This document shows positions 1 through 64,000 of a stretch of 64,000 nt of DNA, piece by piece. The DNA lies in assembly GCA_028534125.1 (NCBI GenBank), contig CM052816.1:5148001-5212000 (forward strand). Direction: 5' to 3'. A model generated the notes under the pieces. It ran no database searches. It had not been told where the DNA came from and saw nothing but the letters and a program-made list of their open reading frames with translations. The stretch's first letter is position 1, and the number at the start of each line of letters is the position of its first letter. The stretch is from Lama glama (lineage: Eukaryota). A program made the position numbers and the translations under genes.

Positions 1-197
1 GGGTCACAGGTCATGGGTTATTGTGAGCATTAAGAAGATACTGCATGGAACCATGCAACGTGCCAGCCCACAGTGGGTACCTGGGTCAATGGGAGAGGAG
101 AAACAGGATGTTCGGGCAGCTGAGAGAGCCTGGCTTAAGTGTTGAGAACACTCCAGTCAGCCCAGACTGGCATCTTCCCCCATCTTGGCTGTCAAGG

Positions 198-840
198 TGA
201 GACAGGAAGGAAGGGGACAGGGCACAGCTATTCAAGGAGTGACAGCAATTAACACCAAAATGGTGGAAGATTCAACTCCCAGTAGACTTTGAGGCTCAAG
301 ATGGCAGGAGACTTGAGCTTCATTATACGCTTATTGTAATACATCAGCATGGTAAATGACACTCCCACAGGCACCATGACAGCTTCCAGGTTGACCATAA
401 AAGGTCAAAGAGTGGGTGGGGGCTCAGTTCCTGGGAATCCCAGCCCCTTCCCCAGGGTAGTTGGAATGGTCCTCCCACTTGTTGGCATGTGAAGCTACCG
501 AGCCCATAAAAACTGGCAACACTGAGCCTCATGGCTGCCTCTGGCTCCCTGTCTTCAGAGACAGCTCACATTCTTGTCTATGGAGCGTGTGCCTGCTTTT
601 ACTTTAACCTGAGCATCCAACCCCCACACCTTGAGGCCTTTCTCTTGCCTTCTGAAACAGCCAACACTCTATTAGTTTGTATCTCTTTAAATAAATCTAT
701 CTTCATTCAACTGTGGCTCGCTGTTGAATTCTTTCCTGCGCAAAGCCAAGGACCCACACTTGGCGGGGCACGTCCCAGGGGCACAACTGAGACCTGGGAC
801 ATGCCCCTTCTCCCGCCCCAAGTTCGTTTTTCCTGCATCA
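198..840 (+). mobile_element. ERV1-class solo LTR, MER41-like
   Basis: TG (198) ... CA (840) termini flanked by 4-bp TSD AAGG (194-197, 841-844); TATA-like CATAAAAA 505-512; AATAAA 690-695; segment ACACTCCCACAGGCACCATGACAG resembles MER41. Confidence 0.85.
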
Positions 841-994
841 AAGGAACCATGTCGGGTGGAGCAGGCTTAACCAGCACGATGACTGGCAAGAAAAGTGTTT
901 CTGCTTGTGCTTGGAGCCAATTCAGTCCACCTCAGATCCACACCGTATGGTTGGCACGTAATAGGTACCTGAGGTGGAACGAACAAAACATTAA

Positions 995-1090
995 GCTCTG
1001 CTGTTGAGTAGCTGTGTGTTCCTGGGCAAGTCTCTTAGCTTCTCGGAGCCTCAGGTTCCCCATTCATTAAAATGGGGATTACAACCCTAG
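995..1090 (+). mobile_element. MIR SINE fragment
   Basis: Core gctgtgtg..ctgggcaagt..gagcctcagg..aaaatgggga. Confidence 0.8.
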
Positions 1091-1434
1091 CCCCAAACTC
1101 TCAACAGTGAATATCTCAGAGAGGAGGGTGAGAGGCACACGGGAAGAATTTCACTTTCTAAATCTTACCCTTCAGAATCAAGTGGAAAACTGTGATCTGC
1201 AAAGATCATTCTGCTGTGGGAAAAAAAAATCACTCAACTGTATTTCCTGCCTACTTTAAGCATGTGCGAATGGGATAATGGGTGAGAAAGTCCTTTCTGA
1301 CATGAAAATTTTGGAACAAATGACAGAAAATATCAGCATTATCACTGGCAGAGCACTTTCTTGCCTTTGCAAAGAGGTTTTTGAGATTTCCAGGATCGGA
1401 CCTCACCCTTCCTCCTAGCTGCTTATTACATCTT

Positions 1435-1810
1435 TCAACTCATTCAACAAATGTGTATTGAGGGCCTACTGTGTGCCAGGCCCTTGTACTAGGTACTGGT
1501 GAGAGAGGAGTGAGCAAAGTAGAGAAAGCATCCTGTCCCATGGACTCACACGTGCCCGGGGAGAACAAGCAAGCAAGCGACTACCATGCGAGGCGGTGGT
1601 AAGTACTGTTATAAATATATGAGGGCACAGAGTCAAAGAGGATTCTAATTTAGATTGGGCAGGCAGGGAAGGCTTCCCTGAGGAGGTGACATTTGACCAG
1701 AGCCTTAAGTGAAATGAGAGAGCTAAAACAAAGGAATATCTTGGAGAATAATCCAGGCAGAGAGAACCCCAAGGGCAAAGCTCTGGAGGTGGGAACTCAC
1801 TAGGCAGACA
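1435..1810 (-). mobile_element. L2 LINE 3' fragment
   Basis: cattcaacaaatgtgtattgagggcctactgtgtgccagg and ggaaggcttccctgaggaggtgacatttga are typical reverse-strand L2 3' sequence. Confidence 0.85.
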
Positions 1811-1844
1811 CCATTCATGCACCTGACCTTCAGCTGCACTCTCA

Positions 1845-2160
1845 TCCATCCACCCATCCATCCATCTACCAATTCACCTGTCCATTCATTCTGTTTACCT
1901 GCCTATCCATTCATCTGTATATCCATTCATCCACCTAACCACCCACCTATTCACTTGTCCATTCATTCTATTTGCCTATGCATGCATCTAGCTATCCATC
2001 CATCCATCCATCCATCCATTCACCTTTTGCATCCATCCTTCCATGTATTATCCATCCATCTATTCATCTACCTATCCATCCACTCATTCACCTCTGCCAT
2101 CTGTTCATTCATGTATCTGTTATCTATCCATCTATCCACCCATCCACCCATCCATCCATA
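1845..2160. repeat. Degenerate (TCCA)n microsatellite
   Basis: Repeated ccat/tcca/ttca units; source of the HPSI-rich ORFs. Confidence 0.95.
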
Positions 2161-2574
2161 CAACATGTACCGGACATGTTATCATTCAGTCATGGGGTGG
2201 CACGGAGAAGACTTTGTGAAGAATTAAACACCACCTCTCTTGATGTGGAGAGAAAGCGGCAAACTGCTAGTGTAGTTGAGAGTGAGTCCTTCATCACTCA
2301 CCATGCACTTTGGCTACAGAGGCTCTCTCAGCATTTCCCCACTTTCATAGTTTTAGGAAATCTCGCTTGGGTTTCACACGTCAAGTCTCAGCCACCTTCT
2401 CCATGAGAAGGTTTCTGGCCCTGCCTCTCAAAATTCACTATCCTTTCTACGCTGGATCTTCATTCTGTACTATAATGATCCATCCTCTTTGGAGTTCCTT
2501 GTGTAAATTTGAGTCTCTACCACTGGCTCATGAACTCCTTAAGATCAGGATGAAAAATCCATCAGGCAATAGGT

Positions 2575-2840
2575 TACCATTTATTGAATATGTAACCACA
2601 TGTTTGTCATTGTGCAAAGCATATTTTTAATATTTTATCTTATTTATGACTCAAAACACACAGAAGGGGTCCTGCCCTCGTAGGAGGGACTTGCTATATT
2701 ACCCTCATTTTATAATGAGGAAACACTGAGGCAGAGAGAATTAAAGTGACTTGTCCGTGCCACAAGCTAGTAAGTGGCCAAGCTGGGACCTAAATCCCAG
2801 CCTTTCCAACTGCAAAGCCCGCCTCTTAAACACTGCACGG
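2575..2840 (-). mobile_element. MIR SINE
   Basis: cattttataatgaggaaacactgaggcagagag..gtgacttg..gctagtaagtggc. Confidence 0.8.
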
Positions 2841-2909
2841 CTTACTGCCTTGGTCAGACCCTGCCGCCCACCCCTGCCTGTGCACGGAGTGAACAGAAGG
2901 AGGAACGGA

Positions 2910-3155
2910 GTTCCTGGCTCTAACAGCAGACTGCCTGGTTTGAATCGCACCTTCACTGCTGAGATTCACATTTTGTGATCTTGGCCCTGGTTGAGTCAAT
3001 TCGCCTCTCTATGTTTCAGTGGCTTCATCTGTAAAACTGAGGTAATCACAGTACCCATCTCACAGGTCTATTGCAGCTTAAAATGAGGATTCACATTAAA
3101 AGGTAGGTGAGTGCCTGGCACCTGGGAAGCAACCCACCAAAGTTAGCAATGCATC
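2910..3155 (+). mobile_element. MIR SINE
   Basis: agactgcctggtttgaatc..ttcatctgtaaaa..gtgcctggcac. Confidence 0.8.
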
Positions 3156-3173
3156 TTATCTAATAAAGATTGC

Positions 3174-3355
3174 CATAAACAACAAGTTCATACTGTATAG
3201 CACAGGGAACTATATTCAATATCTTATAGTAACATGGTGAAAAAAATATGAAAACAAATATATGTATGTTCATGTGTGACTGAAGCATTATGCTGCACAC
3301 CAGAAATTGACACAGCATTGTAAACTGATTATATTTCAATAAAAAATATATATAC
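3174..3355 (+). mobile_element. 5'-truncated L1 3'-end stub (artiodactyl/camelid type)
   Basis: tgtatagcacagggaactatattcaatatc...aataaaaa; TSD AAGATTGC at 3166-3173 and 3356-3363. Confidence 0.9.
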
Positions 3356-3548
3356 AAGATTGCAATCTTAGTTCCTTCACAGTTTGACCTCTTTGTTTTT
3401 TCCCAATTTGCCTATGGTGTTTCATCATCCTTACTTGGCACACTTTGATAGAGGTAGTTCCTACAGGCGCCAGAAGCTTTGCCTTTGGAACTTTTAAACT
3501 AGGCTGGGAGCCTGCAGGAAGAGGCACAGATTAAAACAGGAGCATAGA

Positions 3549-3930
3549 GTGACTCACCCGGGCGGGGTGGAGGAGCAGGAGCCCCCTGCCATCAGCCCTG
3601 GCTGGGAGGGGAGCGGGCTGAGCGGGCTCAGGCTGCACCGACCTGCCCCTCCCCGGGGACCCGCGCCCGTCGGACCTTCAGGCCTTCCAGGGCCTCCCCG
3701 TAAATCACCCTGGATGATTTATAGGGAGACGCCCAGTCCACTAATCCAGTAAACAGGATAAGCAGGGTCCAGCCGGATTTATGGGCTGCCAGAAGGGCCT
3801 TTGCCGGAGGAGATGTGCGCACGGTGACCCCTCTCCTAACCGCTGGCCTGCGGTGCCCTGAGGGCAGGGGTCACGCCGCCTGGGTCCCAGGCTCACTCTG
3901 CTCCTTCAGCTGCTGTTAGCGATGCTGGGC
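3549..3930. promoter_or_regulatory. CpG-rich candidate enhancer
   Basis: TGACTCA and GGGCGG near 3550-3566; inverted TAAATCA/TGATTTA 3701-3721; TAATCC, GTAAACA, GATAAG, TTTATGG within 3742-3784. Confidence 0.45.
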
Positions 3931-4074
3931 CGGTGCTGTTCCCTCTCTGGGCTCCAGGTCCCCCAGGCCCAGGTGTTCAATGGGCAGTTGGTAAGCAGTC
4001 AACATGTGGGGAAGCTAAAGAAATTGTAAGTGAGGTCCTGGTGTCCCACGGTGGGGACAGGCTTTGGAGCACAG

Positions 4075-4300
4075 GGATGCAGCCTGCAGGGGCCAGAGCC
4101 AGGCTGGCCTGCGTTCAGATTCCTACTCCCTAACTGAGCCTTCTCTGAGCCTTAGTTCCCTCACGTGTAAAATGGCAATAATACTAACACATTTTTCACA
4201 GAGTTGATATTATAATAATAGGATGAGAGAATGCATGTAGTGCTCACACAGCAACTGGTAACAGGTCCACAAGTATTAACTAAATACAATTATTATCTCA
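4075..4300 (+). mobile_element. MIR SINE
   Basis: tctctgagccttagttccctcacgtgtaaaatggcaataata core and degenerate 3' tail. Confidence 0.75.
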
Positions 4301-4708
4301 TGGATAATTGCATTGAGAGTATATTACAGAGATGCTCACACAGAGAGTACCAGCCTGAGGGCGCGTGTTACAACTCTGTTGTGTTAGATGGAACTGTATG
4401 TCCCTCAAAGGGCAGAGGACGGGGAACCATGAGGGCTCAGCAGAAGCTGATATGACAGACGCACCCAAGATTCACATGGCGACATGGCTGGGTCTTGAAA
4501 GGAGAGTGAAAAAAAGACACAGCACCCATACAGATTCAGTGCCACTCCTATGAAGATCTCAACAGTATTTTTTTTTTTTTGCAGAAAGAGAAAAGCCCAC
4601 CTTGAAGTTCATATGAAATTTCAAAGGATCCCAAACAGCCAAAAACAATCTTGAGGAAGAAGAACAAAGTTGGAGGTCTCTCACTTCCTGATTTCAAAAC
4701 ATACAACA

Positions 4709-4867
4709 GCGAGAGGGTGTAGCTCACGTGGTGGAGCACATGCTTAGTGTGCAGGAGGTCCTGGGTTTGATCCCCACTACCCCCTTCAAAAATAAATGAA
4801 CCTAATCACCTCCCCCTAAATAAAATAACTAAATACTACAATATAAATTAATTATTTTTAAAAAAAA
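4709..4867 (+). mobile_element. tRNA-Ala-derived SINE (vic-1-like)
   Basis: gggtgtagctcacgtggtggagcacatgcttagtgtgcaggaggtcctgggtttgatcccc head, acctaatcacctccccc body, A-rich tail. Confidence 0.9.
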
Positions 4868-5211
4868 TATACTATGAAGCCACGGTAATCAAGAACAGTT
4901 GTGGTAATGGCAGAAAGATAGTCATAGAAACCCATGGAAAAGAAAAGAGGTCCCAGAAACAAACGCTCACATATATGGGATTAACTGATTTTCCAAGGGT
5001 GTCAAGACCATTCAATGGGAAAAGGACAGTCTTTTCAACACATGGTGCTGGGAGACTGGAGCGCCACATGCCACAGAATGAAGTTGCACCCTTACCTCAC
5101 ACCACATACAAAAATCAACTCCAAATGGATCAAAGACCTAATCTTAAGAGCTAAAACTACAAAACTCCTGGGAGAATATACAGGGGGAAATTTTCGTGGC
5201 AATTCTTTCTT

Positions 5212-5350
5212 CTTCTTTTTTTTTTTTTTTGGAGGCGGGGGAGAGGCAGGTAATTAGGTTTATTTATTTATTTAATGGCAGTACTGAGGATTCAACCCAG
5301 GACCTCGTGTAGGCTAAGCATGCACTCTGCCACTGAGCTATACCTCCCCC
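5212..5350 (-). mobile_element. tRNA-Ala-derived SINE (vic-1-like)
   Basis: Reverse-complement head and body; TSD CGTGGCAATT(C/A)TTTCTT at 5195-5211 and 5351-5367. Confidence 0.93.
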
Positions 5351-5744
5351 CGTGGCAATTATTTCTTAAATACAACACTAAAAGCACAGATTATGCACAC
5401 ACACAAAAAAGGTAAGTTGGAATTTATCAAAATTAAAAACTTTCATACATCAAAGTACACTATCAAGAGAGTGAAAAGAAAACCCACCAGGTGGAAGAAA
5501 TATTTGCACATCCTATATCTGATAAGGGATTAATATCTGGAATATGTAAAGGATTTCTACACAACAACAACAAAAAATCAAATAGCCCAATTAAGAAATA
5601 GGCAAAGGACTTGAAAGACGTTTCTCCAAAGATGATGTACAAATGGCTAATAAGCATATGGAAACATGCTCAACATCATTAGTCATCAGGGAAATGCAAA
5701 TCAAAATCACAATGAGATATGACACCCACTAGAATGGCTGTTTT

Positions 5745-5880
5745 TTATTATTTTATTCTTTTTTGGAGGGAGGCGGTAATTCGGTTTATTTATTCTTTTA
5801 ATGGAGGTATTGGGGATTGAACCCAGGACCTCATACATGCTAAGCATGCACTCTGCCACTGAGCTATACCCTCCCTGCCT
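5745..5880 (-). mobile_element. tRNA-Ala-derived SINE (vic-1-like)
   Basis: ggggattgaacccaggacctc..gagctataccctccc; TSD ctagaatggctgttt / ctaggatggctattt. Confidence 0.92.
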
Positions 5881-6216
5881 CTAGGATGGCTATTTTTTTA
5901 AAAACCAAAGCCAAAACAAATGAAACCAGGAAAACAGCAAGTGTTGACAAAGATGTGGAGAAATGAGAACCCTCCTGCATTGCTGGTGGGAGAGTAAAAT
6001 GGTGCAGCTACTGTGGAAAATTGTTTCCTCAAAAAGTTCAACATAGAATTACAATACAACCAGCAATTCTACTCCTACATACACGCCCAAAACAATTGAA
6101 AAGAGGAACAAACAGATACTCGTATACCAATGCTCATAGCAGCATTATTCACAACAGCCAAAACATGGAAGCAAAGCAAGTATCCATTAGCAGATGAATG
6201 GATAAACAAAAGGTGG

Positions 6217-6218
<2 letters not shown>

Positions 6219-6254
<36 letters not shown>
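6219..6254. repeat. (CA)n microsatellite
   Basis: Perfect CA run inside the L1. Confidence 0.95.
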
Positions 6255-6256
<2 letters not shown>

Positions 6257-6718
6257 GGAATATTATTCAGTCATGAAAAGAAATGAAGTTCTGATACATG
6301 CTAAACTATGGGTGAGCCTTGAAAACATGCTCGGTGAAAAAAACTGGACACAAAAGGACACCTATTGCATGATTCCACTTATATGAGCTGTCTAGAATAG
6401 GGAAATTCATAGAGACAGAAAATAGGATAGTGGTTATCAGGGGTGGGGGTAGGGGAGAATGTGGGATTTTGCTCAGGAAGGCAGTTTCCTTGGGGTGATA
6501 GGAAAGTTTTGAAGATGGATAGTAGTGATGGATACACAACATCATGAATGCACATAATGTCACTGAATCTTACGCTTAAAAATGGATGAAATATTAAACT
6601 TTATGTTATCTCTCTTTTGCCACAATAAACACACACAGGCACAAAACAACCATTTATACGCATGTTTCATTTTTTAAAAAGAGTACAATAAACCAATAGA
6701 ACACTTGCCTTTGTATGC

Positions 6719-6721
<3 letters not shown>

Positions 6722-6749
<28 letters not shown>
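6722..6749. repeat. (TG)n microsatellite
   Basis: Perfect GT run. Confidence 0.95.
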
Positions 6750-6752
<3 letters not shown>

Positions 6753-7505
6753 GGATAGGAATGGGCTACGCAGATAAAAAGGAATACAGAGAACAAATAT
6801 GTAAATGGTGGTAATACGTCATGAACGCAGGAGGGTAGTTAAGTTGATGTTTCGAATTTGAGGTCTAAAAAACAAACATGGCAACTCATCCTGGAGACAG
6901 AACAATGGAGAATAAAGGCCAAAATACCAGCCCCCCAAGTGGGCATACAGGTATTCTTCTTAGTTTATGTTTGAAATTTTCATAATAAAAGTTAAAATAG
7001 TAAACCTTCAGGGCTGCCAGAAGCCAGGGGACCTGGGGTCAGAGGCTGACCCACATCTACTCACTTATTCACTCAGGATATTTAGAAAGAGTATAGGAGA
7101 CTTTGATCCAGAGTTTTCTTGTCAGGAAAATGGGTCTAGTAACACTGCATGCCAAGCGCAGGGTGCCAAGTTTACATTTTGTTTTTACACATGGATGCTC
7201 TGCGCCCTCCAGAGGCTGTGGCCAGGAAGCCACCGAGGAAAAGTCCATGGTGAACTGCCCCAGGCCGAGAAGAGGTTTAGATGTTTGAAAGGGCAGAGGG
7301 CCCCGTGGGCTACACCTTTCCTGGTGGGCTTCATGGAGGTGGTGGTGGTAGGGCACACTTTGGCCTTGAGGGCACAAAGTGGGCAGGTGGAGAGGAGGAG
7401 AAGGACAAACAGGAGCTAAACACTTGGCAGCTGGAATAAAAATCACAGATGAGGGCAAAGAAAGAGCAGGACCAGGAAGAAGGAAGGAAGAGGAGAAGGG
7501 AGGCA

Positions 7506-7803
7506 GTATGTGTGTGTTTGTGGGTGAGTGTATGCATGTGTGTATGTGTATATATGTGTATGTACGTGTGTATGTGTATGTGTGTGCCTATGTGTGTATA
7601 CGCTCATGTGTATATGTGTGTGCACGTGTACTATGCATGTGTATGTGCATACATGTGCATATGTATGTGTGTATATGTGTGCGTGCGTGTGTACTGTGTG
7701 TGCGTTTGTATGTATATATGCATATACATGTGCATGTGTATAAGTGTGTACATGTGTACTATGTGTTTGTGTGTGTGTGTGTATGTGTGTAGGCACGTGC
7801 ACA
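7506..7803. repeat. Compound (TG/TA/CA) alternating purine-pyrimidine tract
   Basis: About 300 bp of nearly uninterrupted RY alternation; source of the CV/HT-rich ORFs. Confidence 0.95.
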
Positions 7804-9223
7804 GGTACTCTGGCCACACTCAGAGGATCACGTAATTCAATGACACAGTCTCCACTTCTGAAAATGGATTCCAGGCCACTCCAAGCATATCCAGAAATCA
7901 CCCCGTGCTTCTCTGAGATGAAGCAGAACAGCAACAGGAGGCTAAATAAAGATGAGAGGGGAATCATTTTTCCTCTTTCCAGCACTGGCAACAGCTCACA
8001 ACTCTGCGGACGGACGGCAGGGTCTCACTCTCTATGAAACCCAGTGCCTGCCTCCCCCTGTCGACTCAGAGCTGAGACCAAACCCGCGGTCCCCAGAGTC
8101 ACACGGGGATCGTCTGCCACAGTTTCTGGTCCCCAGGGTGGGACAGAGCTTCAGCGCATTTCTCCTTGAGTCTTTTGACCAGATTTGTGGAGAGCTTTTC
8201 TTTTCTATTTTTTTTTTAAACCTGGAAACAAAATGTAGCTGAGGGGGAGAAAAGGTGTTGCTTAATTTCAAATTCAGTTCTGTTTTTCTAAGATTTGGTT
8301 CCCTAAAAAGTAAGATAAAACAAATATCTGTTTACCACATCTAGGCTTTCTAATTAGCTCCCCTGTGCCCTCCGCTTAAATTCAAACCACTTGTCTCCAC
8401 ATAAAATCCCCCCCGTTTCCTCCATTAACGCCCTTCTGAAGGGAGGGCCAGCCCACAGCTGGCAACCCCTGGCTTGTGGACTGCAATTCAAAGAAGGTGT
8501 GGTGGGGCTCGTGCAGAGGGAGTGTGGGAACCTGGCCACTTGGGAAGTCTACTTTTTGGGGTTGCAGAAGTCACCCACAGTGAGAAAGCCTCTGGGGAAC
8601 ACAGATGGAGACTCAAAGGGCCTCAGGCCCAGATCTGAGGGGTCACAGCAACTTCGGAGCAGTCCTGGAACAAGACGTCCGGTGCTCAGAGGGAAAAAAA
8701 TCCATTTCCACATTCTTCTGCCCCTGACACCCACTGGATGTTTATACATCCCTGGGAGAGGTTATCTGCTTTTGACTTGAGGCAGGCCCCAAACCAGGCC
8801 CCTGATGGGTGGACCCTGGGGGATGTTGTGAAAGATGGCTGGGAGTGTGTGTGTGTGTGGTGGAGGGTGGGGGTTCAGAAGAGAGGCTCTTGGACCCCAG
8901 GGACCCACAGAATCAGCTTTGTTGCTGGCCCTTCTCCGTCTACCCCTGCCAACGAATGAGGGGGTCTTCTCTTGGAGATGTCAAGGTTAGAGGGGCCCAC
9001 CTCTGCCTTTGACTGGTTGTGTGACCTTGAACAAGCCATCTCCTTGTCCTAGGCCTGTTTCCCCAACTCTAAAAAGAGCCTGGTGGGTGATAGAGTTGAA
9101 CCCGTGGTCCTCAGCATTTTGGAGACACTGGCCTTTTGACAGTCGGATGTCAGAGTGTCTCTCTAGGAAGGGCATTTCACAGGTGCAGATTCCAAATTTT
9201 ACTTACACACTCAGGGATCCTTA

Positions 9224-9370
9224 GGGGAGGGTATAGCTTAAAGCGGTAGAACACATGCTTAGCTTGCACGAGGTCCTGGGTTCAATCCCCAGTCCCTCCT
9301 TTAAAAATAAAGAAATCAATAAACCTAATTAACTCCCTCTCCCCTCAAAAAAACTAAATAAAGAAATCAC
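9224..9370 (+). mobile_element. tRNA-Ala-derived SINE (vic-1-like)
   Basis: ggggagggtatagct..gcacgaggtcctgggttcaatcccc; imperfect TSD cacactcagggatcctta / cacatttaggggtcctta. Confidence 0.92.
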
Positions 9371-10554
9371 TTCACATTTAGGGGTCCTTACACCCCTGGA
9401 AGTCCCTCTGAGGACTGACTGAGGAGCCCCTGGCACTGGTCTCCAAGACCCCACACACAGCCTGGACATTGCTGGTGTCCAAGAAATGTCTGGGGAATAA
9501 GTACATGACCCGTTCCAACTCTCACTTCCTATGAGTCTATAATTCTAGGTGCCCAGGCTTGATGCTGCTCAGGCACATCCTGCAGGCAGAGACAAAGGTA
9601 CGCAGGAAAGACTCTTGTCTGAATGTTAGAGAGACACACACGTGTCTTCTGACTGCCATCCCTTTGCCACACGTATTTTATCAAGCTCCCACCTTGTGTT
9701 AGGCATTGGGAATAAGGTGATGAGCAGAACTGACCTCCATCTCTGCCTGCATGGAGCTCACAGTCTAGCAGTTCTGGGCAGAGATCCGGGCCAGACCCGG
9801 GCGCCCAGTGAGGCACAGACAGAATCCTGCTGTCCAGGCCGCATTCCGACTTTCGTGGGCCTCGGGCACTTCAGCCTTCCTGAGTCCCTTCCTCCAACAA
9901 AAACTATTTGAAAGTACCACTGTGTTGGCATAAAGATGAAGTTAGTCCAGGCTGAATTCATTGTTATCTAGTCGTGATCCTTATTTTCATGTTTTTCTTC
10001 TCATTTAAAAAGATATTAATATGAAAACATTTTTGTGGACCTTTAACTGTATCGCAAGCTCTCAGGACCATGCCAAGTGAATAAATCAGCCCTGTCTGCA
10101 GTTCAGCTCTGCCCACCAGATAATGCAAAACCTAAGGCTGCCAAGCATGGGTTTCAAAAAGAGAAGATGTGAGATGTCAGAGGAGGAGGAGGAGGTCAGG
10201 GAAGTCTTCTGGAGGGAGACGGCTTGTGAGCAGAGCCCTGGAGGGTGAGCAGGACTGAACTGTTGGAACAGAAGAGGCATCTGGACCAGGGACAGATCAG
10301 AGAGAGCCGAGGCCTGGCGGGAGGATCGTGGAGGACACACGCAGGTGCAGAGTTGGCCAGAGTTCCAGGGCCCCTCAAAGCTGGACCTGGGGGTCACTCA
10401 GGGTTTTGCCAACAGCCTCCCACCCCAGCCCCAGACATGCACCCCGTGTCTCCCACTCTCACTTGTGGAATCTCAGAATGTGGAGGTGGTTGAGCCCTTA
10501 GATAACTCCCACCATAACCCCCATTTACTGAGTAGGACCAGGCACACGGAGAAC

Positions 10555-10715
10555 TTCATCGTTATCCCATTTTATAGATGAGGAAATCAAGGTTTGGGGG
10601 TTAAGTAACTTGCCTGCAGCCAAACAGCTAGGAAGAGCAGAACCAGATTCACACAGGTCTGTCTGGCCCCAGAGCTCTGAGCTCCTGAGCTCATAGCTCC
10701 TCCCCTGAGCTATGC
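10555..10715 (-). mobile_element. MIR SINE
   Basis: cccattttatagatgaggaaatcaagg..ttaagtaacttgcc. Confidence 0.8.
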
Positions 10716-11744
10716 TGTCTCTCTGAGAGGCTGAGGGACCCCCAGCCTGTCATCCCACAGATGGGTCATTGAGGCCCAGAGAGGAGATATGATTGGTCCA
10801 ACACCAAAAAAATCTTTCAACGGAGCTGGGGATAGAATCCAGGGATCCTGGCTCCAGCCCAGGGGCCCTGCCCAGCAGTCAGGAAGATCAGAACCCTCTG
10901 AACACTGACACTGGCATCATCAACCTTCTTCATCCTCTCAGCTTCAGAAAGCACAAAGCCTGTTTCCACAACAGCCATGCCCCTTCCTGGCCAGTCCTTC
11001 CTACCCCACCTGTCCAGGCAGGTTCCTGAAGGCCCAGTTTCTGTAAGAGTCAGACTGAGATCCACCTTTCTCAAAAGTTTGTTCTCAGAAAGGGGACCAT
11101 TTTCTCTTGATGTTCCTCCACTCCCCACCCCGGGACAGAATAGGCTCCTCTGTGTCCCAAACCCATCCCTTCAGTGCAAGGAGCAGCTGCCTCCCAGGCT
11201 GGCTGTGTAGATGTTATCATGGGTGTGAGCTGACTCACCTTCGTGACATCTCAGCCCCCTGGGCAGGAACGCAGTTCTGGGCGCCACGGTCTTCCAAGGG
11301 TATAGACACATCAGAGCAGTCCCGGGGTGGGGCAGCAGGAAGACCAGGGGCCTCCATGCCATAGCCCCTAGGAGGAAGGGCAATGGCAGGACCTGGGCTG
11401 TGGAGTCCAAGGGTGTAAGGCTGTCATCCAGTCCTGGGAGAGCATCCTGCAGAAGAAGAGTGATCAAAGTTGGGGGTCCTCAGAGAATTTGGCCTCTTAG
11501 TGGAAGTGATGAGGTGGAGGTCCATTCAATTCAAGATCTTACTGCAGTCAATGCTGATTAAGGAGGAAATGGTTGTCTAGGGCAGTATCGAGCCCCCGTG
11601 TACTGTGATGTGGAAGGAGACACTGTAGGGTTGTTGGAAGAAGGTTCACGTACCAGAAGGGTGATGCAGGAGTCCATGGCTGTACAGACTGGAGAGGTTT
11701 AGGAAGCCTATGCCTCTTCTCATCTCATTTTCTTTTCTTTTTAA

Positions 11745-11774
11745 AATTTTTTTTTGGGGGGGGAGGTAATTTTG

Positions 11775-11805
<31 letters not shown>

Positions 11806-11895
11806 TTACTTTTTTAATGGTGGTCCTGGAGACTGAACCCAGGACCTCGTGCACGCTAGACACGCACTCCACCACTGAGTTATGCCACTTCCCCC
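11745..11895 (-). mobile_element. tRNA-Ala-derived SINE (vic-1-like)
   Basis: tgaacccaggacctcgtgcacgctag..accactgagttat; (TTTA)n expansion in the body. Confidence 0.9.
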
Positions 11896-11924
11896 ACCCC
11901 CCGTCCCGTTTTCTAGGGAAGCAG

Positions 11925-12125
11925 CATAACTGAATGGAAAGAAGTGTCTCAACCTCTGAAGTCAGACAGTCCCTGTTTAAATACCTGACTCCTACCACTA
12001 AAAGGCCCTTCACCTCTCTGTGACTCAGTTTTCTGTCTGTAAAATGGGGACAGTAACAAACACAAGGGTTGTTGAGAGAGTTAAGTACGATTGTATATAA
12101 AGGTCCTGGCAATAAATGCATTTCT
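11925..12125 (+). mobile_element. MIR SINE
   Basis: cctctctgtgactcagttttctgtctgtaaaatgggga..gggttgttgagag. Confidence 0.8.
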
Positions 12126-12468
12126 TTTCCCATTTTCCAGGGGGAGGGAACAGAGTTTGGAGCTGTTAAGTGACATGCCTGGCCAAGGTTCAGTGGCTGG
12201 CAGGGGCAATTGATTTAGAATCAAATCCAAGTCTCTTCCAGAACAGTGGGCTGTGTCCGATCATTTTAGTTCCTATTTTTTGAGCATCTACAAATGCCTG
12301 AGCTGAATGGTGTTCCACTGAGTAGCAGCTCTGACCAGGTATAACTATTATTCTCATTCCACCGACGAGGCTTAAATAATTATGCCAGTTCCGTAAGGTC
12401 TCACAAATGAAGAAGCAGCAGAGTTGGTATTCCAATACAAGTCTGACTTCCAAGCTCAAGATTTTAAC

Positions 12469-12879
12469 CAGGAGTTGGCAAATTACAGCCCACAGGCCAA
12501 ATCTGCCCCACTTCCTGTTTCTATAAATAAAGTTTTATTGGAACATGGTCATGTTCATTTGTTTATAGGCTGCCTGTGGCTACTTCTACGGTAAAAAGGC
12601 AGAGTGAGTCACTGAAAATGGACTATCAAGGGGGGAGAGCATAACTTAGTGGTAGAGTACATGCTTAGCATGCACGAGGTCCTGGGTTCAATCCCCAGTA
12701 CTCCATTAAATAAATAAATAAAACTAATCACCTCTCCCTCTCAAAAAAAAAAAAAGTTTGACAAAGAAAAAAAAATAAGAAAAGGAAAAAAAAAAAAAAG
12801 AAAATGGACAATCTACCTGACTTGCAAAGCCTGAAACATTTACTGTCTGGTTATTGGCCAAAAAAGTATGCCTAGCCTG
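12469..12879 (+). mobile_element. MER58A hAT-Charlie element split by a SINE
   Basis: caggagttggcaaattacagcccacaggccaaatctg..ataaagttttattggaaca..gcaaagcctgaaacatttact. Confidence 0.85.
12630..12799 (+). mobile_element. tRNA-Ala-derived SINE (vic-1-like)
   Basis: Full head and long A tail; TSD gaaaatggactatc / gaaaatggacaatc. Confidence 0.93.
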
Positions 12880-13104
12880 ACTCTTAACCACAATTTTATA
12901 GTCTTTTCTTGAGAATTTAAAAAGAGAATCTTCTTAACACCAAGACACATTTTTAGGCAGTTGGGTAAGTACTTGACATGAATTCTGTAATAAATAGAGA
13001 TTGAATCACTGCCTGGTACTCCTTCCATTTCTCCTCCATCTCTCACTAGACAGAACTTCTTTGTCATGGGAGATGGGCTGAGTAAAACAAAGACAGAGGC
13101 ATGA

Positions 13105-13684
13105 TAGCAGCACTATATACAATAGCCAAGATAGGGAAACAACCCTAATGTCTGTCGACAGATGACTGGATAGAGAATTTGTATTTTTATATGATGGAAT
13201 ACTACTTAGCCATAAAAAAGAATAAAATAATGCCATTTGCAGCAACATGGATAGATCAAGAGATCATCATTCTAAGTGAAGTAAGCCAGAAAGAGAAAGA
13301 AAAATAACATATGATATCACTTATATGTGGAATCTAAAAAAAAAGACAAACTTATTTACAAAACAGAAACAGACTCACAGACATAGAAAACAAATTTATG
13401 GTTTCCAGGGGGAACTTAACAGTTAACAGGGAGGGTGGAAGGGGGTGGGAAGGGATAAATTTAGAGTTCAAGATTTGCAGATACTAATATATATAAAATA
13501 GATAAACAACAAGTTCATACTGTATAGCACAGGGAACTATATTCAATATCTTGTAGTACCTATGGTGAAAAAGAATATGATAATGAATATATGTATGTTC
13601 ATGTATGACTGAAGCATTATGCTGTACACCAGAAATTGACACATTGTAAACTGACTAGACTTCAATAAAAATACATATATTTGT
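13105..13684 (+). mobile_element. 5'-truncated camelid-type L1 (ORF2 end plus 3' UTR)
   Basis: tgccatttgcagcaacatggatagat...; TSD AAAGACA(G/A)AGGCATGA at 13089-13104 and 13685-13700. Confidence 0.93.
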
Positions 13685-14752
13685 AAAGACAAAGGCATGA
13701 GTCAAGTGCATGAACAATATTTTACACCTGTATATTGTGAAATAATCAGGGACCTTTATTTTATTTAAATTTTTTATTATGCAAAATGATTTAACTGTAT
13801 TACTTACTGATTGATATTTACCATTTATTATTAATGCTATTTATTATAACTCTCAGAACTGTATCTTTTCTCCTTTTAAATATATGATCTCCATTGTGAA
13901 TATATAATATCTCAGGACCACCTCCTTTCCCAGAGACTGAGATTTTTAGCCACAACCAAGGAGATAATAGATTTCGATATACAGGGAATAAAGAATAGAT
14001 TCAGTCCACAAAAAAAAAAAAAAGATTCTGAGCAGAAATAGTACTGAACCGGGAGTCAAGAGACTTTGGTTTTAGTCGTAGCACTATCTTATCAATTGGG
14101 TGACTTGGGTTTCTCATAAAGTCCTCCAATGCCTCAGTTTCCCGTTATAAAATGGAGCTATTGGACCAGATGACTGACTGCTAATGGCTCTTCCTAGTAT
14201 GGCAGTGTATTCCCATAAAAAAACACACCAAAATAAAGCCTTTGGGGACAGTTCTGCCAAGAGGCAGAGGCTTCACAGAGACGACCAGTGATCCCCTAAC
14301 AGGGATTCTGTGTTCTGAACTTAGCAACTCCTTTGGGAGTAGGGGACTGTCTGTGTGCACCAGGCACCTTCCCAATCATTTTTGTTTTTGTCACAGGATC
14401 CTGGACTGTTTTATCAGAAGAAGGGGGATTTAGGTCTGATGAGGTTAGAGTGTCCCTGGCGGGGGGCAGTGGGTCAGAAGACGCTGGCAGTTGGTCATCG
14501 TGATGGGGAGGAGGGGCAGCTGAAGGAAGCGGCGGCTCTGTCCTGTCATCTCCCCTTGTCCTCCGGACTGCTCTATCAGAGCACCGGGAGCAGGACAGGA
14601 CGGACATGTCATCGCTGTGAGGGGCGTGGGTGTCCCCACCTTCCTGCTAATCCCCATCATGATTACCCTCTCCCTAGGCAGGAACCAGGACATTTCGGTC
14701 ATTATTTCCTATCACTTTTTACAATATGATAGGCAAAAAACTTCTCATTGTT

Positions 14753-14779
14753 TTTTTTTTGTTTTTGTTTTTTTTTTTT
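14753..14779 (-). mobile_element. Solo poly(A) insertion with 18-bp TSD
   Basis: AAAAAACTTCTCATTGTT at 14735-14752 and 14780-14797 flanks only a T-rich tract. Confidence 0.75.
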
Positions 14780-15239
14780 AAAAAACTTCTCATTGTTGTT
14801 TCAATTTGTGTAGCTATTTGATCACTCTAAGATTTGGCCTTTTTCTTGTTTAGCTATTTGTGTTCTTACTTTTGTAAATGGATTATTCATGGCCTTTGCT
14901 TTAATTTTTTTCCTGTTAGCAATATTTATCTTTTCTCTTTTGATTTTTTTGAAGTTACATACTTAATATGTAAATATATCTTTTGTTTGGCCAAGCTTTT
15001 ACAAAATCAAACAAAACTGGCGTAGCAAGAAAGTGTTAATAGCCTCCCCTTCCTTCCTCTGCAATTCTGAACTCCAGAGGAAGCCACTGATAATTAACAT
15101 TTGCTGGGGAACTGTTGTTTGTTTTCTGTATTTGTACAAACTTATTCAAATACACACATATGTGTATATATATATATATATTTAAATTTTTTATAAAAGT
15201 GGAAACATACTATATCTTTTTTGATTCTTCTTTTTAAAA

Positions 15240-15386
15240 ATATTGTATTTATTTGTTTCTTGTTTATGGGGGCAGGTAATTAGGTTTATTTATTTACTTA
15301 TTTTTTAATGAAAGCACTGAGGATTGAACCCAGGACTTCATGCATGCTACGCGCACACTCTACCACTGAGCTATACCCACCCTCCC
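15240..15386 (-). mobile_element. tRNA-Ala-derived SINE (vic-1-like)
   Basis: ggtaattaggtttattt..gattgaacccaggac..ctaccactgagctatacc. Confidence 0.92.
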
Positions 15387-15394
15387 TCTTTATT

Positions 15395-15545
15395 TTTTAA
15401 AAAACACATTTATTGTGTTATGGTTCCTGTACAGTAAACTACACACATTTCAGATGCACAATTTGATGAATTTTGATAGATGTGTACACCCATGAAACCA
15501 CCACCACAATCAAGATAGCTAACATTTCCAACACTCCCCAAGAGG
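15395..15545 (-). mobile_element. Old L1M 3' end
   Basis: cacaatttgatgaattttgatagatgtgtacacccatgaaaccaccaccacaatcaagat. Confidence 0.8.
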
Positions 15546-15635
15546 TGCAGTTTTCAAATTCTCAAATTTATCCCTTCCCACCCCTTCTAGCCCCTGGTAA
15601 CCATAAGTTTGTTCTCTGTCTCTGAGTCTGTTTCT
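15546..15635 (-). mobile_element. Internal fragment of camelid-type L1 3' UTR
   Basis: Reverse complement of the segment at about 13365-13480. Confidence 0.8.
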
Positions 15636-15693
15636 GGGAAACACACTATAACTTTGAATCTGAAAATTATTTTTAAAAATTCTACACTGTAGT

Positions 15694-15882
15694 GGGGGAG
15701 GGTATAGCTCACTTGGAGTGCGTGCTAAGCATGCAGGAAGCCAGCAATTCAATAAATAAGTAAATTACCTCCTCTCTGCAAAAAAAAAAGGAAAAATAAG
15801 AAAAAAAAGGGAAAAAAAGAAAAAAAAGAGAAAAGAAAAAAGAAAAAAAAGAAAGAAAAAAAAGAAGAAAGAAAACAACAAC
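15694..15882 (+). mobile_element. tRNA-Ala-derived SINE (vic-1-like), internally deleted, long A-rich tail
   Basis: gggggagggtatagctca; TSD aaaaattctacactgta / aaaagttctacattgta. Confidence 0.88.
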
Positions 15883-15979
15883 AAAAGTTCTACATTGTAA
15901 CCTGAACTAGCTGTCTCTTAGATCCGAGGCCTCTTCTCTGTTTCACAGATTCTTTATTGTCATCCTCGCTTCAAGAACC

Positions 15980-16121
15980 ATATTCAATACCTTGTAGTAA
16001 CTTACGGTGAAAAAGAATATGAAAATGAATATATGCATGTTCATGTATGACTGAAGCATTGTGCTGTGCACCAGAAATTGACCCAACATTGTGAACTGAC
16101 TATACTTCAATTAAAAAAAAA
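15980..16121 (+). mobile_element. L1 3'-end stub
   Basis: atattcaataccttgtagtaac..gactatacttcaattaaaaaaaa; flanks caagaacca / caagaatca. Confidence 0.9.
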
Positions 16122-18489
16122 TAGAGTTGGGCAAGAATCATGAGGCCGGTGTTACAGATTAGAGACGCTGAGGCTCAGGGAGGAAACGTGATTCACCCAG
16201 ATCCTTCCACAACTCAATACCAGGATGAGAACGCCAGGGTGAAACCCCCTCATTCTGTCAGATGCCTTCTCTATGCCGAGTGAATCAGAACTTCTGTTCC
16301 TAACATCACCCTCCTGAGGTGCACAGGCTGGAGCTGGGGGTCAGAATGTAGGTACTAAGAGAGTCCATGATGGAAGAAAAAGTCAACCACCCCACCCCAA
16401 GGCTCTAATCAATTTCTAATGTGCTAAGTGACCTTGGGTAAGTGATTGGCCCTCTCTGGGCTCCCTGTGCCCTGTATCTATGACATGAAGGCTTTGGCCT
16501 AATCCGAGGATTTCAAACTGTGCTCTTTGGGGCTGCAGGGGCCCCTGCAGGTTACTGTTCCTCAAAAGAGATCACAGAGGGCATGGTCAGGGATGCTCAT
16601 CACAGCACCATTTGTGTTGGTGAAAAGTTGGAAGCAACTGCCACGTCTACCAGGTGAGGGTGAGTTCCATGAATCAGATCATGCGTGCATTCCTCTCTTC
16701 ATCCACTCATGGAAGAATTATTGACTAACTACTGCCAGGCCCTGTTTTAGACACTGGAAATCACCAGTGAACAAGACCGACCGAGTCTCCATCCTCTTGG
16801 AGCTTACCTGGAAGGCAGGGCCACCCTGCTTTGAGCCGCACCCCAGTTAGGTGAAATGAGATGGACTTCTACGTCTCAGCATGGATGCGTCTCTAGGCCA
16901 CAGGGCTGAGTGGTAGAAGCAAGGTGCCAAGACTGGGGTGGGCTGATCCCTTCTATGTAAACCCCACCCCCTACAGCATAAGTGTGGATGCCTGGCTGTA
17001 GGTGGACAGATATATGAAAAGGTGCTGAGGAGGGTTTGGGAGTGCATCTCCAAATGATGCTCTTGCTTCTGGAAAGAGAGGGGCATAGTCCATGATTGAG
17101 GATACCTTGTCTGGGGCATTTTAACGTCATCTGTATTTTTTTAAACAAGGAAGACATATTCAAATACTGTTTGCAATTAAAATATATCTGCTTTTAAGGC
17201 TTAAAATAAACTTAAGTCCCGAGAGAAGGGAAGGACAAAAAGAAATTCACAAGCTTCAGTCTCACTAAGTCCTACCCCCCAAACCTAACACATGCGGGCT
17301 TTATGATCTACCCAAAGCTAGGAAGCTTTTTGCTTTGGGGATCAGAGATTTTAAATTAAACAAACTAATGACTACTATTGCCTGGATCCAAGACCAAGCC
17401 AGCTTCATCATCGAGGCAGCATCCACTGTGTTCAGCCCCAGCTGGTCCCCCTTGGCTACTTAAAAGCCTTGGCGTTGCTGGACGGGGACATCTCCTCCAA
17501 GACTTATTTTACAAATGAGGAAACCTAGGCCCAGACATCATGATTTTTTATTCTTTTTCTTTGTAAATGTATTGAATATATTTGACCTATAACATTATGT
17601 AAATTGAAGGTGTACAGCATGTTAAATGATTTCTCATTTTGCCAAGGACTCACTGAGTGGTGGCGCCCAGATTACAAAGCAGGAAGGAAGCCTGACCTGC
17701 CTCCAGATCCTAGGCCCCATGAAGCGGGGAGGAAGGGGATGGGACGGAGGGGAAGCCACCCTCCGGACTCCCACTGGAAGATCCAATGATGAGTCCTGGT
17801 GTCTGACACATGCTGAAAGGAAGCCTTGTCAACATGGAAGGAGATCAAGGTGGCCGGGGGGTGCTGAAACCTCCTGTCGGGTCCAGCATCTCTGAGGAGA
17901 TAGGGACACTTCGGACGCTGTCCCCGCCCCCTCCTTGAGCTCTCTCCACTCGAATTCCGAGGGGCTTTGGAATCACTAGACTGTCTCCCGCTCCCAGGAA
18001 ACCCCAGGCTTCAGTGGAGCCAGGCGGCCGGCCATCCATCATCCTTATCTCCTGGCTCTGGCGGCCCCAGGTCCCTGGCCTGGATGGGCCCAGGGGGCCT
18101 GGAGGGCGGGGGGTCGGGTTGGGGCGGGGGGTCCTTGATAACAAGAAAAGCAGCTGTCCCCTGGGGGAGCTTCAAAGTGCCTGGAGCTGAAATTTATGGG
18201 CAGAGTTGTTCACAGTAGGGGCCAGAGGGCCATTTATCCCAGAAATATTTATTGAGTACCTACTGTGTGCCAGGCACTGGGCTGGGGGAATCTTATGGGC
18301 CCAGAGAGATTTTTGTGGTTGTTAGGTTAACATGTCTACCTCAGTGGACTAGGTTTGATGAATGAATTTGTCATCAATTTATTAAGTGTTTATTAAGCGC
18401 CCACTGTGTGCTGGGGGTTTCTGGAAATCCAAGGCTATTGGAATGGTTAAATGAATACTCCCCACACTGTGCACACGGTCTGAGATCCA

Positions 18490-18670
18490 CTAATGCAGTG
18501 GTCCTAAGCTTTGGAGTCTGTCAGACGAGCAAGTTACTAAACCCCCCTGGGTCTCAGCTTTCTTGGCTGTGAAACCGGGGTAATGACTGTACCTATTGCA
18601 TGGGGTTTGAGAGAGGAGGAAATAAAATAAGAAACTGTGGGTCAAAAGCTTAGCCCGAGCCTGGTGGATG
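18490..18670 (+). mobile_element. MIR SINE
   Basis: gagcaagttactaaac..tctcagctttcttggctgtgaaa..gtacctattgcatgggg. Confidence 0.7.
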
Positions 18671-19464
18671 GTCATCTTGCACCAAAGGTGGCTATTTTAG
18701 TGATTGCAAACAATCGGCACCATTTGTTTGTTACATATGTGCTGAGTGCCTGCTGTGCACTGGGCAGTTGCTGGCAGGGCAACTGGCATGTCAGCTGGGA
18801 GGGTTTGCAAGAGCCCCTACCTCTTTCCTCAGGTCTCTCCTTGGCTAAGTCTTCGAGGTGTTAAAGAGGGGTTCCTGCACGGGGCCCAGGAGAGGGCCTT
18901 GGCAACTCCTCAAATTCCTTTCACCCCAAGACTCGAAGGGTCTATGATCCTCTTTCCAGGTAGGGTCCTGGACGGGCACTTCCCTACCTTCCAGGCAGCC
19001 CATGAGGAAGGCCTTCCTTCTGAGACCTGCCCTTCGGAGATTTCCCCCATGAGTGTCCTAGCTCTGTCCCTTGGGCCTCACCCCAACTCTCTGAGCCTCA
19101 GTTTATTCATCTACAAAATGGGGACAGCAATAGTTCCTATCCTATAGGGTTACTAGGAGGATAAAATGAGATAAAGTTATGAAGCCCTTGGCACAAGGTC
19201 TGCACAACGAAGGCTATGATGAAGGGCAGCCGATAACAAGCAACAACATCATTTCACCGGGAATCAACAAAAGGAGGAGGTGGAGGGAGAGGAATAAGGG
19301 GCAGGCGGACCAGAGCTGTGCTTTCTCAGGTGGGAAGCAGTTCTCAGTGCTCAGGGAGCCTAAGTTTGGCAAAGGGAGAGCACACATGATTCCCAGAGAT
19401 GTTTCCCAGCTCGGAAAATCTGGGACACAGGGAAGAGAGGGCACCTGGAACTAGTGCAGCCCTC

Positions 19465-19478
19465 CCGCCAGGGGGCAG
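19465..19478 (+). promoter_or_regulatory. Candidate CTCF site
   Basis: CCGCCAGGGGGCAG fits the CCRSYAGRKGGCRS core. Confidence 0.55.
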
Positions 19479-19611
19479 TGTGCCCACTTCCACGCGCAGA
19501 GGAGCAAGTGAGACCCCTGAAGGGGACGCGGAGTGCTGGGCACCCCCAGAGCTTGGTCTTCTCTCTCACTGCCCCCAAGGCAGCAGTGGGGAGGAAGGCT
19601 CCCCCGGACAG

Positions 19612-20005
19612 CGCTAGGGGTTGCATTGTGTTCCCTCCCTAAAATTCAGATTTTGAAATCCTAACCCCCTAGCACCTCAGGATGTGAACTTATTTGGAGC
19701 CAGGGTCTTTACAGAGGGAGTCAAGTTAAAATGAGGTCATTAGGGTGGACCCTCATTCCGTAAAACTGGTGTCCTTCTTAGAAGGGGAATTTGGACACAG
19801 AGCTGTGCAGAGACAGACGACATGGAGCAGACGGCCGCCCACAGATAAGAGGGGATGAAGGCCTGGAACAGACCCCTCACAACCCGCAGAAGGAACCAAC
19901 CCTGCCAACACGTTGATTTTGGACTTCCCAGCCTCCAGAAACGGGAGAACACATTTCTGTTGTTTAAGCCACCAGTCTGGGGCACTCTTAGGGCAGCCCC
20001 CTGAC
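19612..20005 (+). mobile_element. MaLR solo LTR (MLT1B-like)
   Basis: aagttaaaatgaggtcattagggtgg..agaaggaaccaaccctgccaacac..atttctgttgtttaagccacc. Confidence 0.88.
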
Positions 20006-20649
20006 ACTGTGTGTGGAGCCCCCCAAGGAAGGCTCCGAGGGCTTCCCTGCCTGTCCGGGAGGCTGGCTCCTCTCCAGAACCCTGGGACGTTGGGCAGAAG
20101 CTGGGAGGCAGGCCTGGCAGGTCTGACCGCCAGGCTGAGGCCTTTGTATCCATCTTCCTCCTTCATGTGGCTCTCTGAGAGGAGAACACCCATCTTCCTG
20201 GTGCCTTCTGGCGGCAACTGGAATAACCTCACCCGCCGCTGTCCTCTGGGAAGACCTGCCGGGCATGCTCTGGTCTCCCTGGGACTGGGGATTTGTCAGA
20301 GAATCTGGGAATTATGGAGCCGGCTGCATCCATTTCCTCCTCTCTCTGTGATCTTTCTTCTCTTCCCTCCTTCCTTCATCGCTGGCTCTCCTCCTCCTGG
20401 ACTGTGCTCACCCCGCCCCCACCCACACCCCACCCCAAGTCGGCTTCCTCCTGATTCCTCAGCCTCCCAGGCCACCCTCACCTGGTGGCCCTTGGCAGAG
20501 CAAGGGACAGTCCAGAGCCCAAGGTTGCCTTGGAGACAGAGGCAAGAAAAGTCTAAACTGACTTCTTTGGAGCCGAGTAGAAATTATCCAGAGCTGGTTT
20601 CTCCTCCCACCTTCCAGCGAGCCTTGTTCTTGTCCGTGGCCTGGATACA

Positions 20650-20830
20650 TTATTGTATTTTGCTTTAATTGCATTAAAGCAAATGACTATGTCACCCTGT
20701 GGTTTCGATCAGGTCAGGGATCTGATAATCAATCCTGGCACAGTCTAGACGGGAGTCACTTTGAAGCTGTTTTTAGCAGGATGAGAACAAACAATTTTGC
20801 CAAAGTGGTCACATTAGGCAAACAGGCTGG
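20650..20830. promoter_or_regulatory. Candidate conserved enhancer with P3 homeodomain palindrome
   Basis: TTTGCTTTAAT-TGC-ATTAAAGCAAA 20659-20683, followed by AGGTCA, GATAATCAAT, CTTTGAA, AACAAACAAT. Confidence 0.45.
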
Positions 20831-21944
20831 TGTGTCATCTTTTTGGGAGGGAGCGTGCCCTGGCTCCAGGCAGCCTGCTGAGTGACCCCCAGGCCCCCAG
20901 GAGGAAAGAGGACTGCACCTCCTGGGACGCAAAGAACTTGATGCAGAGATTCCACAGGCTTAGGTCTCCCAAGATGTGAAACCTGTTCCAGGTGCCTCTT
21001 CCAGGAAGCCAATCCTGACTGATGCCACCTGGCTTGGGGCCGAAAGGTAGTATCGTGCAGTGTGAGATGGCTGGTCAGAGAGATGGAAGAAAGATGGAAG
21101 CCGTACAGGGCACTGCAAGAGGTGGGATCACGTCCTGCAAAATTACTCTCTCTTCTGTTCTCTTTCAGTCCTTCAGATTTCACCAAGAGCAAAGCCGCAG
21201 TGTTGTCTAGTCTGTCTCTAACAGGGCTCCAATGTTTGCTAATCTACCCTTTTAACAGAGAGAGCAGGATTGGGGCTCTGCAAGGCGCTAAAATGTAGCT
21301 AGATTTCAATAACAGTATTTTGTTTTCCTTGTATTAACTTCCTACAGTCTTTTTCAAACAATACTGGTTTTCCCCTGGATGGAAAGTGAACCATTGTTGA
21401 AGCACAGTAAGGTGGAGGAGAAGTCAGGAGCCGAAGGAGGACTTTGGGAGGCAAGGCTTGGGGATCTCACACACAGGACCCATGCCAGCTCCGCACTCAC
21501 CTGCCTGTGTGACTTTGGGCAGATCGCTTGGCTCTCTGAGCCTTGGTTTCTCCAGGTAAAATGGAGTTGACGATGTTCTGCACAGGGCTATAGTGAGGAT
21601 TTTCTGAGAGTGTAAGCCTGCAGCATCCAGACGGTGCTTGGTGTGGTGTCTGCACTCTGCCTGGTGGCCTTGCTCCTTACAGAGGGCTCATTCCCCTCCG
21701 CCATTCTCAGAGCCTTTGCTGGTCCCTCAGGTGAAACTGACTAGGCTGCAGGTTCAGAGGAAACAAAAGAATCCTGGAGCTCCCAGCCATGCTCCACCCA
21801 GCTCGAGCTCCCAGCCTTGGGCTTGCCCCGTCCCTGTGCTAGGCATCAATTTCCCCACCTGTCAGCAGAGGCTCTGATGAAATGATTTTAAGATCCCTTG
21901 CTCTGATATAAGAACATTTTGGAGTTACAATTCCACAAGAGAAG

Positions 21945-22036
21945 GCAGGTTAGAAATGCAGACTCTCAGGCCCTACTCAGAGCTCCTGAATCAGAATCTT
22001 CATTTTAACAAGATATCCAGCACTTGAAAAGCACTG
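21945..22036. mobile_element. MER5-like hAT fragment
   Basis: gttagaaatgcagactctcaggccc..tgaatcagaatct..cattttaacaagat. Confidence 0.75.
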
Positions 22037-22839
22037 ATATATACCACCAGTCTGAAACAAAGAGTTGTAGATGCTTTTACATCTTCAGATATATTTATAG
22101 ATTTCTCAGGAATTTAAAAACAATGAACATATCATTTTTTCCTCAAAACAATAAAGCTGTTACAAAAATGTTAAATGAACCCAACCCAGTTCAGAGAAGA
22201 AATGATTTATGGAAACCTGGTCAACAGTTTTCCCAGGAAATTTTCCTTCTGTGTAAGGTAGGGTTCCCCACTTTCCATAGGTTAGCCTCTTTCTAGCAAG
22301 TGTCTCCCTCATGCCTGATTCCTGGAGGGCTGTGTGTGTGTGTCGTTATGTGTGTGTGTATGGTGTGTGTGTGGTGTGTGTGTGACTGTGTCTTGTAGCT
22401 GATCCACTGAGCAGGAACTTCAGCCAAGTCAGCAAAACCAGGATGGAAAAAAAACTAGATTCCTAAGGGCTTCAGTGTAAGCCTGGGGAGCTTGGGCAAC
22501 CAGCCCTCAGATAAACCGGGGCAGCGCGCACTGCGGATTAGTCAGGCATCCTGGCTTTCCCGTTGGGCCCACCTCCTTCAGGGCTTCCTGCCTCTCCCTC
22601 TCGTCTAGCTGGGGTCCTCTGTTTCTCCTCATCTCCAAAACAAAGCCCCAAACACTGGGCTATCCATTTCAAGGAATTTATCCCCAAGAAGCGATCCCGA
22701 TGTAGGCAAAGATCTTCCTACAAGAATGTTCATCACATGCTGTTGATAAGAGTGAGAAGCCAGAAAAAAAAATCCAAGTGTCCAAGAATAGGGGCCCGAG
22801 GTCACTTTGTGATGTATTTCATTCCCGGAGGCAGTGCCT

Positions 22840-23065
22840 GGGAGTGGGTCAGCAGTTACATGCCGGAGTCGGCAGGTCTGGACTTGAGAGAGATTTTAAG
22901 CAAGTTATTTAGCCTCTCCAAGCCTCACTTTCTTCAGCTGTGAAATGGGGGTGATAAGAATACCCAATTCATTTTCTTGTCCTGAGGATCAAATGAGGAC
23001 ACACATGGAAAATGATTAACACTGCGCCTGGCGCACAGTAAGCTCTTGGTAAATGGTGGTTTGCT
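22840..23065 (+). mobile_element. MIR SINE
   Basis: caagttatttagcctctccaagcctcactttcttcagctgtgaaatgggg..gcctggcgcacagtaagc. Confidence 0.8.
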
Positions 23066-23399
23066 GTGCGCCTGTTCAGATATAGACCAATGTTGGAGAT
23101 GAACATTAATGACATGGAAATATATGTATGGCACAGGGAAAGTGAAAAAAGCAGATTATAACTCAGCATAATCCATTTTGTAAGCATATGTGTACGTATT
23201 CACATTTAACATGGCATGGAATCGATAAACACAAAGTGGAGATGTGGTTGCTACCAGAACAGGAAATGTCTGGCCACCGGGTAACCCCTTCTCATTTTTC
23301 AGGCTCACTTCCATCCTCTCTGCCTGTGAGTGCCAGGGAAAATCAGATTTGGATCGATTTTTGATAAGGACCATACAGATAAAACAAAAGCGGTTCCAG

Positions 23400-23600
23400 G
23401 TGAGTGCTTGCTAAGAGCCAGCTACCTTCTAGCTTTCCTCATCTATTGTTCACAACCACCTGAGGTGGGTACAATTATCTCCATTTTACAGATGAGGAAA
23501 CTGAGGCACAAAGGAGCTGAGTAGTAATTTGTCCAAGGAGTCACAGCCAAAAGAGGTTAGAAGATAGTTTCCATCCCAGGCTCTTAATTACTATGCAGTC
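23400..23600 (-). mobile_element. MIR SINE
   Basis: ccattttacagatgaggaaactgaggcaca core. Confidence 0.85.
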
Positions 23601-25214
23601 CTACCCCTCAGGCATCTCATTTACAAACAAGGAAACTAAGGCCCAGAGAAGCAGGGCATCTGGCTCAACGCCACACAACAAAGCAATGGCAGAGGAGGAA
23701 TTAGGACTAAGCATCCTGAGGCCCAGGATTTGAGGCTCCACAGTGCCCCCTTCAGGCAACCTGAGACCACATGGCCACTTGATTCCTGGGCTGTGGGAAG
23801 GGTGCCCAGGCAGCTAGAGTTTGCACTCCTCTGCACACAACCAGAGGGCGGGGAAGCCAAGGAGACAGCCCATAGACTGCCTGCACCTTCGCCCCGGAGC
23901 ACAGCCTCCACCCTCTAAATCCTGTCATTAAAGGCAAATGTAATCCATATGGTTCTGATTCATTTACACTTAAATCTTCAAAATACTGGGTTCTAAGAGC
24001 TGTTACTTACAAAGCCTTCAGAACCTGTCAAAATTAAGATTCAACTCTTCCACTCCCCTTCCCCCATGTGGACTGGAGCTCACACCAGCATCTGGCTGGG
24101 CTGAAAAGAAACTCACACGTTCAGACTCGGAAACTTGTATGTGGATACAGGAGACAGTTTTCAGGACATTCAGAGCAGCATTGTGTGCAATCCCCAAAGT
24201 TGAAAACAATGTACATATCGATAATAAGAGATGGATGAATAAATTGTGGCAAATTCATACAATGTGATCAGAGGAACCTCACAAACATATTATTGAGGGA
24301 AAACAAAACAAGTTGCAGATGAATCCATAATATGATACCAATTATGCAAAACTTAAAAACACTGCAAATCATTATATGCAAATATATAAGCTACCTTGGA
24401 AAAATTTCTCTTTTAGCCTGGTAGTATGTACATGGATGCTTGTCCTATCATGCATACATTTTTGTATAATTTTGAAAAGCTATGTAATAAAAATTTCAAA
24501 AAACCCTAGACTTAGCATGTCAAAGAAAGTTATATGTTGAGTTCAATTCCCTTATTTCTCAGAGGGGGAGAAGGAAATCCTTTAGTATTTGTTAATTACA
24601 TAACATTTACTGAATACTTACTTGCCAAGCACGCCTTTTTTTCATTTAAATTCCACACCACTGCATTGGAGGATATGCTATTACCATTTTCATTTCACAG
24701 ATAAGGCACGGGAGATTCAGAAACTTCCACAACATCATGCAGCTTGCAAACCACACGGTTGGAATACAAGTCACAGACTTGAGGCTCCCAAGCTCACACA
24801 ACAGCTCATGTGTTGCTGACACCAGCACCGTTGTTTGGACTTCCCCCACAATTCTCTGAGTTAGGTTTTATTATCACCAGTTTTATAGATGAGGAAACTG
24901 AGGCCCTGAGTGGTCAAGTGATTTGCTAATGGGTGCTCAGGGAGTTATTCCACAGAGACCAGGACTCCTTCTATACCAGGCCTTGTCTGGAAGATCTGGG
25001 GTGGGGGAGTACAACCATGTTTACTCTTACCTTCCACTGTTTTGAAGCTCTAGGCTGTTTGGTTACTTCCAAGGGCCTCATTCAAAGCCCTCAATGTCAC
25101 CTTGGCCAGGTTTGGGGCACAGAGTTGTATAGAAGGGGAGGACCCGGTGAACCTTGAAGGTCTTGCAGCCAAAGGAGCCATCCTCAACTCCACTTTTCAT
25201 TCAGGACAGCATCT

Positions 25215-25720
25215 AACCTATCAGTCCAGGTGCCTGCAGGAAACAAGTGGCACATTCAAACTGGGTGATGGGAGGAGAGTTTAATAAAAGGACTATCCAC
25301 AAATTTATGAGCAGAGCTTAGAAAAAGCAACCAATTAACAGTGTAGGACTCTGGGGCTGGCAAGGGCAGGGATCTGTCACCACCCAGGTCTGATGGGTGG
25401 AGGGAGGAGCCACTACCCACCCCAGAGGGGCAGCTAGTGCTGAGTGGGCTGCCTGATGAGAGCTGTGCCCTTGGTGGAGGGCTCAGCCAAACCTGCAAGA
25501 AGGAGGTCGAGGAAATATACCCCACTCTCACACTCCTCCTTCCCTCAGATCCCTTGCCAGGATTCCTTTTGACCAGACTTCTTTTGGTGCAACCCAACAG
25601 GAAACTGGGTAAAGAAGACTCTTGATGGAGGTCATACAGCTCAGCCTCTTGGGGCACAGAGCAGGGTGGGGAGAGCCAGAGACTGAATCCAGAGGGGCAG
25701 GCGGAAGATACCCACCTCAA
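25215..25720 (-). mobile_element. ERVL solo LTR (LTR33-like)
   Basis: tcagcctcttggggcacagagcagggtgg..atccagaggggca and aatataccccactctcacactcctcc; similar to the opposite-strand copy at 42805-43180. Confidence 0.75.
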
Positions 25721-25749
25721 GGCACAGAATACACTGGCTTTCCTTCAGA

Positions 25750-26295
25750 GGCTTTCCTTCAGATGTACTCAGGCTCTGACCATTTCTTACCACCTCCATG
25801 GCTAGCATCATCCCCCCATCACCCGAGACCTCATCTCCCTGTGTTTCTCCAGTACTCACTCTGCTCCAGCCACACTGACCTCCTTTCTCTTCTTTGATAT
25901 ACCAGGGAAGTTCCTGCTTTAGGGCCTTTGTTGATCCCTCTGCCTGGACTGTTCTTCCCCCCTCCATCCTTCACCTCCGTCAGGTCTGCTTAAGTGTCTC
26001 TTGCTCCGTGAGACCTACTCTGACCCTCTTTTGTAAAACTGCCAACTGTCTCCCCATCTCTCGCCCACTACTCCTGATCCCCATAACCACACTCTAGTTT
26101 TCTTTCCCCCATATTACTTGTCATCTTTCAACACACCATGTAATTCACTTATTTGTTGTATATTTATGACCTGCGTCTCCCCACTAGAATGCAAGCGCTG
26201 TGAGCAGAAGGCTCTGTTTTGTTCATCAGTGTACCTCCAGGACTTGGAGTTTTAATAGGTATCCAACACACAGTGGTCGAATGTTGTCTAATGAC
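25750..26295 (+). mobile_element. L2 LINE 3' region
   Basis: ctgctccagccacactgacctcc..agggcctttg..ccactagaatgcaagcgctgtgag. Confidence 0.85.
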
Positions 26296-26783
26296 TGAAA
26301 TGGGGTTGCAGAAAGATTAGGCTTGGAATTTTCCAATTAGAAAAGGGTAGAGGATGGGTTGAGACAGTGAGAAGATTAATAGGTCCTACATGAGGAGATG
26401 GGGGAAAAAGTCAACAAGGAATTATTCATTATCTACTGTATTTCTGTTCAAAGTTTGATCTTAGCAACAGATGTCAAAGGCCTGGACATTCTGTGTGCCC
26501 TTTGACCTAGCAATTCCACTTTCAAGAGTTTGTACAAGGAAACAGTCATCTTTCATAGTCACTATGAAATTCTTAGTAGTATTGTTCACAATAATGAAAA
26601 ATTGGAACCAAAGTAGCCATCTGACAATTGTGGAATGCTTAACTACGGTACAGCCATAGGTGGAACAGTATGCAAACCTAAGTGCATTAATCAATTTGAA
26701 AATATATTTATGATAGTCACTTGGTGAAAAAAGCACATGATAAAAGAGCATTACACTGTAATTTTGTCTATTATTGAAACATA

Positions 26784-26999
26784 CAGTTCTCCCTTAAATA
26801 ACACAGGTTTGAGCTGCGCAGGTCCACTTAGATGCAGAGTTCTTTTGCTAAATTCATACTACAGTACTACACAGTCGTGGTTGGTTGTATCCTCGGATGT
26901 GGAACCGTGGGTACTGGAGGGCTAACTGTGAAGTTATATGTGGATTTTTGACTGCATGGAGGTCAGCACCCCTAACCCCTGCATTCCAAGGGCCAACTG
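26784..26999. mobile_element. MER8 (TcMar-Tigger MITE)
   Basis: TA-cagtt..caactg termini; aacacaggtttgagctgcgcaggtccactta..cccctaacccc. Confidence 0.85.
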
Positions 27000-27279
27000 T
27001 GTATGCATTTTTCAAAGTCTAGAAAGCTAGAACCCCCGACATTAATGGCACTTATCTTTGGATGGGCACTATACAGGTATTTTCTTTCTTTTGCTCTATT
27101 TCCTAGATTTGCTTTGAGGAAATTAAGTTAATTATTTAAAAAGCTAAGCTTATATTTTTTAAACAGCAGTTTTTTATGAACTCTTGGACAAATAACTTGA
27201 CTTCTCTGGGCCACAGTTTCCTCATTTTTGAAATGGGGACAAAAGCAGTTTCAAGTTCTTCCTATTTGACAAGAGCTGC

Positions 27280-27507
27280 TTTTAGATATATATGGGAGGA
27301 ATTGGCCAAAACTATAAGAGAAGAAAAAGAATTAAGAGATGTAAGGGCCGAGAGGGATAAATCTAGCACTATTTGCAGTGACTATGTTTATTCACTTAGA
27401 AAAATTAAGCTCAACCTACAAAAATCAATAACCAGCTGGAAAATATTTAAAAATACAGTACCATTCATCAATGATAACAAAAACTATAAAGTCTCTGGGA
27501 AGTAGTT
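27280..27507 (+). mobile_element. Very old L1 ORF2 fragment
   Basis: Peptide WEELAKTIREEKELRDV resembles L1 ORF2 LEVLARAIRQEKEIKGI. Confidence 0.7.
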
Positions 27508-27521
27508 AAGAACAAAGCCAA

Positions 27522-27558
27522 TACTGAAATAAAGCTAGAAAAATATTCAGAAAAAAAA
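27522..27558 (+). other. 29-nt retrotransposed 3' end plus poly(A)
   Basis: Perfect 14-bp TSD AAGAACAAAGCCAA (27508-27521, 27559-27572); AATAAA 27528-27533 lies 17 nt before the A tract. Confidence 0.7.
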
Positions 27559-27584
27559 AAGAACAAAGCCAAGATACCCCGCTT

Positions 27585-28058
27585 TGTAACCGAGCAGGAC
27601 CCTATGGGGCCTTCCAGGGACAGACCCCTCCCTCATATCCTCTGCTTTAGCTTCTCTCTGAAGCGCCCAGATAACAGTATCTGATGCACATTTCCTGAAT
27701 TGTTTTACAGATGCTCAAGCCACCACCAAATGGAAGAAATCAACTACTTGACAACCGTAAGCACATAGCCCCATATCTACTAGTGCTTAGGATTGAAAAT
27801 ATTAACCCCTGTGACACCACCTTGTTACCCAACCATCGACCAACCAATCAGAGAATTGGGCTCGAGCTAATCACATACCATGGGATTCCACTCCCTCACC
27901 TGGCCTTTAAAAATGCTTTCCTGAAACCCATCTGGGAGTTCAGATGTTCTGAGCACCTGGACTCATTGCGTGGTGCCCTGCAACAAACACTGCACTTTCC
28001 TTCACCACCACCCGGTGTTAGTAGATTGGCGAGCGGACCTAACTTTGGTTTGGTAACA
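27585..28058 (+). mobile_element. ERV1-class solo LTR inserted in L1 ORF2
   Basis: TGTAAC..GGTAACA termini; imperfect TSD ctt / cttt; CCAAT 27844-27848; TTTAAAAA 27906-27913; L1 sequence rejoins across it. Confidence 0.85.
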
Positions 28059-28395
28059 CTTTCACCATTTCTATTCAACATTAAATTACTTTAGCTATTG
28101 CACTAAGAAAAGAAAAATTAATAAAGGCATACCTCTTGGAAAAGAAGTAAAACTTTTTTCACAGATGATATGATTATGTGTGGGAAAAACATAAGAAATC
28201 TACAACAGAAACTATTAAACTCAAAACACAAGGTCAATATTAAATAAATGTTCACTGCGTATTAGCACAATTAAAAAATTAAGTAAACAAGAGCCATTTA
28301 TAATAGCTATAAAGCCCATAAAATCCTTATAAATGAATGTATCAAAAGATATGTAAGACTTCTATACTAAAAGTTACAAAACAGTGATAAAAGAA

Positions 28396-28541
28396 GTCTT
28401 TGTTATTTTTTGGGGTGGGGGGAGGTAATTAGGTTTATTTATTCATTTGTTTCTTTTTTTTTTTTTTTAATGGAAGTACTGGGGATTGAACCCAGGACCT
28501 TGTGCTAAGCATGCACTCTACCACTGAGCTATACCCTCCCC
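28396..28541 (-). mobile_element. tRNA-Ala-derived SINE (vic-1-like)
   Basis: Reverse-strand head and body; TSD acaaaa(c/t)agtgataaaagaa. Confidence 0.93.
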
Positions 28542-29124
28542 GACAAAATAGTGATAAAAGAAACCAAAAAAAAAAAAAAAAAAAAACCTAAAAAAAGGTA
28601 GAGCTATATACCATGTTCATAGATTGGAGAACTCAGTACTGTTGAGGTTATTAATTCTTTCCAAACTCATGTATAGATTCAACATAATCTCAATCAAAGT
28701 TACAGCAGGATTTTTTGTCGCACAAATTAAGTCTAAAATTTATATGGAAATGTAAACAACCTTGAATATTTAAATCAATCTTGAAAAAGAAGAGTAAAGT
28801 TCAAGGACTTATCCTACTTGATTTCAAGACTTACTATAAAGCCACAATAATCAACACAATGTGGTAATGGCCTGAGAATAGATATGCAGATCAATGAAAA
28901 CAGAACAGTACTCAGAAATATATATATGGCCAACTGATTTCCAACAAAAGTTCCAAAGTAATTCAATGGGGGAAGAAAAGACTTTTCAACAGATTGTGCT
29001 GGAACAACTAGCTATCTGTGAGGGAAGCAAATGAATCTCAATCCTTCCCTCATACTCTACCCCAAAATCAATTCCAGATGAATCGAAGAACTACTTGCAA
29101 AAGCTAAAATTATAAAGCCTCTAG

Positions 29125-29334
29125 GGATTTGCAAATGTTAGCCACTATATATATAAAAATAGATAAAAACCCCAAATATTTTCTGTATGGCACAGGGAAC
29201 TATATTCAATATCTTGTAATAACCTTTAATGAAAAAGAATATGAAACAAATATATGTATGCATATGCATGACTGGGACATTGTGCTGTGCACCAGAAACT
29301 GACACATTGTAACTGACTGTACTTCAAAAAAAAA
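29125..29334 (+). mobile_element. L1 3'-end stub (camelid type)
   Basis: tgtatggcacagggaactatattcaatatc..gactgtacttcaaaaaaaa. Confidence 0.9.
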
Positions 29335-29359
29335 CTCTTGGAGAGATCTCAATAGGCAA

Positions 29360-31829
29360 GATGTGTAAGAGACTAAGAAGACAAGCCACAGACTAGGGGA
29401 AAATATTTGCAAAAGGGATATCTGGTAAGGAACTATTCTCCACTCTGTTTCTCCAGCCCTAAGAAGAATGGCTAGGATATATTAAAACGTTTCTTGCGGC
29501 TCAGAGCATAATCCAGCAGTGGTTGACGTGGAAACCAAGTCACAGAGAAATTGAGACTTAAAGATCACACACCTCATGTGTAGTGGAGCCAGACTGTGGA
29601 CCCTGTGTGACTTCAGAGCTGATGACCAGATGACCCGTTCATCAAACCATGCTGGGGGTGATTTCTCAATTACCACTCTATCTTTGCCCCCATTTATTTG
29701 ATACTTCAGAGAAAACAGTACAGAGATGGCTTTCTCCAACCAGACTTATCTGAACCAGACAACCTACTCCTTCCAGGGCAGGAAAGGATACCCAGGACAC
29801 AGACCTCTTCCCCACAGAGGAGAAAGTACATTCCTGCATACTGCTGCCCTGTCATGGAGCCCAGGAGTTGCCAAGAACAAACCAACCAGCTGATTCCTCT
29901 GGGCCTGGAGTGTCTCAAAATCTTCTGTCCTGCTTGCTCTGCCACATATTAACTACAGATCTGGGGCAGATTGCAGGGCCCTCAATGGCAATGCCAAAAG
30001 TGGACGTGAAGCTGAGGCAGAGTTTTCAAACAAGTAGATACAGGTAACGTTCCATGAACTGGAAAAGAAGGGGACCCCGTGGAGGTGGCTGATGGGCAGC
30101 CGCTCAGCGAGCTCACAGAAGACCTACAGAAGCACTTGCCCCCCTACGCCCCAGAGCCTCTCAAGACCTCTGGCCTTTGCCTGTCTCCTACACTGAGCCA
30201 AGGGAAAGAATCTGAAGCTGGGAGGAGGAAAGATCCTTCTGATGTTCTAGTGGGGCAAGGGGATTGAGTTCGCTACAGCAGTGGGAGGTTCATGACTTTT
30301 TCAGTGACCAGAACGTCTCCACTCCAGGTGGAGGAAGTTGCTGTGGGTATGCAAGGCTTTAGCAAACTATTAAAGTGCCTGTTTGTGCCTTTTTCCTTGT
30401 CTCCATCACAGTCTAGGAACCAGTACCTTGAAGCCCTGTCCTTGATTAATTAGTAATGTTTTCTGTCCTATAGTGATCTCCTAGGATGGAGGTGGTCAGA
30501 GGGAAGAGAGGGTCAGAGTACTGCTCTTGATTATGAAAACCTACCTATATCCATTTTGTGTATCCATGTACAGTTTAAGTCGTCTAAATTGCTCTGTTAA
30601 TTTCCACACTGTACTTTTGTAGAAAATAATTTTCTAGGAGGCACATAACGTTTTCCTTAAAGAACTACCTAATTCATGTACATAAAATATATCATATGTG
30701 CACTTACAGGTGTATATGTCATACTTAAAAATACATCATTCTGAAGTTTTGAGGAAAAGAATGACTATTATCCAAAATGTGCAAAGAACTCTTAAAACTC
30801 AACAATAAGGAAGTGAACAACCTGATCAAAGAATGGGCCACAGACCGGAACAGACACTTCACTAAAGAAGACATACAGATGGCAAATAAGCAAATGAAAA
30901 AATGCTCACCATCACATGTCAGTAGGGAATTGGACACTAAAGTAACAATGAGATACCACTCCACATCTGTTAGAACAGCCAAATTCTGAAACACTGACAA
31001 CATCAAATGCTGGCAAGGTTGTGAAGCCACAGGAAATCTCATGCATTGCTGGTGGGAATGCAAAATGGTACAACCACTTTGGAAGACAGTTTGGCAGTTT
31101 CCTATAAAACTAAACACGCTCTTAGCATATGACCCAACAATTGTTCTCCTTGGTATTTACTCAAGCAAGCCAAAAACTTATGTCCTCACACAAACCTGCA
31201 CATGGGTGTTTATAGCAGCTTTATCCATAACGGCCAAAACTTGGAAGCAGATAAAACGTCCTTCAGTAGGCGAATGGATAAATAAACGGTGGTACACCCA
31301 GACAATGGAATTAGTGCTGAAAAGAAATGAGCTATCAAGCCATGAAAAGACATGGAAGAAACCTAAATGCATATTACTCAGTGAAAGAAGCAAGTCTGGA
31401 AAGGCTACATACTGTGTGACTCCAACTGCATGACATTCTAGAAAAGGCAAAACTATGGAAACTGTAAAAAGCTCAGTGATTGTCAGGGGCTGGGGGAAGG
31501 AGGGATGAATACGCAGAGTACAGAGGATTTTTAGGGTGGTGAAACTATTCTGTATGAAACTACAGTGGTGAGTGTACGTCATTGTACATTTGTCTAAATC
31601 AATAGAATATACAACCATCAGAGTAAAAGCCCTAATGTAAACTAGGTGATGGTCATTCATGTGTCACTGCAGGTGCACCAATGGTAACAAATGTACTTTT
31701 CTGGTAGGAGAGGTTGACAGTGGGGAGGCGGTGCCTGTGTGAGGGGCCGGGGTACAGGGGAACTCTCTGTACTTTTCTGCTCAACTTTGCTGTGAGCCTA
31801 AAACTGCTCTTTAAAAATAGTCTACTAAA
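29360..31829 (+). mobile_element. L1MC (L1MC1-like) 3' part split by a 1.3-kb insert
   Basis: agacaagccacagactagggg..atctggtaaggaactatt rejoins gactattatccaaaat at about 30762; peptide HCWWECKMVQPLWKTVWQF; 3' end gctgtgagcctaaaactgctc. Confidence 0.85.
29442..30759 (+). pseudogene. Putative 5'-truncated retrocopy of an mRNA/lncRNA 3' end (parent not identified)
   Basis: Unique sequence between imperfect TSDs; six TGTA, a TGTACATA and AATACA precede a short A-rich tail. Confidence 0.6.
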
Positions 31830-33344
31830 AATCAATAAATTAGACTTCCTCAAAAATATAAAATTCTGCTCATCAAAAGACACCATTAATAAATGAAAAG
31901 ATGAGCCACAGATGGGAGAAAATATTTTCAATATATAAATCTGACAAAGGACTTGCATCCAGAGCATATATATAGAACACCTACAACTCAACAATAAAAA
32001 GACCATCCAATTTAAAACAGACAGGGCAAAAAACTTGAACAGACACTGCAAAAGAGATATACAAACGGCCAAGAAGCACGTGAAAAAGTGTTCAACATCA
32101 TTAGACATAAGGGAAAAGTAAATTAAAGCTAACACGAGATACTACCTACTAGAATGGCTAGAGTTAAAAACAGACAATATCAAGTGTTGGTGAGGATGTG
32201 CAGTTCTCTTAAGTTTTCTGGTTAGAGTGTAAAATGGCAAAACCACTTTGGAAAACTTTGGTAGTTTCTCTTGAAGGTAAAATACACCCACTCTATGACC
32301 TAGCAGTTCTATTTCTAGGAATGAAATATGTATATATTTGTATGTAAATACAAACTTATAAATTCATATGTATTTCTACGTATACACATAGGTACATAAA
32401 TACATATATACATACATACAAAAGACTCATACATGAATGTTTTTAGTAGTTTTATTTATAATAGCCAAAAGCTGGAAACATCTCTCATGTCTATGACTAG
32501 GTGAATGGATAGACCATTTCTTAACAATGTTATACTATTCAGCAATAAAAAAGAACACATTATTGATACATGCACTGACATAAACAAATCTAAAAAACAT
32601 TGAGTGAGAGAAGCCAGCCATAAAAGTACATGTGTGATTCTATTTATATGAAGTTCTGAAATAGGAGACGTTAACCTCTGGTGAGGAACATTAAAACAGT
32701 ATCTGCCTTTTGCGGGGACTGGTGGCCAGTGGCCAGAGGGGACTTTCTAGGGTGATGAAATGTTTTATACCTTTATTGTGATCCTGTTACATGAGGGCAC
32801 ACTCTTGTTCAGACTCACTCAACTATGCATTTGAACTCTGAGCATTTTTTGTGTGTACATTATAATGCAATGAAACTTAAGTAAAGCTAAAAAGCACTCA
32901 ACATAAGGAAAAAGGATCTAAATACTCCAGAATTAAAGATTTTAAAATGGAGAATAATATAGATGTGCTAAAGAGAGGACAGATTGGAGGAAGATAATTT
33001 GCGCTGTCAAAACCTAGCAAGTAGAAAAAGGAACGCTTGACAATTGACAAGAAAGTGGCCCTTCATAGAAAATTGGCCCAGGGTATGAGTTAGCAATTTA
33101 CAGTTCTTAGTCATTAGCAATTCATCTATATTATCTGGCCATTCTATCCCTTGCTATAGACCCTAATGAAGTTTTCACACAGGTCCATAAAAGACATGTT
33201 CCACTATGTTCAAGTTAGCATTGTTCATGGGGCAGAGTTGAAGGCAATCTGGGGTCCATCAGTTTGATGGTGAGTTATATTAACTTTACCTTCTGGACCT
33301 AAAGTCTCACAAATATGCATGTGCACACACACACACACACACAC

Positions 33345-33560
33345 ACGTTGATTGAGGACATACTATATTCTAGTTACTGTGTGTGTTACATAAATTAACT
33401 CATTTAGCCTTCATAATAAGGAAGAACTATTGTCATCACTACCCATTTTATGGATGGGGAAACCAAGGCACAGAGAAGTTAGGTAAGGTTCTGAAGGTCA
33501 CACAGCTTGTCACTTGCAGAACCAAGATTCCAACCAAACAAGCCTAAAGCCCACACTGCC
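33345..33560 (-). mobile_element. MIR SINE
   Basis: cccattttatggatggggaaaccaaggcacagagaagttaggtaa..aaggtcacacagct. Confidence 0.8.
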
Positions 33561-33699
33561 AAATGCTCGCTCTGCCTCTCAACGCTTCCTCTGTGTGATT
33601 GCAGAAGAAGACACTCGGCATTTGAAGCTTAAGGCCCAGGGCTGTCCACCAACTCACACAAAAACCCCTGTAAAAAAGGTTAACCCAGATCAAGCAGGG

Positions 33700-34130
33700 T
33701 CTGTGCCTTCAGCCCAAATAAACACCCCACCAGCCTTTCCTCAAATTCAGCCGTCGCAGGGAGGGAGCCAGGTGGGAGCCCATGTGGTTTTGATAGAAGA
33801 TCCATTCAAGCGGAGCTTTAAATATTATAGTGGCACTGTTTGCGCGGTTAAATTTAAGGATCTGTCAGTTTATGATGAATTTTTATTTTTAAGGGTTTCA
33901 AGTAAGCTGTAAACATTCACTCCAGACTGAAATTCCCCTCATTTAACACCTGGGAAGGGGCAAGGCGGGAGAGCTGGGGTGGGAGGGTGGGGGAGTGGCT
34001 GGGAGGTGAGCGGGGAAGTGGTGAGGAGAGGCTGGGCACTGGCGCGGTGACCGGTGACGGGGGAGACCCTCCCCACCAATACTTCCGGGGGGGGGGGTGC
34101 GAGGGGCTGCGCGCCCCACAATGAGAGAGG
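33700..34130. promoter_or_regulatory. Candidate promoter/enhancer with G-quadruplex motif
   Basis: TGTAAACA, GAAATTCCCC, GGGGTGGGAGGGTGGGGG (33976-33993), CCAAT next to ACTTCCGG (34076-34088), local CpG cluster. Confidence 0.45.
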
Positions 34131-34544
34131 CTGGCTGCCACCCCAAAGGAAGCAGGGCCACTCTCTTTGCAACCCAATTTAGCTTTCCTTTCTGCCTTCC
34201 CAGCAAAGGGGGACTGTAATGAGCATTTGAAGAACAACAATCCTTTGGGAGCTCTGGGCAATCTGCCGCTGGAGGAAGGAAGGAAGTCGGCACAGTTTGC
34301 ATGCTATGGACCTAATTTTTTAAAATGCATATATGTAGAAAATTTTACAGAAAATCTTTGTTTTGCATTTTTGGATTTTTAAAAAGTGTTGTTGAATAGT
34401 AAATATTCATGGCTTTTGTAATCACCAAAAAGTTGTCGCTCAGCAAAAAACAAACTACAGTGAACCACGTGCTACCAGGGATTGTGACCCTCTTCTGTGT
34501 TTCCCCCCATGCCAGGCCCCAGGCACCCCCTCTTGGCCTGCTAT

Positions 34545-34680
34545 CCTATTTAATCTTCATCCGACCCTCTGCGGAGGTTACTATTTTTAATCCCCATTTT
34601 ATAAACAAGGAAACTGAAGTTTAGGGAGGTGAAGTAACTTGCCCAGTGTTACACAGCTAGGAATTGGTGTTGCTGAATCA
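34545..34680 (-). mobile_element. MIR SINE
   Basis: ccccattttataaacaaggaaactgaag..gtgaagtaacttgcccag. Confidence 0.8.
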
Positions 34681-35601
34681 TAGGGAAATCTTGTTGAAGA
34701 CATTTTAAAACAGCAATTCAGCTCCACGCATGAGGGAGCATCTCATTCTCATCATTAGAGGCATTTAGGGGATCCTCTGCAAGCGATGGGAAAGCAAACC
34801 TGGGGCCCTTGTTCTCCTCCCGAGTGCTGCAGCCCACGGAGGAACCCTCTCTCCCCGTTGCTGTCCATGCCCCGCTTCCTCTCCCGCGGTTCCATCTGCC
34901 CAGAAACTGTTTGGCCTCCTCCTTCTCTCAGAGACAGACGAGGGAGGCTAAATGACACAGGAAAGAGTCGCTTCATGTGAGTCCTCTGACAGTGGGGGCC
35001 AAAATTTCACACCAAAGTGTGTGTGCCTGTGGGGCAGAGGTGATTGGGACTCTACCTTGGAAAATGAAACAAGACACTGCAGAAATACGGTTAATCGGAT
35101 TCTTAGTAATTGCGACTATGTGCTAACTCTTAGCGTGAACCAAGAAATCAAGGGCTGCTTGTTTCCTGTTTGGCGGCACATATTTTCCTAATCAAATCAT
35201 AGGAGACAATACCTTTCACTTTGCTTCATCTCAGCATGGTTTACCAAGAAAATCATTACAGCGGAAATAGTCAAGGGTTTTATCAGAGGGTTTCTGGTAA
35301 TCTTTTAATAGTCAAACTGTTCTCTGTTGAAACCCCCTTTGGCCATTTCCTCTTTTACCATGTTAACTGGCTTAACTCTGCTGTGTCTGTTTGTCCACAA
35401 CATTGCAAGGATTTGAGCAGTTTATGACCATTATTTTCACTGATTTTGTGAAATACATGTATATCCATATATATATATTTACAATATTTGCAGTTTCACT
35501 CAGTGATCAATTTTGTGTCTTTATAATGATCAGGAAGAAACAGTTGATGCAATGGGCAGAGACAGAAATCTGTATTAAAGAGGGATGTTGGGAAAGGTGA
35601 C

Positions 35602-35729
35602 TTTTATTTTATTTTCTTATTTGGGGGGTGGTAATTAGGTTTGTTTGTTTAATAGAGGTACTGGAGATTGAACCCAGGATCTCATGCATGTTAAACACAC
35701 ACTGTACCACTGAGCTATACCCTCTCCCC
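35602..35729 (-). mobile_element. tRNA-Ala-derived SINE (vic-1-like)
   Basis: ggtaattaggttt..gattgaacccaggatctcatgcatg..gagctataccctc. Confidence 0.9.
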
Positions 35730-36364
35730 ACAATTTTAAAAATGTCAGTTCCATTAGTGAATTATTTCATGTTTCACAGCAATATTGCTTCCCTCTGTTA
35801 ACTTGTCACTCTAGGGACCTTGGATAATGAATATTCAAATAACAGAGAACTCCCTATATACTTATTCAATATATAGCATACTTTTACATATTAAGTATAT
35901 ACTTGTTAAGTATACACAGAAGAAACTGAACACTCGTGTATCTAAAAATGCATCCACAATAGCAACCGTGGTGGGTAATGGTTTCTCTTTCCAGGTAACA
36001 GCACTAGTTCTGAGAGCTAAGTTCCATGCTTGCTGCCAGTGAGATAAATCACTTCGACATGTCCCAGGAGATGGAGCCTGAAGTCAGTCCAGAAGCTTCT
36101 GTGATGGGGAAGAGAATGGCCAAGGACTTGGGGCACCACACAGCATGGTCACCTGTGGCACCCCTCTGTCTGCTTCCCTGCCTCTGCTCTCCACACCGGC
36201 AGAGAACTTTCTCCCTGTGACTGGAGTTTGTTGACAAGGAGGCACCTGGGAGAATGAACAGGCACTAATGACAACAGCCATCACTTACCAAGTACCTCAA
36301 GTGTGTCAGGTGCTCTGCTGATATCATTTCTAATCTTTGCAGAAGTCTTGTGAGGTAGGAAATG

Positions 36365-37340
36365 GTTGTATCATTTGGAATTTTCTGATTAAAAATGACA
36401 GAAAAACCAATCAGGACTAATTTAAGCAAATCAAAGAAACCTATCAGCTATTGCTGTATAATAAACTGCCCCTAAACGCTATGCTTAAAATAATTATGAA
36501 TTGCTCAGGAGCCTACAGGTCACCTGCGTGGGTCTTCCGGTCCCGCTGGGCTCAACTTCGGTTGTCAGCTCTGCTGATCTTGGCGGGGCTCTCATGAATT
36601 TCTAGCTAGTTTAGGCCGGGACAACAGGCTCTCCTCCACGTGTCTCGTCATCCAGCAGGCTAGCCCCGGGTTGTTTACAGGTCCGAGAGAGTGAGTGTAA
36701 GTGCACAAGACCCACGAGACCAAGGCTTGGAACTGGCCCACTGTCACTTCTGCCGTGTTCTATCGGCCGAAGAAAATCACACGGCTAATCCAGATCCAAA
36801 GAGTAGGGGGAAGACTCCACCTCCTGATGGGAAATGACTGCAAAGCCATGTTGTAAGAACATGGTTACAGAGAAGCGTAGGGAGGTGTGGCCATTTTTGT
36901 AACTAATCTTGCACAAAGTATGCATTGGTACTGTAAAGCCAAAAGAGGTTGGCTGTAGGCACAGCTTAATGTAGGCACTCAAATAATATTGCTCTCTCCT
37001 GGTCTGGGTCTGCTCTAGGGGTTGCTCCATTCTCAGATATACTTTTCCTTCATGACAGCAAAATAACAAAAGTGACTCCGTGTTGCAAGTCGTCGCACCT
37101 GCTGAAAAGAGACAGCATCTGTCCCTCACAGCTGGACTCTCATAGGCTGAAGGTGGGTCACATGTATATCCCTGAACCAATCACTGGAGGGAGGGGTGAA
37201 GGAAGTGCGGGTAGCTGAGTTCCTGAGCAGAGGACAGGATTACCTCCAAACCATATGAGTTGAGGATGGAAAAAAAAGTGACTCCCTGTGGGAAACTGGG
37301 GTACCAGGTGGACAGTGGAAGGCTGCGGGGCAGCAAAGAG
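36365..37340 (-). mobile_element. Nested MaLR LTRs (MLT1H-like at about 36440-36915 inside an MLT1J-like element)
   Basis: tcagctattgctgtataataaac..catccagcaggctagcc..tgtcacttctgccgtgttctatcggcc; outer piece gggtcacatgtatatccctgaaccaatcactg. Confidence 0.7.
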
Positions 37341-38109
37341 CCCAGCTGTGCTCTGCGTTCATGACTTCCGTTTTACGGAGACGAAAAGGGACGCTCAGAG
37401 AGGTTAAGTGTCTGGAGGGAGGTGATCCAATGTCAGAACAGGACTGTAATCCATGTCTGCCTCACCCCAGAGCCTGAATGCTCTCCCAAAGCTGCTTCTC
37501 AATCCAGAGGGAAATTCCTTAACCCAGCTGCTGCTAACTCCTCTCTCCAGCTTTGGGTCATCTCCCTGCCCATCTCAGAAGGCAGCAGCCAGGATGAGGA
37601 GGGGGCTAGAGACCACATGGTTCGGGAACTGCTGAAGGCATCGAGTGACTTGGAGAAGACTCAGGACTGTGGGCTGCGCACATCAGAGTTCCTTCCCAGG
37701 AGAAGCCCAGGCAGCTGCAAAGATCTGGGGCCAGTGAACGCAAATCACAGGAGAGAGACACAAGATGAACGAATGCACAGTGAGGACCCCTCAGGGTGGA
37801 GGGGAATAGAAGCTGAAAGGGGCCAGGATGAGGAAGAGGAAGGAGGGAATGACAGGGAGGGGTGGGGACAGAAGGAACAAACCGGGTCCACTGGGTACCC
37901 CCAATTTAGCCAGATGGTTCCCAGAGCATCTTGTGCATTGGGTCCGTAAGGTCAGCTCAGTGACATGGGATTCTCAGACAGTGACTTAGCCGCGTCAAGG
38001 GCAAACCCAGACAGGAAGAGCCATCTCCTGATCCTCTGTCCCGGAGCCAGGAGACACTTCCTAAATTCCGGCTTGTATGGCTTCTAGGGGGCCCCAGAGA
38101 CAAGAGAGC

Positions 38110-38330
38110 CTAGTGGTGAGGCCTTAGCCTTAGCCTCTGTCAGAGCAGGTTTGAATCCATCCCTGACACTCCCCAGCTGTGTAATAGCGAACAAGCCGCT
38201 TCACTTCTCCTAGCCTCTGGTTTCTCATCTGAGGATGAGAATAATTCCAGCCTCCCAGGGCTGCTGTGGGAACCCAACGAGCTGGTGTGTTTCAAGTGCC
38301 CAGGCGGAGTGGAGCCCAGCACACAGAAGC
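38110..38330 (+). mobile_element. MIR SINE
   Basis: ggtttgaatcc..cagctgtgt..tttctcatctgaggatgagaataat. Confidence 0.7.
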
Positions 38331-39384
38331 CACTGGGCATCTGCTACCCCTCGGGGGTCCTCCCCACTTCAGGCCCTGCACAGCGCCCCCCACTGACGCA
38401 GAAATGGGTTCCAGGTGCCACAGGCAGGAAACCGAGGGGCCCTGAGGGGGCCCCCTCCCCCACCCCTCCCCCATCCCGCCTCTGTGTTCTCCCCCTGGCC
38501 TCCTGGTGCCCACCGACACACAGATCTCTTTCACCTCCAACTGCAAGAACCCGGCAGCTGATTTAGGAGTGTGCTCAGGGCCCAGAATGTAAACCGTTTC
38601 TCACCAGGAATGTGTAAACAACCCATAAAGCAAAGGATTTGGGGCCTGGTCACGTGGCCCAGCTGCTCATAAAACCAAAGCATTGATCTCCACTCTCGAG
38701 CAAGCCTCTAAGCCACGGGAATGATGGAGGGGCTGCGTCTTGGGAACCTGTAATCTCCCACCATACATCTGAGGGGGTGTGTTTGAAGTCCTAGCATGAG
38801 TTATTTACATCATTTTTGCAATGTGTACTGAAAGGGCATTATCCCAAACTCCTGGCAATGGGGCTTACAGGAACCTGGACACTTAAAAATACAGGAGAGA
38901 ACAAGGGATCCCTCTGGCAAGTCACTCACGAGCCACAGTTTCTCTGGGCAGCCATGTAATCAAAGCCAGATCATCAGGCCTAGACTTCCCCAAGCCCGGC
39001 TGTGCAAGGACCACCTTCTCAATTTCTGCCGCATCCTAGGACCACCTCATTGATTACTTACTTAATGGCACTTACTTTAAATCACTACCTTTTTACTTAG
39101 CTTCATTCCAAACAGTATCCATGAAATCACATTTGGTATCTCAGGTTAATTTTTTCCTTTTGTACATTAAAATATATTCATAACTGAAAATAACACATAT
39201 TCACCTGTATCATGTAAAATTGTCCAGCTGTGATACCACCAGTGTACCACAGCTGGGAGAACACTGACCTAGTCAAACACGCTCACAGACAAATTGGGAA
39301 GCTGAGGCCCACAGAGAAGGGTCTTGCCCAAGGTCACTCAGCTATTTAGAGGTGAACTGGGAGCAGAAAAGCTTAGTAACACGT

Positions 39385-39612
39385 TCCCATTTATTGAGCA
39401 TTTACTATGCACTCAGCACTGCACCAGCCCTTTAGGCATATTTCCTGATTCACATAACAACAAGATAGTGTCAGTCATTGTCCCAGTGGTGCAGACGAGG
39501 GAGCTGAAGCCCAGAGAGGTTAAGTGCCTTGTCCAAGGTGACACAGCTATTCAGTTGTTCAACCAGCATTTTAACTCACATCTGCCTGACTTCAAAGGCT
39601 GGCTGTTAACCA
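39385..39612 (-). mobile_element. MIR SINE
   Basis: atttattgagcatttactatg..cccagagaggttaagtgccttgtccaaggtgacacagct. Confidence 0.85.
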
Positions 39613-42600
39613 TCCAAGGGAAGGAGGGAAGGGAGAGGGGAAGGAAGGAATGGAGTATTTATTAAGTGCTAGCAACTCTTGTATCTATTGCTGGATCCTT
39701 CTCTGCTCACCCATTCAGTGTCCTTGTCCCATAAAATCTTCACTCTAGCCTAGAATTGCCATGAAGAATATTGTCCCTCCCTCAAAGCCCTTGGGCAAAG
39801 GAATAGGTGTTTAAATCTCAGAGCCCCAGGGATGGACTCAAGTCTGTGGTGAATCCGCAGGCCCTCAGCAGAGGGCCCTGCAGATCTCGGGCTGTGGGTG
39901 CTGTGTGTATGCTTGAGAAGGTTGGGCTTTGGGTCAGGCATGACTAAGATCAAATCCCAGCACCTCTGCTCCCTAATCCAGTACATCAGGCAAGCCATTC
40001 CACCTCCCTGAGCCATCGTGAATGTGATGGGAATAATGTTAGCGCCTATCTCCCCGGATTTTAGTGAAGGAGAAAGCACTGCTGCGTGTCAAGTGCTTAG
40101 CACAGTACTGGGGACATGACACTTAAAAAGTCTTTAAAAAGAACACAGGGATCTTATTGGGGAACAATGAAGCCCATCTCCTCTGGAACCTCAGAGCAGA
40201 TCTGCACCTGCCACACAGCTTGCAGCCACCACGTAGACCACAGTCAGGGCAGCTGGACCAAGAGATGCGGAGACATGGAGAAAAGGAGCACAAAAGATGC
40301 ACTCGGGATCCAGCTCCACCACCAAGGAGCCCGCATTTTGTACCAGTCACAAGGTCTGGCCAAGCCTGTTTTCTCAACTGCCAAATGGGCATCACCTAGG
40401 CCTCAAGTTTAAATGACCATCTTTGCGTTCATAGAATTGACTGAGTCCTTGGCTTGTCAGGGCACAAGACACTGCCCATGGTCACTAGAACCAATCGCTA
40501 ATTTTACAAATTTGGAAACTCTTCATGCATGTATGTGCATGCGTATGGAGTGCTACGTGTACGTGAGGGATGGTACTCGAGAGTTTGGGGTTCTGATTTT
40601 ACCTCAGCCATTACAATAGAAGTTGCTGGCCTTGCTAAACCTCAGTTTTCCCAGGTGTGAAATGGGCACAGTCAAGCCTCTTCTTAAAAAAACTGTTTTG
40701 AGGTTTTTATGGATGAGGTCTACAGAGCCCTGCACAGATGGTAAAGGCTCAGTTTACAAACTACTATTCCTTGTTTCTGAGGAACACATTTTCAGGGCCT
40801 GATGTGGGAAATAAAGATCCTAGGAAATGCTTGCCAGTCTCCTGAACCGAGGAAAATAAAAATAAGGCTGCTATGGAAACATAAATAATTCCAACCAGCA
40901 GGATCCAGTAAGGAGGAAGGCAGCTTTTGAGTTGACCCCCTAAGAATGGGAAAGATTTCCTTTTTTTTAAAAAAAGGAAAGATTTCAAAATACAATTTGC
41001 CCCATGGCTATGTGTTCAAATTCCACCTATCCTTCAAAAGTCACCTCCTCCCAAAAGCCTTCCGGGAACACTCTTCAGTGGAAGCGGCCCCTCCCTCCTC
41101 TTTTGAAATCCCATTTCTCTGCCTCAGCTGGGTCCTTATCACCACTACTGTTTGGTATTTACTTATTTCTGGGGCTCTTTAAGGAAACTCCCTGAGGGCC
41201 CCTCTGGTACCCAGTGGGGACTCAACAACCAAACTGGACTGAATGGATATGTGTGTTCTAATGGCCAAATCAGGGCACTGAGACAAAAGCTGGATTGAAG
41301 GTCCCTGGGGTGGGGTTCCCTGCCTGCGCATGTCCCAGTCTCAGGCTCCTCTGGTGAGGGGCTTGGGGGTCTGCAATAAAAGAAGATGCATGAGCCTCAT
41401 CTTCTGCCCCGCCCTGGACCTTCTCCAGACCCCACTTTGCCCTGATGGTCAGAGCATCCCAGGCTCTCAGCCTCCCTGGGCAAACCCCTAGAACACGTGG
41501 TCTTTGGGGTGACAATGAGACCCTACCAGGCAGGCTCTGGTTTTTAGGTGGCTGCTTCCTGGCTGAGTTACTTGGCAGGGAAAGAGGGTGTGGGCATACT
41601 CTGCTGGGCATTTCTTATGTTCCTTCGTTTCATCTCCACAACTCTGTGAAAAAGGTAGTGTCATTGCCTAGTCTCCGATGGGGGAGTGAGGGTACTCAAG
41701 ATTGCCCGGTTAGTAGTAACTAGGGAATCTTCGTTCTACCACCACCCCACAAATCAACTTACTCCCTGTTTAGGCCATTTTATCTGCTAAGTGTTTCTCA
41801 AGCCCACTCTTTTGTCTCCATGCTTGCCGCCAGCCCGCTGGTCCAAGCCACCATCTCTCGTTGCCAAGTGATCATCCTGCCACCAGTCTGTCCTAAGACT
41901 GTAGCCAGCAGCTTGTTTAAAAATCTTTTAAATTTAATTTCTTCAAACATATGCCCACAATACACACACACACACACACACATATAAACATACACATACA
42001 CATATAATTTATATAAATACCTAAAAATGATCAGAAAAACACTCTATTTAGTCAGCATAGTTTTCATTCTTTTCTTTTCTGTTTGGCTCCTGTTTTTCAA
42101 TCTCCTCCCCTTAACATAGCACCCACGCTCCATGCCAACAAACTAGCATAATTCCTGTGTTCTTATCTACTTATTCAACCCTAAACAGGCTCATTCAATT
42201 CTAAGCATTACTTGTATTTACATTTTTATACAGAGTTTGTCACTGTTTTTTTTTAATGGGACCATATGATAGTTTTCTGCTCCTTGCCTTCTTTGCCCAA
42301 CATTACCTCATAGCCATCCTTCCAAGTGTAGCCCTCCAAGCTGGTGTATCTATAATTCATTCTTTTTAATGGCTGCCTAATGTTCCACCACACAGGTGTA
42401 TCAATTTATTCAGTTGTCGCCTTGTGGATAGTCATTTCCCACTTCCAGGTTTTCACCACTAGGGATGCTGTTGCAGGAAGTGTTAGGTAGGGTTCTAAGA
42501 AGAGTATGGAAGCTGCTGATCCGGTTTGATTGAGCTGGAGGCTCAGTTTCTAGGACCAGAGTCCCAAACCACACCATGGAGTAGTAGCCTAAGGAGTTAC

Positions 42601-42804
42601 CAGCTGCGATCTCACCAAGCCTTCCGCTCACCCCACGCCATGCCATGCTGCACCTGGAGTTCCACCTTGCAGCCCCTTCCTAATCTTTTTTGGCCATTTA
42701 ATTTGCTCAGTCATTATCTAATCATCACCTTTGCCCATTTTTCTATCGGGATGTTCTCTCCTTTCAAGCTGCATGCTAGATCTCTTCCAGCGGCTACAAC
42801 ACCC

Positions 42805-43180
42805 CCCTCCCAGGTCTATGCTCCGCCTTTCTCCATCTGCTCTGTGCCTCTTACTCCATAAGGACTGTAAGGAGCTCCCAGTCCTCAGCTTTCAGTTGGG
42901 TCTGGCCAGTGGGAGGCACAGCTGGAGGTGACCGTGCAGGAGGGAAGAGAGGCTGGGGTATTTATTTCTCAGCCCTCCCCTCTTCTCTTGCTGGGCACAG
43001 GTCCTAGGTAGAAGTGATTCCCTTCTGACACCAGCTCTTGTTCACCTCCCTGGGTATGTTTCCTGAACCCTGGCCAAACCTTTGAAAACAGTCCTCCTCC
43101 TGTATTGTCCCTTTATTACATCTCCTTAAACTACCCAGTTCTGGTGTGCCACCTACCTCCTGGTGGACCCTGATGGATAT
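42805..43180 (+). mobile_element. ERVL solo LTR (LTR33-like)
   Basis: tctgctctgtgcc..cagttgggtctggccagtgggaggcac..ggggtatttatt. Confidence 0.7.
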
Positions 43181-43582
43181 AAAATAGGAACCCTTTCTCT
43201 GTTGCCAGTGTTACAGTTGCTTTTCAAGTTCTACTTTTTTTTCTTGCCCAGTGATTTTATTTTTTGTATCTTTTGCCATACAAAAGATTATATATATATT
43301 TATACATATTATTTATGTATATAATATTACATTATATATAAAACAATATTCTACTTTATGGTTATATCACATTTTATTCATTTATCATTGAGGAACATTT
43401 GGCTTGTATAGATTTTACATATATTGTATAATCATATATATCATATATATCATGTACGTTAAACATATATGATATATATGACATACATATACAGTCAAAT
43501 TTAATTTTAAAATAAAATCACTTTTCTTTTATAGCGTCTTGATTTTCAGCCTTGAAAGGTGAGGTCTTCCCTGCCTTTACAT

Positions 43583-44304
43583 CAGAAGTTGGCAAAAATT
43601 TTTCTGTGAAAGGCCAAGTAGTATCTATTTCCGATTTTGTGGGGTGTATAGACTCTGTTGCAACTACTCGATGCTGCCATTGTACCAAAAAATGCAACCA
43701 CAGACAATATATCCAGTGAAACACCGTTTACAAAGACGGGCAGCAGCAATTCCGCTCCTAGGTATCTGCCCAAGAGGATTGAAAGCGTAGGTCGGCCAAA
43801 AACCTGTACCTGGATGTTCACAGCAGCACTAGTCAAAATAGCCAAAAGGTGGAAACAACCCAACTGTCCATAAACAGATGAACAGATAAATAGCCAAAGA
43901 AAGGAAGCATATTCCTCTGCAAAAATCCTGATCCATGCTGCAACATGGGTGAACCTTGGAAACATTATGCTAAGTGAAAGAAGTCAGACACAAAAGGTCA
44001 CATATCATATGATTCCATTTCTATCAAATATCCAGAATAGTCATATTCCCAGAATAGGAGGTGGGGGGTTGACAGCTCATGAGTATGGAGTTTCTTTTTG
44101 AGGTTATGAAAATGTTCTAAAATTGACTCTTGTGATGGTTGCACATATCTATGAACATACTAAAACCCACTGAATTGTGCACTTCAAATGAATGGATTTT
44201 ATGGTATGTGAATTATATCTCAATAAAGCTGTTATTAAAACAAAAATAAAAGTCAAAGGCAGCCAGGTGGGTTTGGTCCATGGGCAGCAGTTAGCTGACC
44301 CCTG
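43583..44304 (-). mobile_element. MER58A split by an L1 3' end
   Basis: gttggcaaaaatttttctgtgaaaggcca..tctgttgcaactactc; right end cagttagctgacccctg. Confidence 0.8.
43742..44245 (+). mobile_element. L1MB-like 3' end
   Basis: agcaattccgctcctaggtat..ttatggtatgtgaattatatctcaataaagctgtt. Confidence 0.88.
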
Positions 44305-44689
44305 CTCTACTTTACATACGCCATCTCCTAGAACCTCTTACAATATTTTGTATTATTTTAATTCTTACATTAAATTTTTGATCCACCTGAAATTCAGTAT
44401 TTGATGTGTAAGATGGGGTTCATTTTTATTTATTCCAGTGGCTACATTATTGGGCCTGCACCATTTGTGAAATAAAGCATCCCTTTTTCTACTGATATGA
44501 GGCACCACTTTTGTCAAATATTAACACCTATATCCTGGGGTCTAATTCTGGATTATTTATCATGTTCCATGGATCTATTTGTCCAGGCCTTTCCCAATGC
44601 CAGCGTGAGCTGATTTTAGTGACTTTATTGCATGTTCTGGTTTCTGTAAAGGAAGTCCCCCCTCCTGTTCTTTTCTTCCCCACTTGAGT

Positions 44690-45200
44690 TGCAGCCAGTG
44701 AGCTTATCAAAATGGATATCACTCGCTGCTTAAAAGCCTTTAATGGATTTCCACTGCTCTTACAATTATAGCCCAAATCCTAGCTAGCCCTTGAGAGCTG
44801 CATGCTTGGCACTGCCTAGCTCTTCCACTTCACTTGGGACTCTGTGCCTCAGCCATGCTAAAGTTACTTAAGTGCGCCTGCTCTCTCCTGCCCCAGGGCC
44901 TTTGCACTGGATGTTTCCACTGCCTGGAATGCTTTTCCATCCCCTTTGTCGAGTAAACTCCTACTCTTCTTTAACCTCCATTTGATCATCATTTCGGGTC
45001 AGCCTATGTTGAGCTTCCTGACCAGAACAAATCTCCCCCTCCACATCATGGACCTATGCCATGCTTTAATATTACATTTATTTATAAAATTTGTGGACTA
45101 ACTTCTGCCTTCTCCAGCTTCTCTTTGCCTTCCTAGTATTTAGCACTGTGTCCCAAACATAGTACTCAAAAGAAAAAAAAATGTTGAAGGTGTGAATTAA
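44690..45200 (+). mobile_element. L2 LINE fragment
   Basis: ctgcttaaaagcctttaatgg..cagggcctttgcactgg..ctgcctggaatgc. Confidence 0.8.
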
Positions 45201-47124
45201 CAGGTAGAGGCTGAACTCAGGCACCGCCCTGCCTGGCTCTGAAACCTACCTTCTCCCCTTCCTCGTGCTGTGCACTGCCTTGAAGCAAGCCTGGGACTGG
45301 ACATCAGGAGACCTGGGTTCTAGACTCGCTCTGCCTCCAGTGGAGGCAATGCACTAAACCTCTCTGCAAAGTGCTTTCCTAGTCCTTGCCTTTCTCTGTC
45401 TTGAAATCCTCACAGCCACCTTGGGAGGCAAGCAGTGTGGGGCTAAATTCCCCCGTGATGGTACAGTTGAGAAATCTGAAGTCGAGGGTGAGGCGACTCG
45501 CCCAGTGTCACACAGTCAGTTAGAGGCTGAGCCAAGAGCCCTGCTCTCTGTTCATCTGGAAAGAGCCTTTCCTGAGTTGGGCCTCCGTTTCCCTGTTTGT
45601 AAGATGATGACAAGGGGTCTGGACTGAATGGCATCAACGTTGTCACATCTCAAGCACTCAAGGTATTGCTCTGTCTGAGCTCCACCTCTATTATTATTGA
45701 CTGGAAATTTTTATTCAAAGTTTTTTTTTAACGTAATTACCTTTATCTTTAAATGTACAGTTTTTTTTGAAAAAAATTGCTAAAAATAAAAATTTTTATG
45801 ACATCAGCCATTCCATTATAATCACTGGTGGCATTTTATCTAAGACATGCATCAGTAAATGTGCATCGATTCGAGTCAGAATGGCTCATCTGGGAGCTAC
45901 TGACAATCCTCTCATACCTCTAGCAGTGAAGGTTCTTTGCCTTGGGAAACCAGGGTCTGGGGGCTGGTTGAGAACAGCACTCCTCCACGAAGCTTTAATG
46001 TATTCAATCCAGCAATAAATGTCTGCTTAGGGCCATGCTGTGCAGAGCACCAGGCCAGGTCCTGCCGTATCAAGGTGGGCCTCAGGGAGGTGGTGGGGGG
46101 CACAGCTGGGTGCTGCCTGGCCGCAGGTCCGTGTGGGAACCTGCCATGTGTGTCCATCCATGCGAGTGTTCATGTGTTTCTGGGCACACACCCACAACAG
46201 TCCCTCCTCCCTGGGCTTCCAGCACAGCTCTTCCTTCCAGGCCTGGTCTGGGGTCAGCCCGTGTGACGGCCAGGCGGGGTCTGCTTTCTCTCAGGGCCAG
46301 AGCTGTGGAGTGAGAGAGACAAGGGGGGCCACCAAGGCAGGCAACCTGGCCCTGCCAGATTTCCTGGGGGCCAGTAAGCAAAGCGGGCCCCTTGGGAGTC
46401 CTCACTGGGGACCATGTCACCCTGGGACCTAGAATTCTGGAATGTTCCTAGTCTCACCCTCTCATCCTACTAATGGGCCCTGGACGGGGAGAAGAGCTGC
46501 CAGAGATGCTGAGCATGAGCAGGGCCAGGCCTCGGGGTTGTCTCTGCCCTGCTGTGGCTTCTGCACACACTCCCAGGGAGTCAGCCAAGCGCTGTTCATG
46601 GCAAAGCCGACTTGAGGAGAAAACCAGTATTTCAAAATCATTCAGAGAAAAGCTCATGTGTATTAAGCACTCTCTTCACTGGATGTCAGGCACTGTTTTA
46701 AGCACTTTAAACACATTAACACATTTAGCCCTCAAACAACTCTAAGAGGTAGATATGACATTATTATCCCATTTTCCTGATGACGGAAGCAAGGCACAGA
46801 GAGGTTCACTGACTTGACCAGGGTCACACAGCTGGTGAGTTGGCTTCGTGGCCAACCTTCCTTGCCTCTACATTAAGCAGAGAAAGTGTTGAGGCCTGTG
46901 GACAGAAAGATGCCTTCATTCGTCCGACACTAAGTTGAGAATCACTGTAGCCCTTCTGCCATTCCATGGCACGTTCTTGAAGCCTAACCCTACCAGCATC
47001 ACTTCCCAGTTGAGGAGACCAAATTCCAGGAGGCAGAGTTACGCACGAGCTCAAGATCACACAGCTGTCCCCGGGTCCCCTCACCACTTGCCATCATTAT
47101 GCTGAATGCTTTCTCTGATTTGCT

Positions 47125-47305
47125 TCATCTAATCCTCACAACAACCCTATAAGTAGGAAGTACCATTCTCCCCATTTTATGGATGAGGCAATGGAGGTTC
47201 AGAGTGGTTAAGTAACTTGCCCAAGGGCAAACAGCTAGTAAGTGGCCGAGGCAGCACTTGAACCCAGGTCTTTCTGATCTGAAGCCTGTGACCTTAACTA
47301 CCAGG
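47125..47305 (-). mobile_element. MIR SINE (well preserved)
   Basis: aatcctcacaacaaccctat..ggttaagtaacttgcccaagg..gctagtaagtggc..tgaacccagg. Confidence 0.9.
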
Positions 47306-48396
47306 TTCTCCTGCCTCCCGTGTCCCTGCATCTCATAACCACACGTAAGGAGGGCAAGGCACAGATGCTGCCCCATCTTACAGAGGAGGACACAGACGCA
47401 GCTGGCCTGGGAGCACGCAGCAAGTGAACAGGGGAGCTGGGACTCAGAACTCCAGGTCCATGTGACTCCCTGGCCAGTGTCCTTCCCTTTGTTCCCTCGG
47501 GAACACTCCAGAAAAGGCCCCAGCTTTACATCTGCCTGTTGTCAGCAATGAATGCAATGTTGCCAGAGATGCTTTCCAAAGCCATTATCCCACAAGCCCA
47601 TAAACGTCAAAACATGTCCCATTTTACAGATGGGCAATTAGAGGCCCAGAGAGGGTAAGAGACTTGCCCAAGGCCTTGAACTAGGGTCCTTGACTGCAAG
47701 TCCAGCGAGCGAGGCTCCAGCTAGCTGGCCTCCTTGCTCTGGCCAGAGGCGGGACCATAAGAGCATGGCCTTTCAGGTTTATTGCCACCCTGAAGTCAAA
47801 TCCTGCCGCTCAGCTGGAACTTGCAGGAATGATCTCGAAGACAGGAGCTGTTATTGTCCAGATGAGAGGATGGGGGCAGGGAAGGGGGCACGCTGACCCT
47901 CCAAATTCCCTTGAAGCAGTTTGCTTTCTCTTAGGCAGGACAGGTTTCTGCTGCGTTTGCGTGCAGTTGGCTGAAACGCCGGCCATGGTAACAGAAAGAG
48001 CACCAAGATCACCTGCTTCTTACAAACCGACGAAGCAAGGCTGCAACAGGCGCAGGTGGAGGCCGTTTCTCTCTGACGCATGGGAGCTGTTCGTTGATAA
48101 GAATTGAGCAACAGAACTTGGAAAATGTTAACATGGGGTCACCCTGCCTGGCTGAAAAGTCCTAAGGGGCTTCCGTTGGTGAGTCATGGGTCGGGGCAGC
48201 AGAACCCTGGATGTTGAAAGGAGAGATGGGCAATCAGAAGACAACAATGACACTCTCATATTTAGAGTTCCCGGCACCATGTGCTTTATAAACAGCAAAT
48301 AGTTTCGGAGCCCACTGTGTGGTTATGGGTGCCGGAGTCACAGGGCCTGGGTTTGAATCCCAGTGTCACCACTCCCCCCTGGCTGGCCCTGGGCAG

Positions 48397-48529
48397 GAGG
48401 GCTGGACTAGGGCGAGGTGAGGGAGGTGCCCAGGATACAAAATTTAAGGAACTGCAACCCTGAGACTGAGTGCCCTCTGAATTTTTGCAGCCTGGTTACC
48501 TCTCCTGTTTCACCCTAGTGCTGGCCCTG
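48397..48529. mobile_element. MER96-like palindromic hAT MITE inside a MIR
   Basis: gggctggactagggcgagg..caaaatttaagga pairs with tgaatttttg..caccctagtgctggccctg. Confidence 0.75.
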
Positions 48530-48743
48530 TCGGCAACTTACTTTTCCTGTCTGAACTCCAGATCTGTCTGTGTGACAGGCGTGTTAATAACAGTCCCTAC
48601 CTCGGAGGAGTGAGGAGTGAGAAGAGGCAGAGAAAGTGCTCAGCCCGGAACTGCCAGTCGGTCAGCACTGAGAACGCCAGCCAGTGTTCCTGCGCAGGGC
48701 TGGGAGCTGTGCTGTGTGCTGGGCTTACAGCGGTGAGTGAGGC

Positions 48744-49096
48744 TGTCATGGACTGAATATGTTGCCCCCAAATTCACATGTTGAAATCCTGATCCCCAAC
48801 GTGATGGCATGAGAAGGTGGGGCCTTTGGGAGGTGATTAGGTCCTGAAGGTGGAGCCTTCATGAACAGGACCGGGCCCTTGTAAAGAGACTTCAGAGAGA
48901 CGCATCACGTGAGGATAGAGTGAGAAGTCGGCAGCCTGCAACCTACAACTAGGAAGAAGTTTCTCACCAGAGCCCAAACCTGCTGGCACCTGATCTCGAA
49001 CTTCTGGCCTCCAGAACTGTGAGAAATAAATTTCTGTTGCTTATAAACCACGCAGCACTTTGGCACTTGGTTTCAGCAGCCTGAATGGACTAAGCA
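48744..49096 (+). mobile_element. MaLR solo LTR (MLT1A0-like)
   Basis: tgtcatggactgaat..ggtggggcctttgggaggtgattagg..gcctccagaactgtgagaaataaatttctgttg..ggactaagca. Confidence 0.9.
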
Positions 49097-49246
49097 GCAC
49101 ATCCCACCCCTGACCTCATGGTGCTTACAGAAGAGCCAGGAAGACATGAGAGAGAGACTGTGATAAGAGGTGGAGGGGGAGGAGGAGGAAGCCAGGGAAA
49201 ACATCTCAGTAAGACGAGAAGTAGGATGAGAAAAGGAAAAATCCAA

Positions 49247-49334
49247 GGGGGTGGTTATAGCTCAGTGGTGGGAAGCATGCATGAGGTCTCGAGTTCACCT
49301 CCTTTAAAAACAAAAACAAAAACAAAAACAAAAA
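49247..49334 (+). mobile_element. Degenerate tRNA-Ala-derived SINE
   Basis: gggggtggttatagctcagtggt..gcatgcatgaggtc plus (AAAAAC)n tail. Confidence 0.8.
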
Positions 49335-50827
49335 CCCCTTCCCCAAAGATGATCTCTTAGAATCAAGAAAAGTGTGCCTTCACTCTGAAAATTACCAAAA
49401 CCAGGACAGCACCTTATATCTCACTCTACTTATTTAATTTAACCCTCAAAAAATTTTAAGCTATCCCCGTTGGATGAATGAAGAAACTGAGGCTCAGAGA
49501 AGTCAAGGGATTTGCCTCAGGTCACACAGCTTAGGACTCAAACCCAGGTTTGCCTGATTCTCTCCTCTGCAGCCTGACTCTGCTGCTAGCTGGATGTATG
49601 ATCTCAGGCAAGTCACATCTCTTTTCCCAAGCCTCAGTCCTGTCCCCCCACCAGGTACACGCGCGTGCGTGTACACAAACACACACACCGTCATTGTAGA
49701 AGGGGAGGGTCACATGAGGCCATGGATATGGGAGTGCTTTAGGCATTACAAGCTGCTCTCTGTGACTGAAAAATTATTAGCGTAGGTGATGCAGAAAGTA
49801 CCAAAGGGCCCCTTCTCTGTGATGACCACCTTGGGAGTCCCAATATTCTCACAGGATCTTCCTGTGAGTCAGGGTGCTGTGTCTCCCCAGTCCTCCATTA
49901 AGCTTACGGAAGCATTTTAATCAGCAGTTGTGAATACCACCTCCCTGTGAGAAAAGTGTTCTTGGCTCCCATTCAACAGATGAAGAAACTGAGGTACAGA
50001 GAGGTAAGTCTTTGCCCCAGGGGATGCAGTTTGTGCCCAGGGGGAACCTGGGAGCAGACATCAGTCCCTAGACCCCAGGCTGTGGCTTCCCAGTGGGTGA
50101 CACACTCCTGGTGAGCAAGTCAGAGGGCAGCACTGGAAGAAAGGGGGCCAACGTACCGTTCTGCCCTGGGGGTGGGGTGGGGGAGATAAGTCCCACCGAG
50201 CCCTCCAGCTCCTTCCTTCCACCCACCCCCTCTTTCTGGGCTGGAGATTTCTCAGCCAAGCCAGCCCCTCCCCCACCATGCAAATGCCCCCAGCCCTGCA
50301 AGCTTCATTCTCACCTGCTTGTGAACAACTTTAATTCCACACCTCGGCCACTTTCTTTACTGGAGAGAGGAGTCTGGAGTGGGGAGCCAGTCAGATTTAG
50401 GGATGGGCTCAAGATGGAAGGGGTGAACATAGGGGTTTGACAAGGACCTCCATCTAGCCAAGCTGCTCTCATGTTTTAAACTATTGGAACCCAGAAAGGG
50501 GCTCAAAGTCTCACAGTCAGGCAGGGGCAGAACCTGGGCCTGAATTTAGGGGTCCTGAGCTCCAGGTCTAACGATCTTGCCCTTCTTTGCTTTGTGCTGT
50601 GAGTTCAAATGGCAAGAGACTTAGCTACCAGCAGGAAAGAGACACTGGAAAATACTTGTTGTACATGGATGAATGAATGAATGAATGAATACTGGTCCAT
50701 CCTCTGGGGGGAGAATAGGGGTGTGTGATACTGACTCCTCTGTGGGACCCTACCTTACCTCCTTGAAACCATCTCTCCCCCTTTCCTTGATTTTCACCAG
50801 GGTTCCCTCCTTTCCCCAGAGAGTTGT

Positions 50828-50841
50828 GCGCCACCTAGAGG
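50828..50841 (-). promoter_or_regulatory. Candidate CTCF site
   Basis: Reverse complement CCTCTAGGTGGCGC, one mismatch to CCACTAGGTGGCGC. Confidence 0.55.
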
Positions 50842-51114
50842 AAGCTGGGAGCCCGGCACCCTCAAGCGCTTCTAAGGTGGCCCCTACCGGCTTCCAGTCT
50901 CTTACCTGATGCCAGGAGGCATCGTTCTGACCAGGCTCAGCATCAGTAAACATCTAGTGAATGACAGCATTCTTGCAGCAGAAAGGACTTAGAGTAGAAT
51001 ATGCCATACATGTTCCCACAGTGGTATTTTCTTCTCAGAAGCCACTTTCAAGGCCTTTCCCTTCCCCCTTTCCCACCTCCTCGGTTTCCTGACCTTTAAA
51101 AAATACAGACAGAA

Positions 51115-51560
51115 GAAACAGTATCACATCTGTGGTGTTCCTTTTGCATAACCTGAATCTATCATCAGATGAAACTCATTTAAGGGACATTCTACAACAT
51201 ACTTGGCCAGTAATCTCCTAAAGTGTCAAGGTCGTGAAAGTCAGAGAAAGTCTGAGGGATTGTCCCAGGCTGAAGGAGACCCAGGAGACGCAACTGAGCA
51301 CGCACATGATTCTGGTGCGGTGCACAGTCTCCGATGGGGTCCGAGGATTCGATGGGAGAAGTGTGTCAGTGGGCATCTCCTGGCGGTGATGGTTGTATTA
51401 CAGTTTGCAGGAGGTGGTCCGTGTTTATTGGAAATAAACATCAGTGTTCAGGGGAGGTGGGGCATCAGATCAGCAACTTATTCCCAAATGGTTCAGAGGA
51501 AAAAACTTCTGTGTACTTTACTCTCAACTTTTCTATACATTAGAAATTGTTGCAATTAAA
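51115..51560 (+). mobile_element. Old L1MC-type 3' UTR
   Basis: gcataacctgaatcta..agggacattctacaa..aaagtgtcaaggtcgtgaaa..caaatggttcag. Confidence 0.8.
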
Positions 51561-52007
51561 ATGTATGTAGGTAGCTCTTCTAAAAATTTATGTATATATA
51601 TTTTAAAATGTATGTAGCTTCAAAAATAAATCCAATTAATGTACTGCAGGAAAAATATGCAGACAGTTATACCTCCTCCTTCAGACTGGAATGGTGGTGA
51701 AATGAAAATCTGTAATTGTACTATCATTTACTGAGCTCTGACTAAGGGCTTTCCATTCATCACCCTATTCACTTCTCACATGCTCTGTCTGTGGAGCAGC
51801 TATCCTCACTCTCCTTTTTTAGGTGGAGAAACTGAGATTCACGGGGGTTGTTGAAGTGACCCAGCCAACGTGGCTGAATCTGCAGCCCTCAGTCTCAGCA
51901 CTGAACTGTGCTGCCTTCCCTGCAGCTGCGGTCAGCCCAGGGCCTGCCCCACGCTCTAAGTACGGCCCTCTCCTTTCCTCATCTCCATTAGTCAAAATCT
52001 TGCTATT

Positions 52008-52180
52008 TAAAAACAAAACAAAACAAAACAAAAACCCACAAAAACAAACACCAAAACAAAATTAAAAAAATAAAATAAAAATAAAATAAATAAGCCTAAT
52101 TCCTCCCCCCCAAAATAAATAAGATTAAAACTTAAAAAAAAATACACAAAAACAAAAAACAAAACAAAACAAAAAAAAAG
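52008..52180 (+). mobile_element. Headless (5'-truncated) vic-1-like SINE
   Basis: aataagcctaattcctcccccc body between A-rich tracts; TSD aaaatcttgctatt / aaaatcttcgtatt. Confidence 0.75.
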
Positions 52181-52289
52181 AAAATCTTCGTATTCATTAA
52201 GATTAGGCTCGTATGCCATTTCTCCAGGAAGTCTCCTAGGATTCTCCCACGGGATACAAATCTCCATCTCTGAGATCAATCCTTCTCAT

Positions 52290-52820
52290 GGTCAATCATT
52301 CATTCACTAAAGAAATGTTAGTTCAGAGTCTTCCAGGTGGCGGGGACGTGCCAGGTGGCGGGGACGTGTGGATGTCTAAAACAGACGCTCTTCCCACCCC
52401 TGTGGAAACGGAGACTCAAATTGCCAACCAACGAACACACATATAATCCCAAATTGGTGGGAGCCATCAGGCAACAGACAGGTGCTGTGACCGCAGGGTG
52501 GTCGGAGGCCTCTGGGCAGGACAGCATCACGGGTACAGGGCAGGTGGGAAGAGCTGAGACCGGCATGCGGTCGGCTTGCTGGAGGAGCTGGGGGCAAAGC
52601 AGCACTAGAGAGAATGGAGGTGCAGAGCGGAGGCCCACGAGCACGGCGGGCAGGGGCGAGATCCCACAGGGCTGGGGCCGTTTTTAAGGAAACTGATCTT
52701 CACTGGACTGCAGAGAAAGCCACTTGTGGGTTGTGAGGAGAGAGCGGCAGAGATTTACATGTTTAAAAGACCACTCTGGGGCAGCTGTGGAAGATCAGAG
52801 GGGATGAGAGTGGAAGCAGA
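52290..52820 (-). mobile_element. L2 LINE fragment containing an 18-bp tandem duplication
   Basis: tcattcattcac start and tttaaaagaccactctggg..gagagtggaagcag; CCAGGTGGCGGGGACGTG twice at 52333-52368. Confidence 0.7.
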
Positions 52821-53348
52821 TGGGTCCTTATCTCTCCCTCCCTGTTTTCTGGTCCAGTTCGGGTCTTATCTTGCTTTCTAGAGAGCTGCTTGCGGCCAGG
52901 GAAGGCGTCTGTCTCAGAGGTCGCAGAGCCCAGGCTGTCCCTCCTAAGCTCAGCCAGAAGGCTCCATCTGCTAGTCTAAGCTCTGTCCCTGGGGACAATC
53001 TGGGACACACTCTGCTCTCTGCTCCCCAGGGCTCTGTGGCCCCAGCACGGGTGGAATGTTTGACAGAGGAGTCCACGTGTTCTCCAAACAGACCTTGATT
53101 CATGTTTCCAGGAGAAACTTGCAAACAGACTTCTGCCGGCTGCATCCATCAGAGGAGAGATGGGCTCTGTAAACAAAGGCCCACAGACTGTCTCCAGCTA
53201 CAGGCAGACACCCCTCCTGTGGGTCACTGCGGCACCCTGCTGCTCCCTGGCCACGCGGGCTGTGCTCTGTGCCAGGCCCCTCTCTAGAGCCGCAAAGACA
53301 TACTGTCCTGCGCTGCCCCATTTTGCAGGTGAGAAAACAGAGGCTCAG

Positions 53349-53552
53349 AACAACAAGGACCTACTGTAGAGCACAGGCAACTATATTCAATTTCCTGTAA
53401 TAACATAGAATGAAAAAGAATCTGAAATGAAAAAATATATATGTATGTATATGCATAAATGCATCACTTTGCTGTACACCTGAAACTCACATTGTAAATC
53501 AACTTCGCTTCAATAAAAATTTTAAAAATAAATAAGTATATTAAAAAGAGAA
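53349..53552 (+). mobile_element. L1 3'-end stub inserted in a MIR
   Basis: Perfect TSD AGAAAACAGAGGCTCAG at 53332-53348 and 53553-53569. Confidence 0.92.
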
Positions 53553-53669
53553 AGAAAACAGAGGCTCAGGGATGTTAAGTCAGTGGCCAAGGTCACACAG
53601 TCAGCCCAGCTAATACAAGCACTATCCTGTATTCGCCTACCCTACTAGGAATAAAATTAACAGTAAGGA

Positions 53670-53905
53670 ATATTTCTGAGTACCCATGTGCCAAGCACTG
53701 TTCTAGGTGTTTTATCAGATCAATTCATTTCATCCTCACAACAACCCTATGAGGTAAAGGGGTCTTATTTTCCCATTTTTCATATGGGTAAACCAAAGCA
53801 AAGAGAGAGAGGCCAGATGATTGCCCAAAGTCACACTGAGAGTAAGTGGGGAAGGTGGAACTTGAACCCAGGTGCTGTGAGCCCAGAGCCCACATTTCAC
53901 TCCAC
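53670..53905 (-). mobile_element. MIR SINE
   Basis: atcctcacaacaaccctatgaggta..ttgcccaaagtcacac..ttgaacccagg. Confidence 0.85.
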
Positions 53906-54939
53906 CTATGGCTTCCCTGGCCTCCCAGGACCTAAGGGGATGCTGGTTCCTTTCACTCACTTCTGTCTCTGTTTAAGGAGTAGGGAAACCAAGGCCCCAA
54001 GAGGGAAGTGAGTCCCAGCCACCCAGCTTCCCTGGCAGCGGGGCCTGGGGTCTGTGGGGGCTCCTTTTCCAAGGCCAGGATAGGCCCTGGAGGACTGGTT
54101 CTCCTCCCAGCAATGCCGCTGCCTTGCTGTGCGAACCACAGCAAGTCACATCCCTTCCCTGAGCCTCGGCTTCCCTATCTACTCAGTGGGAATGACAGCT
54201 CCAGTCCTCACCCACATTGTAAGGAAAACCAGGGGGGTGAAGGGCTGGTGGGACGGGCTGAGCTTCCTGGCCTGGATTCCTAGCCCGTGAACAGAATGGC
54301 CAAGCAGCTGTTCAGCCTGGGGTTGAAAGCCCCAGGAGTGGGGCTGGGCTGGGCCGCCCCCATTGTGAGACCCCCCACCTTGGGCTCCAGCCCAAATTGC
54401 CAGACACAGACCTGAGAGGAGGGCCCCCCTCCCATGGGGGTGACCAGGAGCCAGCCGGCTGGCCATTTGTCCACAGATGGGTGTGCAGATAACAAGCGTC
54501 TGGAGATAAGGCAGGGCCTGCGAGTGGCCCAGTGGAGAGTCAGGCCGGGCCCCAGGGCGGCAGGGCAGAGAGAGATGGACCCCAGCCCTGAGGCCTGCCT
54601 GGACAGGCTTCTCCCACCCCACAGCAGTGGGCTGGTGCCCTCTGCTCTTCTGAATTGGCCCCCACCCGTAACCAAAACAAAGCAGAATAGAGCAAACATA
54701 TAAACAAACAACAACAAAAAACAAATGCTTTTTATCAAAAGTGCCGCTTAAGCTGGAGAGAGCCCTGCATTCCAGGCTCTCCCTGCCACTGACTTCCTGG
54801 GCAGCCTGTATCCATTACGTAGCTGGCAGACTCCAAGTCTTAGTTTCCACATCTGGGCAGTGGGCATAGGGATTCAGCTCCCTCCTTCCTCACAAATAGA
54901 AAAAAAAAAAAAACAACAAAGATAAGCAGCTAACACCAT

Positions 54940-55085
54940 GCTAACGCTGTGAAGTAGGTACTGTTATCCCCACTTTACAGATGGAGAAACTGAGACATGA
55001 AGGGCTGAGGTCACACAGCCAGTACGTGGCGAGGTTAAGATTCCAATGTAGGCAATAGGATTCTAGCTCTGGGCTCTTCACTGCC
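54940..55085 (-). mobile_element. MIR SINE
   Basis: gtaggtactgttatccccactttacagatggagaaactgag..aggtcacacagc. Confidence 0.85.
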
Positions 55086-55233
55086 TGAAATGTCACTGCT
55101 AATTTTATTCAAGGAACAAAGTAAATGGCCATTCAAGCCCATTTTGGTTTAAAAAATACACACATTGATATTTGTATATTCAAAGACATTTTCAGGAAAA
55201 TATACTTGCAAATATTTACAGCATCGGTATCCA

Positions 55234-55460
55234 GAGCGGGGCTTGCAACCTCGGCTCTATGACATGATAGGCTGGGTGCTTCTCTGCCGTGGAAGGGCTG
55301 CCGTGCAGGACTGGGTGCAGCATCCTTGCCTCCATTCATTAGATGCCAGTAGCAGCACTGCCTCCTCCCCCACCCCCAAGCTGGACAACCAGAAATGTCT
55401 CCAGTAACTCCCAGATGTCCCCTGGGGAGCACACCCCTCCCACCCCATTAAAAAGCAGTG
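55234..55460. mobile_element. MER20 hAT-Charlie element
   Basis: caacctcggctctattgacat..cagcatcc..tagatgccagtagca..acaaccagaaatgtctcca..atgtcccctgggg. Confidence 0.85.
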
Positions 55461-56384
55461 ACCTAATGGCTAAGCAGGGCAATGGATTTCTAAGCCCTAT
55501 TCTGGAAATGTTGCCATGTGCAAGCATGACACGTTGAAATGAGAAGAAACATCAAGAAAGACAGAAAAATAAAGAAAAGTCACTGGATGATGGATAGAAG
55601 GGTGGAAAGACAAATGAATGTTGCCTGAAGGAGCCAGATGAAAATCAGAGTCTGGGTGTTCTGGGCAAGCATACTGAATCCAGTCGATCCCTGCCTTTCA
55701 CGGAGAGGAAAGGGAGGCTCATGGAGGGAAGGGGCTTATCTGAATCCACAGAATGGGCTGGTGTGTTGGCTCCTGGTCCAGTGCCCTCAACCCCAGAATG
55801 CAGAAAAGCAAATCAGAGGACAGCCAAGCCAAGAAAACATCCTTGCTTCTGCAGCCTGAGGCTCCAGGGCTTGAGGGCAGAGCTGCCAGGCAGCCTGCCT
55901 AATAGTCTCAGGTGATGGCTGGAACATTCCGGAGGCAAGTGACTCCGCCTGCGACCTGGCTTGCATGGAGCCCTCATGTGTAGGCAAACACATGCACACA
56001 CCCCCGAGGGCGAGATGAGCGGGGAGAGTCTGTTCCATGGCCCCGTGTGCTGGCAGCAGAAACAGGAGACTAAGTCAGATCGCGGTCGCTGGGAGCCCCA
56101 CGCCGGGGAGATGGTGGGGAGCCCTAGGGCTGCTGAGAGTAGGATGAGCTGTGGCTACGGTATTGAAAGGAGACCCTCTCCTAGGAGGTGGTGAGGATGA
56201 CAGCTCTCCTTCACTGAACACTTACTAGGTGCCCACAGTGTGTCTCCAGGGAGGAGGCAGGATTCAGGTCTGGGTGCGTCTGGCTCCAGGGCTTGAGCTC
56301 CCAGCCTGGCCGCTCTCCTCCAGCGCTGCCTCTGGGGAGGACTCGGCAGTGGCGCTCATCACGACAGCCAGGAGGTGCAGCAAG

Positions 56385-56810
56385 GTGAGTGTCTGTGCAC
56401 GGACAACGGATAGCAAAACGAAGTCCATACATACAAGGGAATAGGATTCAGTCTTAAAAAGGAAGGAAATTCCCACACAGGCCACAATGGATGGGCCTTG
56501 AGGACATCATGCTATGTGAAATGAGCCAGTCACAACACAACAGATACTGTACGGTTCCACTCCTACGAGGGACCCAGAGGGGTCAAAGGCATACAGACAA
56601 AAGGAGAGTGGTGGTCACCAGCGGGGGACGGGGAGAAGTGGAGGTTGTTGTTTGTTGGCTGCAGAGTTTCAGTTTTGCAAGATGAAGAGAGTTCTGGAGG
56701 TGGATTGCCCAACAATGTGATCATACTTAACATGACTCGACAGTATACTCAAGAATGCTTAAGATGCTAAGGGTTACGTTATGTGTATCTTACCATAATT
56801 AAAGTAAAAA
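56385..56810 (+). mobile_element. L1MB-like 3' UTR
   Basis: ttaaaaaggaaggaaattc..ccttgaggacatcatgct..agagtttcagttttgcaagatgaa. Confidence 0.85.
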
Positions 56811-56834
56811 GGATGAGGCAGAACATGGGTGAGA

Positions 56835-57440
56835 CAGTCAGGGTTCCCTGAGGGAAGCAAAACCACTGTGATTTCTGAAATAAGACATTTTATGCAAATA
56901 TATGTATGTATATGCATGACTGGGACACTGTGCTGTACACCAGAAATTGATACACTGTAACTGACGGTACTTCAATAAAAAAAATTATAAAAATACATGA
57001 AGTAAGGCATTGTTATGGGGGGATGATTGGGGGAGTGGGGATTCAGGAGGGACACTGGAGGGTAAGAGGAGCCCTGTGATCTGAGAGCCCTGGGAGGGTT
57101 GTGGGAAGCTGAGTCTTGGTGGCTGAGTCTCTCTGATCCACCCTCACCGTCTGGGTGCTGGGTCCCAGCCCCCGTTGTTCAGCTGGGCCATTGGCTGGCA
57201 AGATGAGCTGGACGTGGAGAGAGATGAGTGAGGAGATCCTGCTGCCACCTCTGAGTCTACCCAGTGGGCATCTGACCACCACAACCTCGAGAGAGGGACG
57301 GCCTCTTAGCTTCCGCCTTCCAGACCCCCAACACACTCCTCTCCTGGCCGCCTCTAACCAGACCCCCCCCCAACCGGGGAAGGCACTTTAGGAACCAAAG
57401 TTCCAAGCTTAACCAAGATGACCAAGAACACATCATCTCA
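56835..57440 (-). mobile_element. Probable old ERVL-type LTR, interrupted by an L1 stub
   Basis: cagtcagggttccc..aagcaaaaccact and agttccaagcttaaccaagatgac ends resemble ERVL LTR termini. Confidence 0.4.
56893..56997 (+). mobile_element. L1 3'-end stub
   Basis: tatatgcatgactgggacactgtgctgtacaccagaaattga..caataaaaaaa; imperfect TSD tgaaataagacatt / tgaagtaaggcatt. Confidence 0.88.
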
Positions 57441-57514
57441 CGGGGCGACGGTGGTGTCACCTACTGGACACAGTTAACTGAAAAAGATGGAGCAAAACAT
57501 GAATGGTAGGCATA

Positions 57515-57670
57515 TTGTTTTTTTAAGCTGTAGTAAAAAACACATCAATTTTACCATTTTCATCATTTTTAAGTGTACACTTCAGTGGCGTGCAGGACAT
57601 TCACACTGCTGTACAATCATCACCACTATCCTTCTGCAGAACTTTCTTACCATCGCAAACTGAAACTCTG
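57515..57670 (-). mobile_element. L1MB-like 3' end
   Basis: atttttaagtgtacacttcagtggc..acattcacactgctgtacaatcatcacc. Confidence 0.8.
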
Positions 57671-59221
57671 AGCACATCATTTTCTCAGGACACACACATG
57701 CACACGCCACACCCACACCCACACAGCCCTCTACCTCTGTGTGCACAGAATCTCTCTGGAAAGATACTCAAGAAACCAAGAAACTCAGTGGTTGTCTCTG
57801 GAGATGGGGACTGGCAGGCAGAGGTGGGAGAGAGATTTATTGTTAGAGACTTAATTTTCACTTTTTATTCTTTTGTATTGTTTGAACATGTATTTTTATT
57901 CATTTTTTCCCCCCGGAAGCTGCTCTTCTCCCTTAACTCTGAGTTTAGAAGGAAGGTCTCCTCCTCCTTTACCAAACAGATCAGAGCACTGTGCTTGCCT
58001 GCCTCCGCCCGGAACACACAGCCTCCAGCACAGTTTGGTGTGGGATATGGACGGCTGGGCAGTGTGACTCACCATGTGGCCTTAGGCCAGAACTTTCACT
58101 CTCGGGGCCTCAGTGTCCCTGTCTGTACAAGGAAAGGCTTGGAATCGATGGCGCCTAAGAGTCTGTGATGCTCAGGGATGTCTTGATTCTAATCAAGGTT
58201 GTAGAATTCGCCTGGAGGCTGGGTCTTTGCGGTGGAAGCCGAGATGCAGGCATATAGAGGGACGGGAAAGGCAGTGGGAATGGGAGGAGAAACAAGAGTT
58301 CCTGGTTACCTTCTGCTCAGAGAAGCCAAGGGCTGGCCCCAAACAAAGTTAGCTTCAGTAATGGAGGTAGCAGCTCCCGTCAAACAGTCTTGGGACACTG
58401 CAGGCTTCCTTGTCATCCTCATCTTAATTCTTCTCTCACATAGTAAAATATATCCACAACTATTAAAACAGCAAATGCTCACTTTATATGCTGTAAAACC
58501 ATCTAGTTTACCACACTCGGGGAACCGCTGATCTGGTCAAATGCGATCACAGTACAGCGGTTATGTCTGGTGCCCTGGAGAAGGCAGTACAGGGGGTGGT
58601 TAATACCTCTGGACTTAGGCAGATTTCCATTGCAGCCCCCCCCAGCACGTGGTAAATGCTACCTAAATGTTAGCCATTACTATTATTACATGCTATAAAA
58701 GGAAATTATTACACACTGTAAAATGTAAAATAAAAAATGAACTTATACCTTGTGTTTAAAAACTAATATGGATATAATAAATACTTAATTACAACATAAT
58801 TAGCCATAGGAAGCCTCCAGAAAGAGGCACAGGACATTGAAAGATCCATGGGCTGCCTCTAGGGAAGGGGTTAGCGGTCGGGAGTGTGCCATAAGTTCTG
58901 TACTTTAAAGAATGGCTTGACTTTCAAACTTATAACAGTATGGATTTTAAACAATCATTATGAGGCTGATTCCAGGCCTGGGGCAGGAAATGTACAAGAT
59001 GAGCCTGGGACACCTTATAATTAATACTAAAGAGCAAGGATGCTCTGGGACTACTGGAGTCATGCTAAACTGAAGAGTCTTCCACTGCCTAAAGAGAAAA
59101 GGTGGAGAAAAGGAGTGTTAATAAGGATAAAAAACTGTGATGAATCTAGAGTTCGTAAAGAAACATAAACAAGGCAGCCAACACATAAGTAAATACCTCA
59201 CTGGTCTGCAGAAGATGCTGG

Positions 59222-59632
59222 GTGTGACTAGTGGCAAAGATGGACTCAATTCCTCACCCTTCCCTGAACCTGTGGGGAATGCTACAGCTCCTCGCATTGG
59301 GAGCTGAAATCTATGTCCCCACCCCTTGAAGCTAGGCCATGTGACTTGCTTTAGCCAACAGATGCTGGCGAACACAACCCCGCAGAGGCCAGCAACATGC
59401 TTCCATGGTTGGGCTTGCCCTTAAGCTACTACCCTCAGCGCTCAGACATGTCCTGGGGGAGCTCACTGGCCCCAAGAGAGTAAGAGACACATGGAGCAGA
59501 TCCAAGCCTCTACTTCAAGCAAATCCAGCTGCCCCACCCACATGAGAGAAAATCACACGCTTGTCTTCTGTACCACTGAGTTTGGGGTGCTTTGTTACTC
59601 AACACTATTGTGGCAATAGCTGACTCATCCAG
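59222..59632 (+). mobile_element. MaLR solo LTR (MLT1F/G/H-like) within an old L1 3' UTR
   Basis: ccccttgaagctaggccatgtgacttgctttagccaa..tttgttactcaacactattgtggcaatagctgact. Confidence 0.8.
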
Positions 59633-60479
59633 ATATGATAACGGTATTGTAGTTTATTTTAAAAGAAGACCCTACATTTCAGAGTTATAAACTAAAATAT
59701 AAAATATGCAAATTTTTTAAAATATTAATATCTCAGTCATATATGTTAATATTATAAATTGTGAATTATTAAATTCATTTATTAAAAATGAATTTATTTC
59801 CAGAGGAAAACTGTATTCTGATGTCAGACCCTATATAAAACCATGTGTCTTATCTTGAGTTAACTCAAGTCTCAGTGTCCCTGAGGCACGTGTCTCCTCT
59901 CCTGCAGTGCTGTAGGGGCCTGGAGTCCTGGAGGGTCAAAGTGAGGCGGGAATGTGGACTATGCTGCCTGTGTCCTCACTGGGGGAGTCTAAGGACCGTG
60001 GAGGTGAAGGGACCTGCCATAGGTCACTGTGAGCTGAGACTCCCACCCAGGACCCCCGACTCCTCGGCTTTCTACTCTTCTACAGTGCTAAGAGCAGAGG
60101 CCACAGCTGGCTGTGGGCATCTCCTCCCCTTCCCAGGCTTGGCCTGGAAAAGTCCAGAACTCATTACCCAGCCCCGTCCTGTATCAATTCCCAACCCGGG
60201 GGTCCCTGAGAAATGATACCTTTTAAGTATCCCTGAGCTGAAACTTTAGAGTGGCTCCCTTCGTAATCCATCTGCCTCCTCTCTCTGTCCTCCCCACCGA
60301 GCCCCATCCACCTAGGTCTGTGAAGGAAGGGATCCTGTACAACTTCGCTCCCTCCTGACCTCTGAGTCCCTCCCCTGGACGACATCCACCTAGCCCTGTC
60401 CCCTCTCCCTCTTCTACACCGGCATCTCCTCTCTCCACACAGCAGAGCGACCTTTGAGCAGATGCAACAGATCCGCACG

Positions 60480-60950
60480 GCCTCTTTTTAACCTCTTCCG
60501 TGACTCCCCACAGCTCTCAGGATAAAGGTCTCAGCCTCAAGATCACAGCCCTCTGTGACCCAGCTCCTGCCACACTCACTTCACCCAGGCTCCCTCTCAT
60601 CTACTGAGCTCCGGCCTCACCAGTGCCTTTTAGGTCTTTGTACTCAAAGCCCTCTCTCTTGTTGCGGGTCTCTGTATACTCTGTTCCCTCCACTTGGAAC
60701 ATTTGTTCTTGTCCTGTCCCCCTTTCCTTTAAGGCTCACCTTAAGTGTGGCTTCCTCCAGTAAACTTTCCCTGACCCCTGGTAGACTCAGGGACACTCAG
60801 GAGGCCCTGTGCACCCCCATTTCTCTTTCTGTACTGTATTTGTCTGTTCCTTTCCATGATTAGGGGGTCTTGCTCAGCACAGGGCCCCACCAAGGCCTGC
60901 TCTGTATTAGGTGCTTGATGAACATTCAACAAACAGATGAATGAATGAAT
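60480..60950 (+). mobile_element. L2 LINE 3' fragment
   Basis: ctcaggataaagg..cttcctccagtaaactttccctgacc..atgaatgaatgaatg end. Confidence 0.7.
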
Positions 60951-63202
60951 GCACCCCTTATTCCAGACCTTCCCTCATACCGATCTTCCTGCCTGCAGTC
61001 CTTCCTTCCCGTTTTCCCTTTTACCCAATCCTGCCCACTCATCCAGGTTCGAGTCCCACCTCCTCTGGGAAGCCTGCCCTGACGATTCCAGCAGAAATGC
61101 AACTCTCTTCCTTCTGCCTCTTGCCGGCACTGGGGTGGCACACCCTGAGCACTGGGCGAGGCCTGTCTGTCTCCCCTTTACACTGCCAGCAACAGGAGGG
61201 AAGCAACATGGCCATCCCCAGCCCCAGAGGCTCAAGGAGGACACAGAGAAGGCGCAGAGGGCAGACTGTGGTTGGGAGACGCAGCTGAAGATGTTCAAGC
61301 ACCAAAGAGTCCCTGGGTCATAGAGTCAGAAGAGCTAACAGCTAGAATAGATCTTCAAGCCATACATTGCACCTGGCCTCCCAACAAAGGATTTTATTGA
61401 CTATGAACCACTCATTATCTGCCAGGCCCTTGCTGAACTCTTTATCACAGCATCTCAGGTAATCATCACAACTGCCTTATGCATTACGTCCTACTAATGC
61501 CCTTATTTTACATATGGAGAAAGTGAGATTCAGAGAGGTACAGTAACATCCTCAGGGTCACACAGCAAGCAAGTACCAAAGAAGAGATTCTTCATTTCTC
61601 TTAATGTCGAAGTATGCCACTTCGACAGCATCAGCCACAGATAAATATCTGGCCTCCACTTGCATCCCACTGTTGTCAGAGAGCTCACTACACACTAGGT
61701 CATTCTTTCATTTATTCATTCAATTAATAAATATGTATTAAGCAGTACTGGGTGTGTCACTGGGGGACGCACAAGGTGTCAGCTCTCACGGAGATCACAT
61801 TCTAAAAAGAAGAGGACCATGAAAAGTAAAACTGACAGGGATAGATTCTAAACAGGATTAAAACAGGCCAAGGTGACTGGTTTCCATGTTGGAAGAGCAC
61901 ATGTTAGGGAATCAGAGGACATGGTTGAGTGTGTGTGACCTTCCATGGTACCTCCAACCTCTCTGAACCTCAGATTTTGCTATCTGCAACCTGGAGGAGA
62001 CGGAACTTCTTCCCTAAGCATTTCCCTGGTCTAAGATGCGAGTCCATGCCTCCCCCTCAGGGGCCTGGCCCCACTTGAGACTCTGGGAGGCGGGCAAAAG
62101 AAGGACTGAGGAGGCCACAGCTTGCCCCACTCCCTGGGACCAGAAGCAGAGATGCAGGAAGGACTCCAGCCCCAATGTTGGCAGTGTATTCTGTTTCCTG
62201 CAGGCCCTGTTCCGGGGGACCTTCCCCTAGAGTTGCCAGTCCTCGTCCACTTCCCTTAATAGTTCGAAGCTGAAATGAGAGGTTCTGCCTCTACCCACTG
62301 GGTAATCCCAGACAGGCCTTTCACCTCTCTGGGCCTCAGTTTCCCCAGCTCGGACCTTCCTGGCGTCCAGGAAAGGCTCTCCCAGTGGGCCTCCAGATGG
62401 TAGCAGGGTCGCCATGGTGACAAGCTGACCTGCACCCAGAGGGCCCATGCAGGGTGATGGGGCCTTGGCGGGGCTGTTTATTGGGAGAGAGCCGGCGAGG
62501 GAGGCCTGTGGAGGGAACGTGCTTTACCCACAGAAGCAGCCTGGGTCGGGTTGCGAGTCTGGTTAATGCCTCCCTGCATTAGGCCTGTCGCCTGTTGACA
62601 GGATTTTTTGTTTAACTGGAGGCATAAGAAAACAATAACATCTGTCGGCATGAGGAACGCTGCAGCAGCCCTGTGGGGAGAGCTCTTAAGGAGGTGGGGA
62701 GTCAGGAGGCTAAAGTCTGGGCTCTGCCACGTGAACTGGGTGACCCTGGGCAAGTGCCTTCTCCGTGGACCTCGGTCTTGCCGTCTGGCAATGAGCAGGC
62801 TGCACCACAGCTGGCCAACTCCAAGTGCATTCCAAAGAGCATCTGCATCAGGGTTTCCCCAGGAGCCTGTTAAATTCAGATCACAGGCCTTGTCCCACTC
62901 CACTGACCCAGGGTCTCTGGGGGAAGAGGCCCGTGAACCACTGTGTCCTGAATGTGACTTGGGAGGGCCTGCATCATGGGGCAAGAATGAGCACTGTGGT
63001 TCCCACATGTCAGCATGGGGTGTGGAACACAAGAAGGGTTAGCTGTCCTTATGAGCTGAAAGTCAAAAGGATATGCGTCAGAATGTTAATAGGTGGTAAT
63101 TCTAGTCATTTCAATTGTATCCTTTTTTCTGTTTGACTTTCCGGCACTTGCTGATTTTTCTATACTGAACATGTATAGCAGTGTAACAGACAAAAATAAT
63201 TA

Positions 63203-64000
63203 CAGACCAAAGAGGTGAAAGACTTATATGCTGATAACTATAAAACATTGATATAGGAAACTGAAGATGATTCAAAGAGATGGAAAGATATCCCATGCTC
63301 TTGGATGGGAAGAATTAATATTGTTAAAATGGCCATCCCACACTCAAAGCAATCTATAGATTTAATATGATCCCTATCAAATTACCCAAGATATTTTTCA
63401 CAGAACTAGAACAAATAATCCTAAAATGTATATGGAATCACAAAAGACCCAGAATTGTCAAAGCAATACTGAAGAAAAAGCATGAAGCTAGAGAAATAAC
63501 TCTCCCAGACTTCAGACAATACTACAGAGCTATAGTATTCAAAACAGCATGGTATTGACATAAAAACAGACATATGGATCAATGGAAAAGAAGAGAAAGC
63601 CTAGAAATAAACCCATACACCTGTGGTCAATTAATCTTCAACAAAGGAGTCAAGAATACACAATGGAGAAAAGACAGTCTCTTCTGCAAGTCATGTTGGG
63701 AAAGCTGGACAGTTCATGTGAATCAATGAAATTAGAACGCTTCATCACACCATACACAAAAATAAACTCAAAATGGCTTAAGGCTTAATTATAAGACATG
63801 GCACCATAAAGCTAGGAGAAAGCAGAGGTAAAACATTCTCTGGCATAAAGTGTAACAAAGTATTTTTTAGATCAGTCTCCTAAGGCAAAAGAAATAAAAG
63901 CAAAAATAAACAAATGGGACCTAATCAAATTAAAAGCTTTTGCACTGCAAAGGAAACTATGAACAAAATGAAAGGACAGCCTACGAATTTGGAGAAAATA
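63203..64000 (+). mobile_element. L1 ORF2 fragment, runs off the window end
   Basis: Peptides [47 protein letters not shown] and TPYTKINSKWLK; disrupted by stops and frameshifts. Confidence 0.95.

Follow-up and report, generated by a model that had tools for sequence, protein, structure and literature searches.

A 1.3-kb host sequence within an interrupted L1, probably a 5'-truncated retrocopy of a transcript 3' end

The 64,000-nt stretch of DNA analyzed here (the window) contains a nested block of repeats in which one L1 element is split in two. The insert between the two L1 pieces occupies 29442-30759 (1318 nt, 46% GC). An earlier note on this DNA had placed AAGGAACTATTCTCC at 29427-41 and AATGACTATTATCC at 30760-73, on either side of an insert of this length, with ATTAAA at 30369, TGTACATA at 30677, and AATACA at 30730 inside it; all of the quoted strings were found at these coordinates, and the length was confirmed. 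The features of the locus are as follows.

28592..29125, + strand, upstream segment (ORF2) of the older L1; aligned with L1 copies of the window at 63274-63775 and 4870-5172
29126..29335, + strand, younger multi-copy repeat with an A tail, inside the older L1; 75-87% identity to five other window copies
29349..29441, + strand, left piece of the split L1, about 90 nt, with ORF2 in frame up to the break
29427..29441, + strand, left copy of a decayed target-site duplication, compared ungapped with 30759-30773
29442..29525, + strand, 5' 84 nt of the insert; unmatched in the donor-type homologue when this is anchored; candidate for the 3' portion of a preceding exon
29523..29595, + strand, MIR core remnant, starting at the MIR's TTTTACAG/AT acceptor-like site
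29526..30751, + strand, insert body; host sequence, non-coding, to which homologues exist elsewhere; candidate for a terminal exon or 3' UTR
30552..30751, + strand, AT-rich end (30% GC) with six TGTA, TGTACATA (30677), and AATACA (30730)
30752..30759, + strand, possible tail remnant AGGAAAAG, inseparable from the L1 target
30759..30773, + strand, right copy of the decayed target-site duplication
30760..31830, + strand, right piece of the split L1, ORF2 C terminus and 3' UTR
31836..32885, + strand, downstream continuation of the older L1, including a 3' end of its own; 31836-32159 aligns to 5413-5739

Two L1 copies elsewhere in the window are uninterrupted. The left L1 piece aligned to them at 5465-5537 and 31873-31953 (E value of 5e-6 each), and the right piece at 5528-5726 and 31947-32267. 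Because these alignments overlap on both intact copies, the two pieces are in register. The right piece also corresponds to residues 1049 to 1265 of L1 ORF2p (E value of 1.4e-61), and the proposal that a single L1 had been split was thereby borne out. Across 30765-31409 of the right piece, the ORF2 frame stays open for 215 codons except for a single stop, which is unusually clean for an old copy. We take the left piece to be of the L1MC type and the right piece to be L1MC1-like.

An older L1 is probably the host of the entire nested block. Its upstream segment may begin near 28070, and 29025-29123 weakly resembles ORF2p residues 945 to 977 (E value of 0.11). The 3' end of this older element scored above chance against two of the three other L1 ends in the window, and a PDB search with 31831-31920 gave no match. 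The nesting at 28592-32885 appears to consist of an older L1 that holds two younger repeats (28399-28541 and 29126-29335) together with the split L1 bearing the insert.

Self-comparison revealed no second copy of the insert in the 64-kb window. We sampled 160 words from 29340-30860 and found 0.93-0.97 of them in 18 runs under five organism labels, so that the structure is no artefact of assembly; one of these 18 word-rich runs may be the window's own source. Four other rows of the word-sampling table, all from tiny data sets, contained almost none of the words, and two rows that were RNA or guessed to be RNA had word shares of 0.08 and 0.05, which are no evidence on expression.

The earlier note had described an imperfect duplication around the insert, and a decayed repeat of about 15 nt is indeed present, in register with the intact L1 copies. 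The two copies agree at 10 of 15 positions ungapped and at 12 of 15 with one gap placed by eye; the ungapped score was reached by 141 of 127,970 15-mers of the window. CTATT is common to both copies at a position where the intact L1 copies have TTAAT and CTTGC, which fits the duplication of one target. In the intact copies the insertion site reads AT/AAGG and AC/AAAG, A-rich and off the TT/AAAA-like consensus. Target-site duplications are reported to peak at 14-16 nt for L1 insertions, and short duplications to be rare among mRNA retrocopies (PMC2912911), so the length of the repeat supports an insertion of the L1 type. Tails and duplications are described as labile (PMC5470649). Taken with the distance of about 20% to the homologues described below, the decay of the duplication suggests an age of tens of millions of years.

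Protein-level searches were made for a coding parent. In Pfam, 26 ORFs (25 from the insert region and one from the L1) and six read-through frames gave no match to the insert below an E value of 0.079, and the three + frames of the insert gave a best E value of 0.039 in PDB, which we judged to be chance. Word-index protein searches with the insert returned no match; two of them missed short homologous ORFs through length limits. Leads in the ESM Atlas (0.83 and 0.87) pointed to hypothetical and phage proteins and were rejected. Six tRNA-like matches were all that Rfam returned, none of them within the insert. For a host gene, 150 of the 230 ORFs of at least 75 aa (reaching 53.4 kb) were scanned in Pfam, with five weak matches and none at the cut-off.

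A full phmmer search of one + frame of 29662-30450 against 1.84 billion proteins identified seven proteins at E values up to 0.001 (best, 4.6e-23), all unnamed. These homologous ORFs lie on contigs of 0.9-5.7 kb in Logan or ENA, and five further members came with their clusters. The frame in which they match the insert shifts, with frameshifts between versions, and we therefore regard them as chance ORFs on homologous non-coding DNA. Codon-wise alignment took in 8 of the 12 ORFs, and all eight were collinear with the insert over 29522-29949 and 30018-30619, about 1030 of its 1318 nt; the last 140 nt (30620-30759) had no homologue coverage among the aligned ORFs. Identity at non-degenerate sites was 77-82%, a range biased upward by the way in which the ORFs were discovered. 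Five distinct ORF versions, with 48-80% mutual amino acid identity over the shared core, resemble orthologues from different mammals, although some of them may represent this very insertion as carried by other species. The homologous ORFs cross without a break the donor-like CAG/GTAACG at 30045-30053, which thus did not serve as a junction here. One locus from scans of DNA collections for homologues (L001; 62% GC, CpG-rich) had no DNA similarity to the insert and was dismissed as chance.

One cluster of these ORFs, P0002/P0008, continues beyond the 5' junction as an intact antisense MIR, without L1. Its N terminus, MCQALC, is the translation of the MIR consensus, which was built from 23 window copies. 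The first 31 codons of P0008 follow the MIR, so that MIR sequence fills the 93 nt before the break. Since the MIR is whole there and the 5' junction has no L1 beside it, P0002/P0008 looks, from its protein letters, like the donor locus or its orthologue.

The insert itself carries a MIR remnant as cargo. The earlier note had recognized a MIR-like piece in this region, and it was confirmed with a profile derived from six further copies in the window (29523-29595; nhmmer E value of 0.00089). By the usual MIR orientation, the remnant is presumably antisense to the + strand. At the MIR density of the window, a random 1.3-kb piece contains a MIR about half the time, and the remnant is therefore no pointer to a 3' UTR. 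Together, the alignments support the view that host sequence entered a single old L1 and brought the MIR with it.

With the P0008 alignment anchored at the MIR's TTTTACAG, codons 32-42 agree with the window at 17 of 18 sites, and in codons 13-31 27 of 33 fixed sites agree with the MIR consensus and 9 of 33 with the window. The change-point of this homology break falls at 29519-29528 (mode, 29524-25); a splice at the MIR AG would predict a break at 29525-26. We take the AG of TTTTACAG to be the usual MIR acceptor. In P0008 the A of this AG is the third base of an Ala codon and is assumed from MIR descent. There are 11 acceptor-like sites in 1.23 kb, four of them in the part covered by P0008, and we estimate at roughly 8% the chance that a break interval of 8-10 nt would coincide with any such site. 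That the homology stops at the MIR acceptor because an intron was removed has, on these alignments, about even odds.

The 84 nt upstream of the candidate junction (29442-29525) are open in one frame across it, with a stop at 29559; they gave no MIR profile match, have no other copy in the window, and yielded no protein relative in our searches. When 29438-29470 was compared with P0008 codons 13-23 shifted by 30 nt, 12 of 18 sites agreed, a score equalled in 19 of 300 shuffles (P = 0.06). This shifted match allows a reading with no splice and a local replacement of about 30 nt, which would require 24 nt of MIR to have been exchanged for 54 unrelated nt immediately next to the AG. A 5' inversion of the nearby MIR was also considered and rejected, as the reverse complement scored 12.2, at shuffle level.

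According to PMC2394776, MIR exonization is mostly antisense, the main MIR donor is CTA/gtaagt, and the most used SINE acceptor is an AG after a pyrimidine tract. At the position of this donor the window has CTCATG, and P0008 has Ser-Trp where the MIR consensus gives two stops; the donor has probably been lost in both. An exon opened at the MIR acceptor could then extend as a last exon. The exonized antisense MIRs that have been described (PMC2394776, PMC4615370) likewise use a pyrimidine-rich AG of the kind proposed as acceptor here, and most of those published are internal cassette exons that end at the MIR donor, whereas the donor of the insert seems lost, its exon would be terminal, and the splice is deduced from the alignment. 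We tentatively propose, at somewhat short of an even chance, that the insert is the fossil of an ancient spliced RNA, be it a lncRNA or an isoform with an alternative last exon, and that an antisense MIR acceptor gave rise to the terminal exon of this RNA. If so, the fossil would record a splice form and a poly(A) site that are tens of millions of years old and maybe no longer used. A possible junction of this kind, which the earlier note overlooked, is a better hint of RNA than the sequence motifs on which that note relied.

Those motifs lie mainly in the AT-rich end. All six of the TGTA elements that had been counted are present, and the insert holds a seventh, at 29579; similarly, the internal ATTAAA at 30369 has a counterpart at 29481 that had been missed. 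AATAAA is absent from the + strand of the insert. In 5000 dinucleotide shuffles, six TGTA in the last 200 nt had a P value of about 0.02, assessed post hoc, and TGTA over the whole insert had a P value of 0.22, so that the cluster amounts to a weak local enrichment; six were attained by 2 of 109 AT-rich 200-mers. The Pumilio site had P values of 0.07-0.09 when the last 200-250 nt were shuffled and 0.036 over the whole insert. Any of 13 poly(A) signal hexamers occurred at the observed distance in 35% of shuffles, and AATACA alone in 5%. By shuffling, then, neither the Pumilio site nor the poly(A) signal variant was clearly above chance. The proposed decayed A-rich tail came down to AGGAAAAG at 30752-30759, part of which may be L1 target, and no recognizable poly(A) tail stands at the 3' junction. 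Among human polymorphic retrocopies, a tail is reported in only 64% and 50% (bioRxiv 2020.06.07.139212), so its absence is compatible with a retrocopy. An origin of the 3' motifs from an old L1 terminus found no support: 30600-30759 compared with four L1 ends in the window gave shuffle P values of 0.21-0.73, and an L1-end profile, built from a small library, found two other ends and missed this one.

Taken as a whole, the locus is probably best read as an L1-mediated retrocopy, truncated at its 5' side, that stems from the 3' end of a host transcript. Under this proposal, L1 ORF2p acting in trans would have nicked an A-rich site within ORF2 of an old L1 copy, and target-primed reverse transcription would have copied a polyadenylated Pol II transcript of the host, from its 3' end and in + orientation. 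Reverse transcription would have halted after about 1.3 kb, leaving a 5' truncation and a target-site duplication of about 15 nt, and the tail and the duplication would have decayed afterwards. The AA(A)G start of the duplication, AATACA, and the MIR acceptor would all be in keeping with + strand insertion. An RNA intermediate is likely, and its poly(A) site would lie at about 30751; at about even odds, this RNA would have been spliced, with a last exon beginning at the antisense MIR AG and 29442-29525 as the end of the preceding exon. The retrocopy proposed in the earlier note is thus supported as far as the host-sequence insertion and its MIR cargo are concerned and likely in its RNA origin, and the motif grounds given for it proved weak.

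Such an event would be of a known kind, of which this copy is a further example. Like 5'-truncated processed pseudogenes and mRNA retrocopies as described in PMC5470649 and PMC2912911, the insert is host sequence in a single orientation, truncated at its 5' end, between direct repeats of about 15 nt, and it may contain one exon junction; unlike them, it has no detected coding sequence and no clear tail, and it was missed by the protein-family searches that we ran. Class 1 templated sequence insertions, in the description given by PMC5110952, share with it non-L1 host sequence, a duplication of at least 5 bp, and possibly a cryptic poly(A) signal near the 3' end. Those insertions are reported there as recent polymorphisms with AATAAA and 10-40 A; in contrast, the present insert is old, is apparently common to five organism labels, and has AATACA and no intact tail.

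Other routes could bring host sequence into an L1. A 1.3-kb genomic fragment might have been copied into a staggered break, or during repair, within the L1, as in class 2 insertions and without mRNA processing. The absence of a tail and of AATAAA would suit such DNA-level capture, as would a GC and MIR content like that of ordinary local DNA and the shifted 12-of-18 match, which suggests that the MIR may reach the junction. The duplication of about 15 nt at an A-rich site is nevertheless a class 1 trait, class 2 insertions being characterized in PMC5110952 as lacking duplication; homology is lost sharply at the acceptor position, and no source lies within the 64-kb window. We consider capture of DNA doubtful. 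Read-through from a source L1, polyadenylated at AATACA and truncated before the L1 was reached, would leave an orphan 3' transduction, which in the account of PMC5470649 is likewise unique sequence with L1 hallmarks and no L1 sequence of its own. Its duplication and variant signal near the end would equal those of a retrocopy, and the lack of coding similarity fits. However, no source L1 could be shown, the P0008 locus has 93 nt of MIR rather than L1 immediately upstream of the break, and none of the window's L1 copies matches the 5' 84 nt. A source L1 farther upstream is conceivable, but this origin appears improbable.

The insert could also be a fragment of an unrecognized transposable element or of an ERV internal region, or ancestral DNA flanked by two independent L1 pieces. 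The homologous ORFs bear no species or locus labels and could represent a low-copy family. Yet just seven matches were found among 1.84 billion proteins, in one frame, and the insert occurs once in the window, gave no Pfam domain in any of six frames, and shows no terminal repeats by eye; these results speak against a transposable element or an ERV, and the overlap of the L1 pieces in register argues against their independence. We hold both versions to be highly improbable. Finally, the sequence could have been acquired during the insertion of the split L1 itself, by a template switch off the L1 RNA and back in one event. The left piece comprises only about 90 nt in a nested block, which would place the insert near a 5' truncation, and no tail would be needed. 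Two switches would be necessary, however, with a return at an overlap of about 15 nt that happens to be the usual duplication length, and one later insertion is simpler, so that a template switch seems scarcely credible.

As it stands, this copy is most likely a dead, functionless fossil, and no sign of function for the insert emerged from this sequence analysis. A single retrocopy matters little, as mammalian genomes carry many. Nested L1s can nevertheless serve as an empty-site reference for insertions too old to retain a tail, and spurious ORFs on public contigs can expose non-coding homologues where genome alignments are lacking. Should the junction hold, it would put a date on the acceptor derived from a MIR, and on the poly(A) site, that a transcript of an ancestral mammal once used; such dates are hard to obtain by other means. 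If the spliced origin is true, such fossils could be found in bulk as unique sequence within L1s split in register. Judged from titles and the openings of abstracts, we found no paper describing this locus, and a literature search combining retrocopies, camelids, and LINE-1 returned no paper.

The surroundings of the insert hold further elements. The window as a whole (1-64000) is mammalian DNA full of repeats and rich in MIRs, with 34 profile matches at E values below 0.001, and its tRNA-derived SINEs look to us like those of camelids. At 27585-28058 lies a 474-nt element that starts with TG and ends with CA, flanked by CCGCTT and CTTTCA without a clean duplication; it resembles a solo LTR, and self-comparison of the window gave no second copy of it. 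Some 1.9 kb upstream of the insert, at 27522-27558, a 37-nt piece with AATAAA at 27528 and a run of eight A lies between perfect 14-nt direct repeats (27508-27572). This piece, the sole match of its type in a simple window-wide scan, is read as a young and extremely truncated L1-type insertion of an RNA 3' end, and it forms a contrast to the weak 3' motifs of the insert.
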